Shown piece by piece: positions 1 to 64,000 of a stretch of 64,000 bases of DNA. The notes under the pieces are model-generated. The model saw only the letters and a list, made by a program, of their open reading frames with translations, was not told where the DNA came from and ran no database searches. This DNA is from Raillietiella orientalis (lineage: Eukaryota), in contig JAYWIR010000008.1 in the NCBI GenBank assembly GCA_036172245.1, positions 744,001-808,000 of the forward strand. The letters are read 5' to 3'. Numbering within the stretch: position 1 is the stretch's first letter; each line of letters opens with the position of its first letter. The position numbers and the translations under genes are program-made.

Positions 1-1221
1 CGGACGGGGAGGGAGGCAATTACGGGACAGCGGCAATCACGAGGAGCGGCCGTCGCATCTCGTCAAGGGGTTGCGCTGAGATTTATCTCGGGAAGAGAGG
101 AACAGAGCGCGCGCACGAGGGAGGGGAAGGAGCAGCGGCGAGAGTTTGGCGCTGGAGATGTCCACTCGAGGGCGCCCTCGACTCCCTTCCCCACACCTCT
201 TCCCCCTTCTCCCCCGCTCTTCCCCTTAGGCACGCCCCCTCTTCCTCTTCCTCGTCATCCTGCGACTTGCCCCCCACGCCTCCGACCTCCTAGGACAGTA
301 GCTCTCCCCTGCTGCCCCACGAAGAGATGATTGGCCACCAAATTATCCAATTATTCCTGCCACCCGTCTCCCGCGCCTCCCCGCATTTTTGCTTCTCCCT
401 GCTATCCGATCTCTCTCATCTTCCCTTCTTCCACTCTACCTCCGCCCCCCTCCTTCCGTTCCTCCTCCTCTTCCTCCCTCTCCCGCCCCTGGTGAGGTCT
501 TGCGCCCTCGGTCTCACCAGAAGACCGAGGCGAGAAGGGTGGGACGGCTGCGGCAGCAAGGCGGGAGCGTCGCGAGGGACCGGTCGTCAAGGAATCGCGG
601 AGTCCCTCCACCCTTCCCAAGCGTCCGGCGAGGCCCGGAGAGGGTAGGGAACTTGACTGCTCATCTCCGCATTCCCGGAAGTGCTCTCGTCCACTGAGAC
701 TCCCAGAGTCAGATGGAGGCCGCCGGAGGGAAGGTGAGCGCCGGCAGACCGAAGTCAGGGGAGCTTGCCGCTAGGGCACACCCGGGAAAGGACGTTAACG
801 CTACCGGGACGGCAGCCTGCGGCCTGCAGCATCCGAGCCCGGACTCGTTACCCCATCACCGAGGACCCTCGGCAAATCCAGTAGGGCGTGTCCTCTCTCC
901 CTGATGCAAGGGTTCTCTCGGGTGCCCCCCTCCTTCCGGTATCCCGAAAGGTCTCTCTCCTGCTGGGACACCGTCCTTTGGCATCTCTCCTCCCCGCTCT
1001 CTGCAGGAAGAGCAACGCTGCCTCCTGCAGCATCCGCCGGGTCAGCATCCGCGGGCGGGAAAGATCGGGATGAAGGAACCATTGCTGCCCGCCCGGTTCC
1101 CGCCGCCTCCGGGTTCGCTCAAGGAGGACCGGAACGCGCTTGCAGACTCTCAAGGGAAAGAGGGGACAACGGGGGGAAAGGGGCAGCGGTCCAGCCGGGA
1201 CGCTTTCTGATCTCCTCCCCT

Positions 1222-1402
1222 GCCCTCTGTGCCGAGGACGCTACATTCTCGCAGCCCTCCCCTCAGGGTCACCCTCCCCGAAACTGCGAAGCTCGTTTTC
1301 GAGCCTCCCATCCCGGTCCCATGGCAACGACTCCGGCACTGCTCTCTGGGACGGAACCGCCCCCCTTCTCGACTGCGTCCGGTCTTTGATCTTCCCCTCC
1401 CC
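1222..1402 (+). repeat. Dispersed direct repeat, copy 1 (~181 bp)
   Basis: Aligns by eye with 6307-6488 with 10 substitutions and one 1-nt indel (~94% identity). Confidence 0.95.
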
Positions 1403-3914
1403 AGGAGAAGGAGAACGTCGCACCCTGACCCCGATGCCCGCACTTGCTCCACTCCTTACTCCTCTGCCTGCGCACACTTCCCTATAGTGGAGTGGAATGG
1501 ACATTTAGGAAGGGAGGAGCAAGGAGGAGGGAAGGGAAGGAGAAACATGCGCGTGCTGGAAGGGCGCGAGCCCTGACAAATGCCTCCCACACTACGGAGG
1601 GCAAGGTAGGTGATGACCTCCTCGCATACGCGCGAGACCACGGTGACTGCTCACCTTGGACAGCTCCCTTCCCCCCTCCTCCTCGTTATCCCACAGCGCG
1701 GCACTGCCCACGTGGCTGGGAAGGCGAGGATACGTACCCTCTCAGGAGTCGGGGCCGGCCTCTTTCGCGTCGCAGCAGCATGGCATCCCTGATGCCAGCC
1801 CCGAGGCGTCCGGGCTGAGACGCGAGAAGGTAGGAAGGGCCGGAGGAGGAGGTTAGGGGCCCCGGAGGGCTCCCTTGGGCAGCGGCGGCGGGGCTGATGA
1901 CCTCCAGGCGGAGCCGGAAGCCCCTCCGCCTGGAAGGGCCTATCACGTGGACGACCCGGGTGCAAGGGGAAGGAGAGGGAAGCGCGTGCTCCCTTCCTTC
2001 CCCCTCCCCTCCTCTCGTTCTCTTTCAATGTAGCGCAGGTCCTCCCGCGACGGCGGCCTTGGCGTGACGTCACCAGTCACACGGGGCATGCGCGTGGGGG
2101 GAAACGGCGGCTCAGGAGCAGGAAGCTCATGCGCGCCCCGATGCACGCGCTCCTCCCTCCCCCTCGCCCGCCCGCCGCACAACTTTCCACGGGGGCTCCT
2201 GGACAACGCCACACATCCAGAGAGATGCCCAGCTGTGCCCTCCTAGTCTGGAAGACCTCGGACTTTCCTCTGCGGTTGGACGCTGCTCGTCTCGTGCAGC
2301 CGGAAAAGAGATCGATCATGGCGATGGTCTACTTCCCGACCACTTCCTGGCCCCCGGGATCCGACAATTGCCATTCCCTTCCCCCCGCCCTTTCCTTTCT
2401 CTTCCTCGATCCCTCGTACCCGTCCGAGCGCAGCTCTTCCTGTGGCCGCAGCCAGGGGCGGCGGGCGTTCTGGAATCTTCAGTCGAGAGCGGCAGGGCTG
2501 CTCAGCGAATCCCCAGCCCCATTTTTCCGAGCTGAAGGTGTGCGGATGGGTGGGAAGGAAAACATCCGGGATGTAGATGCGGTAGAGGCAGAGTGGGCCT
2601 TCCCAGTCACTCGAGAGGGCCGCCGCCGGCACCCGCAGGGAAAACCCCGCAAGAGACCCAAGGGGACATTGCACCTTCCCAGCTTTACCCCCGTGTTCGA
2701 CCACGCCCGTGCTGATCCCGGCCTCGGGGAGGTCCAGTCTTTATCCAGCTTCCGTACGGAAAGTGACGGCCCGATGCTCCCTGGACGATAGGGGGCCACT
2801 CCCTTCCTGGAAGCACCTGGAAGGACTCTCCGCGCAAAGTGGGGGGAAGGGAGGCAAAGGAAAACGAAGGGATTCCAGGAAGAAGGGGAGAGGGCCGTTG
2901 TCTCTCTGGCAGTTCTTCCTGGGAGTCAGGCGACGGGGGAAGGGAGAGGGAGGAAGGAAAGAGTGGGAACGACTTTCCGACGCGGACACCCCTCGGTTGG
3001 TCCAGGTCTCCAAAGTGCGGGGCGCTCGGGAGAAGGCGAGGGAGAGCCGCCGAAAGTCCTCCTCCAGGAGAGCGAGTGTGTTGCCTTCTTTCCCCTCGGG
3101 ATGAGAGTGCCCCGCCGGGAGAGCGGGCAAGCAGCACAACCTATCACGATGCCGGCGATTGATGGAGCCTCTGCGAAGGGAAGAGCCCAGAGCAAATAAA
3201 TAGGCGCGCTCCTCCCGGCCTCCACGTCGAGAGACCACGCGCAGTTGCCCGTTACATTCGGCCGAATTCCAGATCCGCGCGCTCGAGAGAGAACGGGAGG
3301 GAGGGAGAGGAGCCGCAGTTCGCGAGAAAGATGGAATGCACTCGAAGCAGGCATAAATATTCCCGGAATCTCGGTCTCACGATTGCTGCGCCCGAACCCG
3401 AGCAGGACAGGCGAGCGTAAGAGCTGCCAATTCCCGAGCCTGTTTGATACAATAGATAAGAAAATGCAAGTCACATCCGACGCAACGCAAAACAAGGAGA
3501 CGCATTTCGAGATGCCAAGGCCAGGGGTCATCCTTACAAAAAGATTTCCCATGTCAAGAATACAATAAAACCTGTAATAAATGGAGTTTCCTGTAGCTCT
3601 ATTGACGCTCTCATTCAACGACCTTCATCGTTCGCGAATGCCTGGAAATTATCAAAGATGGCAGCACTTGCCCACCACATTAGTCCGATCGCCGTAACGG
3701 AAAACGGAAAAACAAACAAACGGAAGGGAGAGAAAGCAAGGAAGGAAGGAAGAAAATTCGTTAGTGATCCGTGTGGACGAGAGAACAGCCCTCGGGTGGA
3801 GTGCGGCCCGCTCGAAGGAGGCTCACCAGACGGTGGGGGCCCCAGGGAATATTTTCCGCGCAGTGTTTCTGTCCAGCAGAGTACACGATCGGAATTCGGG
3901 GCAAGACTGTGCTC

Positions 3915-3928
3915 GTTGCCATGGCGAT
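3915..3928. promoter_or_regulatory. RFX X-box-like element
   Basis: GTTGCCATGGCGAT; the reverse complement ATCGCCATGGCAAC fits RTHNYY-WT-RRNRAC. Function is untested. Confidence 0.45.
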
Positions 3929-6306
3929 CGCCCGGTTTTTTTTTTTCCTTCTTCTTCTTTTTTCCCGCAGTCCCATTGTTGCGCTTATCATGTCCGGGCT
4001 TGCGGGGGCCGGACCGTTACGATTTCGAGAAATCGCAAGCGCTGGCGCGTGACGACGAGTGGTTGCCAAGTGCAGGGCGTTGATTTGACCACCTTGGAAG
4101 CCGGCCCACTACGCATGCACGGTGCCTTCGCCGGGCCCCCGACGCTCGAGTGCCCGCCGCATGCAATCCCAAATCCGACGGGGCGATGCGTCGTCTGAGA
4201 ACAGCAAGCGCAGCCATTTACTGCTTCGAGTGCTGCCACGTATGGCCGCGGCATCTGTTGTGTCGTCCGCTGGCACACGGGACATTATTTGCGTACTCAT
4301 GATACTGTTTGCGGTGTTGGCTTCCTCGACCCCTACCCTTTGCTCCCCCTCTCCTCCTCCTCCTCCTCCTCCCCCCCTCCTCCTCCGCTCGGGTCTCTCT
4401 GAAGGAATCTGCCACCTGACAAGATTTTCTCTGCTGACGCATGCTCGTTCAGAACGCCTCGTTCGTTTGCAAAAAAAGTTTCTTCCGGAAAGCTGGCGCG
4501 CGAAGCCTCGTTCCGAGAACCAACCGTAGCCTCCGCAAATCCCTGTCAGCGCGCCCGGAAAAGAAAGAGGGAGGGAGGGAGGGAATCTCCCAGATGTCAA
4601 GACGGAGAGAGGATGCGGTCTTCAGGTGGTACAGATCGCTCCGGAGCAGCCGCCCGAATCGTCCGGAAAGCGGAGGCGGAAAAGAGCGATCGCGGCGGAC
4701 AAGAGCCGCCGCCGCAACGCGCAAGCCGCGCGACAGAGACGGAAGCAACGCGATGGCGACTTCCGTTTCCCCTCAGCAGCGAGCTCACGATGAACGAAAG
4801 TCCCCGGTCCCCCGAGAGCTTTGGTGGGCCAGGAAGCAGGAAAGGAAACCTCGGAAGATGAATCGGGGGGGACCCGAGCGCGAAGCGATGGTCGCGACAG
4901 GAGGGGGGGGGGGAGTGGGAATATTTCTTCGCTCATGCCACGACAGTCCGATGCCAACGGCGTCGGCGGCGCCCACAGGGAGGGGAAGTCGACGGGCAGC
5001 GCGACTCGGAACTTCCGCGGTCACCCGTGTGCCGCCTGCCTGTCAACCTTCCCTCCCTCCCTTTCGCATTTTCTTGAGCCTTCACTCCGTTGTCGGGGTG
5101 ACGGCCTCGGGGCTCTCTGCCATCGGAGACGAGCGGGGAGCTGCCGTTACAGAACTCGGCTGTTTGGAATCTCGAAATCGACCATTCTGCCAAGATGCCG
5201 CTTGGCTGGAAGACGGAGGAGGTTGAGGGGACTCCACATCATCTGGCGGGTGTCGACCGAAGAAGAGAGTACGACCCGCGCCGGCCGAAGCGGGACCCGA
5301 ACTGACTGTGGAGGGGGAGGAGCAACAGACAACCCTGCCGCCGCGCGAAACCGGCAGCCTCTGCGACCTCCCCTCCTGAAGACGAAAACATCTCGCCTTC
5401 CTTCCTTCCTTCCCAGAAATCCTCCTCAACAGAAACAGCAGAAGTCGCGCTGGAGGACTGCCGGGCTCCTCGCTCCGCCTCCGAGGAAGTAAAGGGAAAA
5501 CTCCCGTTGCGCGTGCTTCACAGGCTGGCAGACCACCCCAGGGGTGGGTGCAGCCGCCGTCACGATGAGCGGAAGACAAAAAGCTCTGGTCGGGGCGAGG
5601 GGGCGCTCCGAACGGGAGTGCTCAAGTGTTCAGCAGGCTGCGGGGTAAGGGGACGACCCGCTCGTGGTCAGCTCGCGGGCTCCGTTCGAACCCCCTCCCC
5701 CCTCTCCCTTCCTTCTCGCTGGGAGGACCGTCTCTCTCGCTAGCGTCAGCAGACTGCCGTCCTTCGAGGAAGATGGTCGCCCACCCACCGGAACAGCTGT
5801 TTGGCCACTCAAGTAAGGAAGACGCCGAGAAGTCTCCAATATGCTCCTGGAAACACCCGGAAGAGAGCCCGCGACGAGGAAGAACACCCTGCGACGGAAA
5901 CTGCTTGACGCCTGACTTCTTTGCGGCTCGAGGAAGCGCCCTCGGGCCAATCGCCTGGGGGTTTCGTGTCCGAGGGCAGACGGCGACGGAGGAAGCATCT
6001 CCTTCGTGCCGAGGAACCCCTCTTTTCCTCCTCCCGTCGGGTCCCCTGTTCTCCCACGCTACCCGGGGCACCTTGCGATCCTGAGGCCGATTGAACGGGA
6101 AGGGGGGATACCTGTTTCGTCCGGGACGCATTCGGTCGTCGGCCTCTCTTTGGCGGCTTGCCGCCTTTCCGACTCCCTTGGCAGGTGAACTCCGGGAGAG
6201 GAGAGACGGGAGCAGGACGTTCCCTCCGAAGCGAACGGCGCGGAGGAGAGGCAAGCGGCAAGGCGGTACCCGGGAAAGCCAGCAGTTCAGCCACCCCGGA
6301 GGTCGG

Positions 6307-6488
6307 GCCCTCTGTGCCGAGGGCGCTGCATCCTCGCAGCCCTCCCCTCAGGGTCACCCTCCCCGAAACCGCGAAGCTCGTTCTCGAGCCTCCCATCCCG
6401 GTCCCATGGCAGCGACTCCGGCCTTGCTCTCTGGGACGGAACCGCCCCCCTTCTCGACTGCGTCCCGGTCTTTGGTCCTCCCCTCCCC
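6307..6488 (+). repeat. Dispersed direct repeat, copy 2 (~182 bp)
   Basis: Same-orientation copy of 1222-1402. The ORF track shows the shared peptides (e.g. SQPSPQGHPPRN...LLSGTEPPPFSTAS). Confidence 0.95.
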
Positions 6489-7233
6489 CTGTTGGTGGTT
6501 GAGCGGGGGGGCTCAAGGCGCGCGCCATCGCCCAAGAGACTGAGGTCCGCATTGTTGCCGAAGGTAAGGAAGGAGATGACTCAGAAGGGAGGGGGAGGGA
6601 ATGGTCCTCTCCGCAGAGGAGTGCCTCCGTCGGCACCCGGGCGAAGGTCGCCTCCTCCGCTGACCCGGAACGGTATGCAGGACCTCTCGCGGTGCCACCT
6701 GACCCGCTCCGACGGAAGCGTCCTCAGTCTCTCCGGCTCATCTCCACTCGCGAGGGGAGGATTCCGCGTGCTTGACCTTCGTCTGCCATCGACGCGCGCG
6801 TCCCTGCAGGGACCCGCCTTCCCGCCCGTCGCGGGGTAGTCCGGACGCTGGTCAGCACTCCAGGGATGCCACGCAGCACGTTTTCGCACTGCCTCCTCGC
6901 TTCCTCCGATGCAGCCGGGACCTCGGCTGCGGCAGCGTCCTGGAACTCTGGAGACGGCCTTCGTCCTCGGCCATCCGTCCCCTCGCTTCCTCCCCCTTTC
7001 CTCGCATGTCTTTCTCATCCGCTTGACTCTAGGTGCGGGAGTTCCGGCTCCGAAAACGGGACGCCTTCCGGAGACAAGAGGGAGGATGACCAACCTCCCC
7101 TTCGAGGTGCGGAGCAGCAGTCGCTTTCTTCCCCGCGAGTTCTTTCCTCCCGCCCTTACGCCTGTCAACCTTCCCTCCTTCCTTCATTCGACCTATGGAG
7201 CAGCAGCAATCTGGGCGGAAAGGAAGGGGTGTA

Positions 7234-7259
7234 GGGGGTGGGGGTGGGGGGTGGGGGGG
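7234..7259 (+). other. G-quadruplex-forming motif
   Basis: G5-T-G5-T-G6-T-G7. Confidence 0.7.
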
Positions 7260-10200
7260 TGGAACCTGCTTTCCTCCGAGCTGCTCGCTCAGGACTGCGA
7301 CAGGAGACGGCTGCCTGCAGGTGAAATCGATCCTACGCCGCTGGCGCGACCTTCTGAAAGGGGGATGCAGCGCCCAGATCATGAAGGCTACTTTTCATAA
7401 CAGATCTTTATACATTCAAGGGATACAAAACTCGGATCGAGAGGACGTTCCATCAGCATTTCCGATTCCTGAAATGCCGAGGGAAGCTGCGATTCACTCC
7501 GAACGTTCTTTTGTTGCAGCGAAAAAAGGACCCATTCTCCGCATGAAATTAGGTCGACTACTGGAGGATGTTCCCTTTGAATGGCAACAAAAGCTCGATG
7601 GAGAGAGTTCGCATGCGTGGATGGCATTGTTCATTTGCCACGGTCCAATTACTCTTCCGAATGTGTAAATCTCTTTAAATGAAGCGATTGTATCAAACCT
7701 CCTCGCGATTCAATAGGAAACGTGATTTCATTTCATCTCATTTCCAATAATACTGAACGCTTTATTTATCGCAGTCATGGAGACATACGTGTTTGTTTCA
7801 TGGCCTTTGAATTAGCATAAACGGAGGATGCAGCATCTTTTGAAATGCTAATAAATTTGCAATCGGTCGCATGCTTTGGAGCCACTTTATCAACCGTTTC
7901 CACAGAAAGCACCGACTGCTATCCTTTCTCGATAATGCAGAATCATTTCCATATCGTTCCCACTCCCCTCCCTATTCTTGTTTTTGTCCTCCTCCAAAAA
8001 TTTTCGTGGCAATGCTCACTTCTTCCTATTTTTTTTTTTTTTTTTTTTCCGATCCGCTTGCAGATCGCTTCCCCGTTGTTCCTCCACTGGGAAAATACAA
8101 CTTGCAGAAATCCGAGCGCTGCATAAAAATTTTCAATACCTCAGGCCATAACAAATGGGAAGCCGATAATGCCTGTTCCCTTTAAAATATACTACTCCCT
8201 TTGAAACGCTGCTGTTCCCGGTGAAGCTCAGTAGGGCTGGGAGCGGAGGACTAGAGTGTAGTTTGCGCTACTTTGTGGCGAGCGAAGCCTCCGTTTCACT
8301 CGTTTCCGTGATCAGCAGAAGTATTTTTATTTTTTATCTTATTTTTTCCGAGTCCAGAATTAAGTTCGTTATTTTTTTTTTTTCCTCTTTCTCTCTCCCT
8401 TCCCTCCCTCCATCCCTCTCTCCGTTTTCCTTTCCTTTTTGCAACCTGCATCATTTGTTGCGATGCCGTAAAAGAGCCCGATTTTCTATCCTGGATCTTG
8501 AATGGAATGGAACGGCGCGATCGTGGAGATTCTCCCACAAAACACCTGCGAACCGCGATTATCAAAGACTTTATGCTTGGGAACAGCCTCCCGCTTTTAC
8601 ATAACCGAGGTGAATTTCCGCCCGCTTCCTCTTTTCCTTCTTCTTCTTCTTCCCCAAGCCTCTACTGGAAAAGGAAAACAGTACGGACTGCCTTCAGAAG
8701 CACTCGTTCCGAGTAATTGATGAAAACACATTCCAGCCGAAGAATCTATCCAGTTTGTGTTCATGCTCTCCCTTCAGATGCTCACATAAGCTCTCACTTT
8801 ACAAGATCCGGGAGTCCTCCACTCCTGGGCTGATCGACTGATTATTCAAAACGAATTCGCATGGGATCCCTGCGACGCGCAGCCTGGAGGAGGAAGGAGC
8901 GGGCGGGACACGTCCGAAATTAGCCCGCTCCGCGAGTTACGCCTGTTTGTACAAATTGGACGCTCAGTCGACTTCTCACCTCGTCCCCATCCGCCATGTG
9001 TGAATCCCGCAATAAAAATATAAATTCCTAAGCGAATCGTCATTTGGGGAACAGTAGGTGTTTTTCCTTCCTTCCTTTCTTTCTTAATTCCTTTCCTTTG
9101 CTTTGGAAATGTGGGGGACACACTTCTTCCACCACCACCACCCTTACACCCCTCTACCCCCGTCCCCCCCTTTCCCGCTCGCTTCCTGACCTTTTTTCTT
9201 CTTCCTTTTATTTATTTATTTATTTATTTTTTGAATGCAGATGCTGCCAGCTAATGCAGAACCGAAAAAGATCTTTCAGGGTTACTTCGACATTAAACGT
9301 GGGTTAATTTTTGATTCAGATGCAAACAAAAGGAAAGAACGCGTCTCTTCGAACCTGTTCGCTGGACGGAGGGCATATCTTGTCGAGATTTTCCCCACCT
9401 GTTAACTAAAGTGTTTGGTGACATTGATTTGAGGAATTAATCTCTTTTAGCTCGATAAGTCCGTTACGTGGATGAATAATCAAGAAAGATAAGAATGCCA
9501 GAACTTGTCCGGAGGCGATTTTCTTTCTTTCGCGTTTTTTTCCCACCCCCCCCCTCGAAGGAATCTCTTCTCCTTTTGAGCGCATCGAGCGTGTTCCTCC
9601 TCCTATCCAATCAAACAAGCAGATTATTAAAAATTAATCTAGATAAGGGTTATAGAAATATGAAGATAAATTCTCGGGTTCTCGTCGCGGACCTATCGAA
9701 GACATCCGAGATCTTCTCTGTACCTTCTGATTCACCAACCTTGTTGCCGGGAAGGGAAGATAACAGAAAACTGAAGGGTTTGCGCATGACAGCGGAAAGA
9801 ATTATACCGATGTGTAAAAGATTCGCCTTGTCCCTTGTCGTCAATAAATATCCGTTCAGAATGAAAGAACGGAATCCCAATGTCGTTGACCACGAGGGGA
9901 GGTGAGGCCCTTCTGGGCCTCCCACTCCCACCTCCCACTTCTGGCCTCTGGCAGGTGCCCCTTCTCGGCTGCCCATCGACCCTCTTCTCTTCCCTCCTCC
10001 CTTCCCGGGGTCCACTTCGTCCCCCTTTTCTCCGGCGGGAGCCACGCCCTCCGGAAAAGCGGATCCGGCGCATTCAGAGATGCCTCTGCTTCCGTTCGGT
10101 GAAGGGAGAGGTTTCCTCGCCCTCGTGGTCCTTCGTCTTCGGCAGTGAATGCCCCACCTCGCTGAGTATGCGTACGCGTCGGCGTAAGCGCTTTTCCTGC

Positions 10201-13200
10201 GCTTCTTCAGGAGCCGTCGGACCCCTCCGTCCGAGCTGTCCCGGAAGGAAAGAGGAACTCGGCGTTCGCCCATCCTCGCGCCGGCCGGCGCTTCGGGCGT
10301 GAGTCACTCCCTTCCTTCCCCTCTTCGTCCCCTCTGGCTGCTGCCACCGCACTTTCACGCGCGGTTTGTTGTGTTCGGCAAAGTCTGAGATGTCGCTGTA
10401 GGCGAGGCGTGCGGCTTTTCGGAGCGGAAGGAAGAGGAGGTGGACCCCGGCGGGGGGAGGTGCCGATCGCGTTCTAGAGCGCCACAGGGACGCTGCGTCG
10501 GGAGCCAGAGGCAGAGCTTCGTGGAAGGGTCGGGGACAGGCAGTGGGCGAGAGGTGCCCTCCTAGCGACCCCCGAACCTTTTGCTCAAGACCCGGCGTCC
10601 GTAGGGCGGAGCAGACTCCGCGCCCCTCCTGCTCATGCGGAGCGACGTCGGTAGCCTGCACTGTGGACGCAAGCGGGGTCGCCCACTCCGTCTTACCCTT
10701 CCTCCCTCGAGATCCGTGGTACTCCCAAGACCACCTTTGCCAGGAGACCCGCAGGTCCCAGCTCCTCCGAGACGTCACTCTGCTCCCAGACAACCGTCCC
10801 GCAGGCGAGAATAGAGAGCCGGGCGCTCCGGGTGGCTACTGCCGCCGGCCGGCCGGCTTTCGTCCCGGCCGGTTGACCTTGTGCGCTTGAGAAGGGGGAG
10901 AAAGACGGTCTCCGCCTCTCCTGAGCTGGGAGAGTGGAGGAGCCCTCTGGCAGGTGGCGCATCCTTGACCTTACGGCTCATTTCCATGGGGGGGGACGGT
11001 CGGGGCAGTGATTCCGGAGAGGGCAAGTGGCTCGCCCGCTTACCGGGAGACGCTCGAGGACTGGATGTAGCGTGCCATCACCGCGAGGAGGAGGAGACCA
11101 GAGGCACCTTTGCCCCAGGGTCCCCACGGCTCGAGAGAGTGGAAGAGCCGTTTGAACGGTGTTGCCGCGCGACGCACAACGAAACTAAGAGCGCGCAGCG
11201 GTCCGGTCGGCACGGGAGCGGCGGGGTGCTGCGAAGTGTGGGAGTGTCCAGGAAGCAGGGCGGGGGTTCGCATTCTAAAGGTTTTTCGGCGCCCACGACG
11301 GCTCCCTCCCCCCCCCCCCCATCCCCCGAACAATTCCTCAGGAGGCAAAACGGGGAGGAGCGGTACCGATTCCGGCCCACTAGTTGGCGGCAGGTTCCTC
11401 CGGCCCGGAAGCTTCTCGGTCTCGCCCTCGCTTCGCCGCCGAGACGACGTCGCTCAGGAGGGAGAGAGAAGGGGTGAGGGAGCCTGGTTTTTTCCGGAGT
11501 CTGCGCGAACCTCTGCAGACCCAGAAAATGGGAGTGGCAGGTTGAAGGAGGAGGAGCAGGAAAGGAGGGAAAAGGTGCGCTCGTGGGGGAGGAGCATCCT
11601 GGAATGTACCCCGGTCTATACCCCGACGCCGTCCTGGGTTCCCGTCGAAGAGAACCAGCAGTTCCGATGCAGGCCGGGAGGCGGCAGCATCGGCAGTCCC
11701 TCGATGGCTTCGTCCCCCCCCCCTTCCTCTCTGGGGGTTAGGCGTGCGCGCTGTGCACGAGAGAGAGAGAGGCAGATAGCGCGTGCGTGCGTGGGAGGGG
11801 GGAGGGGAATGGGACGCGTGGGCGCGCTTCGCATGCTCTCCCACGCGCGGCGGAGTGGTCCAGGCAAACAGCACGGAGAGAGAGGAGGGAAGATGGCGAT
11901 CCCTCGGTCAACACATTAGCGGGGTGCTCGCGGGCGGGACGGGCAGAGAAGGGGGGGGGGAACCCGCTAGAGACGCGATGATGTTTGCACATGGCAAACA
12001 GTAAATGCCGGGGACGCTAGGTGGAGGGGCAGGCAGGAGGGGCTTCTCTGGAAGGGACTGCGCCCTCGGACGTGGCGCGAAGGGGTGGAGAGTCCCACTG
12101 AGAGGGCGCAGCAGGCGCGGGAGAGAGCGACAGGGATCAGGAGGCCCTCCTAGCTCTTCTCTCCCTTCCCCCCCCCCCCCCCCGAGAGCCAAGCAGGACC
12201 CCAGGGGAACTGCAAGCGTTCCCCTCAAAGGGGGGAGGAGGGAGGAGGAGCACGAGAACGCGCTGGCGCTTCGGCGGATGGCGGCCCGGAGGCGCATCCC
12301 GTACTGGCTCTCGTCGTCTGAGAGCACTCGCTCGAGAGTCTCGGTCGCACCCCGACCTTCCCCCCCAGAAGGGGTAGCGCGGACTGGTAGCGGAGCGGAA
12401 GCGGACTCGACTGGCAAAGAGCCGTCCACGCGCGCCGAAGAGCGGAGTAAAATGCTGCTCCTCTCTCCCTTCCCACTGCGTCCTCGTCGGCCGTCACGTC
12501 AATTCGGAGGGCAAGGGGGAGTAGGGGGGAGAAGAGCACTGGGGCAGGAGGAAGAAAGCATGCTGCTCCACTAGAAGGGATTTCTGGAACTGTGCCGTTC
12601 TGTGCCGTGATGGCACGGCAATGTCCTCGGTTGCCTCCTCCCCCTCCTCTTCCCCTACCTTTCTCTACAGAATCCCACCGATCGTTCCCTGAGGAAATGG
12701 GAGCAGGGCGTCTTTCGGAAGAGGGAGGGAGGGATAAGTTTTTTGTGTGCCATTTTGCACCTCCCGGATATCGCCCCTTCATGCTGGCGGGAGGATGGAC
12801 GGCTCTTTCTAGCCGAAGGGATCGACAGAAGCTTTCGACTCTCCGGGGGAAGTCGAGGTCACCAGCGTGCATCGCCGGGGGCCAAGCTGGAACCGAGCTT
12901 GGGACGAAAAGGTGGGAAAGATGGACGCGTCGGGGGAGGGGGAGGAGCAGGCAGCAGCAGCTTTTTAGGACAAAGAGGACGGGCTGAAGAAGGACGGAAG
13001 GGAAGGAGGGGTTGCCGGAAGTGACTACGACGGGAAACCCCGTCGTGATACGCGTGACGTCCGGTCCGCGAGAGAGAGCCCCTTGGTCGCGTGGCGGCGA
13101 CCGGGGGAAGGGAAGAGGGAGGGGAAATGGGAGGCGGCGACAATGCGTGGCGATTTCTATTCTTAGTCGGAGCGCGGTGCAGCAGCCGTTCGTGGAGATC

Positions 13201-16200
13201 AAAAATCTAAGGGCCTTCACGAGCGAGAAAGAGGGAAAGAAAGAGAAGAAAAGAGGACACCCTAGGTCCCACGAGTGATGGGACTTGGTCGGATAGAGGG
13301 GGTTACTCGCAGAACGAGCAGAGGCTTGCGGGGGCACCGCCTTTCGGACGCGAGGACGAGTCCGCGGAGGGTGCCAGAGCGCGTACGAGAGAGCGAGTGG
13401 CTCGGCGCGTGCATCACCGGAGTGGATGCACCCATGCGCAGGCTGGCGGAGAGATGGGACGTGCACATGGGCGGCACAGCCAAAGGACGCGCGCTCCCTC
13501 TCGTCCCGCTTCAAAGCAGGGATAGTCGGCAATGATCCGCCTCCCTCCTTCCCGGCACGGTTTCCCGTGGAGACCCTAGTGGGTGGGCGTGAAGACAGCC
13601 GTCCGTCCCTCTCCGGGAGCGCTCCGCCACCCCACCCCACCCCTCCTTCCCTCCGTGTCGGCGGCTTTGGCGGCATCCTTCCTTGTCCGCGCCTCCCCCG
13701 TTGCATCCTCGCGGCAGCTCTCCTCCAACAGCCCAGGGGCGGTGAAGTCCAGATGACTCTTCGCCTCCCTCCTGCGGCGCGCCGGGCGAGCGCGACCTTC
13801 TCCCTCCTGCTCCGAGAGGACGACTGCTGGAGATCTACGCGGGAACTGGTCCCGGAAGGGGAATCGCGGCGCGTGGACGCGGGCAGCTCGCCTTTGACCG
13901 CGCGAAGAATGCGCAAGTGGAGAGGGCCGCCCCACACGTGCGCCATCGTCCTGCAGACGTTCCCGGCTCCTTAGTAGGGAGAGGGGAGGAATCTCAAGGA
14001 GGAACGGGCGCCACATCTCCCCTCCTTCTCTTCCCAGACTCTCTTAGGAGTCCATCCATCAGACCGACAACCCTGGAGCATCTCTCCATGCATCCTCCCT
14101 GCCCCCACTTCCGCAGCCCTCCTCCCTGGAGGGTAAGACCCGCGTCCAGAAGAGGGAAGCCTCGGACAACTCATATCGCCAGGAGGGGTGTCCTCTGCCG
14201 TCACGCTGGAGGAAAGGGGGGACAGCAAAAGGGGAGAGTCACTCGGCCTCCTCCCTCTTTTCCGCGGGCCATCCTCCTCTCGGGAACGCCGCTTCCGCGC
14301 GAAGGTTGCTCCTGCCGGCTCTCTTGCCACGGCAGCTTCGGGGCGGGAGCTTGCGAGCGCGAAGAGGGAGGGATCACTCCACACCTGAAACTCCGAATTC
14401 CCCCCCCCCCTTTTGTCCCACGTTTTCCTGTTCCTTTTTCCCCGAGAAGGACAGGAGGAGCCGGGAGACCGCTCCACCCCTGCGAGTTGGGAATGGGGGG
14501 AGGCCGCTCCAGGAGAATGATGCCGGCCCCAAGCGGCCTAGAGGAGCCGGCCGCTTCTTCCCTCCCCTCCCTTCCTTCCCGGAAGCGAATCTAGAGGCAG
14601 ACGCCTTTCGAAGGGAAAGCGTGCGGACAAGGAACCGCGAGGAACCGGAAAAGCAGCAGAGTCGGGAGATCACTCTGCGCGAAAGGGAAGGGAAGGGGAA
14701 AGCGGGATTGGAAAAACCGGGTCTCTCCCCCTTTCGCTGCCACGCTTCGTGTCTTCTCCCGGCCCTCCTTTCCTTCCTCCGGGAGCCCAGCGACAGGTGC
14801 GCCCTCGCGCGAGCGACCGACGACGGCGTCTCGGCCGGCCGGCGACCGAGCGAGGGGTCAGCGCCGCACTACTGCCGAGGCCGCGGCCGTATCGCCGCTC
14901 TGCTCAGGCGCGAGCGCTCCTCGCGAGAGAGCATGGAGGCGATGGCGGTGAGTGTCAGTCAATCATGGGGAGAGGAAGGCAGGGAGGAAGAAGAAAGCAA
15001 GGAACAACGCGGGGCAGAAAGACGCTGCTGCGGCGGCGGCTGTTAGGAGGAACGCGGGCGTCTCGTTCGGGTGCTCGCGGTAGAGAAGCGGTCGCCGCAC
15101 TCTCGGATAAGCGCGACTGAAATTCCATTGCGATGCGAGCGCGACTGATTGGCTGGCGAACAGACCGTCCGCCCCCTTGATCTCGGTACGCTCATCCTCC
15201 TCCCCCCCCCCCTTCCTTCTTTCTCTCTCCTCTTCCTCTTCCTTTCTTTCTCTCTCTTCCTCTTTTTTTTTTCTTTGCCTTTTCTCCGCCCCCTCCCCCG
15301 TTTTCTTCTCCAGCCCCACCCCCCACTCCCCTACCGTCGGAAATCGCACGCAGCGCTGCGGAAATTCGCTCCCAAGGAGTTTCTGATTTACGCGGGCGCA
15401 GCGGGAGCTCACGCGCAGGCGCGGGCGCCCGCTCTGCTTTCACCTCTCCCTCCCCCTCCCTCAGTGTCCTCTCCTTTGCCCCCCCCCTCCTCCTCCTCCG
15501 CCCTTTTCTCGTCCAGGAGATGTCGCCGCCGCGGCCTGTTCCGAGGGCTAGGAGCGCGCGCTGCTGCTGCGCAGGCGGTCCCCCGTCCCGGCTTCTCGCC
15601 GGAACGAAGGCCTCCCGCATCTCGACGAAACCGGGCAGCTGTCCCGGAGGGAAGCGTCCGGAAGCTTCCGGCTCCGACTGTGGCGGGGTGAGAATGGTGC
15701 GAGGAGAGAGGGGGGGCGCACGCACTCCCCGTCGCCGCCCGTAGAGCGGGAAAGGCGAGACGACCACACAGATGGCGCAAACGCGCGAAGAGTCCGTCGA
15801 GCGTTCGTCGTCCTCGGCTGCTGCAGGGAAATCCCAGAACAACATCTCTCCCTCCGTTCGACTCTCAGAGGAGGATCCAAGGGTCTTCACCCCTATTTTT
15901 GCCCTGCTGGGTCGCAGCAGCAAACTTGAGAGGTTCCATGACCTCCATAGGAGTACCTCTCTCGTCCATTACAAGAGAACCTCCTGTGGCCGTTTTCGCC
16001 GGAGAGGACCGTGCTAGCAGCCCCTGACTCCCACCTCTCGTCGAAGAAGTCGCCGGGCGGACACGTTCATGTGGCTTCCCAGGACGAATGACGTCCCTGT
16101 GAGTGATCCCGTCGGGCAGTGCCCTCCCGTTCCCTCCGGCACCCAACTTTAGCTGCGTGGAAGAGGCCGTCGAAGGTGTGGCCCTGCACCAATTGACCGG

Positions 16201-19200
16201 GGAGGATGGAAGAAAGCGGAACCCGCTGGGAAGGGAAGGATTCGCAGGAGGTTCCGGAAGCGGCTTGCTCGCGTGGAAGTCCCGTCGCAAGCGCTCTCCT
16301 TGGATGCATCCTGAAACCTATCTTTCCTGGCGACGGATACGCACCAGGAAAGGTCCGTGGTTGGGAAGCGCGACCCGTAGCCTCGTCCTACATATTGACC
16401 TTCCCGGCGACTCCCGTTGCCAATCACTCCAAAAGGAACAGATCGCGGTCATCTAGGAACACCTGCGTCTCGCGGAACGGGGCAAATGGGAAAGATGGAG
16501 ATGACCACGACCAAAGAGTAACGTGGCGAAAACCCGGCGGCGTGCAGGGAGCAAGAATTTTCATGGAGAAGCGCCCCCGGTATTTTCAGAACCTCTTCCC
16601 AGCAAGCAAACCAGCACCAGGAAAATACAGGAGAGAGGCAAGAAGGGATAAGGAACTGTGGCTTGCACTGCTGCCACCTCTGAGGGTCCTTGTGAACTGT
16701 GTGTGATTCCTAGAGGCTTCGTGTAAATGTGGTTGTCACGGGGGGGGGGGGGGGGACCTGCTGCTTCCTATTCTTCAGTTGTGGTTGAAAGCTGTCGCCA
16801 CCAGCATAACGGCAGCCGTGCAATGAAACCTCTCTGCTTATGTATTATCTGGGCGGTGAGATCGACATCACAACGTGGCGATCATCGCCACGTCGTGCTC
16901 TCGAATGAATTAGCAGTTAATTTCCGTTAATGGCAATCATCCGCTGCTTCGTTCGAAATTTCCCTACGGTTTGATTGTGCCTCGCAAACTTTGCGAGGGA
17001 GTGCCTCGTTGGAAGCTTTAATCTCGCAGCGCAAACAAGAAATGACTGTATGTTAGTTAGTTGCGCGTGCGACTCTGGCGGATCAAGAGATAAGATTTAT
17101 TTAATTATTGGGTTTTTTTTTTTTTTTTTTCCCAAAAATTCATCCCATGAAAGAAAAATGAAGTTTTCCATTTATGGGAATAAAAACTCACATCCGGTTT
17201 TCTTTCGCACTTGTCACGACGAAATACACATTGAATGCCTGCTCCCTGCTGTTCCTCTGTGTTAAGAGATCTGAGATAAAGAATCTTTAGAGTCAAAGGG
17301 AAATCCATATGCCCTGAAGTAACTACAATTCAGACTGCTTGTCGCCTTTCTTTATTCACATAAAAGAAAGAAAATGCTGTTGCTTTTACATGAGAACTCA
17401 CAAATTGTCTTTGTATGCACCTTAGTAGTAGAAAGAAAAGCACTTGATTTGTGGCAAGCAGAAAGCTAACTTTAAAAAAATTACTATTCATTCGCTGATG
17501 TCATTTTAAAATTCTGAACTTCCATTTAAGGCCGCATTGCGGAATCTGAACGTCACGATTTATTGTCCAGCAGGATTTTCTTATTTATACATTCCCAACC
17601 ACCACCACACTTTATGTATATCACAGACTCCGCGTCGTGCATCATTTCCCCCGAGCCTGGCCAGCTCTCAGCCAAAGTATTGAAATTTTCATCAGCGTTG
17701 TGGAAGCGTACAAAAGGTTTTTAAGTGTGGAAATGCCAGGAACAAAGAGAAAGGAATGTTCGTGTGTGCGGCTCTGAAGCAGCTGAATGCGTGCATTCAG
17801 AGCTGCAGAGCCGCTTTTTGATCCGACGTGAATCGACACGTGAAAGACTTAGTAAAAAGGTCGAAAAATGAAGCAGCGTTAATGGGATTGCGTACTTTAT
17901 TAGCGTTTTCCTCCGTGGGTCGGAATCGAAAATGCATACTTTTTCCTCGCTGCTTTCGGATGATGTGAATAAAATAACGAAATCGCATGCACGTTATTAA
18001 AACTGGTATTTTTACAAGGTATAAACCTTTGTGCTTGGAACTTTTATCACTCAAGTGCAAACATAAATGTCAATGTTGCAAAGTTGCTGCTTTTCTCTGA
18101 GGTTTTTTCCAAAAAAGCGTTCCTACTTTAAAGTAGCTTCAGAGTGAATTATTGGCAAAAGTTGTATGTGAGAAGAAGGAAGGAAGGAAAAAAAAAAAAA
18201 AAAAAAACATTACCACGAATATTTGATCTGCTCACTGGATCACGTTTAAGATCATTGAGACTAGAAGTTTCCACGTTGAAAAAGAGTACGAAGAACGCGA
18301 CTTCACTACATAGTGAGTAGGTGAATGCTGATGTTTTGCGTTCTTACTTTCTGCCTTTCTTCCCCCCCCCCCCCGCACTCCTCCTGAATGGTATATCTGT
18401 AATAGTATATAACTTTTATCGAAATAAATCACATCTACCAAAGCTTGCTTTGTCACGTCGAATCTTTGAGACTTCAAAAGGGTAACCTTACATTCAGAAA
18501 GTGCTTTCTCCGTAGTGATTTGCTGGCTGGTACAGCTCTAGAAATTCAGCCCATACAAAGTCATCACATTTTTAACAAACATTATAGTGCTGTTACAGAT
18601 GAAATAAAGCGCGAGCTCCGAATTTTCTTCACTGCAGAATCCCTCCTGCCTTAGTAACGATTTTATGGCCATTGGGGGAGAAGAAAAAGAAGAAGAAACA
18701 AATAAGCAGATATTTTCGGACATCATTCAGAGTATTCGCTCATTCAGTGCGCTTTTCCTGTGCTGTTTACAAAAAGCCCTATAATCATAGGGATACACAG
18801 AATATGCCAAAGCAAATTTCAAGAACGCCAGGACGCTTTCGGCTGACTACCATCGGCTAAAAAGGGGATTCTGTTGTTTTTGTCTTCCAGAGTCGCCATC
18901 TCTTCTAGGAATGGCTGGGAACAGCGTCAATCTCCCATGTTTCACACTTTGAAAAATTGTCGAAGCACGCATTTCGGGATGGAAGGCTCACTGCAAACGA
19001 AATGACCTGCTCGCGGTGACGGGAACAAAGCAAACACTCCCCATTCGCCTGCATCTACGCAACGTGGCCAGCACTTCCGCCCTGGGGCGTCTCTCCCCTT
19101 GTTACCTGTAGGTACTCGAATACTTGAAATTGTACAAAGATCTCTTAGCTATACGATCTATCAGTCAGATAGCTTGGACCTGAAATTCTTTGCTGCTTTC

Positions 19201-19214
19201 TAAGAAAGGCGTGA

Positions 19215-19217
<3 letters not shown>

Positions 19218-19261
<44 letters not shown>

Positions 19262-19262
19262 T
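19218..19262 (+). repeat. (TTA/TAT)n trinucleotide microsatellite, ~14-15 units
   Basis: Direct reading of ttattattatt... Confidence 0.95.
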
Positions 19263-21589
19263 TAGAAAGGCCGCTCAGTACACGGAGCAAGAAGTTTTCG
19301 TTTGGTAAGTTCGACGAATTGACAAGGCTATCCAGTAAAGATTGGACGGACAGAAGCACTTAACAGATTTGTTGATTTGTTTACCGAACGGATAAAATGA
19401 TATGCTCATACAATGAAACCAATGAGTCGAGGGGGTGAAGCAAAGAGTGCGAAAGAGACCCACAGATTTCGGTTCCTTTTGCCACAGCAAAAGGAACCGA
19501 AATCACAAAGAAACCGAGAGAGTCAGATGGAACTTGATAAGGGATCCCTGTAAGAGAGAAGACGATATATGATCGAACAAGAAATATTCCAATGAAATCT
19601 CGTATACGGAGATATCATTTCGTTGTTTTGAAACTTCCGTTGGATGCTAGAATTGATGTGAACTCTTGAAAGGGAAGTCGGAGGTAATTCTTCGTTCTCG
19701 GCCGAAAGTTCTTCCCACCATTAGTATGCGAACGATCACTGCATGTTATATTTATCTGTGTATAAATTACAGGAGAGCATGGAGAATTTCGGACTCGCTT
19801 CTTCAAAAGGATCGGGAACGCACGCACCAAGTTTGAAGAGAGACCAATATCATGCTTATCGTGTGATCTCTTCGTAGTTTGGTGAAGTTGAAAACTCACA
19901 TCATAACAAATGTAGTCCAGTAGAAACAGCCAGTAGAAACCCTTTTTGCGGTCAAGAGTAGAAGGTTAGAGTGCAACACGGGATGAGCTTTTTTTTTTTT
20001 TGCGCGGACTCGGGAACAGTTCGGCCTCCTAGTTTTATTTTGTTTGGATGAGGAAGAACAGTCAAGTAACAACACATCACCTCAACGGTTCCTCACGAAT
20101 GATACGATGAAGTAAAAAGGAAAAAAGAAAGAAAAGAAAAGAAAAAAAAAAAAAAAAAAAGGGGGGGGGGGGCTTAAAATCAGCAGTTACATGTTATTCG
20201 AAAATCAAGAGTAAAAAAAGCAGCATGTCATTTGAAATAAATTAGCGGTCATGACTTTCTCCATTCTGCATAAAACATCCTAAAGTGTGCCACAGAAACT
20301 TTTGTGAGTACAATCGAAGCTTCATATATATAATCTTGAGGCAAGGAGCGTTTCTTCGGCCGGCATGAAATGTTTCCACATGAGTGTTGACGACTTCGGC
20401 AAGCATGATGCTATCGGTCAAGGTACGATTGAATTTTGGTTTTGACAGTTGTGAATGACCACGTGCATACAGTGTAGAAATAATTTTTGGATCATGATGA
20501 ATAGCATTAAGGAATTATATGGTTTCAGCAGTAATGTTAATTTGTGTCTTCGGACTGGCAATTTTTCAAAACTTGATGTCCATTTTCAACATGAATATGA
20601 AGCGATGGAGAGGACATCCTGTAATGGCCTGATAAATCTTGCAGGATTTTGAGCGAACGAGTCTGCAGAAAAGTTTATATCATGCTATATTTTGAATTCG
20701 CTTTGTTTTTTTTTTTTTTTTTTTTTTACAGGTTGCGGGAAGACATGCGATCAATCATTGATTGCCTCAATTGCCCAGTAGACTCGAGTCTAAAAATAGA
20801 TATAATAAAACAGAGAGAAGAAGGGTTGGCATTATAAATCAGGTCATAATTACGAGCCACTACATTCCATAAGTGAAAACACCTGTTAGGTCTCCCGTAC
20901 GTAATTTATGAGTGCAGCACAAAAACTGAACTTTGTAAAATTCAATGCATTCATTAATTAGCCTAGCGTCTTTCTGTGCCAAAGAAAAATGAGGCAAACA
21001 GCCATCACTAGAATTCAGTAGATTGAATACATAGCTGCATTTATAATAGCTGACCGTGTAATGGCATGGCATTTAAAGCACTCTTATGAAACTGAAGCCT
21101 GGATTGATCGTATTCAACAACACATTGCAATTTGATGCAATGTAAAACAATAGGCGAGCATTCAGCAGCTTATAAAACAGCCTCTGAAACTCTTCCTGGC
21201 GCGCTCCAAAAGTGCGTACTCGACAACCACCCGTTGGGGGTAGGTGAATTCTTAACAACTCCTTGCTTGTCGAAAATCCGTACTGAGTTTTGGTAGGTGT
21301 CGAGAGTGTGGTTCAATCACTAATTGAAGGAACATTCAGTTCTATGCTCCGGGAAACTCCTGGGCAACCAAGCAAAATGGTCCGTTCTGGACCAAGTTGC
21401 GCCGCTGTTCTCAGAACGCTCGTGATGTCGAACACCGATCCATATCTCCACACCTTTGCACAAACACACAACGCTGGAAAGCGGAGGCAAGTCCATCTTA
21501 ACACAAAATGACGTTCGTTTCACACTGCGAGAGGGAGTGATCAATTACTCCAGCGCGGTTCCATGCAGTGCGGAAGGCAACTTTTCCGC

Positions 21590-21603
21590 GTTGGCATGGC
21601 AAC
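21590..21603. promoter_or_regulatory. RFX X-box-like element
   Basis: GTTGGCATGGCAAC, one mismatch from the palindrome GTTGCCATGGCAAC. Confidence 0.4.
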
Positions 21604-24600
21604 CCGATCCCAACGTGCTCGTGTTCCTTGGCATCTTGGACCTCCCGAAGAAGTTGAGGGTGGTTTCGAATTTGATTATTCGGGGGTTCAGATTGCTCTC
21701 CGAGTTCGATCTAATCGCATAGCAGACATTCACAAAAGCACGTTTGCAACGCGAAATGACACGATGCGGCAGCTGAGGATAGCTGTGGACTTCTGGTGCT
21801 TGGCTCGAGATCAGAGGTTCACTTGAGCAGAAGAAACTCTTCAGTTTTGCATCCATTGGAAATCATTCTCATCCTCCAATCATCCGCCAAGAGATCCGAA
21901 GGGACTGAAAAGGGGCATATTGTCTTACGCTGCGCCATCTCTTTGACGTTTATTGATATTTTCAGACAGCGGCAAACACTCCAAATGTTTGAAATGGATT
22001 ATGGTGTGTAAACACACTCGGCACGCCAGTGCAACCACTAATGAACGTTAGGTTTCTCGACAGGGTAAATACTAATTTTGGTGGAGCATCTTAAAAATGT
22101 CCACAAGTACGTAATACGAAAACGCACACAAAAAAAAAAAACAAAAAACAAAAAAATCACGCAGTTGCTTTACTTATTTTGCGCCTTCGCCAAAATAAGC
22201 ACTCGACTGCCATCGAAGGAACCGAGGCAACATTCAAACCAGCATAGGATCCATAATCATCATCATCAAAGAGCCTCCCTGTGCAAATGCGCTCCTCTCC
22301 GAGTTCGTTCCGTGTGACAAAGACATTTCTAGTTATCAGTGGGGTGTTCGGCTGAAGCCACTGGCAGATTGCTGCTCGTGCAAAAGCTGGCGAACCCAAG
22401 TCTGCAATTTCATTTTCCGGAAGTGTGGAAATGGTCCGGTGTAGAATTCAGGTAGACAGAGAGAGAGAGAGAGAGCATCCTCTGAGTTGCAGATCATTAG
22501 ATCTTTATGTACATAAAAAGAAATTGGATTTATTGTTCTAACAAAAAGGAAAAAAAAAAAAAAGGAAACCACTCAGCTAAGGAAAAGTAATTTAATATGC
22601 AGAACTACACTTTAACCGACTTTATTCAAGATTCACGGAATCCTCCCTTTCCAAATCCTCCCCCACCTCCGAAATGCATCCAAAAAAGAGGAAAAAAAGA
22701 AAGAAAGAAAAAGATCCGTGCTATTCATCCGAAACTGCTTTCGAATCCTGGCGAGAACAATAACCCAATTATACAAGGGATTGTGATATACTTTTTTTTT
22801 TGTGTGTGTGTGTGTTCCTCACAGTTTTCACGTGGAACTGGAAGACGTCTGAAACAGACATCAATAGCAGACCTTCGTGGAAGGAAAAAAAAAAAAAACT
22901 CCTGCATCAAAAAAGCTGCTTCTGTGTGAGCACGGAAAAAAACGCAACCTAGTTAATCATTTTTGTCAACTTTGACGCATCTCCGTAGCACGCCACTGGC
23001 GACTTTTGAATGATGGACCAAAAAACGCTCTTGAGATTCTCCCTTTGTGAGGGAATCGAATAAAGTGTTTCGGATCGCGGAGCCAAGGATGAGTTTGGGA
23101 CCAAACAAAAAGCAACAATGGGGATGTGTTCGATGTGTGTTCCCGGCAGGGACACAAAGGTCGTCATTTATCAGCGAGACTTGCTCTCGCATCGCCAAGA
23201 GAACCTCATCTTTCATGTGCTTCAGGAACGGAGGCGGGTCCCAGCGCCTTGAATCTCCATGAAAAGGTTCTTGTGCTTGTGAAAGTTGCGCGAGCATCCG
23301 CGCAGACGGAGGACCCGAGTTCGCTGTGAGGAGAAATATGGATTTCGCAACTGCGGTGTCGCCGGGCAAAATAGGGGATCCGGGAGGTTACCTTCCATGC
23401 CGGCGGCGGTCTCGGGGAGGGCACGGTGGATGCGCGGCGGTTCTCCGCGCACGGGGAGACTCGGGACCCGGCTCCGGTGGAAGGGAACCAGGCTCCTTCG
23501 CGGAAGATGCGAATGGAAAGGCGCAGTGGAAACCCCCCCCCCTTCCTAGCCGAAGAACGCACGGACAACAGCATCCTCCGCATCTCCTAGTCACGCATCT
23601 TTTCCTCGGCAGAAGAGTTCCGCGAGAGTGGGCAAGGAGGAAAGAAAAGAAAAAAAAGGTAGCGTTGCGCTGGATCAAACTCTGCGAAAGCTTGAAAGAG
23701 GCTTTCTCCTTCTTCTTCTTCTTCTTCCTCTTCTAAGAATGCAGTTTTTTAAAGGACAACTCCATTGCGGCAGGGTGGTGCTAAGCACAACTCCGCACGG
23801 AAGATTTATTTAGCGAGTTTGCGGATTGCGCACGGGAAAGGGATGGGCAGTTGTGGAGGTGCCCACAGGAACCGCAGGCAGTGCGCCAGCCGGGATTGCC
23901 TCTGCTGTCAGGGATGCACCCTGTACACGCAGGAACGCACCGTGCACGGTGCTCGTAACGATCGGCAGGGTTCAAAACACACCGTGTTGTGCACGCTGAG
24001 TTCCCCTTGACATCCCGAAGCGGGAGCTCGGAAGCAGTCAAGGACTTGTCGAAACCGAATCGATGGTGAGAGTTGTTCCGGGGAGAGAGGGAGGTGGAAA
24101 AGAGGCTGTTGCCGAGAGATCGGAGTACGGTGCCCAAACTGCTGTTTGTTTAGTCAGTACAGGCAGAAGACCTCGGTTGTTCACAGCGGAAACGTCCACC
24201 GTGGACTACGGGTTTTTCTGTAACACGGTTCCGTGGGCTGGAGGGATGCGAAGAGGCAAGAGGAGGAGGAGGAACTTCACGAGCATATCTGATAAGCAGA
24301 CAACCTGAAATCTCGTCGGCATGAAATCGGTATCCAGAGCGCTCTCGTCTTGAGAGGGGAGGAAGCGGAGTGGGGGTGGGTGCCTCCGGAAAGCAAAACC
24401 CAATAAGGGTAAAGAAAAGAAAAAAAAAAGGAATGGGAGAAGGTAAGAGAACGATGAAGGAAAACGAATGGATGGCGTGGGGTCTATTTTTTCCCTCCTT
24501 TCCCACCGCTATCGCCACCGTCGTCGTCGCCGTCGCCGCCAAAGCCCTGCTGTCCTCATCAACTAGGCTCATGGTGCAACCAGGTCAGCAAGGCGCAGGC

Positions 24601-26241
24601 ACGAGGTTCGTTCACGGCTAATCCTGTTAGCTGGTCTCTCCCTGTCTCGTTGGACAGAACCGACGGAACGCTTCGGAGTAGCGATAGCCACTGCCGGGCA
24701 GCTACGTCTTGGCAAGCCAATGATCAGTGCTTCAGCCAATGATCCCCCCTCGAGTGCTTCGTCCACCCAAACTAAGAGGTGTGGGAACTAGAGAAAAGGG
24801 AAGATTCTCAATGTCTCTCTCTCCCTCCCCCCTCCCCCCCATCCCGCGCTCCTCGAGTTGGGTCGCTGTCGTCGGAGGGAGCTCCTTGTCTGTCGCGTTG
24901 GAGGCTCTTGATGGAGAAGGCGCTGCTGGTTCCTGGAGGGTCGATCCTTGGAGCCACTGCAAACGCGCTACGGGATGCTCTACGGCCACTCAGGGTCTTT
25001 TGCGGAGAACGAGGAGGCCAGCAGCTCCCCCCCCCCCCCCGACTCGGAATCTCCACAGCAGTTCCGAGGCAATGTGCTCTTGGGATCGCTCGCGCTTTGG
25101 GGAGAAAGGCTAAAATGTCCCGAAACTTGCCTTTCAGTGCCGGGATCTCCGGGTCGAACTCCCGTGATCCGCACTGAACGTAGGGCAAGCTGTGCAAGTC
25201 GCCACTCTCCCCCCAACTCGAGAGGGAAGGAGAGCGAGAGAGAGGAAGCACATCGAGCACAAGAAATGAAGAAAAAAAACACCACAGAAGAACAACCCGG
25301 AAGATTTCTAGAGGATCGTAAATTCCACCTACCTGAATATAGGCAGATGGGTTTTCGGATCCAGAACGGGAGGAGGGAAGTGCAGCGAAATGTACGCTTC
25401 GACTCGGAGCCAGACTTGAGGCGTGGGTCGCTTTCGAGTCGCTCACCTTGTATTTTCAGATTGGATTGTTGGCCGCCATGCTTATCGCGCGCGCTGACGT
25501 CACTCTGCGAAGCCGGACTCGACGCGGGTCTCTTTGTAGTCTCGCGCTCTGTGTTTTTGGATTGCATTGTTGGCCGCCGCGCGGTGAGCACGCGGACGCC
25601 ATGATTGTTCCGCGACGGTTCAGAGGGCGTGCAGGGAGGTTCAGCATCGGGAAGAGAAAGGTTCTGGGCAGCATTCACGAGAGGCTGGGAATCCATCCGC
25701 ACGGAGAGGAGGTTTCGTGGAAGTCATCAAGCTGCTGCAGTTTCGGTACATTTTCTTTCAGCGTAACTTCACGACCTTGAGGCTGATCGAGGTCCGTTTT
25801 CTTTGCCCGTGCGCATCCTGCAGCTCTCCCCATCCCGCGTACCTGAAGGTAGGCAAGTGGATTTTCCGATCCGATGCGAGAGAGGAGAAGCGCGGATAAA
25901 TGTGCAAGGTGGGCTACTTAAAACCGGCCAGACTCGGGCCTTGCCGCCTTCCGGCGCGAAGCCAAACGCGAGACGGGACGGCTTCTAAGTGGTTCGCCCT
26001 GTAGGGTGTTCTTTTCTGGGGTCGGGATCGCTCGCCGCAAATGCTGACCGCAGCATTTTTCACGTGCACATCTCCCCAGCATGGAATCCGAGGGTTTGTT
26101 TTCCGCCTCTCGCCTCCTTAGCCAATGGACGCATCCCCCGCGGAGGGAAAGTCGCGCTCGCGTGCGCCGCCTGTCGCTCGCAGAGGCTCGCGCCGCTACG
26201 CTCTTGCGAGAACGGCGATCGGTTGCGAGAGAACGGTGCCT

Positions 26242-26460
26242 CTCGCGCCATGGCAACGCGGGGGGGGAATGCGGCGGATCCCATGCGAGCACCACCGAGC
26301 ATCCGCCGGATAGCCCTCGCGCCATGGCAACGCGGGGGGGGAATGCGGCGGATCCCATGCGAGCACCACCGAGCATCCGCCGGATAGCCCTCGCGCCATG
26401 GCAACGTGGGGGCGGGGGAAGGCGGAAAATGCCGACCCCATGAGAGCACCTCGCACCACT
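26242..26460 (+). repeat. 74-bp tandem repeat (2 identical units plus 1 diverged unit)
   Basis: CTCGCGCCATGGCAAC recurs at 26242, 26316 and 26390. The third unit diverges after about 17 nt. Confidence 0.95.
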
Positions 26461-29400
26461 GCGGACGGGTGGTGATCCGAATGTGAGTCCCGTTGTGCTG
26501 GTAGTCGGGTTTCGCGGGAAAGGAGGGAAAGCAGGAGAGGAAAACTGCCACAGCCTTCGTTCATGGTGCTTGGAAACGTTTGCATTGAGCAAATTTGCAT
26601 GCTTTCGTTACATTTTTATTTTTTCCCTCTAGCTTTCATGAAAGTGATGTTATTTCTTTTCTTTTCTTTTCTTTTTCTAAAGAAAAATAAAAATAAAAAA
26701 GGCACGCCATGAACTTTGTAAGTGTCTCACTAGCCACATGGAAACCAAGCGATGCAACCAGATCCCAAGCAACGATGCACCATTAGAACCCAAGCACGAT
26801 GAGCTCCACATCAATTCGAAAGTGTGGTAACCCATAGAATCGTCTGAAGCAAAACGTAGGTGGAACACCGCGGTGAACTCCATTAGACACGAATCAAAAT
26901 GACCTCCCATTGGTGTCCGAGGACAGTTTCATTGGTTTCCAGCGGTTTGAGTGATTTCCTTCGAATTTCTTCAGAGAATTTCTTCCCTCCCCCCCCCCCC
27001 TCCCTCCCTCCTTCCTCCACGTTTGAAGCACCGGCTGAATCAAGTCGTCTCCACTTTCGGTCCAGATTGTGACACTCATTCAAAAACTGCCGTATTCCGA
27101 TCCACAGTTTTGGCATGGCGGGAACGAATGAGCTTACAAACTGAAATGCACATCTCCCAAGCCCAAACACCAAATGTCTTCGGCACAATCCGAGAACCGA
27201 GCAGCACTACTTAAAAACAGTCTGAATTCGCACATAGTGGAAATACATATTGGGGGCATCGCGTCGCACTAAAGTTCCTTTCAATAAGGTGATTAAGAAA
27301 TCACGTGCTGAAAATAAAAACAAATGAAGGCACGAACTCCATGTATTATAAACTGACATTTTCATAAAATCGATTGGCAATGTTAATGAATGTTTTGGAA
27401 TGGTTTTGAGGAGTGAACACTCTTCCAGTTCCGTCCTTTTTTTCCCAAGGAGTGCTCAGATTCCATTAAATGCCTTTTTCCAACACTGAGTAATCACAGG
27501 AAATCAGAAAATGGCAACGATAACGAGGTTAATACGAATGCCCTCGAGTTCATTTGAATACATGTTATTGAATCTCTTGCGTGACAAGAATATCATCCTT
27601 TTTATTGCGATTTATCTCAAAATGAATAATAACTGTAATGCAAACACAACCTTCATAAGCTATCTCTTATTTAGATAACAAGGTCATGGCAATTTCATCT
27701 CTCCTAATGACAAGTTACAATTCCTTAAAGAAACCATTATAATCACTTTTTGTATTTGGGAGGTTTCAGCTCCACATATACACCTCAATTTTCAGGTGAC
27801 AGTCATAATAATCTCAGCAATTCTGAGAAAACCTTCAAGAAATGAGTCGGAGGGAGCAGAAATAAGTCGCTTGCCGCTCCCGAGCTGTTATCAGTTGCAC
27901 AGCATCCACTACGCGACCGGCTGAGTTCAACTGTGATCTCCTGTTATCTCGTGCCCGTGGGACGCAGCGAGGACATCTGGGAGTCGGCTCCTTCCTAGGT
28001 ATTCTTTGTGCGACCCACTCCGGTGGTCCTACTTCTTCGGGAAACGCCGCATCCAATGATCTTTTTCTGCTTGGCACGTTGATCGGGAGAATCCGGTCGC
28101 GCTTGGCATGAAATTTCTCACATTTTTCGAGTTTTCCGGATCGTCTTCCGGTCATTCCTCGCAGTCCCCTCCCCCCTCCCTCCAAAAAACAAAAAAAATC
28201 AAGAAGATTCTGCACTGAGCGAGGTGCCTCTTCCAGCACAACTCTTGCGTATTTGTACGCAAGAGAAATCAACTTACACGTACACTTATTGATGTAAACG
28301 TCTAGGTTGCGGACTCTTGCACGTCCCTACCGTCGTCACTGTTGCTTGCATCGGGAACCGGGGAAACCCCTTTGCAGAGAAAATCCGCCACTACGAAGGC
28401 GCCAAAGCGCTCTGGTCCTCCGATTGGGGATCGTGAAGACGCCAGGAGATTCGGGGGAAACCGAAGTGGCCCGCGCGATGTTTGTGTTCTCTCGCCAAGA
28501 GGGATACTTCACTTGCCTCCCTCGGTTTCTCCTCTCGTTTGTCTCTTGTTTCCCTCGCTGCGAAGACGAAGCATCCCCGATCCAAAGACGGTCGACCCTC
28601 AACAGGTGGCGCTCTGGCAAGCAGAGCAGGTACAGGCTCCCATAACGCATCTCAGGTGACATTTCCTCCCTGCCAACGGTCGGATGCAGTGGGGGGAAGG
28701 GGGCCTTTCGGGTAAGCTGCAAACACTCCGGGAATACTGAAGAAGGCGGGGTGGGCGTTTGCCACATCACAGCATCAGGGGTTCTCGTGAAGAAACGCGC
28801 CAAATAGGGCGGCGGACGACGAACGCTTGGGAGCTGATTAATCAAAGGAGAAGTCTAGGCCTGCCCGAAGAGGCCGATGGCTTCGTCGTTTACAGTTGCT
28901 TCGAGCTGCCGGCGTCCCCGGATCCGGCGGTCCAGGGTTCATCGTAAAGGACGCCGTCGTCGAGTCCGGTGGGGAAAGAGGCGGCCGAAGGCACCGCCAA
29001 CGGCCGAAGATTCGGAAGGGATTCTCTCCGCGCGCGGAGCGACCGACCAAAGGCGAAGCGCAAACCGAGCAGTGACGTCAGAAGCAGCGGCACCAGGCAG
29101 GCACCCTGGCGAACGTGCACGTTCGGAAGAGGAGTGCCCAGGAACGCGCTGGCTGGCAAAAGGCTCCGCGCACCTTCGGCGGAAAGCGGGGATCCCCTCA
29201 AGCCTCAGGCACCATCCTAGGCAGCGCGGCATGGACACCTCTTACCGCAAAACACCCGGGTCGAGGGAAGTCTGGCTCCTGCACTGCGCTTGGTGTCAAC
29301 GGCGAACACCTTCGGTTCTCAGGCTGATGCAGGTTCGACATGCACTCCTGGTTGTTCGAGTATCGCCCGCTAGGGGCGACGCTGGCCGCTTGTGCAGAAG

Positions 29401-32400
29401 GTGCAGAGTAATAGAAGAATCGCTACCGGTTCCATCTTCAACATATTCGTCGTCGACCGGACCGTGCCCGTGGGGAGGCGGGGCGGATCTTCCGGGGTTG
29501 CTGCAATCCAGACCGCTCCAGGAACGGATTCGAAGCTAGGGCCGGACCTCTTGTCCCCAGGTGAAGGGAAGGTGGTTGTGCTGGGCGTGGCTCGCCATCA
29601 CGAGCATCCATCGACGGCGCTGGAAGGAAAGCGAGTGCGCTGTCTTTCCGCTTCGCCCCGGAGTATTGCTGCTGCCGGGAGGACAATCGCGATGGTGGGA
29701 TCCCTGAGATCTTGGGGTCCGGGAGGCGATGAGGCGCTGGGAGAACCGAGAATTCCCAGGAAGCAGGTGGAGTGCATCGGAGAGGAAGCGGTAATCTCGG
29801 ATATCTTAATCGCGGAATGTGTGCTGGAAGCACCGGGCGGGTGTCACCTTCCGTAAAGGAAGAACGTTTGAAAATCACAGGAAGAGTCGGTGAGAAGAGA
29901 CAGGCGAAGTTACCCCTTCATCTGTTTATGTCCCCCCTCTTCGCATTCTTTCGTGTACCAAATCTGAATAAACAGCTGCAACTCGAAATGTTCCTCCGAA
30001 GCTTTTGTCGGCCTTCGTTTTAAAGGTGGCTTCCATTTTCTTATTCTATACCGTCCGGAGCTGACTGCCGCTATTTTCCAAGATTTCGAACAGGCTTTCC
30101 GGTGTGTCTCAGTTTGCCTCATTCTCCTTGGAAAAATTTTCGTAGTTACATTCAGGGTAATCACGATCCTCTGTTTCTAGGAGTTCTACGATAGTCTCTA
30201 CCACTCTCGTTGCGAGCTGCGATTTTCTGTTTCACTTCATCTGTTAACTCTCTTCCTTATTACGGAACAAATTCCTTGCTGAGGAGAAACTTTCGCTCCC
30301 TTTTTGCAAGCAAACGTTCTTAAATTGCGAAACAAAACGCTGCGTGCAAACCACCGAATACCAAATAAGGAAAAACTGCTCCTCAAAAGCTTCAAACCAC
30401 CAAGGAGCCAAGATAAAGAAAAATTCAAGAACTGGGTCAAAGATAGTTCCATAAAAACTGTGCTACTGAGATTGGAAATTAACTGGGAAAAGAGCGACAC
30501 ATCTGCGGATGCAGATAGATGAAACGAGACTCGGCAACCGCACAGCAATGATAAAAAGTCCAATAGTTTGGACAGCTGAAAACTGACTCAGTATCCACAG
30601 CAACAGTATGCTCCCGTCACTTTCGCTGAGTGCAGATAAGAAGAAATTGAAAAGAACTAGAAATCAACATAACTACTGGAATTAAGATGTAAAGGTGGAA
30701 CTGTTTAATGGAGAAGAATTTTGCCAATCTGTCGAAGTAAGCAAAAGCACTTATTATCGGAGGGTAGCTTATCTCACAGACAAATAGATAAATTTTTCAC
30801 TCAGGACATGTTTTTGTTAGCCCAGCAAAAAACAAGTGCGTTACATTATTCATTGATTGTTATTTAACCGAACATATTTATATCCCATAATGACTAAATT
30901 GTATTTTAACATGTCAAATCAAGACACCAATGAATAAAACAAAATATCTCAAGATCAAAGATGAGTAATCCCTGATAATTTAAGTGAACAAAAGTTAGCC
31001 ACATGAAGATTCCCAACTCCAGCTCGCTTATTCTTCGTGTCGCATGGTATTTGAAAAGACTCTATTCAATAAAATAAAACTGCCGTGTGCTCTCGAAAAT
31101 AGAAAATCCCCAAAGGAGGCACGAAAACAAAGACAGAAAGCACACCTGTGAAGGTATGTCCGCTTCTAAGGATTTCCGAAAACGCGACCTGAAATTCCAC
31201 AAAACGAAAATCATGAGGACAGACCAAGAAAGATTGCCACTTGTTCTGTCCAATTATTTGCGAGACTAGCAATGTGTGCGACAAGGAATAAAATCAAGTT
31301 GCCATCACCAAAGGAAATCATTTTCATATTCATGAGACAAGAGGGTGCCGGCATGGGATGCTGGATGATGCTAGGAAACCATTGGTGTCGGGCAACAGTG
31401 CTCCAACGTTAAAAACCGGAACAGCAGAATAAAACACCAACAACTCGATATGGTGATTCCAAAACATTGCTACCGTGGAAGATGCTTTAGAAGGATGGAA
31501 GGACATTTTGTGCTCAGAAAGGCAAAGATAAAATATGCACCTCCAAAGGAAAAAATAAAGAAATCTAAAGAGTGGTGGTCTTTGCATGAATGGGGACTTT
31601 GGCCTGTGACTGATGTAAACAAATAAAAAATAAAAAAAAGGAGTAAAATTTGGTAATTGATGTGAGTGATCCTTGGCTGATCGCCTTGAAAATATTCGCC
31701 CAAAAAGATGTTCCTAAGACTAAGTTTTTCCTTGGCTCAGTTTCCATTTGACTTGTACAAAAATTCATGAGCATACAGCATGATGGCCGTTAACCACTCT
31801 GGCATGCCATGTACTCAGATGGCCGTAAACGTGTGCCCGCAAAACCCATGCAAAAATGCCGCTTTGTACAAGGCGTAGCCGCTTTGTACCGTGTACACCT
31901 CGAGTGTATGTGTGAATCATATACGTAGTAAACGACAGGCATGTACGTGTGGGAACGAAGGAAGGGTGAATTGTTTCCGTAAGGCGTATTTAATGAAATC
32001 TTGTGGAAGAAGCAGAAAATCCCGAGGAACGGCTCTAATATTTTGGTGTTTACCGTCCTTCTAGAAATGGCTATTTCTTTGATGGCTGAAACAAGGGAAG
32101 TAATACTTTGGCAGCATGGCGTACTGTACATGAGCGTACAGAAAAAAAATATTGAATTTGTGTATGAATTTTGTGAGGGTGCAGAGTTCCATGTTGGAAC
32201 CAAAATATGTCGGTCATAACTGCACCCTAAATTTTTGTAATTTACAGCATATAGATACGATCAACATGTGAAGTTAACTATAGGCCATGATTTTTTTTTT
32301 TAGACCGATATGAAATTTATATGATGTTTATCTTCCCGCAAGACAGTTATAACTATTTAGTGTTATTATCGTACTCCCAGTGATATGCATTTAGCAGAAG

Positions 32401-32425
32401 TAATCAGTTAATTGATAAACCTAAA

Positions 32426-35400
32426 ATGAATTCATCTATATATGCCTTAGAAAAATATAACATATGCTTACATCCCATAACATGCCATGCTTGGAATAAA
32501 AACAGAGATCGTAAGTGAATATATGAAATTAGATGTATTATATTGAGTTTAAAACACTTTGATGAACATGCTCTTATTTATTCTCAATCAGTGTTCACGG
32601 TTACCATTTTGACATATAGAACATCCATTATTATCAAAATTTAAAGAAAAGCCATAATTTTGTTACTAAATAAGCACCTGTCCTCATGATTACTTATGGG
32701 TTTGCATTTTAATACACACAATGCATGTTCATAAATAAAGATTATTTTCCTTTCAATTGAATGTGAGTATACCGAGAATTGCTTACCTGGTTGGAGATGT
32801 ATGGAATAATTATTCGTGTTGTAATATCTCTTTGAGGTATTTTATTCTGTGAATGGTTTGGTATGTTTATGGAATAGTTATGCAACTAATGGGTCTGTTT
32901 GAGTCTTTAGACTTTACTAGTGCTGATAATCGCATTTTATTTCTATAATGTTGCCAAACACTTAAAACTACAATGCCCTTGAAATTCATAGTCTTATTAA
33001 CAATAGTATCCACAGAATTATGAAGAACTTTAATGTGGGAATTTTATGAAATACTTCCAAAATGATTTGTAAACCAAAATATGGAGTAATCTGCGTGACT
33101 CAGAGTGAGCATGTACTTAATCTTATCCAAGTGTATTTCAGTGGAATTTTGGAAAAACTTAAATTTTTGATAAGTTTATTCAGGTTAAGGTTATAAAGGA
33201 ACAAAGGAGTGTTGGGTGAAACAAGAATTTATTGGGTTGAAATAAATTTTTAATTTGGATACATTCAGGTGAAAAACAAGACTTTAAGGAAGAATACCTG
33301 CATATGTAAAGTACAAGGGTAATTTTTGTAGGTGGATCATAAGCATAGATATAGGTCTACACACATTATGCAGAAATTGTTAACACTGTGTGTATTTAGA
33401 TTTTTTAATTTTTTTAAATTTTGAATTTTTTAAATGAAGTTTTTCAATTTCATATTACACAATTTCATTTAAGGAATTTAATTATTGATAATGAGGTTTT
33501 TTGTTTATAACCATCAGCAATGTTTTTTTTTTTTTTTTTTCTGATTCAGAAATTGCACTGTCTCCCAATAACAATGAAGTTCATATTTACAAAAAGGATG
33601 AAAAAGAATGGTTGCTGTATGACATTTTGTCAAAGCATGATCGGCTAGTTACTGGTATTGATTGGAGTCCGTTATCAAATCGTATTGTCAGTTGTGGACA
33701 AGTAAGTACATTAAAGAAGTCTAGAGTATCCTCTATGTAATGATAATACGAGGTAAAGTCTATGTGTAAAGAATTTTTTAATAGTGGATGGTTGTTTTGT
33801 GGATATTCAATCTGTAGTTCCATCTCTTGTTTTTCTTTGTACTTTATACAGTTCCATGGTGCACTTATTCTTTATATGGAGATGCATCTGTTAAGGAAAT
33901 GTCGGATGATCTTATGTTTTTTTTGAGTCTGTACACCATCCAAGTGGATGATGGAAGTGATTAATTTTCATTGATGGGGTCTGTAAAAATCTGCTTGCAC
34001 TGACAAGGAAATCAGCATGTTTAGAAATTGCAAACTAAATTTAATTGGAAGGATCTTGAGAAATAGTTGCAAGAAATATTTTCCTTTTGTTCTATTCTGT
34101 TTTTCTATATTCCAAATTTTTTTTTTTTTCTTCTACTCTTTACGCTGATCACTATGAATTTTTATGGCTGTTTGTTTATATGCATCTTCAGCTTTTTAAG
34201 TAATTAACTCATTTCATCGCATTTTCCATTTTTAATATTCCTATGCAGCCTATTATTTTCTTGATCATTGCAGATTCTCTGTGTACCGAAACTAGGGAAT
34301 GGAATTCAGAAAACTGCTTGTGCATGTCAGGATATATTGTCCATTGTCCACTGGACTCGTTACACATCAGAACTGAATGATTCAGTGGTTCATATGTGCA
34401 ATATTCTTGGTGATATTCAACATCAAACTTTTTTTCTCAGTCTTTAATTTCATCTTTGTCTTTTTCAGAAAATAGTTCCCATCTTTGTAATTATGCTTAT
34501 GATCTTACTCATAGATTTTTATTTGTAAAGATTATGTTAACTATTAAGTTTAAGTTAACTTAATTAAGTTAACTATTTACTATTACGTCATGGTCTGCAC
34601 ATTTGACATTTGCTGGATACAGAAATTGGGACAGAATGGTTGCATTCTTAAAATTGATTCCATTATGTAATTATGCTTTCTAGCAAAGAGAAAATCAATA
34701 CTGCAGATGTTCATTTTGATCTGTGTGCAACTTTTTGCTCCAAAGAGCTTGTATGCATGACCTCCACATGAAGAGTTATTTGTTTACATGGTTTTCAAAT
34801 ATCTGCTTGTAAATCTCTTTAATGCGAGCAACAGAAAGTTTGTGTTTGCATAAGTGTGAAATGGCAAACTGATGTAAAAAGAAGTAATGTGTATAAATAC
34901 GTAACTAATAAAATGAAAAGACGATATTGTTATCTTTATAATTGCCTCTGTGGAGATGCAATCAAAATAATAAAATCTTTATTCAGAGTATCAACTTGAA
35001 AACTTTGGGTACTGATTAATAAGCTAATTTTTCGATGAAAGTAAAATAGATGAATATGAGAAGGTCATGATTACTTTTATTATTTTGTTGCAGATTCACC
35101 GATCAATAATTTACACATTTTGTATTAGAAGTGGTAATACTAATGTTAATCCCAACACAAAACAAGTATCATCATTAAGCAAAAGAAAAATTTAATTGGT
35201 AGGAAATTAATTGTATTAGAACCAGAATTCCTCTTTTAAAGGTTTACATTTATCAATCAGCATTCTATATGCATATAGAATGAAAATGATTTAATTGTTT
35301 ATGAGTGGTTTTCAATTTTTACTGATTGCATCTAATTTGGAAATGGAAAACCCCTCTACCATTAGAAAGGATAGTTATTTATAATAATGGTTTTCAATTT

Positions 35401-38400
35401 TTACTGATTACGGGTTTTCAATGTGTTTTTACATTCTTTAATAGAGGCATGATTGTTTTTAGTGGAGAGTGTATATCCATTTTAATGTATTCTTGGAAAT
35501 CATATCAAGTAATGTGAACACTCAGGTATTGAATTTGGCGATGACAAAATAAAATACCGTAAAAATCATTCAGTAGTAGTTCTATCAGTGGTGTACCAAT
35601 TTTAATATTGTGATCTTCTGGACTGAGAGGAAAAAAATTTTCAAGTACGGTTTATTTAAAGAATAAAGCAAGTAGCTTTAGTGTCGTTTTTCATAAAAAT
35701 AACAAGGACAAGGACAGCAAATTTTCGGCAAAGTGGAATGAAAAACTGAGTTTTAAATTATTTGATAGCTGGAAAGTTAAGCTCACACGAGAGGATAGCA
35801 GCTCAGAAGTATCCTGAAAGAAAAATAATTCCTAAATCACAAAGTCTTAGAAGCAAAAATTAAATAGTTTGAAAGCCAAAAGTTTGGAAATTAAAGTTGT
35901 TTCGGATACTTGAATCAGAATGTATAGTATGCATTGAAAATTAAAATAAAAAACAAAAACACTGCATTATGTAAAAAGTTTTTTAAATTTTTTTTTTTTT
36001 TCACATGGAAAGTTCTTCATGAACGAAAAGGCCGAACAACAGCACGTGACTTTCATAAGAATTTATTGCAAAATGCAAGTTGATGGAATTTAGTCAAAGT
36101 ATAAATGGGATTGGAGGCAGTATAACAAAGTACTTGAAATTCTGATTGTGAAAAGCTGAAGTAAACAAAATTAGCCAATACTGAAGCTAGCATTATTAAT
36201 GATGCTATCGTGAGATCACATTGAAAAAAGACCAACCTTGCTGAATCAAGAACTTGTTGATCCATAATGCCCCACGGTGTTCCTGTCGTATGCCCATTCA
36301 GTTTTTGGTGGATTGGCAGCAACTCTTTAAATATCCCTGCACGAAGGCATTGCACTGAATAGCAAGGCACGTGCTCTGCTTCTCTCTCCTGTCTCATACT
36401 TGGAAATTGCACACCAAGTTTTCCCGAATACTGCATGTATCTGCAGCGGGTACGTCACTGTCATGGCTGGGAAGAACCAAATGTGCGTAACAGGAAGAGA
36501 AATGAAGATTGCTGCTTTCGAAAATCGGAGGAGTTCTTCCTCCCAACTTCAGGTTTTCGAGGAGAACCGTTTGAACCGTAATGCAGACGCACGAAAGCAC
36601 GTGGCAGTTACTTCGAAGGTGAAACGGCAGTTACTTCTTCACTCATACGTCCATGAAAGTGCCAAACGAAGCAGATCGAACCGTTTACCGGTTCCAACCC
36701 AAATTTTTACTGATTACAAACTTGCAGACCTCCGGGACCTGAATATCAACCAAAGAATTGCCTCCCCAACTCGAATCGCGCTCTTGCAGCCATCAAGCAA
36801 GCGATTGGAATCCTGCATAACTAGTAGTACCAGTTAATGCATACTATATGTATAATGTATATAATGTATTTTTAATCCCTGAAGTTTTGTTGCTGCAAGC
36901 ATGGAGCATAATTGTGTTCAATGGGGACAGCAGACCTGCCCTGCCCTTTATCAGTTGGGTGAAGACGAGTAAAGTATCTCAAATAGCTGGGATTTTTGAA
37001 GCTACATAGGAACAACTTGCAAATGATTGGCCATAGAATAATGCCATGGTGTGCTGAAAGCTCCTAAGCAGCCTTTTCACCGTACTATCGATTTGTACAT
37101 ATGCGATATTTTTGCTGTACTTACTACCCATTGGTATTTTGATGAAGCATAGGTCCTCAATCCCTCATCAAAGGCCAAACCCTGCCACTACTAACTCATA
37201 CTACTTAGGAGGACTAGTTGATATGATAAGTGTGTTTCAAACGAGGTCTCTAAACCGTGGGACCAAATGACCGCCACCCCAACAGATTTCTGTCGCACGC
37301 TTGACCAGCGGATGGTGCTGCAGTCATCACTTTTCTCATTGATTGGAAAGCTCTGATATCGAGTGCGAACTGTTGTGTATTCAATTACCTGTTTTCCCCA
37401 TCCGGATGAAAAGTAGCCTTCTGTAGGAAGGCAGGCCGAGTGTACCGTTCGGAGCCCAATTTCTGCGTGGGTCGCACTGCCGGGCACGGTCGTTAACACG
37501 CGCGCACACTGCATGGAGGTCGTCAAAAGTGCCAGCTGAAATCAGATCCAACTTCTATGAGCGGAGGATGCAGGAGTAGATTGTGTTTGGATACAGGGAA
37601 AGGCCTTTTGAGCAGTTTTAGGAAGTGCCGTGTCCGCTTCAAAATTTTATCCTTTATCATTATGAATAACAAAAGTATAGAACATGTAAGGCATTCGTTT
37701 CTCGGTTTTGCAGCGACCGGATGGGTGCACCGTTAGAGTTGGCCTCAGCGATTGTAAAAAAAAAAAAAAAAAGTGGGGGGGGGGGGGGAGGAATGGACTC
37801 CTTACTGTGGGAGTCATTACTGCGACAAGGCAATCATCGCGAGAAAATTGTACGGAATTGCAAACCGTGGTTGTCATCGCTTGGCAGAAGGTGGCGATGG
37901 TCAGTGGCCAGGTGTCAAAATTTGGCGAAACCTGGAGGAGAAACTGGAGAACACGAGTTTTTGGAACGCCTTCTACTTCCTGGAGCCATTTGCCATTCCC
38001 TGTCGTGCAGAAATGCCGACCCAATGGTGATGGCTGCACAGCGAAGCAGCACCGACTCCCCCGGGTGGAACCGAGCAATAGGTGGTGGTAGGATGTGAAA
38101 GGGACCCTTGATACGTTGAAAGTAGGATTAGTTTGCACTTCCAAAGTATCCGTAAAGAGAGAAGTGTTGCAGCGTTTAGAAGTGGTAACCTGTGAACTGG
38201 ACAGAGGTCACTCGGTTGCCCCTTGTGTTTCGATAGGCGGGAGGCGATCGAATAAGAAATCTGCCGAGATGTGGTTTTGGGCCTCAGCAGTCATTTGTCC
38301 CTCGACTGCAGTGGCCAAAAGGAATGAATAGACGAAACCATCGTTTCAAGCTTCATACATTCGCCTTCCGACGATTTGTACGTGGCGTACTACTTAATCG

Positions 38401-40361
38401 TATTTGGTGGCATCCGATTTTTTTTTTTTTTCTTTCAATCGAACTTGGTTCTCGGAAACCAAAAACTTCGAGCCGGACGCCGACAGCAGGAGAGAATATG
38501 GAGTTCCTGTCTGGATATGATTGCATGGTGGAGAATTGCCTTAATGTCCTTGAATTCGGAATGGAAACACATATGGTTGAACTCTGTGTTATAGGGCCGC
38601 TTTGCAGAGTAGCCCCCAAAGAAACCGAATCTCCCCTCCTCCCGATGCAGTTAGCATTTTAAGCTGCATCTAAATGAGAAATCCAGTTTACGAATGTTTT
38701 CCGGAGAACATTTCGGACCGAGATGTAGTAACGCGTGCTATTTCCGGGATCGAATATAGAAGTCATTCGGGATGGCAGGCAGCATTTGAAAGGTAAACAA
38801 AGAAAAGTCGGGGAGTGACACTTATGTTTCAGTATACACGTGGTGATGTGCACGCGAGTATACGGGTGGGGTATGTGTGGGTGCGCGTGTGTGTATATGT
38901 ATACATATTGAAATGAATTCCTCTCCACCGCACGTTTATCCGATGTGTCCCAGGAATTGAGAAAACATGTTCGAGGTTAATAGTAGTAGTGTCTATCATT
39001 TACAATGATTGCTAATCGTGCATCGGTTAACATATCTGTGCCCAGAAGACCCAAACAGTGGGCAGCATTGGTATACCGGCAGCTAACATGCTTACGATTG
39101 TGGATCCCCGTACTTACATGAACACACGTACAAATGTTCGCGCATGCATGTGTATATAGGCATCTGTGAATGTACCGAAGGAAAGTGTTCACGTTGCTTG
39201 CAGACACTTGCAGTATTTTTACTTGCATCAGCGATGAAATTGACATTTCATTTAAGGATCAAGATGCTTATGTGTGGAACCAGGACGAAAATAAAAAATG
39301 GAAACCGACCCTGGTGCTTTTGCGGATGAGCAGGGCAGCAGTTTGCGTCAAGTGGTCACCATTAGGTGAGGTTGTTGTGTTTTCCATTTCCATACAAATC
39401 CCGGATTAGAAAACAAGTTTGCTGTCGGCTCGGCAGCGAAGCTCATTGCTATATGCTATTTCGAGAAAGCGAATGACTGGTGGGTATCCAAGCATGTAAG
39501 GAAACCACTTGTTTCAACAGTAACAACGTTGGACTGGCATCCTAACAACGTGCTTTTGGCTGCTGGTTCCACAGATTTCAAGGTGCGATCTCAAGTCCTA
39601 CAGTACTATAATTTATCAGGCATTTTTCAGGTGCGTGTGTTTTCTGCCTATATCAAAGAGATAGAAGAAAGACCTGCAGCAACTGTATGGGGACAAAAAA
39701 TGCCTCTGGCGCAACTTATGGCCGTATTTCCAAACTCCCAAGGAGGAGGTAGGGCTCAAAAATGGCAATAAAAAAAAACTCTTATCCTGGCATAGGTGGA
39801 TGGGTGCACTGTGTCAGCTTCTCAGCTGATGGACAAAAACTGTGTTGGGTAGGCCATGATTCCACCATTAGTGTGGCAGATGCTACTGTGCAGCCACCTG
39901 TAGTAACTACTTACCGCAGCAGCATGTTACTCTTTGCAACCTGCACCTGGATCTCAGATCATGATTTAGTAGCTGCTGGCTATGGCTTTTGCCCAGTTGT
40001 CTTCCGAATTGATTCAAGCAATAAACCTGTGATGTGTTTTGTGTTGGGTGCAAATGAGAAACAAGAAACCAGCACCATGAATGCAATGCAGAAATTTCAA
40101 AGTTTGGACAGACAAGCCTGCAGTGAGGACAGTGTCCCCAGCCTTCCCTCCATACACCAGAATGCCATCACTCATCTGTCAATATATTCTGGTACAAAAC
40201 AGCATGCAACCAAGTTTTGCACCACTGGTATGGATGGCCAAATGATTATTTGGCATATCAAGGTAGGAAGACTGTGCATGCACACCCTTTTAATCCCGTT
40301 TCTTTTGCATCAGGATCTGGAAAACGCTTTCAAGTGTAACAGTCAGGTGATTACGTGCTAA
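32426..40361 (+). CDS. ARPC1: Actin-related protein 2/3 complex subunit 1 (p41-ARC / Sop2-like WD40 protein), 7 coding exons, 383 aa
   Basis: Manual join(32426..32510,33550..33701,39257..39365,39410..39582,39631..39748,39796..40262,40314..40361) = 1152 nt, all introns GT-AG and phase-compatible. The translation has ARPC1 hallmarks: [150 protein letters not shown]. Confidence 0.96.
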
Positions 40362-40366
40362 CAAAA

Positions 40367-40381
40367 AATAAAATTAATAAA
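40367..40381 (+). terminator. Tandem AATAAA polyadenylation signals of ARPC1
   Basis: AATAAA at 40367-40372 and 40376-40381, starting 6 and 15 nt after the ARPC1 TAA. Confidence 0.65.
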
Positions 40382-40407
40382 AGTCTATATTTAGTGGGAG
40401 GTTCATA

Positions 40408-40413
40408 TTTATT
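40408..40413 (-). terminator. AATAAA polyadenylation signal of Ars2
   Basis: TTTATT on + (AATAAA on -), ~30 nt downstream of the distal Ars2 TGA at 40445. Confidence 0.6.
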
Positions 40414-40444
40414 TAAAACGATTGGACAACAAAGTACTTTCAGG

Positions 40445-43400
40445 TCAGTCAAAGTCTTCTAATGGCGCATCCCAGTCGCGGTAACTGCGAATTTCACGAC
40501 GAATCCGATTGGCAAAGGCAACAGCACTGTTGGTACTTGGCGTCCTATAAGGGGGAGGCACATGTAAGGAGAACGCAACGGCTGCATATGCTAATGAGGA
40601 GCACACTCAGCACCCCTATAAGAATGCTGTGTGCTTCCTATTAAAAACCCTCTAGAAGTATTCATTGTCCTCATAATGGTCCAGATCGTGGTATCCAATC
40701 ACTTCCCTATGCTCTTGACCATAACCACTGAAAGTGCTGTGCGCCCTTTTCACACCAAGATACCATCCAACCCATTACTAACCTTGATCGACTGTAGCGC
40801 ATGTTTGTTGTGCCACGTTGGTACACATCTCTCGGAGAAAAGCTGTCTCTGCCATAAGAGCTGTTGACCATATTGTAACTATAGTTAGAGGAATATAATG
40901 CAGTACGGTTATAGGTGTTATATCTGCCACAGTTCAGGTGCATACTAGTAAACATGATTGTACTTACTGGCCATAAGCTGATGCTGCAGGTCCATACTCT
41001 GCGGAGAGCCGAGATTCACTGCTTGTGCGTACAGATGCACGTGAGGAGGGATGTTCAGCCAACTGCGGTCTCTTTGGATCTTTCAGATAGTTGTTGAAAT
41101 ATTCCACCTGCAAAGCACAAATGTAACATAAAAACGAAACACGGGTAAAAATGACCTCTTTCTTCACTTCCTCCACTTTTTCTGAATGCTTGTTAAAAAT
41201 ATGCTTGCGCACGAATTCGGGCCCTTTGAATTTTTTACCAGATAAAGGACATAGCCATTTATCTTTAGCCAACTCTTGTGTGTTGGCCTGTATAAATTTT
41301 TCCACCTCTCTGTAAAACACTAGCAATCAAAACTCCCTCTGCTGACCTAAGAACTTACATCTCTGCATCTTTGAGACCCAACTTTAGTGCCTCTTCATTA
41401 CTTAAAGGAGTGGGGGGATTTAGAAAAGGCTGCAACTTCTTTTCAAACAACTGTATGTAATCAGTTATCTCCTCTTGCGTGATTCGTGATGATGGAGGAA
41501 TGCCACGTGCATGCATGATGCCACAACGATTTGGCATCTCATCTTCATGTGGATATTCACTATGATTGTAATAATCTACCGAATGTACAACACGTAGATA
41601 AAGGAGCAATTTATCAAGAACTTTGATTAACGCTTCATCGCGTTCAAGTATCTCCCCAGTTGCAACTGCTGATTCACCAGTGCTATCATTGAGATTGCTA
41701 GTTCCCAGAAGTTCTTCCTCTTCAGCCGAGGCTTCCTCAATAAGATAATCAGTAATATTTTTTAATAAAGGGTTAGCAGATTCTAACAAAAATGCCTACA
41801 CGAGCTTATAATCTTCACTAATAATTTTTCTCACCTCTTTCGTTGCATGAGAGGAAAGTTGGTTTTCTGCAGAATCTGTTCCTTGCCACAAACCATACTT
41901 CTGGTCCAGATTTTGGATGATGCGCGTCGCCATTCTGATGTCTTGCCTTACAACACTCTTGTGTGATGTAATTCCACTAACAGTACGAATGCGCCGATTC
42001 AAATCTCTATTCACTATTGCACCCAGCTCACAATCCCTCAACTTGCAGCAGCAAATGATGTTCGCTTTCAAAGTTGCTACTTACTCGGATGTTATTCAGA
42101 TTCCAGCAGATTTCTTTTATGTTGACACCTCTTTCAAAAGTGACCCACCCTCGTCGGAACCATCGGCGTTCAGGTTGAGGATCTGCTATTGCTGCTCTCA
42201 AAAACCCGGGATAGCGCTTGCACATCTACAAGATTTAGTTGGATGCAAATGAACTTGTTAAAAGGGAAGGTTGCAAACTTACAGCTTCGACTTCTTGCTT
42301 TGTGATGGTAGGTGCCAAGTTACGCAAGAAAATGGAAGCTGTCCTGTGCAATGGTCTTGGTTGCTCAGTAGTAGTGTCCATTTGGTTGTCAGGTTTTATA
42401 CCTTTTGGTTCATCTCCTTCATAATCTGTTTGAGTTTCCTAATATATTGTTCACTAAACTCAATTCAGAGACCATTTATGCATGACTAACCCCACTCCTG
42501 GGAATGCTTTCCTTTGGTGCCACCTGAAGTTCAGCATCTGATGAAGGTGCTGCTTTGATTCCTGAATGGATAAGTTGCAATTTATTATTAAACTGCAATT
42601 TGAATGCTGACCTGTTATTTCATTTTTTTGCAGATCTTCCTCCTCCACATGATCCCCTAAATGAACAACAACAAATGCTAAATTCAATGAGTACAATAAA
42701 TACCTTGGATTTGGGGTTCATCTTCAGCACTGTCTTCACTGCTGCTAGTTTTGGCTTCAAAATCTCTCTTCAGCTTCCTGCTGCTGACTTTGGAACACTT
42801 CAAAAGATTCAGCTAAAGCACAGATTTGCACAAACAATTTACCTGTAGCGTGTCTTCAGCATCAGTTTCTGTCACATCAACGTTTGAAGGTGCTGGAGTT
42901 TCCTCATTTTCAGGTTTCAGCTCACTACACTAAATCATAAATCTGCATGCATTCATCCCTTACCTTTTGACGGATTCCAAATCATTGGATTGCTCTTTGC
43001 TTGCAGAATCCAATACCATGAGATCCATATCAGTACCACCTTCCAATTTGATGACAACAGAATCCAGTAACTTGAGCAGAACCTCAGACTGATCTGCATC
43101 AACAGTCAACTGATCCAAGGTTCCATTGTTGTAAAAATCCATGAATACTTCCAATCGTCTCTAAAATGTTACAATTCTTTTCAATTTGCATCCCATCATT
43201 GAATGAGCAAACTACACTGAAATGATGACGCACTTACCTTCAGAGCATTCTCGTGTTCCTCTTTGCGTTTCAAACTGTCTTCTGGGTGGTATTTGATCTT
43301 GAACCTTGAAAAGATAGACAGTATACTTTCAGTTAAATAAATTAAAGTATTGAATTTCCAGCAAACAGTGCTGGTATGCAACAAGAACAGGAAGACTGCC

Positions 43401-46400
43401 TCAAGCAGCCTGCATGGATTGCAAAAGACCATTTACCTCACATCTATGTCGTACATCTCTGCCAAAAATGGGCACGCATGCCCACCCTACTTTATAAAAG
43501 CAGCTGCTAATCTACAGTTCATCATAGAGTTCAGAGTACACTGAGCACAATACAATGATAATCACGTAACAAATGACTCGTAATCACAGCACTAACTCAA
43601 TACAGAAAAAATATGTAATGCGAATCACTAGCTCAAAATGCACAGATTCAAAGATGTCTTGTAAAATAGCTCTGAGGGAAGAATATAAGTAGTGTGGATC
43701 GCCTGTCAATAGAGGTTGCAAGTAGACGGATTTAGCAGATAGATAGCTAACTTTCTTACCATTCTTCCTCTTTATGGGTCAGAAAGAACTCATTCAACTG
43801 TTGTTTTTTGAAGTCCAGTTTATATTCATTGTACTTGCTTATCGCTTCTTCATCAGTGATGTTGTCATCTTGCTGGGCCAAAAAAGACTTAAAGGAGAGC
43901 ATTGGTGGCTGTGTAGGGCCATAATCTTCCTCTCTGAAAATAATTTTTTTTTGTTACTCCTTTAATGTCAATGATTATTACTGGATGCTTGCAAAAGGTT
44001 GAGAAAGTATTAACATTTACATGTTGTGTCTATTTGCTGAAACATTTTGGGTATTCTGAAGGTGATAAGTTCAAGCACAAATACTACATCTGTAAATACA
44101 ACAAGCAAGCAATTTGCAAAAATCACATTTAATTGGTATATAATGCCGATCGTGAAAGATTAGCAGTAAGAAAAGAAATACAACTTGATTTCTACTCGTT
44201 CTAAATCAAGATAAACAGAAATATACCAATACAATGTATTACTTTATAAACAGAAAATCACAAGCCAAAAGAAAATAACCTCTATCAAAGGAAATCATGA
44301 TGAACATCCTTCCTAAAAAATGCAGAAAATCCTCTATAAGCACAAGTTTGAAAAACCCTATTAAACACTTTTCTTTCAGACACATACACGGAAACGTTCA
44401 AATATAGGAATTATTCTTGTATTCCAAAAAACAAAACAAAACAAAAAAAACAAAAAATGAATAGTAACTCCAGGAGATTTTATAAGCAATAAGAAATACT
44501 GAAAAATTCCAAAATCACAGCCGATTGCAGGCATTTACACAGTTTCCTTCGACCTTCTTTTGCGAAAAATTTCTTTGGTTGATCGCAGTACACCCTGGAT
44601 AAAACAAACTCAGAAAATCCTGATTATTTAAGTGACCATTTATTTTACACATTTTTATACTTGTGCTTTATGCAACGATTTGATATAAACATCTAAAACA
44701 AGCTTCATGGAAAGCCCATGATCTAAAAATAATCGAATCATAATGTTCAAAACAAGTATCGCAAAAATCATGTTCCTGCTCTCAAAACAAAAGTGAACTG
44801 CAGGCTGAGATGCAGTTCAAGCCAGTACATTGACTTTTATGAAAACCTGATTTATGCTCCTGATCCAATTACATATAATGCTTGCGAAATAAAAAAAAAG
44901 GGGGGTGTATTAATCGAAAAATGTAAGTACTGTAAACATCATCATGGCAACAGTTACGAATCTAACAAGTTCTAGGATACTGAAAATAAGACTTTTTGCA
45001 AAACGACAATTCCTCGCAGAACTTACAAGCACTCAGAAACGTGTATGAGATCAAACAAGCCTTCTCCATAGATTAATTGTAAAACTCCTATACAAATCTC
45101 AGCAACAGTGCATTTGCATGTAAAAAACTTGTAAAATTTGGTATTTCCACCATGTGCGATCCAGATTTTGGCAGGATCTGTCCAGTAAAAGGCACCATGT
45201 TTTAAAATATGCAGTAGTTCGTAAGACTGAAAACAAGTGCTCATGAAACTATTTCAAGAGGTGGATGCATACAAAGAGATGTCATGACGAAAGTCAAGCA
45301 AAATCCAATTAATTTTCAATTCATTCCAACAAGACTGAAATGAACTAGAAAAGATCACAGCCAAGAACAAGGAGAAATGGTTAACATGGAACTAAAGTTG
45401 TGTACTCAACAACAAAAGAAAATAAAACAAAACTCAATGCAATGCAGTACAATTATTATGCAAAGCTGATGGAAGCATTGCTGACAAACAATTAGGCAAC
45501 TGTTAATTTGATGCACATTAAAGTTACTCGTAGGATTTTTCAGGCACAAATTCCTAATTCACATTCTAAGAAAGATTACCTTTCGCTCTTAATTTTTTAA
45601 TTACTAAATCTCCTAATGCTAGTGGAAAATACATTTGAGTTTCAAACCCTTAATAAGTTTCAAAAGACAGCAAATAAACTGACTTGATAAAAATCATTTC
45701 GCCAAAATAAAAATACACTTACAAGCCACTACTTACATCCTTCTTTCAAAACAAAACTGGCCTAGGAGAAACACTCTATACAACAAATATTTATTGACAC
45801 TGATGCAATTTAGTTTTAAGCAGAAAATAAATAATCCTACATTAATTCTATCATCTCAAATAGCAAATGTAACACTAAACTAACATGAGGGTCGTGGTAT
45901 ACTTTCATGGAAATATTCATGTATTAAAACAAGGTAACGCTACTTATAGCAAAAAAACAAAAATTAAATGAAACCATAACCTGCTAACACTTTACAAGTT
46001 TTCCAGCTATGATTTTTTAACTCTAAATTCCTTTCAGTATAAGTAAATGACCTGGAGTTACTGAAGTAACTTTTTTTTTTTGTCATTATAGTTTGATCAT
46101 TTTATCTTTATTAAAAACACTCGTACAAATGTATACATAAATAAATAATATTGCTTTAGTTCTTAAAGATGTGATTAACTAATTCGATGTCATTTACTAA
46201 TAGCTGGCTTCACAAAATATGATGCATGAATATCTTGAGAAAATGAATACAGCTATGTATCCAAATTACAAACACAACTACATGCTACTCATGAATTAAA
46301 ATCAAATAAAACTGCATCCATGGTGAAATCCTTTTGTGATTCATAAATATATTTAATATCTTATATATGTTATCCAACACATGTAGATACTTGTAAAATT

Positions 46401-49400
46401 CATTACTTACTTCATGGATTTAATTTAACTTTGTAGAGTCTGAGATAATGATTTACACTTCAGAATTCTTTAAATGATGCCGTTCATTCAAAAAATATCA
46501 CAAAATTCTAAAACTTGCAATTACTAACCTTGGAATTACTTACACTATTGACACAAATGAAAACACCCCATTCAAAAAAAAAATCCGCTCTACCAAACAA
46601 CTACATTGAAAAACTTGTACTATTTTTCCATTCTTCAAGAAATTCAGCATTCTTCAAGATATTCAGGTTTGCTCACCTTAATAGGTGTTTACAAACCTGC
46701 ATGTGAAAAAGGATGCATGCAATTTTATTTGATTTTAATTCATAAGTAGCATGAAGTTGTGTTTGTAGTTCTGGATGCATAGCTGTATTCATGTTTTCAA
46801 GATATTCATGTGTCAAACCTGTGTGCGAAAATTCAAAGACTAAACAAAATATTACTAAAGCTAACAACCATAGTGAAGGAAAATTTACATAATATAATAG
46901 CTGGAATTTTCCTAAATACTCAGAATATATTATAAATAAATATCTTATTCTATTATCAAACAAATGTAATGACCAAACAAATGTAATGACTTGATGCAGA
47001 GCACATTGGATGTCCAAAAAGAAAAAAGAGCAGTATATATGTGTGTAATGTTAGGATTTCATATACTTCATGAAATCTGAGGAACTCAGTGAGCAAATCA
47101 TGTATAATTATTAAGATGCATATTGAGAAATCAGTCAGTTTACAAAAAAAACTAGACAACTTATTAGCTAGCATACCTGTTGGTATAGTTAGATCCGTAT
47201 GTAACAGCAGGAGAAGCACTGCATGGATATGATGAATATGCATCTGATGCATATGAGGAATATCCACTGTAGGAGTTATCTGCATAGGCATATCTTTTTT
47301 CCTCCCTAAATAACAGTTACAATAGTTACTACGCCATCTGGTTTCAATTACCAATCATTGCGGACTCTTTTCACAGGAGGGCTAAATTCATGTGTTCGTC
47401 TCGGACTATATGCCCTATCTCTTGCAGTATTTCGATAATCTCGGGCCCCCAAGGCTCCATAATCTCCTCTTCTCGACTGGTTCCACGTGTCACTTCTGTC
47501 ACCTCTACCTCGCCCAGCATAATTTAGGGAAGGAGTTTTCCCACCTCTAAGAAACAAAACAAAAAAGAATTCTTGATAAAAATCTGGGATGCCAGATACT
47601 GTCACCTAAATTTGATTTTGAAATAAACGTGTACTTAATTTTCGTAAAAAAAATTTAAAATCATGCACCAAACAAGAAATTTAAATCACAATCTGAAAAT
47701 AAGTGCTAATGATGAAATGATCTCTATCATTTTTGTTACCATGAGCTACATCTAGACTTATTATTTATGAAAAATAAAAATATCGCACCAAAACTATTGA
47801 AATTAAACGTGTCACATCATTCATTGAATTCGATAATCTTTTACTTTTTATTGCAACTTATAATACTGTAAGTCTTCCACTACAGCATCCTCAAAAAACT
47901 GCATTTCCAAACACTGCAAATTTACGTCTTCTTGAGAATTCCCAAATTCTCATAGAAGTTTTTAAAATCCAATCTATACGTTGAGAAGAAAGCCCTTGGT
48001 CCATTTTCATGAAACACTTTACTTAGAGTTTATTTTCACAAAACAAGATTTTTGGAACACAATTTCAAAACTTAATCCTCACTGATGACAGTAATACAAT
48101 TTTCTGTTGATATATATTTCAAAGAAATGCCTAAAGTAAATCCAAAACCAGTGAATAAACATCTGTATACTTATGTCAAACACCTTTAAAGAGATAAAGA
48201 ACTAAAATTATGCAGTATGCCAAGTAATAACTAACAAACTAACAAACAGATTCAATAACATGGTAACATCAAACAGAGATGGATATTCATAAATATTTAG
48301 CTGCATTGCTGCAGTTCTGTAAAACAAAATTAGAGAGTCTGCAAATTAGAGAATTAAAAATACAATTATTTGTTTTTGGTTATAGAAACTCCTTGAAAAT
48401 CTCAAACGCATACTTCTCTTTCTACTGGAATTCCAGATTAATTCTTCATATGAGAATTCAGAAACTTTATGACAAACTGTTGTAAAAAAAAATTATGAAC
48501 ATAAAGGATGATGATCTCAATCATGCCTACTTTTTTTTATTGCTATTTATTCTACAAGCAACTTTATCTTGCGTACTTTTATTATTTTTACTCATTATAA
48601 TATTTTAAAACTGTTTTGATTTTACTTAAGCCTGTCCTGCAGTCATGCTTTTGGTTTAAGACAAGTATTTATGTAAAATTTGAATTTTAAATTCATATGT
48701 GCACATGAATGTAAAATTTGATCAATGTACACTCTAGAAAGTTATAAAATGATCTTCAACGAAAAAATTTCTAAAAGAGGAAACTTACACTCCAAAATTG
48801 ATTACTTTATTGCAGATGTGGAAAAAATGAACATTCACTAAAATACTTTTTGGGAAATTCAAAATACTTTGCTACTGATTCTAAAATACCTTTTTCAAAT
48901 TAAAAGTAGAAAAGATAATGGCATTACTTCAATGGAGACTAACAGAAAATATACGCTTCTTCATTTTTTCTCAATTACATATTACATGAAACCTTTCCAT
49001 TTCCTTCAATAAGATATTACAGTAAAATAGAACGTAAAGCATTCTAATTACGGTAAATACCACAAAAACACCTGATAAGATCTGAATAGAAATTATCCAC
49101 CATACTGCATTTTAAAAAGAAATTTTCACATTGCAGAAAAGTCATTAACTTTTTTAACCTCATGAACATTGAGACAGAGACATTAACACCAACGATATTC
49201 CAATTTTTTTCAGATCTCACAACAAAACAACGGACATAATCAACGTTACTGATAATTTATAAAATAACCACTTATATTGTCTTTATACCCTGATACTGTG
49301 TTATATAAATAAATTTTGCGAAAATCAATCACTAATAAAATACAGAACAAAGCAAAAACGTATACTTATGTGATTTTCAACATAAATGTGCCAAAAAAAA

Positions 49401-49563
49401 CGCAAAAGAAGGTAGATTTCTCACATAACGTATACCTGTCACTCCATTCATCACTCCTTCTTTGAGAACGATCATCCCTTCGCTCGGGCTGATAATCGCT
49501 TCGCTCTTTTCTGAATTTTTCTCTGCTTCGTCTTCTATCGTACTCATCATCACTATCACCCAT
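40445..49563 (-). CDS. Ars2: Serrate RNA effector / arsenite-resistance protein 2, isoform with the distal last exon, 18 coding exons, ~885 aa
   Basis: Manual complement join of 49436..49563, 47352..47546, 47177..47305, 43760..43933, 43238..43304, 42964..43160, 42843..42924, 42704..42797 (or ..42812), 42612..42656, 42491..42561, 42283..42438, 42085..42225, 41835..42041, 41359..41795, 41156..41309, 40968..41107, 40783..40923, 40445..40544 = 2658 nt in frame. Hallmarks: [12 protein letters not shown] start, [40 protein letters not shown] ([15 protein letters not shown]...WFRRGWVTF...[15 protein letters not shown]), [13 protein letters not shown]...[15 protein letters not shown], zinc finger [26 protein letters not shown]-terminal YRDWDAP. 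Confidence 0.95.
40652..40736 (-). CDS. Ars2: Alternative (proximal) last coding exon of Ars2, encoding [28 protein letters not shown]
   Basis: In frame with the phase-2 donor AG|GTTAGT at 40783/40782. In-frame acceptors give introns of 37, 46 (CAG, exon start 40736) or 55 nt (TTTCAG, exon start 40727). The exon ends in TAG at 40652-40654, and the peptide carries an ARS2-type R-x4-Y-x-DLD motif plus a terminal Phe. Confidence 0.8.
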
Positions 49564-50198
49564 TAATGCAATATCACAAGATACTACTGATCATGTAACT
49601 GCTGATTTACAATAAGAAACATTAATTTTTAATGGACATATAAATATAATAAAACTTCAAATATGCTATGCAATATAAGAGCTATTTCCGCTTGATCCTT
49701 CAAATTATTATACAGTAAATACAATGTTACAAACACATTTCAAACAAAATTTCAAGAAAATTTCACTCTCATGCTGTTTAATTCATGGAAACAGTGACAT
49801 CTATAATGAAGGTAACATGCTTGGTAAGACTTACAACTCAAATAACTTAAACCGACAAAGTAATTTCATGGATTTCCTCAATACAAAACTGGCAAATCCA
49901 ACGTGCACTCTAAACAATACTCGTTTGGAATAACTCAAAACAGAATAATTAATTCTAAACATATAAAAATAAATGCTAGAAATGTGAGGAACTAATCTGG
50001 GTTAACTAATTGTTCTATGTCAAAATAAAAGCATTACTATTTTCTTAATCATACTACCCACACACTACTTTCTCCACTCCAACTACACCGACGGCATCAT
50101 ACAGCCAATGTGAGCAGCAATGCCACAACAATATTAGCGTATTATATAGTTGCCTCTAATTTTAAATACTTCACTTGAGTTTTAAATTCGAAAAAACT

Positions 50199-50260
50199 AC
50201 TTACCCAAGTGTATATGATTAATAAAAAATATTTACAAGTCAAAGTCATTCGCAATAAAT
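50199..50260 (-). other. Probable 3' end of a non-coding first exon of Ars2 (5' UTR intron donor)
   Basis: Minus-strand TGG|GTAAGT donor at ~50205/50204, and a CAGCAG acceptor ~35 nt upstream of the ATG (~49599). The exon's 5' end is unknown, so the upper coordinate is a placeholder. Confidence 0.4.
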
Positions 50261-53200
50261 TCATATATGCATTATTGTATCAAATAATCCAAATTATATT
50301 TATCGTAATGATGGATGCATATTGTATGCTTAAAGATAAAATGAAAATATTTTATTTTTCTTCAACAAAATGAAATGATCATTTACAATAAATGTATATG
50401 AACAAAATTACAGATAATACTGTTAAACTGAAGTCACAATATGTCGTATGCAATTCAGGATATTTACTTTGTAGGGCACGGGATACTTTCTAAGAAAAGT
50501 TTTCCAGCTAGTTACTGTTAAGTAACCAAAATTCTGAGGCTAAAAATGAGTTGAAGTACTTATCAGTAGTTTTGAATCATGAAAATGCAAGAATCATATC
50601 GATTTAAGGATTTATCGAAATTCTATCTAATACTCTAATTAGCATTCACATCTTCCTGAAGATGTCAGTATTCACAAAGAAAAGATATCGGATCCTCCTT
50701 AATTTTCGAGTATTACCGGTTTCTACACTCATGCTGGTTCGATTGTAAATATGAACTTTCTAGGTAAATACCAAATACAAAGTCCAATAGCAGTGTACAT
50801 AGGTGGACAATATTAAAAATATCTAAACAAAAGAGAATCACTTGCCACGAAATCATGTCATAGTTCTGTGACGAGTAAGAAATTTCATATGAATGTATTC
50901 CGTTTTCTAATTAATTTCACGGATTTTTCGGTTACTACCCATCATAAAAATACAATACAGTTTTTAGTGAACTGTAACTTACATTAAGGTACTATTGTTA
51001 CTCTTGAAATTCTCATGGTATCGCTTTTTTCGTTAAGAAAAGATTTACGAATAGCTCGACTCCTAGTGAACAGATTAAAACAAGTCAAGCAGCGTGTATA
51101 AAGCAAGTTACAAGAAATCAAAGACTTGCACAATATTATGATTAAAATAATATATGCATATTTGTGATCAAAGTAATATAGAAGATTAATGTAGCAAAGA
51201 ATAAGAATGTTTCCTCAGTAAGCATCTGCTGTACAAAGCCAAAGCAATCGACGTAAAAAGCTTCATGAAAGTTTTCACCGGTGTAAACAAAGCAGAGGTT
51301 TTCTAAATTATAAAATTGAGGAATACATGAAAGGTAATTAAGCACAAAGGGTTTGTCACTTCTATGATCACCAAATTGAATTGTTTAGAAATAAATTCTG
51401 TATAAATGATTACTGCTTAAAATTATACTTACTTGAATGCACATGCATTTACTGCATAATAATCCTAAATGATGCTCTACCATCCTAAAACATGTTACAA
51501 ATATCTTAAAACAAGAGAAAAAAAAAAAAACAAGAGAATTATAATCGTTTTTTTCAAGCTCACAAAAAGTTCCAAAGATCAATCTCGTATTTTTTTTTAA
51601 TGTACCAAAATATCTCTTTTATTCATCCCTAATAAAAGAAAAAAGGCATTTATTAAATTCATTCAGGAATCAACAAGAATTTTGGAAATATAAAAGAATC
51701 CTTACATTCTAGTCAATTAGTGGGTTTAAGATGAGAATACCTGATTCCCAAACACCTCATGAAAATGAACTATGTATGCTCATCGCCAGTTACCCAGTTA
51801 CTTTCCTGTAATTTGTTTATAAGTAAGCAAAAATTTGTTTTTTTCCCGAAGACTATTTTGAGGTTCTTTAAAATTCATGAGTGCGTCAAGGCAAGAAAAG
51901 CTGGTTCTAGTTTGAGACTTATTTTGAAGCTGTAAGAAAACGACTATCATCTTCGTATATAGCCATACATTGTAGTGCCAAATCATAATTCGCCTTTAAA
52001 TTGGTTTATTAATTGGAATTTTCTATTGATACGTTATTTTCACGAATGCTTCAGAAACTTAAACAAAAATTTTCAATCAGAAAAGAATGCAGAATTTAAA
52101 TTTTCAAACTTTGTTATGCCTTTGAATTCCAAAAGTTTTCGATCCGTTTTACTCAAACTAAACTCAGAACGCCCTAATCAATTCTCAGAAATCAGTATTC
52201 CTTATTAACTGATATCCATGAAATATATCATTTATTTTGAGAAACAGCATCAACATTAACATTTTGAATAATTTCTCGATTGCGGAGGGGATAGACTTCT
52301 CCCAGAAACCTGACGGCTGTTGCCTTTAGATGCACATTTCTCCCCATTCGTCTTCGACTTCAGAAATCAGTTTCATGTATTCAGTGACATTTGTCCAAGT
52401 GCTCTTCCGTATCGACAAGTTTTCTGTTCTGGAGGCTTAAAAATTCTACTGCGTTTCACACATGGCAACTTTGAAACATTTCTTTCTCAGTGTTTCTAGT
52501 ATGTATATATTTTTTTGGTAGATTGTTTTCAGGTCGACGTGTCATTTTCACCTAAATTACAGCATTTCGCGTCTTCTAAATGAGAGTTTTTAGCGAAAGG
52601 ATAAATAATGCTGCGGGAAAACGCGTGTGAATTTCTACTAATTGTAAAAATATTGATGGAAAGTACGTTTAGTGTAACTTTTGAAATACAAATCAAGTGG
52701 GATATCTTGAAATGACAGCAACATTCAGAACTTGAAACGCCGCTGAATCCTGGATACATGGATGGTGATGCTTAAGAAGATTATGTGCACACCTTGAAGG
52801 AATTAAGTTACAAGTTAAAATGGGAAAATGGTTTCATAAAGAACTTATCATCAGGCGAATTTTGGCTGATCAGGAAACCATTGTGGACTATAAGTACGGT
52901 GCAAGAAATTGGAACAATGATCAGGGAACTTGTGTGATTTACAAGTTTGTTAGCATAGGAAGATTCATAGAAACCGTGTGCTGAAAGAAAGCATGTGTGC
53001 TGCTTAACGATCCAATCCATGCTTCTGTTTGCAGGTATGGTATTTGTAAACACAGGTTTAGATGTCAGACAAAATTTCCCATCTCTTTGCAAGTGTTCTC
53101 GATCTCTCGAAGGTTACAATATCCATACATAGGGTAATACAATGCAGTTCGGTATTTGTAGAATAATTTGTTTTTTAAATGCTTCTATTTGGAAAGGCTG

Positions 53201-55189
53201 GGGAAAAGACACCCCTTTCTATCACAACTGTTATGGCAGATTTGCTAATACCATGAGATGGATGAACAGCATGTAAAATGTGGATATGAAAACATAGAGG
53301 ACCTACTTTTTGTTAGCCTTACATAGGGTCACAAATCACAACAAAATGCAAGAAAACCAAAAGAATCGCCCAGCCCTACACATGCTTAGAGCGGAAATCC
53401 TTCACTGCCAAACCACTAGAGACTTATATCAAGCATTCATGATGTGACTGCTGTTTCATGTATTAGTAAAATTATTCCAGATAATGTGTTCTTGAAATTG
53501 CTACTTTGAGAAGAAGCCACGCATATTAAGAATAATTTCAGGCTGACACACGATTGTGTTGTGAAAGCACTTTAGGAGTTGAACTCTTTTGCTTATGCTG
53601 GAATAATCAAGATAATACAAATTATGATAATACCAATGTCTCGATCTTACTGAATAAACACCAGAATGCAGTTATATGTACATAAAGTCGTGCATTTTAG
53701 AAAATTCAGAGTGCTACATTCAATAACATCGGGTTGTATTTTGCATCACCAAGATTGTTTTGGAACTTTGCATGCATGAAAGCACTGTGGTAGTTGTTAA
53801 TAACATGCTATTTTATAGCACCAAACAGTTCCATTTTTTGTTCCAGTGTTACTCCAATTTCCCTTTTAGGGAAAGCAAGTTTTTTATGCAATTCACTATG
53901 TAATTTCCTATTTTTTTTGCTTGGATCTTATGTCGACGTACGCCATTTCCATTATACATTTCCCCCCCCCCCATTCCTTGCATTTGGTCTACATTTACTC
54001 TACTTAAAAAATTCTTCACAAATTCATTTTTTCAACTTTTTTACGGATTCACCTCTAAGAGTAAGAATCTCTGATTTCGTTTTACGTTTCCATTTTGTTT
54101 AACTTTATCCATCATGTACCACCTACCAAGGAAGCAAAAGAATCTACTGATTCAGAAGAGGTATGCTCATCGCTAAGAACTGTAGCACTAACCGACAGAC
54201 AAAAAGATGCGACATTAGGCAGGCTGAGACAAACCATTTCAGCAAGAAGAATGCACTGCGATTCCCAAATTCCCAAATTAGCAACTTTAAAAGCAAAACA
54301 AATTTAATTATAAGTAGTCATTTAAAAGTCTTCAAGTGATTTTCACACTTTTCTCTTGTTATGTTTTAGAGGCAATAAAAATTCCAAAAAAACTCACTTG
54401 CACAAGATAACAAGATGAATTACGAATTATATTTTGATTTCTAAATGCATACTTACACAAAGTAATGAATGATAGAAATATCACATCAGAAATTGACCCA
54501 TTTAATTCTGAGCTTTTATTGAAAAACCAAAGTATTTTAATGTCTGCAGTACTTACAGAGTTGCATTAACAGCACTGATGAAGTGGAGATAAGCTAGAAA
54601 CAATGCACATGTTTCAGATAGTGCTCCTACAATCAATCATATCAAAATGTTCCAAAAAGAATTCAAAATAACACAAGTATGCTAATTTCTTTATATGCAT
54701 CACATAAATTATCAGATTGAAAATTTATTTCTAACCAAATCAGACAAATGGACTCTGCTAATATTTGTTGAAATCTGAACCCTTACTTATTGCTAGTAAG
54801 TTGTCATTGTCAACAATTAGGGCAGATCTCTTAATTCGTTGCTTTATTTGAGCAACATGTCCACACATTCACTTATAATGATGAGTTTTCAAAACTACTG
54901 CTGCTGATAAATCAACTACATTTAAATGACTCACAAACCATTACCTACACCATACTACTGCTTCAATGAAGATAATAAGAGAACAGGTTCATCATGTAAT
55001 CATAGCCCACTGGAATAAAACAATTATACATTAAACTCATGAAACTGTAAATGCAAGAAATCAAATCTCATTTGGACCTTAACTTTTTATAAACTTTAAA
55101 AAACAATGCACCTGCATCAAGCAGACAAGAAAGGAAACACTTCATACATGGAAAATTACCAGCAAAGCGAACTGTGTCCTTTATGCTCC

Positions 55190-59635
<4,446 letters not shown>

Positions 59636-62600
59636 GAGTTCAACATTGTGCGAGGTTGGTACTTTAAGTAGTGTAAATTATGGTCAACAGATACCAACTA
59701 CAGTTTTATTTAAGTAATCCAAAAAGTCCGTGGTCTTTACTTAAATCACTTGCCTTGGCAACTAATTCCGCTCAGTGTTTTATATTGGATTACAGTTTCT
59801 TTCAAAGGAATAAAACACCAGAATCCTGGGATGACATTGGGCTACGACCTATCCAGCAGCAATACATAGGTTGCCAACACATGTTGAGCAAATAATTTTT
59901 AAAAATCGCTTGAGTTACTAAATTTTAAATGTTACAAGCAATGAAACTGGAACATGAATTACTGATATATCAGTCACATGATTATTTACTATGCGATTGT
60001 TAACTGACCGTTATTGAATTTCATACTCACTTTCACTTCTGCAGTTATTTCGATCGGGAGAATAAGATCGGTATTTGTAATAACTCTTTTATCCAAAAAA
60101 GCTAAAGCAAAAAAGCAAAAGGAATTATCATTTAGCAAGAAATACTAACATATTTCAAAGACAAAGCAGAGATCCAAGACAATATTTGAGAAGACTGGTT
60201 TTCAGTATTTTCAAAAGACTAGTGATTTTCACATGGGCTATGCACCATGTGGAAATGAGACAAGAAAATGAGGCCAAAAGCATAGCCTAAAAGCAATCGA
60301 AAATAATTTGCAAATTATCTAAACTAGCAATAATCTCCCCATACCAAACAATGCAAAAGTCTACCCTGAGATAAACTGTGTGCCATTTGTACTGTTGAGG
60401 TACTTATGCCTTCAGCTCTGTCTCTTCTGTGAGGTTTTGCGTAAAGGGATTCTTCGTGAGATAATCTTTAGAATGTAAGGAAAATGGAGCATATCTCCTA
60501 TTTCATTGGAAAGCATGCTATAAATGAAAATTAGAAACTAATTCAATACCAATTCTAGCACATTTTGCAAAATGACGGGCCTACATGTACAACTGTTAAT
60601 AGTTCCAAATCTCTCTAGAAAGATCATTAATCTAGCCATATATACATGGTATTCATATATGTCATGACCACTAGATAAAAATTCCACTGCTTAGTGTCAC
60701 GTGCATTAAAAGTTCATACTGAACCCTAAAACAAGCTATTCATTTGAAAACTTCACTGTATTTTATTATTTTATTGTTTACTTTGATTGTATAATTTCCA
60801 AGAAGGATAACCCATTTACAAGGAACAACGATTTGTTCATTTTAAAACAATTGCCTTGTCAAGAATTAGTGGAAAATTCTGGGAAAAATCCCTGTTCTGC
60901 ATAATCAGAAATAACCTCTTGATATAACAGAACATAGATGTATGTATGATGGTAAAAAATGATTCCCAAAACAGAAAAAACATCTGTGCAAATAGATAGC
61001 TGGCATGGAATGTAAGAAATATCGGAGAATAGAAAGTATCATGAAATGGATTCTACTTGCAAGGAAAGAACTCGCAGAAATTTCAACTCCCAGAAATTCG
61101 AAAATCAGAAATTCTCAGAAAGTGACACTCTTCTGAAACAAACATGAAATTTCGTTTTGCCATTTTTAGAAATCGCCCTCTTAATGCTGCATTGTTTGAT
61201 CGTGCCTTTGGCAGAATGCAAACGAACAATTATTAGTGGATTTTATTTATTTGAATTCAAACGTAATCAGTTTCGAAACTGTGTCATTCGATTAGAGCAA
61301 GAAGTCGCTACAATGACATTGTTGGGTCAGTGTGACCGATGAAAGTTTCCGGCTGACTGAATTCCTCATCTTCCTAGCGAGCTCGTAATTGAAAGTTAAG
61401 TAATTAGACACTTTAGGCATCTTCGATCTGGAGTCCTTAATTCCACAAATATTTAAACAAGGAAATATTTGAATTGGTTTACGATGTCCCGCAATATTAA
61501 GGCCACCAAAAACAATATTCCCAAATTAAAAGAACATGTGCCATTACTTGCGTTTATGAAAGATCAACGGATACCAATACATAAATGGTAAGAACGATTT
61601 CGAATAGGAAAATGAGATTGAAATTACTGTCGCTTAACTTGGAGTGAGTAGTCGAAGAAACTGGAAAGAAATATTGCATAAAAGCAGAGTAGTGGAAAGA
61701 GTAATCTTCATTTAAAGTGAATACAAGTTTTGCACAAATATAATGATGGATGTAAGTGCTCTATAACAGTCTTAGACTTTATATGCAACATACGATCGTT
61801 ATCCAAAAGCACTTAACGCCTCATGATGATATGCCAAACTCTATTTGGACTTTATGTTCCTGCGGTTAGGTTTTGTATACAGCACACGTCATTCTTTTAA
61901 CGATACATGAGTGTTGATAATGTTGGTTTTTATTTTGTAAAAAGATGGCATAGATTTGAAGAGGTTCACTGTGTATATACATATTTCTTCACATCTTAGT
62001 GAGCTAGAGAAAAAGAATTTACTAATTCGTTTTTAAAGTGCAGATACAGATCTATATGATGCGAACAAAACAAAATGCAAACGATAATCCACAAAAGTGC
62101 TGTAAAAGTGTCATGATCTTCGTGCTTTAATTTCTCTTTTTACATTTTCAATTCTGCAATGGCGTGCTCAAACGTGCATGATGGAAAACTTTTAAGCACG
62201 AGAAAATGAAACACTGCCTTTATTAATAAACTTTGGTGTTTACACTGTGGAACGTCTTCTAATTGTGAATATGCATGCAGCACAAATACTTCCTATCGTT
62301 CATATACATCAATACACTTTCTAAATGAGAAAGACTTAACGGAATGCTAGAAGATGCCATGATTAAGCATGAATTTTAAGCAAGCGTGTAGGTGGGTTTG
62401 TACCTACGTGAATGATAATCTTGATTGAAAAATGCTGTTTTCATGAACACATGTATAGATAGATACATTCGTATGTATCTGTGTATGAAATTGTCAATGT
62501 TCTAATGACACCTACGTCTACAGCACATATAAACTCTTTAGTCTGTTAAAATTCCTTTTATAACCGACGATTCGCTATGCTTTTTCCTCGGTTCCATTCG

Positions 62601-64000
62601 GGATTCGGGAGTTCAGTTTTCCTGAATAGAAGTTTTCCGATTTCCTGACACTACTGAGATCAACCCCTTTGGTTGTTCCAAACTATTGAAATCTGACATA
62701 AAGAGTTCTTCCTTGCTTGCCCATGAGAGTCGCTCAAATGCAATACTTTTCCAATAAGTCAACTAACGCCTTCGGAATCTTTGAATCCTCACCAGTCCAA
62801 GTACGGCGTAAATGCATACATCGCCTATGGTGCCCCGGAGTTTCGCAACTTTGTAGGTTTACTCATTGTATACACTAGCCCTTTCCTTCGTGAACAGCTG
62901 AGGATACGTTCCGTTGGGTCGGTTGTGCAGTAGGATGGCATTGATGAAAGGTTAAAAATGCACTGTAAAATGGCACAGCGCTGGATTATTTCACTACTTC
63001 GCCTCAAAACAAAAAGTAAAAACGTTAACAGCATTTCTTTACCAGTTAGCTTCAAATGGAAAAAACGGGGCTTCCGGACTTTGGTTGACACCAAATCATT
63101 CCTGCGGTTCTGGCGCTCTCCTGCTGCTGCTACCGGAAACGCTCAAATCTGCTCAAATCAGGTGCTGGCGTTCCCTTTGACAGCACGAGTCGTCACGATG
63201 CCGCGTGGCCGGTCTGCCACCCGAGCGCGAGGACTGCCGCCATCTTTTTCTTTCCGTCGCGTCACGCGGATCCGCGTCGCACGGGATCTGCCGTATATTT
63301 TTTTCAATAATGGCAAGCCTGCGAAAAACATATTCCGGAACTAAGGGCAGCCTCCCACCTTATGCATTAAAGACACCGCATTAATACTAGTGGAGACAGA
63401 GTAACACATACCCGTTTCATTTACAAGATCACCATATTCCAAGAAATGTTCCTCCACCTGTGGTCAAGATTTCGATGCGTGGCTTTTTTTTTTTTTTTTG
63501 AATCAACAGAAGCTGAGACGATAATCATTGTTTTTGAACCGCCGTTTCAGTCGAGTTTTGCCCCGTTACAGCGGTCATTTTCAACAGAAATGGAGCGAGT
63601 GCACACCGACGCACCCATGCGTTTGCATCGCACATGAATTCAATTAAGTCGGTGAAGACCTCTTGTGCCATGTGTTACCACCACCCCATTGGCATCAACC
63701 TCAGAATCAGTCGCGTCGACTTGGTTCATCAGTCGCACGAATCTTTCTTCCGCTCACGTCCCTGTTCTCGCTGCATAATGGCTGCATGTGTTCCTTTTCA
63801 GGAGTCGGACGTTGGAACGAATATCTTCCAGTTCAGATCTGGGAACGCAGCTAAATCCAGGCAAGGTGTGCCTCATCAATCCTTGGAAAAACTGCTCATT
63901 TTGGTGTAGAATTAAGATGACTCTTGACTTCCAAATTCAACCTCATTTCTCTTTACGGACCAAAACGAGGTCGCTGTTTACACAGTAGCACGCAGGCAAG

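Follow-up and report, generated by a model that had tools for sequence, protein, structure and literature searches.

The window analyzed here, a 64-kb stretch of DNA from Raillietiella orientalis, contains two short open reading frames downstream of a single splice donor, at what appears to be the 3' end of an Ars2 gene. Does each of them code for a C-terminal tail of this protein, able to bind the cap-binding complex (CBC), and does the choice of acceptor decide which one is translated? An earlier reading, made from the sequence alone, had proposed two interchangeable C-terminal exons of this kind, each with a CBC-docking motif. Our results agree with this proposal: the 3' end found here is very probably that of an arthropod Ars2/SRRT gene, with two alternative C-terminal coding exons. 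To judge from the sequence comparisons, the tail pair is a new instance of a pan-arthropod splicing event which is already present in public annotation; the event is real, it is not new.

Identification of the Gene and Its 3' End

The gene is recognized by its domains, all of them on the minus strand. Pfam ARS2 (PF04959) matches 40964-41326 with 123.6 bits (E 1.5e-35, cut-off 30 bits), and a second match of the same model is found at 41355-41795 (E 1e-7). The N-terminal domain, SERRATE_Ars2_N (PF12066), matches 43756-43953 (E 2.7e-15). Tblastn alignments with the Ars2 proteins of Tachypleus and Halocaridina extend from 49563 down to 40988. We have found 1176 homologues at E ≤ 1e-10; among the best 120 of them, every named one is an arthropod Ars2/SRRT, and the closest identity is about 70%, in one conserved exon. 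A Pfam search with a maximum E of 10 gave no ARS2 match on either tail exon or on the penultimate exon, where weak unrelated matches were the only ones obtained. The features of the 3' end are shown in Table 1.

Table 1. Features of the Ars2/SRRT gene in the window (a slash marks an exon boundary)
Feature	Positions	Strand	Basis
Ars2/SRRT gene, approximate extent	40390..49563	-	Pfam and tblastn; 3' limit inferred from AATAAA 40413-40408
Penultimate coding exon, phase 2 end ...CGA TCA AG/	40783..40878	-	Sequence reading and translation; upstream acceptor TATAG 40880-79 inferred
Shared 5' splice site GTTAGT	40777..40782	-	Sequence reading
Proximal intron, 55 nt, acceptor TTTCAG (AG 40729-28)	40728..40782	-	In frame
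Alternative proximal intron, 46 nt, acceptor AG 40738-37, exon start 40736		-	In frame
Exon A, type-A tail, stop TAG 40654-52	40652..40727 (start 40736 with the 46-nt intron)	-	HMM-A
Spacer, A stop to exon B	40545..40651	-	B acceptor tract CCTCCCCCTTATAG and candidate donor GTGTGC 40606-01
Exon B, type-B tail, stop TGA 40447-45	40445..40544	-	HMM-B
AATAAA, sole canonical poly(A) hexamer 3' of either stop	40408..40413	-	

Script translation shows that the phase-2 donor at exon end 40783 is in frame with exon starts at 40736, 40727 and 40544, in agreement with the sequence-only reading, which had described one such donor with in-frame proximal and distal acceptors. The distal splice, from 40783 to 40544, removes a 238-nt intron whose acceptor lies at 40546-45. 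The acceptors differ in the pyrimidine fraction of the sequence upstream of them: 0.35 for the 46-nt intron, 0.45 for the 55-nt intron and 0.75 for exon B, whose acceptor is stronger than the others nearby. For comparison, values of 0.6-0.7 are found in confirmed or inferred introns. RNA support for nearby introns comes from four contigs of a 95-99% relative, all from a single run (share 0.07, kind guessed), which lie on 39000-47000 with a cover that excludes 40068-40868; they confirm three short introns of 48-49 nt. The proximal intron originally put first was the 46-nt one, exon start 40727 figuring only among the checks proposed there. It is in frame as stated, but its acceptor is purine-rich and it is shorter than the three RNA-confirmed neighboring introns, so TTTCAG, with a 55-nt intron, looks more likely as the proximal acceptor. 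Since both proximal acceptors are weak, the type-A form could be rare in this organism.

No AATAAA, ATTAAA, AATATA, AGTAAA or TATAAA is found from the proximal stop to the distal acceptor. The only AATAAA comes 31 nt past the distal stop, so that none separates the two tail exons, as had been noted before. Intron retention was also considered as a normal product and was rejected: read-through from 40783 translates without any Ars2 motif.

Classification of the Two Tails

Hidden Markov models (HMMs) built from the Ars2 tails of other arthropods were compared with all 3412 stop-to-stop ORFs of at least 8 aa in the six frames of the window. With the type-A HMM, the proximal ORF scores 25.2 bits (E 2e-6), the distal ORF 11.1 bits and the next one 4.6 bits. 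With the type-B HMM, the distal ORF scores 21.0 bits (E 4e-5), the proximal ORF 5.7 bits and the next one 3.7 bits. Only these two of the 3412 ORFs exceed 5 bits, each of them in the top position with its own type. When the models are made from chelicerates only, the proximal exon gives 26.6 bits with HMM-A vs. 4.2 bits with HMM-B, and the distal exon 21.0 bits with HMM-B vs. 4.7 bits with HMM-A. These models were applied to the window and to 11 loci (L058 and L060, near-copies of L059, were excluded), and all 24 exons were classified in the same way, the proximal one as A and the distal one as B. The training labels were set by sequence pattern (R at Y+1 plus AP or RP was taken as B, row P0115 was put in A by hand), so statistics on the label-defining positions are partly circular. 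No match to tail A was found by phmmer among PDB chains. A homologue search with the 40-aa stop-to-stop A ORF gave no candidate with three shared words; this carries little weight, since several 5-residue words of that ORF can be seen in decapod proteins.

The RxxxxY motif, which corresponds to the proximal groove of the CBC, is present in both tails: R-EVIG-Y in tail A and R-EIRS-Y in tail B. Tail A ends in NEYF; its last residue is a Phe at Y+12, and it has Glu at -2 for the Asp of ...xDxF-COOH, a conservative substitution. Tail B ends in EDFD, 11 residues past the Tyr; its last residue is Asp and there is no terminal Phe. The terminal Phe is therefore found on one tail only, as the first reading had it. 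Tail A carries HY where many type-A tails carry AP, a feature which is itself found in just 16 of 40 unique A tails. Tail B reads YRDWDAP, and the W appears likewise in some copepod-like and mite sequences. Both tails are predicted to bind CBC.

Distribution of the Two Tails among Arthropods

The pattern Y.D[LVW][DG] is found within the last 32 residues of 93 of the best 120 homologues (of the 1176 detected), which show two patterns. Judging by source names and sequences, both tail types are present within one species in 18 arthropods: Dermacentor andersoni (X2/X6), Schistocerca gregaria (X11/X13), Daphnia pulex, Amphibalanus amphitrite (X1/X2), Trichonephila clavipes, Penaeus vannamei, P. japonicus, P. 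chinensis, P. indicus, Panulirus ornatus, Procambarus clarkii, Cherax quadricarinatus, Homarus americanus, Macrobrachium rosenbergii, Tachypleus tridentatus, Drosophila yakuba (X5/X2), D. teissieri (X5/X2) and Eufriesea mexicana (X2/X4). They include shrimps, lobsters, a horseshoe crab, a tick, a spider, a locust, a bee, Daphnia, a barnacle and Drosophila, many of the named isoforms being automatic predictions. The suspicion that similar tails might already exist in arthropod annotations was thus correct, Drosophila included.

The annotated Ars2/SRRT isoforms have a common body up to one junction, followed by either a type-A or a type-B tail. Examples are X1 vs. X2 in Penaeus vannamei, X1/X2 vs. 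X3/X4 in Homarus americanus, X2 vs. X6 in Dermacentor andersoni and X5 vs. X2 in Drosophila yakuba. The type-B tail of decapods ends in ...VGYRDLDAPKEDY; in the window, the distal exon corresponds to type B and the proximal exon to type A. Compared with these isoforms, the tails of the window are divergent: in A, HY takes the place of AP, and B has W and ends in DFD.

We have also compared 80 related loci. At least one tail match of at least 12 bits is found in 48 of them, and two matches in 13. The order of the exons is A then B in 12 of these 13 loci and B before A in none; for the remaining locus, L001, the general HMMs leave the type of the distal exon ambiguous. Some loci among the relatives present a single tail: L036/L048/L056 and L049/L064. 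In a Daphnia-like locus, L050, the same phase-2 donor is found (GG/GTAAGT). Of the relatives' contigs, 24 have an ORF of at least 700 aa with a tail at its end; this tail is of type A in 6 of them and of type B in 18. Two of the A-form contigs, L006 and L012, have the donor spliced to A, with the unspliced spacer and exon B still downstream; in L006, an AATAAA follows exon B. An unspliced exon B in the 3'UTR of A-form contigs is what a shared poly(A) site predicts. Both the proposed exon pair and its shared poly(A) signal are in this way strongly supported by other arthropods.

Comparison with Human ARS2

The extreme C-terminus of human ARS2 binds CBP80/CBP20 at a site common to NELF-E, as the sequence-only reading had stated, and this is confirmed by the available part of Schulze and Cusack 2017 (PMC5670239). 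The same part describes three segments of the human tail: 852-DPRAIVEYRD-861, 862-LDAPDD-867 and 868-VDFF-871. The Arg and Tyr of RxxxxY fill the proximal CBP20-CBP80 groove and give most of the binding energy, while the C-terminal Phe, at Y+12, occupies the distal pocket. F871D only changes the KD from 1.0 to 1.8 uM, whereas binding is abolished in R854A/Y859A. No part of the human tail is more conserved than the YRDLDAP block, which is without density in the 2017 structure and for which another role has been suggested (PMC5670239, same part).

Set against this human peptide, tail A has the Arg, the Tyr and the terminal Phe, spaced as in the human sequence, and tail B has the Arg and the Tyr. 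Human ARS2, as described in the available text of PMC5670239, has a single C-terminal peptide which combines features that arthropods split over two exons. The sequence-only reading had suggested that the choice of tail could tune the affinity of ARS2 for CBC. Since the effect of F871D is small and both window tails keep the Arg and the Tyr, we would not expect a large affinity difference from the terminal Phe alone.

The two grooves are shared with other proteins. According to the portions available of PMC5670239 and bioRxiv 10.1101/2023.07.25.550453, NELF-E uses the RxxxxY proximal site, while NELF-E and PHAX use the distal site through ...xDxF-COOH. NELF-E and PHAX are separate proteins which compete with ARS2; the variation in the window, on the other hand, lies within Ars2 and would be set by splicing. 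Human ARS2 also has functionally different isoforms, which arise by alternative splicing of intron 5 (available part of PMC8860587). That event is located away from the CBC-binding tail and, by the title of the paper, corresponds to a cytoplasmic isoform switch.

Alternative Explanations

The account which we favor, with good confidence, is that of ancient tandem-duplicated tail exons with one donor, two acceptors and a shared poly(A) site. The coding outcome would be the same as with alternative 3' splice sites if exon A were instead a cassette exon with a donor of its own, for which GTGTGC at 40606-01 is a candidate, with a 62-nt intron between it and exon B; in the A form, the stop would then lie 45 nt before the last junction. 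We consider this possible but unlikely. The candidate is found 45 nt past the A stop, and its 62 nt to the B acceptor are close to the local intron size; a CAG/GTGTGT, GTGGGT or GTTCGT-like site is also present some 16-66 nt after the A stop in five copepod-like loci, all of them genomic (L024, L041, L045, L047 and L052). However, the GTGTGC of the window, a reading from sequence alone, is preceded by TGA and not by CAG, and both of the readable A-form spliced contigs mentioned above, L006 and L012, keep the whole spacer unspliced.

The other explanations do away with one tail or with both. Exon B could be the only one used in this species, exon A being a decaying relic which is still open by chance. 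The weak A acceptors, the HY in place of AP and the 40-aa search with the A ORF, in which no protein shared enough words, point in this direction, but we think it improbable: the A ORF is uninterrupted and can be joined in frame to the donor via two acceptors, it retains both the Tyr and the Arg at Y-5, its stop comes right after the Phe at Y+12, and it scores 25-27 bits against profiles which contain no sequence of this lineage. Weak proximal acceptors would, besides, be a requirement for regulated choice. The opposite case, in which exon A alone is used and exon B persists merely as 3'UTR sequence, finds a parallel in the A-form mRNAs of relatives, which carry B untranslated. It is still harder to accept, given that no acceptor of the region is stronger than that of exon B, with 0.75 pyrimidine, that its ORF is intact, in frame and scores 21 bits, and that B ends 18 of the 24 long-ORF contigs of relatives. 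That both ORFs are chance open frames unrelated to Ars2 tails is scarcely credible: they are short, and the Pfam ARS2 model stops before reaching them, but they are the sole two matches in 64 kb, each to its own type, with the position and order found in other arthropods.

Proposed Mechanism and Significance

In the favored account, the A/B pair would have arisen when the exon coding for the CBC-binding tail was duplicated in tandem, at an ancient date. With the weak proximal acceptor (in all likelihood TTTCAG, with the exon starting at 40727), splicing from the donor (exon end 40783) would give the type-A tail; with the stop at 40654-52, all downstream sequence, including exon B, would become 3'UTR. 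With the strong distal acceptor, where the exon starts at 40544, the product would be the type-B tail. Both mRNAs are predicted to have a common poly(A) site, past AATAAA 40413-08. Both junctions are probably in use in this organism. Only tail A keeps the distal-groove anchor, the C-terminal Phe at Y+12; tail B, which ends in ...DFD, keeps YRD(L/W)DAP. The choice of splice site may then alter which partners can share CBC, and not simply affinity.

A more specific and much more tentative suggestion is that the two tails are subfunctionalized halves of an ancestral tail with three functions: A would be a two-point CBC clamp and B would contribute the invariant YRDLDAP block, with splicing setting the CBC-Ars2-effector complexes. 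The clamp of A would consist of (D/E)xR...Y plus the terminal Phe, at a fixed spacing. B, usually without a terminal Phe, would leave the distal groove open to effectors ending in ...xDxF-COOH, for example PHAX. Splice choice would lead in this way to mutually exclusive complexes, such as those for snRNA export vs. decay, and the switch would have been maintained from before the chelicerate/mandibulate split.

For this window, the result is an ordinary one: a gene end which matches the public annotation of many arthropods. No part of ARS2 other than the C-terminal tail is known to bind CBC, and in arthropods this tail comes in two alternative, separately conserved versions, whose fixed genomic order spans from horseshoe crabs and ticks to Drosophila. 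The available portions of the structural papers (PMC5670239; bioRxiv 10.1101/2023.07.25.550453) consider the tail of ARS2 to be a single sequence, and our full-text literature searches yielded no article about alternative C-terminal tails of Ars2. If it is true that the tails differ in sharing CBC with PHAX, NELF-E or other partners, they would be a natural separation-of-function pair. Drosophila has both tails, which makes the suggested subfunctionalization directly testable.

The Ars2 gene and its tail exons

The window contains an Ars2/SRRT gene on the minus strand. A homologue search with its 146 amino acid exon 41355-41795 matched 1176 proteins at E<=1e-10. Every named protein among the best 120 of these is an arthropod Ars2/SRRT, the top identity to this exon being about 70% (decapods, horseshoe crab and spiders), so that the organism is an arthropod, and the collection searched contains no close relative. 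The sequence-only reading had described one donor which can be spliced to either of two interchangeable tail exons, proximal (A) and distal (B), each with a docking motif for the cap-binding complex (CBC), and a shared poly(A) signal. Direct reading and recomputation show that its coordinates and peptides for both tails are correct, and that three acceptors keep the frame from the phase 2 donor that follows the exon end at 40783.

Features of the window and of related loci
Feature	Position	Strand	Comment
Ars2/SRRT gene	~49563 to ~40390	minus	Pfam domains and tblastn
Region covered by two arthropod Ars2 proteins	49563 to 40988		tblastn
SERRATE/Ars2 N-terminal domain	43756-43953		Pfam, E 2.7e-15
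ARS2 domain	40964-41326		Pfam, E 1.5e-35
ARS2 domain	41355-41795		Pfam, E 1e-7
Ars2 intron	41310-41358	minus	RNA-confirmed
Ars2 intron	41108-41155	minus	RNA-confirmed
Exon before the tails	40878-40783		ends ..TCA AG/GTTAGT
Proximal acceptor 1, AG	40738-37	minus	46-nt intron
Proximal acceptor 2, TTTCAG	40730-28	minus	55-nt intron
Proximal stop	40654-52		
Distal acceptor, CCTCCCCCTTATAG	40546-45	minus	238-nt intron
AATAAA	40413-08		31 nt past distal stop
WD40-repeat gene	39370-40361	plus	convergent to Ars2
WD40-gene intron	~39583-39630		48 nt; spliced contig of sequencing run X1
Donor-like CAG/GT(G/T)(T/G/C)GT	L024:2380-2392		copepod-like
Donor-like, same motif	L041:2528-2540		copepod-like
Donor-like, same motif	L045:5018-5030		copepod-like
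Donor-like, same motif	L047:12160-12172		copepod-like
Donor-like, same motif	L052:9052-9064		copepod-like
Two-tail loci L006, L009, L050			Daphnia-like tails
Two-tail loci L012, L024, L041, L045, L047, L052			tails like copepod Tigriopus
Two-tail loci L058-L060			mutual near-copies; one L059 exon 99% identical to Atta colombica
Two-tail locus L001			mite-like

No poly(A) hexamer, of five variants searched, is found between the proximal stop and the distal acceptor; the AATAAA shown is the only one. The WD40-repeat gene, with only weak Pfam WD40 and beta-propeller matches, may encode Arp2/3 complex subunit 1 (ARPC1). Its last open frame stops no more than about 50 nt from the AATAAA of Ars2, which places the two 3' ends next to each other or overlapping.

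A search of sequencing runs found none recorded as RNA for this stretch and a single match, an RNA-like run in the form of contigs from a 95-99% relative, whose coverage excludes 40068-40868; its contigs confirm three nearby introns of 48-49 nt. At 48-49 nt, the Ars2 introns confirmed by RNA mark this as a genome with very short introns, in which a 55-nt proximal tail intron is plausible and the 238-nt distal intron is unusually long. The distal acceptor is the strongest, with a pyrimidine fraction of 0.75. The 55-nt intron seems to have the better proximal acceptor, since that of the 46-nt intron is purine-rich (pyrimidine fraction 0.35) and this intron is shorter than the confirmed ones. Conservation suggests that both tail junctions are used in R. 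orientalis.

Tail types in arthropods

Y.D[LVW][DG] is found within the last 32 residues of 93 of the best 120 matches out of 1176, the remaining 27 being truncated or ending at an exon border. When aligned on the Tyr, these 93 tails split into two patterns. Type A reads ...(D/E)PRE(V/I)IG-Y(H/D/G/Q..)D(L/V)D, with eight more residues after it and mostly Phe as the last; type B reads ...YRD(L/W)DAP, after which the end varies. Among 91 unique tails (40 A, 51 B), Arg at Y-5 is present in 39 A and all 51 B tails. A final Phe at Y+12 is found in 27 A and 6 B tails, and AP in 16 and 48, respectively, the Y+1 and AP counts being in part built into the definition of type B. B tails frequently have Phe at Y+12 with one extra residue after it. 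Type A tails of flies (P0250, P0266, P0268 and P0269 in Drosophila; P0243, P0247, P0254 and P0277 in other flies) keep this Phe but have a single Asp after it as the final residue (..SDMFD, ..FDIFD). In A also, the carboxylate at the end of the tail is thus displaced, at odds with a simple rule of terminal Phe in A and not in B.

According to source names, 18 species have both tail types among their own isoforms: Dermacentor andersoni, Schistocerca gregaria, Daphnia pulex, Amphibalanus amphitrite, Trichonephila clavipes, four Penaeus species, Panulirus ornatus, Procambarus clarkii, Cherax quadricarinatus, Homarus americanus, Macrobrachium rosenbergii, Tachypleus tridentatus, Drosophila yakuba, D. 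teissieri and Eufriesea mexicana. The suspicion that such tails may already be annotated was justified: the two-tail event is recorded in public databases and is not new there. A full-text literature search, with most subscription journals outside its scope, found no paper on alternative Ars2 C-terminal tails, which does not establish their absence from print. The one paper on ARS2 isoforms among the matches listed, PMC8860587, deals with intron 5 of the human gene.

Profiles were built from database C-termini, with no window sequence (HMM-A, 32 unique tails; HMM-B, 28), and run on the window's full set of 3412 six-frame ORFs. HMM-A gives 25.2 bits (E 2e-6) to the proximal ORF, 11.1 to the distal one and 4.6 to the next; HMM-B gives 21.0 bits (E 4e-5) to the distal ORF, 5.7 to the proximal one and 3.7 to the next. 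By profile score each exon fits its own type, proximal A and distal B, and these searches find no further Ars2-like tails in the 64 kb. The presence of two tails in the window is confirmed.

Exon order and transcript forms in related loci

Metagenome contigs searched with 21 aligned C-terminal fragments gave 80 loci; at least one tail match (>=12 bits) is found in 48 of them and two in 13. A lies upstream and B downstream in 12 of these 13, with a gap of about 80-330 nt (about 1.1 kb in ant). The downstream exon of L001 is ambiguous with the general HMMs (A 14.5, B 11.8 bits), and none of the 13 has B before A. The deepest arthropod split was probed with HMMs made from chelicerate tails alone (8 A and 15 B). 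They assign type A to the proximal exon and type B to the distal one in 24/24 exons (the window and 11 loci, L058 and L060 being excluded as duplicates), with training labels which we set from the sequence pattern and with L001 possibly chelicerate itself. From these calls, the duplication of the tail exon most likely predates the chelicerate/mandibulate split.

Some Ars2 loci with 42-47% identity to the query have a single tail exon, ..SYEDLDAPNE(M/T)L(I/F) in L036, L048 and L056 and ..SYRDLDAP(S/P)EPDDF in L049 and L064. The latter tail has both YRDLDAP and, at Y+12, a terminal Phe, like the human tail. No second tail is found in the 2-9 kb of sequence downstream in L056 and L064. Such loci may come from outside arthropods and represent the state before the duplication.

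In 24 contigs an ORF of at least 700 amino acids continues into the tail, so they are spliced; the tail is A in 6 and B in 18, and several of these B contigs are one sequence from different samples. In L006 and L012 the shared donor is spliced to exon A, and downstream of it the spacer is still present unspliced, followed by the B acceptor and the entire B exon; L006 has AATAAA after exon B. This structure is that of alternative 3' splice-site choice with one poly(A) site in common, as had been proposed for the window; together with the 18 species having both tails, it supports the reading of two interchangeable tail exons.

Other arrangements may also occur. In copepod-like lineages, exon A may instead be a cassette exon that is joined to B, as five loci have a good donor (CAG/GTGTGT-like) a few tens of nt past the A stop; this would put the A stop less than about 70 nt upstream of the final junction. 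A weaker candidate donor, GTGTGC at 40606, is present in the window, 62 nt upstream of the B acceptor. In the lineage of the Daphnia-like locus L050, early polyadenylation may be a further way to terminate A-form mRNAs: at 2274-2282 the exon A stop overlaps AATAAA (TTC TAA TAA AG). Nevertheless, the related L006 continues through exon B as a spliced contig.

Predicted docking on the cap-binding complex

According to excerpts of Schulze and Cusack 2017 (PMC5670239), human ARS2 binds CBC only via its last 27 residues, the key ones being Asp852, Arg854 and Tyr859, with this Arg and Tyr in the proximal groove. There, 868-VDFF-871 lies in a distal pocket, with Phe871 and the terminal carboxylate touching His651; 862-LDAPDD-867, the most conserved block, is without density and maybe has another role. 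The peptide has a KD of 1.0 uM, against 1.8 uM for F871D and undetectable binding for R854A/Y859A. In the excerpted text of bioRxiv 10.1101/2023.07.25.550453, the proximal RxxxxY site of CBC is used by ARS2 and NELF-E, and the distal ...xDxF-COOH site by ARS2, NELF-E and PHAX.

In the window, tail A combines the Tyr with Arg at Y-5 and with a Phe that closes the tail at Y+12, as spaced in human ARS2. The same Arg and Tyr are found in tail B along with the D(L/W)DAP block; this tail is one residue shorter and its last residue is Asp. Both tails should dock in the proximal groove, since each has this Arg and Tyr. F871D weakens binding of the human peptide by less than two-fold, and so the last residue by itself would not be expected to cause a large difference in affinity.

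In summary, the window gene is a new, rather divergent member of a splicing event annotated from horseshoe crab to Drosophila. A functional split between the tails, if any, would more plausibly lie in who else uses the distal groove or in a partner of the DLDAP block.

Follow-up and report, generated by a model that had tools for sequence, protein, structure and literature searches.

ARS2 is a hub that links the cap-binding complex to RNA processing or decay. In Raillietiella orientalis, its gene is interrupted by a 455-nt intron that could, in principle, supply the start of a truncated protein, hold back the full-length one, or be a leftover, and the question is which of these applies. An earlier note on this DNA had proposed an isoform switch, in which conserved intronic starts yield a protein without the Arg-rich N terminus while a poison cassette shuts off full-length ARS2; of this idea, the poison part holds up best, and the conserved short-protein start is unsupported. 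On balance, we favor the view that this is an ancient ARS2 regulatory intron with poison splicing that lowers the amount of full-length ARS2.

The Ars2 gene and its 455-nt intron

The window (the whole stretch analyzed, 64,000 nt in length) contains a single-copy ARS2/SERRATE orthologue with SERRATE_Ars2_N and ARS2 domains (Table 1). Pfam PF12066 and PF04959 were each matched on single exons, and exon 14 has one match genome-wide. In a quick tree, the protein pairs with that of the ostracod Darwinula (SH-aLRT 92, unstarred), which supports no closer placement than an arthropod, probably a crustacean. The previously remarked contrast in intron length is real with respect to the 13 downstream introns (39 to 77 nt), but 455 nt is no outlier in a gene whose upstream introns measure 1,889, 46, and 3,243 nt. 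One downstream intron had its acceptor reassigned and is 45 nt long rather than 55 nt. Introns 1 and 3 have no matches elsewhere in the genome, match counts being lower bounds at the sensitivity of the search.

The intron lies at the W/F[KR]xKYHP position in phase 2 and offers an in-frame intronic start, as in ARS2c. The earlier note placed human SRRT intron 5 at this position; mouse intron-5 amplicons do enter the FRSKYHP exon in the same phase (PMC8860587), and intron-5-derived short isoforms are published as ARS2c. Rereading the sequence recovered, at the positions given for them, all three elements described earlier: (a) an ATG ahead of an internal donor, (b) an ATG open into exon 5 on retention, and (c) a stop-bearing 75-nt cassette.

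Table 1. Positions in the window of the Ars2 gene, its 455-nt intron, and candidate elements within that intron
Feature	Position	Strand	Remarks
Ars2/SRRT coding region	40652..49563	-	877-aa product of 18 modelled exons; single genomic match
Coding exon 4	43760..43933	-	ends ...HKEEE-TG; covers SERRATE_Ars2_N profile positions 1-43
Phase-2 intron, 455 nt, GT..AG, at W/FKIKYHP	43305..43759	-	split codon TG/G; flanks ...HKEEEW and FKIKYHP; one genome match
Alternative candidate cassette, 235 nt	43437..43671	-	acceptor score 3.7; TG/A stop
Candidate poison cassette (c) of the earlier note, 75 nt	43437..43511	-	TG/A stop; acceptor choice only a candidate
TATA-like TATAAAG	43490..43496	-	candidate internal promoter, spotted post hoc
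Hairpin, 10 bp, UGCG loop, after UAGGG	43465..43488	-	about 40 nt before internal donor; position as orthologues' CRCAA hairpin
Out-of-frame upstream ORF overlapping ATG (a)	43444..43479	-	
Alternative candidate micro-cassette, 22 nt	43437..43458	-	top upstream acceptor (7.5); TG/A stop
ATG (a) mini-ORF MYDIDV(R)	43437..43456	-	MYDIDV+AG, in phase with exon 5; predicted spliced product 675 aa
Internal 5' splice site GAG/GTAAAT	43431..43439	-	last exon base 43437; score 7.7, best internal donor
ATG (b), frame continuing into exon 5 if the intron is retained	43305..43432	-	predicted product 711 aa; T at -3
66-nt stretch behind strong acceptor at 43371 (8.1)	43305..43370	-	in-frame 22-residue insertion if used
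Coding exon 5	43238..43304	-	FKIKYHP...ALK

Read-through from exon 4 into the intron meets a stop immediately (TGG TAA). The internal donor falls within the scores of the gene's own donors (3.6 to 11.8; that of exon 7 is CAG/GTAAAT), as do the candidate acceptors (6.0 to 7.5) within those of its own sites, although donors of such strength often arise by chance. Among acceptors upstream of this donor, that of the 75-nt cassette (43512; 6.3) ranks second, after 43459. The stop in the 75-nt cassette is not distinctive, because all 17 upstream AGs, when paired with the donor, produce a premature stop; 13 introns follow, which places the stop well before the last junction, as in poison exons. The 235-nt candidate is similar in size to a 242-nt Daphnia-like cassette. 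Frame (b) runs for 42 codons plus an AG/G arginine before FKIKYHP and is preceded by five ATGs; a protein search with it as query yielded 14 candidates and no match at E up to 10, which is weak evidence. An initiator-like CCATTTT (+1 at 43469) lies 27 nt downstream of TATAAAG. Acceptor 43371 and internal donor 43437 would bound a 66-nt intron.

Chance levels come from 967 genuine non-coding pieces of 455 nt that end in AG, sampled 3,000 times, and from 1,500 dinucleotide shuffles. Taken singly, the features of the intron are expected in 2 to 27% of non-coding pieces: a donor equal in strength to the internal one in 27% (19% of shuffles), an in-frame ATG before a donor, as in (a), in 7.7% (5.8%), some ATG whose frame stays open through the 3' end of the intron in 25% (28%), and such an ATG with at least 40 codons in 2.0% (4.3%). 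Feature (a) together with a long (b) occurs in 0.4% of pieces and 0.7% of shuffles, a combination picked after the fact. TATA, initiator, and free ATG coincide upstream of 2 of 474 non-coding ATGs. Across 29 complete orthologous introns, strong internal donors show no general enrichment: the best internal donor beats the reverse strand in only 17 and 90% of shuffles in only 3.

Orthologous introns in other animals

Scanning for the end of exon 4 followed by GT retrieved 103 metagenome loci, 72 of them distinct besides the window. In all seven Daphnia- or copepod-like loci with a complete intron, this intron is the longest estimated gap (557 to 926 nt, versus mostly 40 to 280 nt); in L082, it measures only 67 nt. 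Sequence constraint on the intron is visible within other clades, without a match to that of the window. Against the fetched introns of at least 150 nt, the best E for the window's intron was 1.1.

A conserved block ends in G/GTAAG in 9/9 aligned group-A loci, which were selected for sharing it from a group of 21 distinct loci (the complete introns of L028 and L054 are without the tested motif). An in-frame ATG precedes the conserved donor in only one of the nine and in none of the Daphnia-, mayfly-, and insect-like loci. A start shared across species, as would be expected of an ARS2c-like protein, is not seen in this comparison set, which includes no close relative of this genome. An ATG open on retention is found in 7 of the 29 complete introns, which is the chance rate. 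The top acceptor-to-donor cassette bears a stop or a frameshift in 11/11 loci with the hairpin described below. In keeping with a regulatory intron, a new N terminus begins at this junction in 19 annotated proteins, which come from 11 genera of arthropods. The orthologues point to unproductive splicing rather than to a conserved short protein: cassettes with internal donors recur, whereas in-frame ATGs ahead of the donor do not.

A hairpin before the internal donor

Ten crustacean-, insect-, or vertebrate-like or unplaced loci carry in this intron a covarying hairpin with a CRCAA loop (defined here by a UGC/GCA stem that carries a C(G/A)CAA loop closed by a G.U pair), which was also found in human SRRT intron 5; its carriers include human, a fish-like animal, insects, and crustaceans. 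The CACAA loop may resemble the target of RBMY, a likeness that did not surface in the literature searched. The canonical form is limited to 8 among the 28 complete introns besides that of the window, and over 81 loci, the hairpin model matched only its 10 training loci and one near-duplicate below E 0.2. Rfam returned just two chance-level matches for seven loci (E 0.67 and 0.93), and we found no description of this hairpin in the literature searched, which covered few subscription journals; as far as these searches reach, the CRCAA-loop hairpin is new.

Against the window, the model gave 22 matches at E up to 10, none at 43465-43488 and none in the sense-strand intron. The 13-base hairpin core was counted 26 times genome-wide (reversed control, 6; about 25 expected, as estimated for even base composition), with no copy on the Ars2 contig. 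The UGCG-loop hairpin at 43465-43488 does not fit the CRCAA definition but is stable, follows a UAG(G), and precedes an internal donor; it may be a homologue. Its loop lies about 40 nt from the donor, versus 61 to 249 nt in most orthologues. Hairpins as clean arise in 1.3% of 1,000 shuffles and 0/294 non-coding pieces; the 106-nt region around it is no more stably folded than its shuffles are (z, -0.45), with a z of -1.78 for the hairpin alone.

How the intron may act

Under the reading that we favor, the spliceosome would sometimes use the internal donor (43437/43436) with some upstream acceptor or would retain the intron; either outcome would place a stop after exon 4, leading to nonsense-mediated decay or to a transcript that is held back, and hence to less full-length ARS2. 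How often splicing is unproductive would depend on the hairpin and on the UAG motifs ahead of the donor, probably as feedback. The in-frame ATGs would be mostly by-products, because AG/G dictates arginine and phase for any open ATG. The sites and stops in the window, the homologous position, and the cassettes and hairpin of the orthologues are observed directly; we infer that this species uses the donor, that decay and feedback operate, and that its hairpin is homologous. More tentatively, and at well below even odds, the CRCAA hairpin would descend from the last common ancestor of vertebrates and arthropods, lie in or beside a poison cassette, and act as the sensor that controls the ARS2 level and the switch to ARS2c; in this genome, a rewired hairpin with a UGCG loop, perhaps together with an internal start site, would then serve that circuit.

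A genuine N-terminally truncated, ARS2c-like protein is rather improbable by our estimate. Alternative transcripts do recur at this intron in arthropods. Such a protein could arise most simply from an internal promoter, with TATAAAG at 43496 and a start near 43469 (which would skip the upstream ATG at 43479), giving a 33-nt first exon whose ATG 43456 is joined to exon 5 by splicing (675 aa), or else by intron retention with translation from ATG 43432 (711 aa). Missing from either product would be the Arg-rich region, the basic stretch PPVKRVR, and the initial helices of the N-terminal domain; SERRATE_Ars2_N profile positions 1-43, encoded by exon 4, would be absent from any protein started inside the intron. 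Such a protein finds precedent in mouse ARS2c1 and ARS2c2 (710 and 648 aa), reported together with a 100-kDa band (PMC8860587, available text), and in the short isoforms at this junction in 9 of the 20 protein clusters listed, with related 3' ends recurring in Schistocerca and Cryptotermes (PASR) and in decapods (..GR). The rarity by chance of the TATA-initiator-ATG arrangement and of (a) combined with a long (b) also speaks for it. Against it, the annotated N termini, which are gene-model products rather than observed proteins, range from 1 to 64 residues and are mostly unrelated between genera, start codons vary even among decapods, and the in-frame ATG occurs in one of nine group-A loci. 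A search of the insect-like partial introns, truncated at no more than 5 kb, did not find the MPASR exon. If no internal start site is used, moreover, the upstream ORF overlaps ATG (a) and five ATGs come before ATG (b), and the TATA motif, noticed post hoc, sits at a spacing of 27, which is short. The optimal spacing from TATA to start is about 30.

Equally doubtful is that the ancestral element has decayed in this lineage, leaving a leftover intron with chance cryptic sites in which only the constitutive splice is used. The missing canonical hairpin, the failure to align with orthologues, the chance frequencies of the single features, and two longer introns upstream fit this account, and loss does occur elsewhere, as the small share of complete introns with the canonical hairpin and the short intron of L082 illustrate; it sits poorly, however, with a donor, hairpin, UAG motifs, and acceptors that cluster within 110 nt, arranged as they are in orthologues, and with an intron that has remained long next to 13 short ones. 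That acceptor 43371 marks the main alternative event, adding 22 in-frame residues to the N-terminal domain and explaining part of frame (b), is very improbable: it is the top internal acceptor (8.1, versus 7.4 for the true one), the insertion contains no stop, and gene models P0045, P0070, and P0114 insert residues at this junction, but the insertion would break up a conserved structural domain, the three models are mutually unrelated, and no similar peptide was found in the protein search, itself a weak test.

Relation to known systems

The literature already contains both splicing-coupled decay of SRRT and a poison exon in human SRRT. SRRT/Ars2/E01A2.2 appears in a list of nine AS-NMD targets shared by human, mouse, fly, and worm (PMC8652244), and a conserved human SRRT poison exon has been reported in a preprint whose available text does not number the host intron (snoFlake, 10.64898/2026.04.02.716167). 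Taken alone, the window is a modest result, a further likely example of a regulatory arrangement already known. A cis-element common to human SRRT intron 5 and arthropods, by comparison, provides one small mutagenesis target for human cells and Daphnia and also bears on whether the published ARS2c transcripts are chiefly decay substrates. Mouse ARS2c is induced by puromycin (PMC8860587), as expected of a decay target.

With mouse and human ARS2c (PMC8860587), this locus shares the position and phase of the intron, a possible intronic in-frame start, and the N-terminal part that would be lost (711 aa predicted here versus 710 aa in mouse); it differs in that no common intron sequence is seen. 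The available text of that paper reports conservation in vertebrates only and describes no hairpin. Published SRRT poison splicing (10.64898/2026.04.02.716167; PMC8652244) resembles the present case in its stop-bearing cassette, in its setting in an RNA-processing gene, and in a mechanism common across animals, whereas the cassette borders here are only candidates and no vertebrate-arthropod cis-element is named in the available text of those reports. Smndc1 (PMC11357089) and RBM39/caper (PMC8652244) likewise have deeply kept poison exons in splicing-related genes. Autoregulation has been demonstrated for Smndc1 and would be expected of ARS2 by inference; and whereas the fly exons of caper fail to align to those of mammals, the ARS2 intron has a hairpin common to human and arthropods.

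Ars2 and its 455-nt intron

On its minus strand, the window carries one Ars2/SRRT gene, whose exon 14 has one match in the genome. The encoded protein, whose two Pfam domains each lie on single exons, has arthropod proteins as closest relatives, and a quick tree places it beside an ostracod without strong support. The 455-nt intron directly follows coding exon 4; the introns upstream of it measure 1,889, 46, and 3,243 nt, and the 13 downstream are short (39 to 77 nt). Elsewhere in the gene, intron 3 carries an inverted repeat, the exon 8 acceptor is uncertain, and there are two possible last coding pieces. The neighboring WD40 gene, which we take to resemble ARPC1, has a last frame ending ~85 nt from the end of the distal last exon of Ars2, so the 3′ ends may overlap. 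A further gene end in the window presumably belongs to an AMPK alpha subunit.

Features of the window and of orthologous loci (L numbers, metagenome loci carrying the orthologous intron; group A, one unplaced clade among them)
Feature	Location	Strand	Remarks
Ars2/SRRT 18-exon model	49563 to 40652	-	Open 877-residue protein
455-nt intron	43759-43305	-	Phase 2
10-bp hairpin, UGCG loop	43488-43465	-	-11.7 kcal/mol; noncanonical
Inverted repeat, intron 3	46225-46321 / 46713-46810		97 nt; 91% alike
Exon 8 acceptor	42843-42780	-	TTTTGAAG at 42798 in frame; neighboring AG at 42788 not
Last coding pieces	40445-40727	-	Two possible
WD40 gene	39370-40361	+	Weak Pfam matches
Gene end	55190-56000	-	
CRCAA hairpin, example	L048:2894-2948	-	
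CRCAA hairpin, example	L067:1281-1335	+	
CRCAA hairpin, all loci	L004, L005, L026, L031, L036, L048, L055, L059, L066, L067		
Group A block	L013, L016, L020, L022, L035, L037, L038, L070, L077		

The 455-nt length and the lengths of the downstream introns are as an earlier note gave them, and the three elements it described within the 455-nt intron are all present: (a) ATG 43456 followed by donor GAG|GTAAAT (43437|43436), (b) an open frame from ATG 43432 upon retention, and (c) a candidate 75-nt cassette that would create a TG|A stop. Splice-site matrices built from the 17 introns of Ars2 and from orthologous sites give the internal donor a score of 7.7, within the range of the gene's own donors (3.6 to 11.8); an equally strong donor arises by chance in 27% of real noncoding pieces and 19% of shuffles. 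The corresponding chance levels are 7.7% and 5.8% for element (a), 2.0% and 4.3% for a retention ATG with at least 40 codons, and 0.4% and 0.7% for both jointly. Element (c) carries little weight, because the internal donor paired with upstream AGs gives an early stop in 17/17 cases and plain retention reads TGG TAA. Taken alone, the window is therefore suggestive without deciding the matter.

A hairpin shared by orthologous introns

Scanning metagenomes for sequences in which GT directly follows the end of exon 4 recovered 103 loci; dropping introns under 150 nt and merging near-duplicates left 73, including the window, with 29 complete introns. (At L082 the intron is only 67 nt, and that of L040 seems, by eye, to pass into bacterial-like coding DNA.) Conserved islands occur inside these introns. 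One shared element is an RNA hairpin with a C(G/A)CAA loop, here called the CRCAA hairpin. The 13-mer TGCGCGCAATGCA, at up to two mismatches, lies in the intron of 9/73 distinct loci, matches the opposite strand at one locus (itself also a sense match), and is absent from 159,839 flanking bases; a tenth, insect-like locus carries a variant. Aligned on the motif, the 10 loci have 88.6% of cells paired and 11 cells changed on both sides, values each reached by 0/500 shuffles (which ignore relatedness), and slid controls are 13 to 50% paired. Judged from exon peptides, the set comprises Daphnia-like, copepod-like, mayfly-like, other insect-like, and vertebrate-like loci, plus one that is unplaced. 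UAG motifs flank the hairpin, and a donor follows 61 to 249 nt past it in most loci. Its distribution is patchy (8 of the 28 complete introns other than the window's), and an Rfam search with seven loci returned no match beyond chance level.

Five copepod-like loci (L003, L005, L026, L031, and L059) share a donor (GT in three, GC in two) and, immediately past it, 50 to 100 nt after the hairpin, a further motif, GCCTTCYCTTGGC, which forms a small inverted repeat. Daphnia-like loci keep a strong acceptor with CAG|GTGAG 242 nt further on. Nine group A loci, chosen from 21 for sharing the block, align over ~350 nt with nontriplet indels and a G|GTAAG end in 9/9; the CRCAA hairpin was not found in these nine. 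Wherever the intron is complete in Daphnia- and copepod-like loci, it is the longest estimated gap (7/7; in two, a 3′ gap is almost equally long); in several other animals it is not. Strong internal donors are not enriched across the 29 complete introns, which argues against a general rule.

Annotated isoforms at the junction

Among 289 fetched proteins of at least 600 residues with the junction motif (five further proteins lack it), 266 of those listed have the normal EEW|F junction, 19 have a new N-terminus of 1 to 64 residues beginning there, three have inserted residues, and one lacks the W. Crustaceans, chelicerates, insects, and a millipede contribute the 19, which represent at least 11 genera and at least 9 of the 20 clusters listed, plus two search matches. 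Among those listed, the new peptides are unrelated between most genera, and 17/19 end in R, since AG|G forces arginine. Other models shortened at the N-terminus begin in exon 4 or elsewhere. We read this as widespread alternative transcripts via the intron, to which annotation pipelines, resting on RNA-seq, assign the next in-frame ATG.

Competing readings

We consider it somewhat more probable than all the other outcomes combined that regulated unproductive splicing of this intron would tune the level of full-length ARS2, the ATGs being incidental. Production of a true ARS2c-like protein, which can coexist with such splicing, is unlikely: elements (a) and (b) could encode one, and a conserved in-frame ATG before the donor, as proposed earlier, is mostly absent, with only 1/9 group A loci having one. 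The bases of the window's UGCG hairpin can also be read as TATAAAG, an initiator-like candidate start at 43469, and a putative 33-nt first exon with ATG 43456, an arrangement found by chance in 2/474 cases and spotted after the fact.

Equally doubtful is decay of the element in the window's lineage. The CRCAA model has no sense-strand match in the window's intron, and folding z-scores are only -0.45 for the 106-nt region and -1.78 for the UGCG hairpin by itself. That hairpin nevertheless follows UAGGG ~40 nt before the internal donor, a place equivalent to that of the orthologues' hairpin, and shares its inner stem (TGGGC/GCCCA) with L036; shuffles yield one equally clean in 1.3% of cases, real pieces in 0/294. 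That the in-frame acceptor at 43371 is the main alternative event is very improbable. For unproductive splicing, the window itself provides a candidate case, and the hairpin there is noncanonical.

Relation to known ARS2 regulation

The switch itself is of a known kind, because SRRT/Ars2 is among nine AS-NMD genes common to human, mouse, fly, and worm in the portion of PMC8652244 consulted, excerpts of 10.64898/2026.04.02.716167 describe a conserved poison exon in human SRRT that is included at 19%, and those of PMC2917353 report Srrt intron 5 inclusion differing between mouse tumors. Excerpts of PMC8860587 describe intron 5 as conserved among vertebrates and bear out the truncated cytoplasmic isoforms mentioned in the earlier note (710 and 648 residues). 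The homologous intron position holds for mouse, in which the base where intron-5 amplicons meet the FRSKYHP exon corresponds to that in the window; for human, the supplement excerpt gives intron-5 amplicon pieces only. Relative to the literature searched, where we found neither a description of the shared hairpin nor a link between arthropod short isoforms and this intron, both of these are new. The human intron-5 amplicons share the stem of the CRCAA hairpin and have a CACAA loop, and this hairpin is directly testable in human cells.
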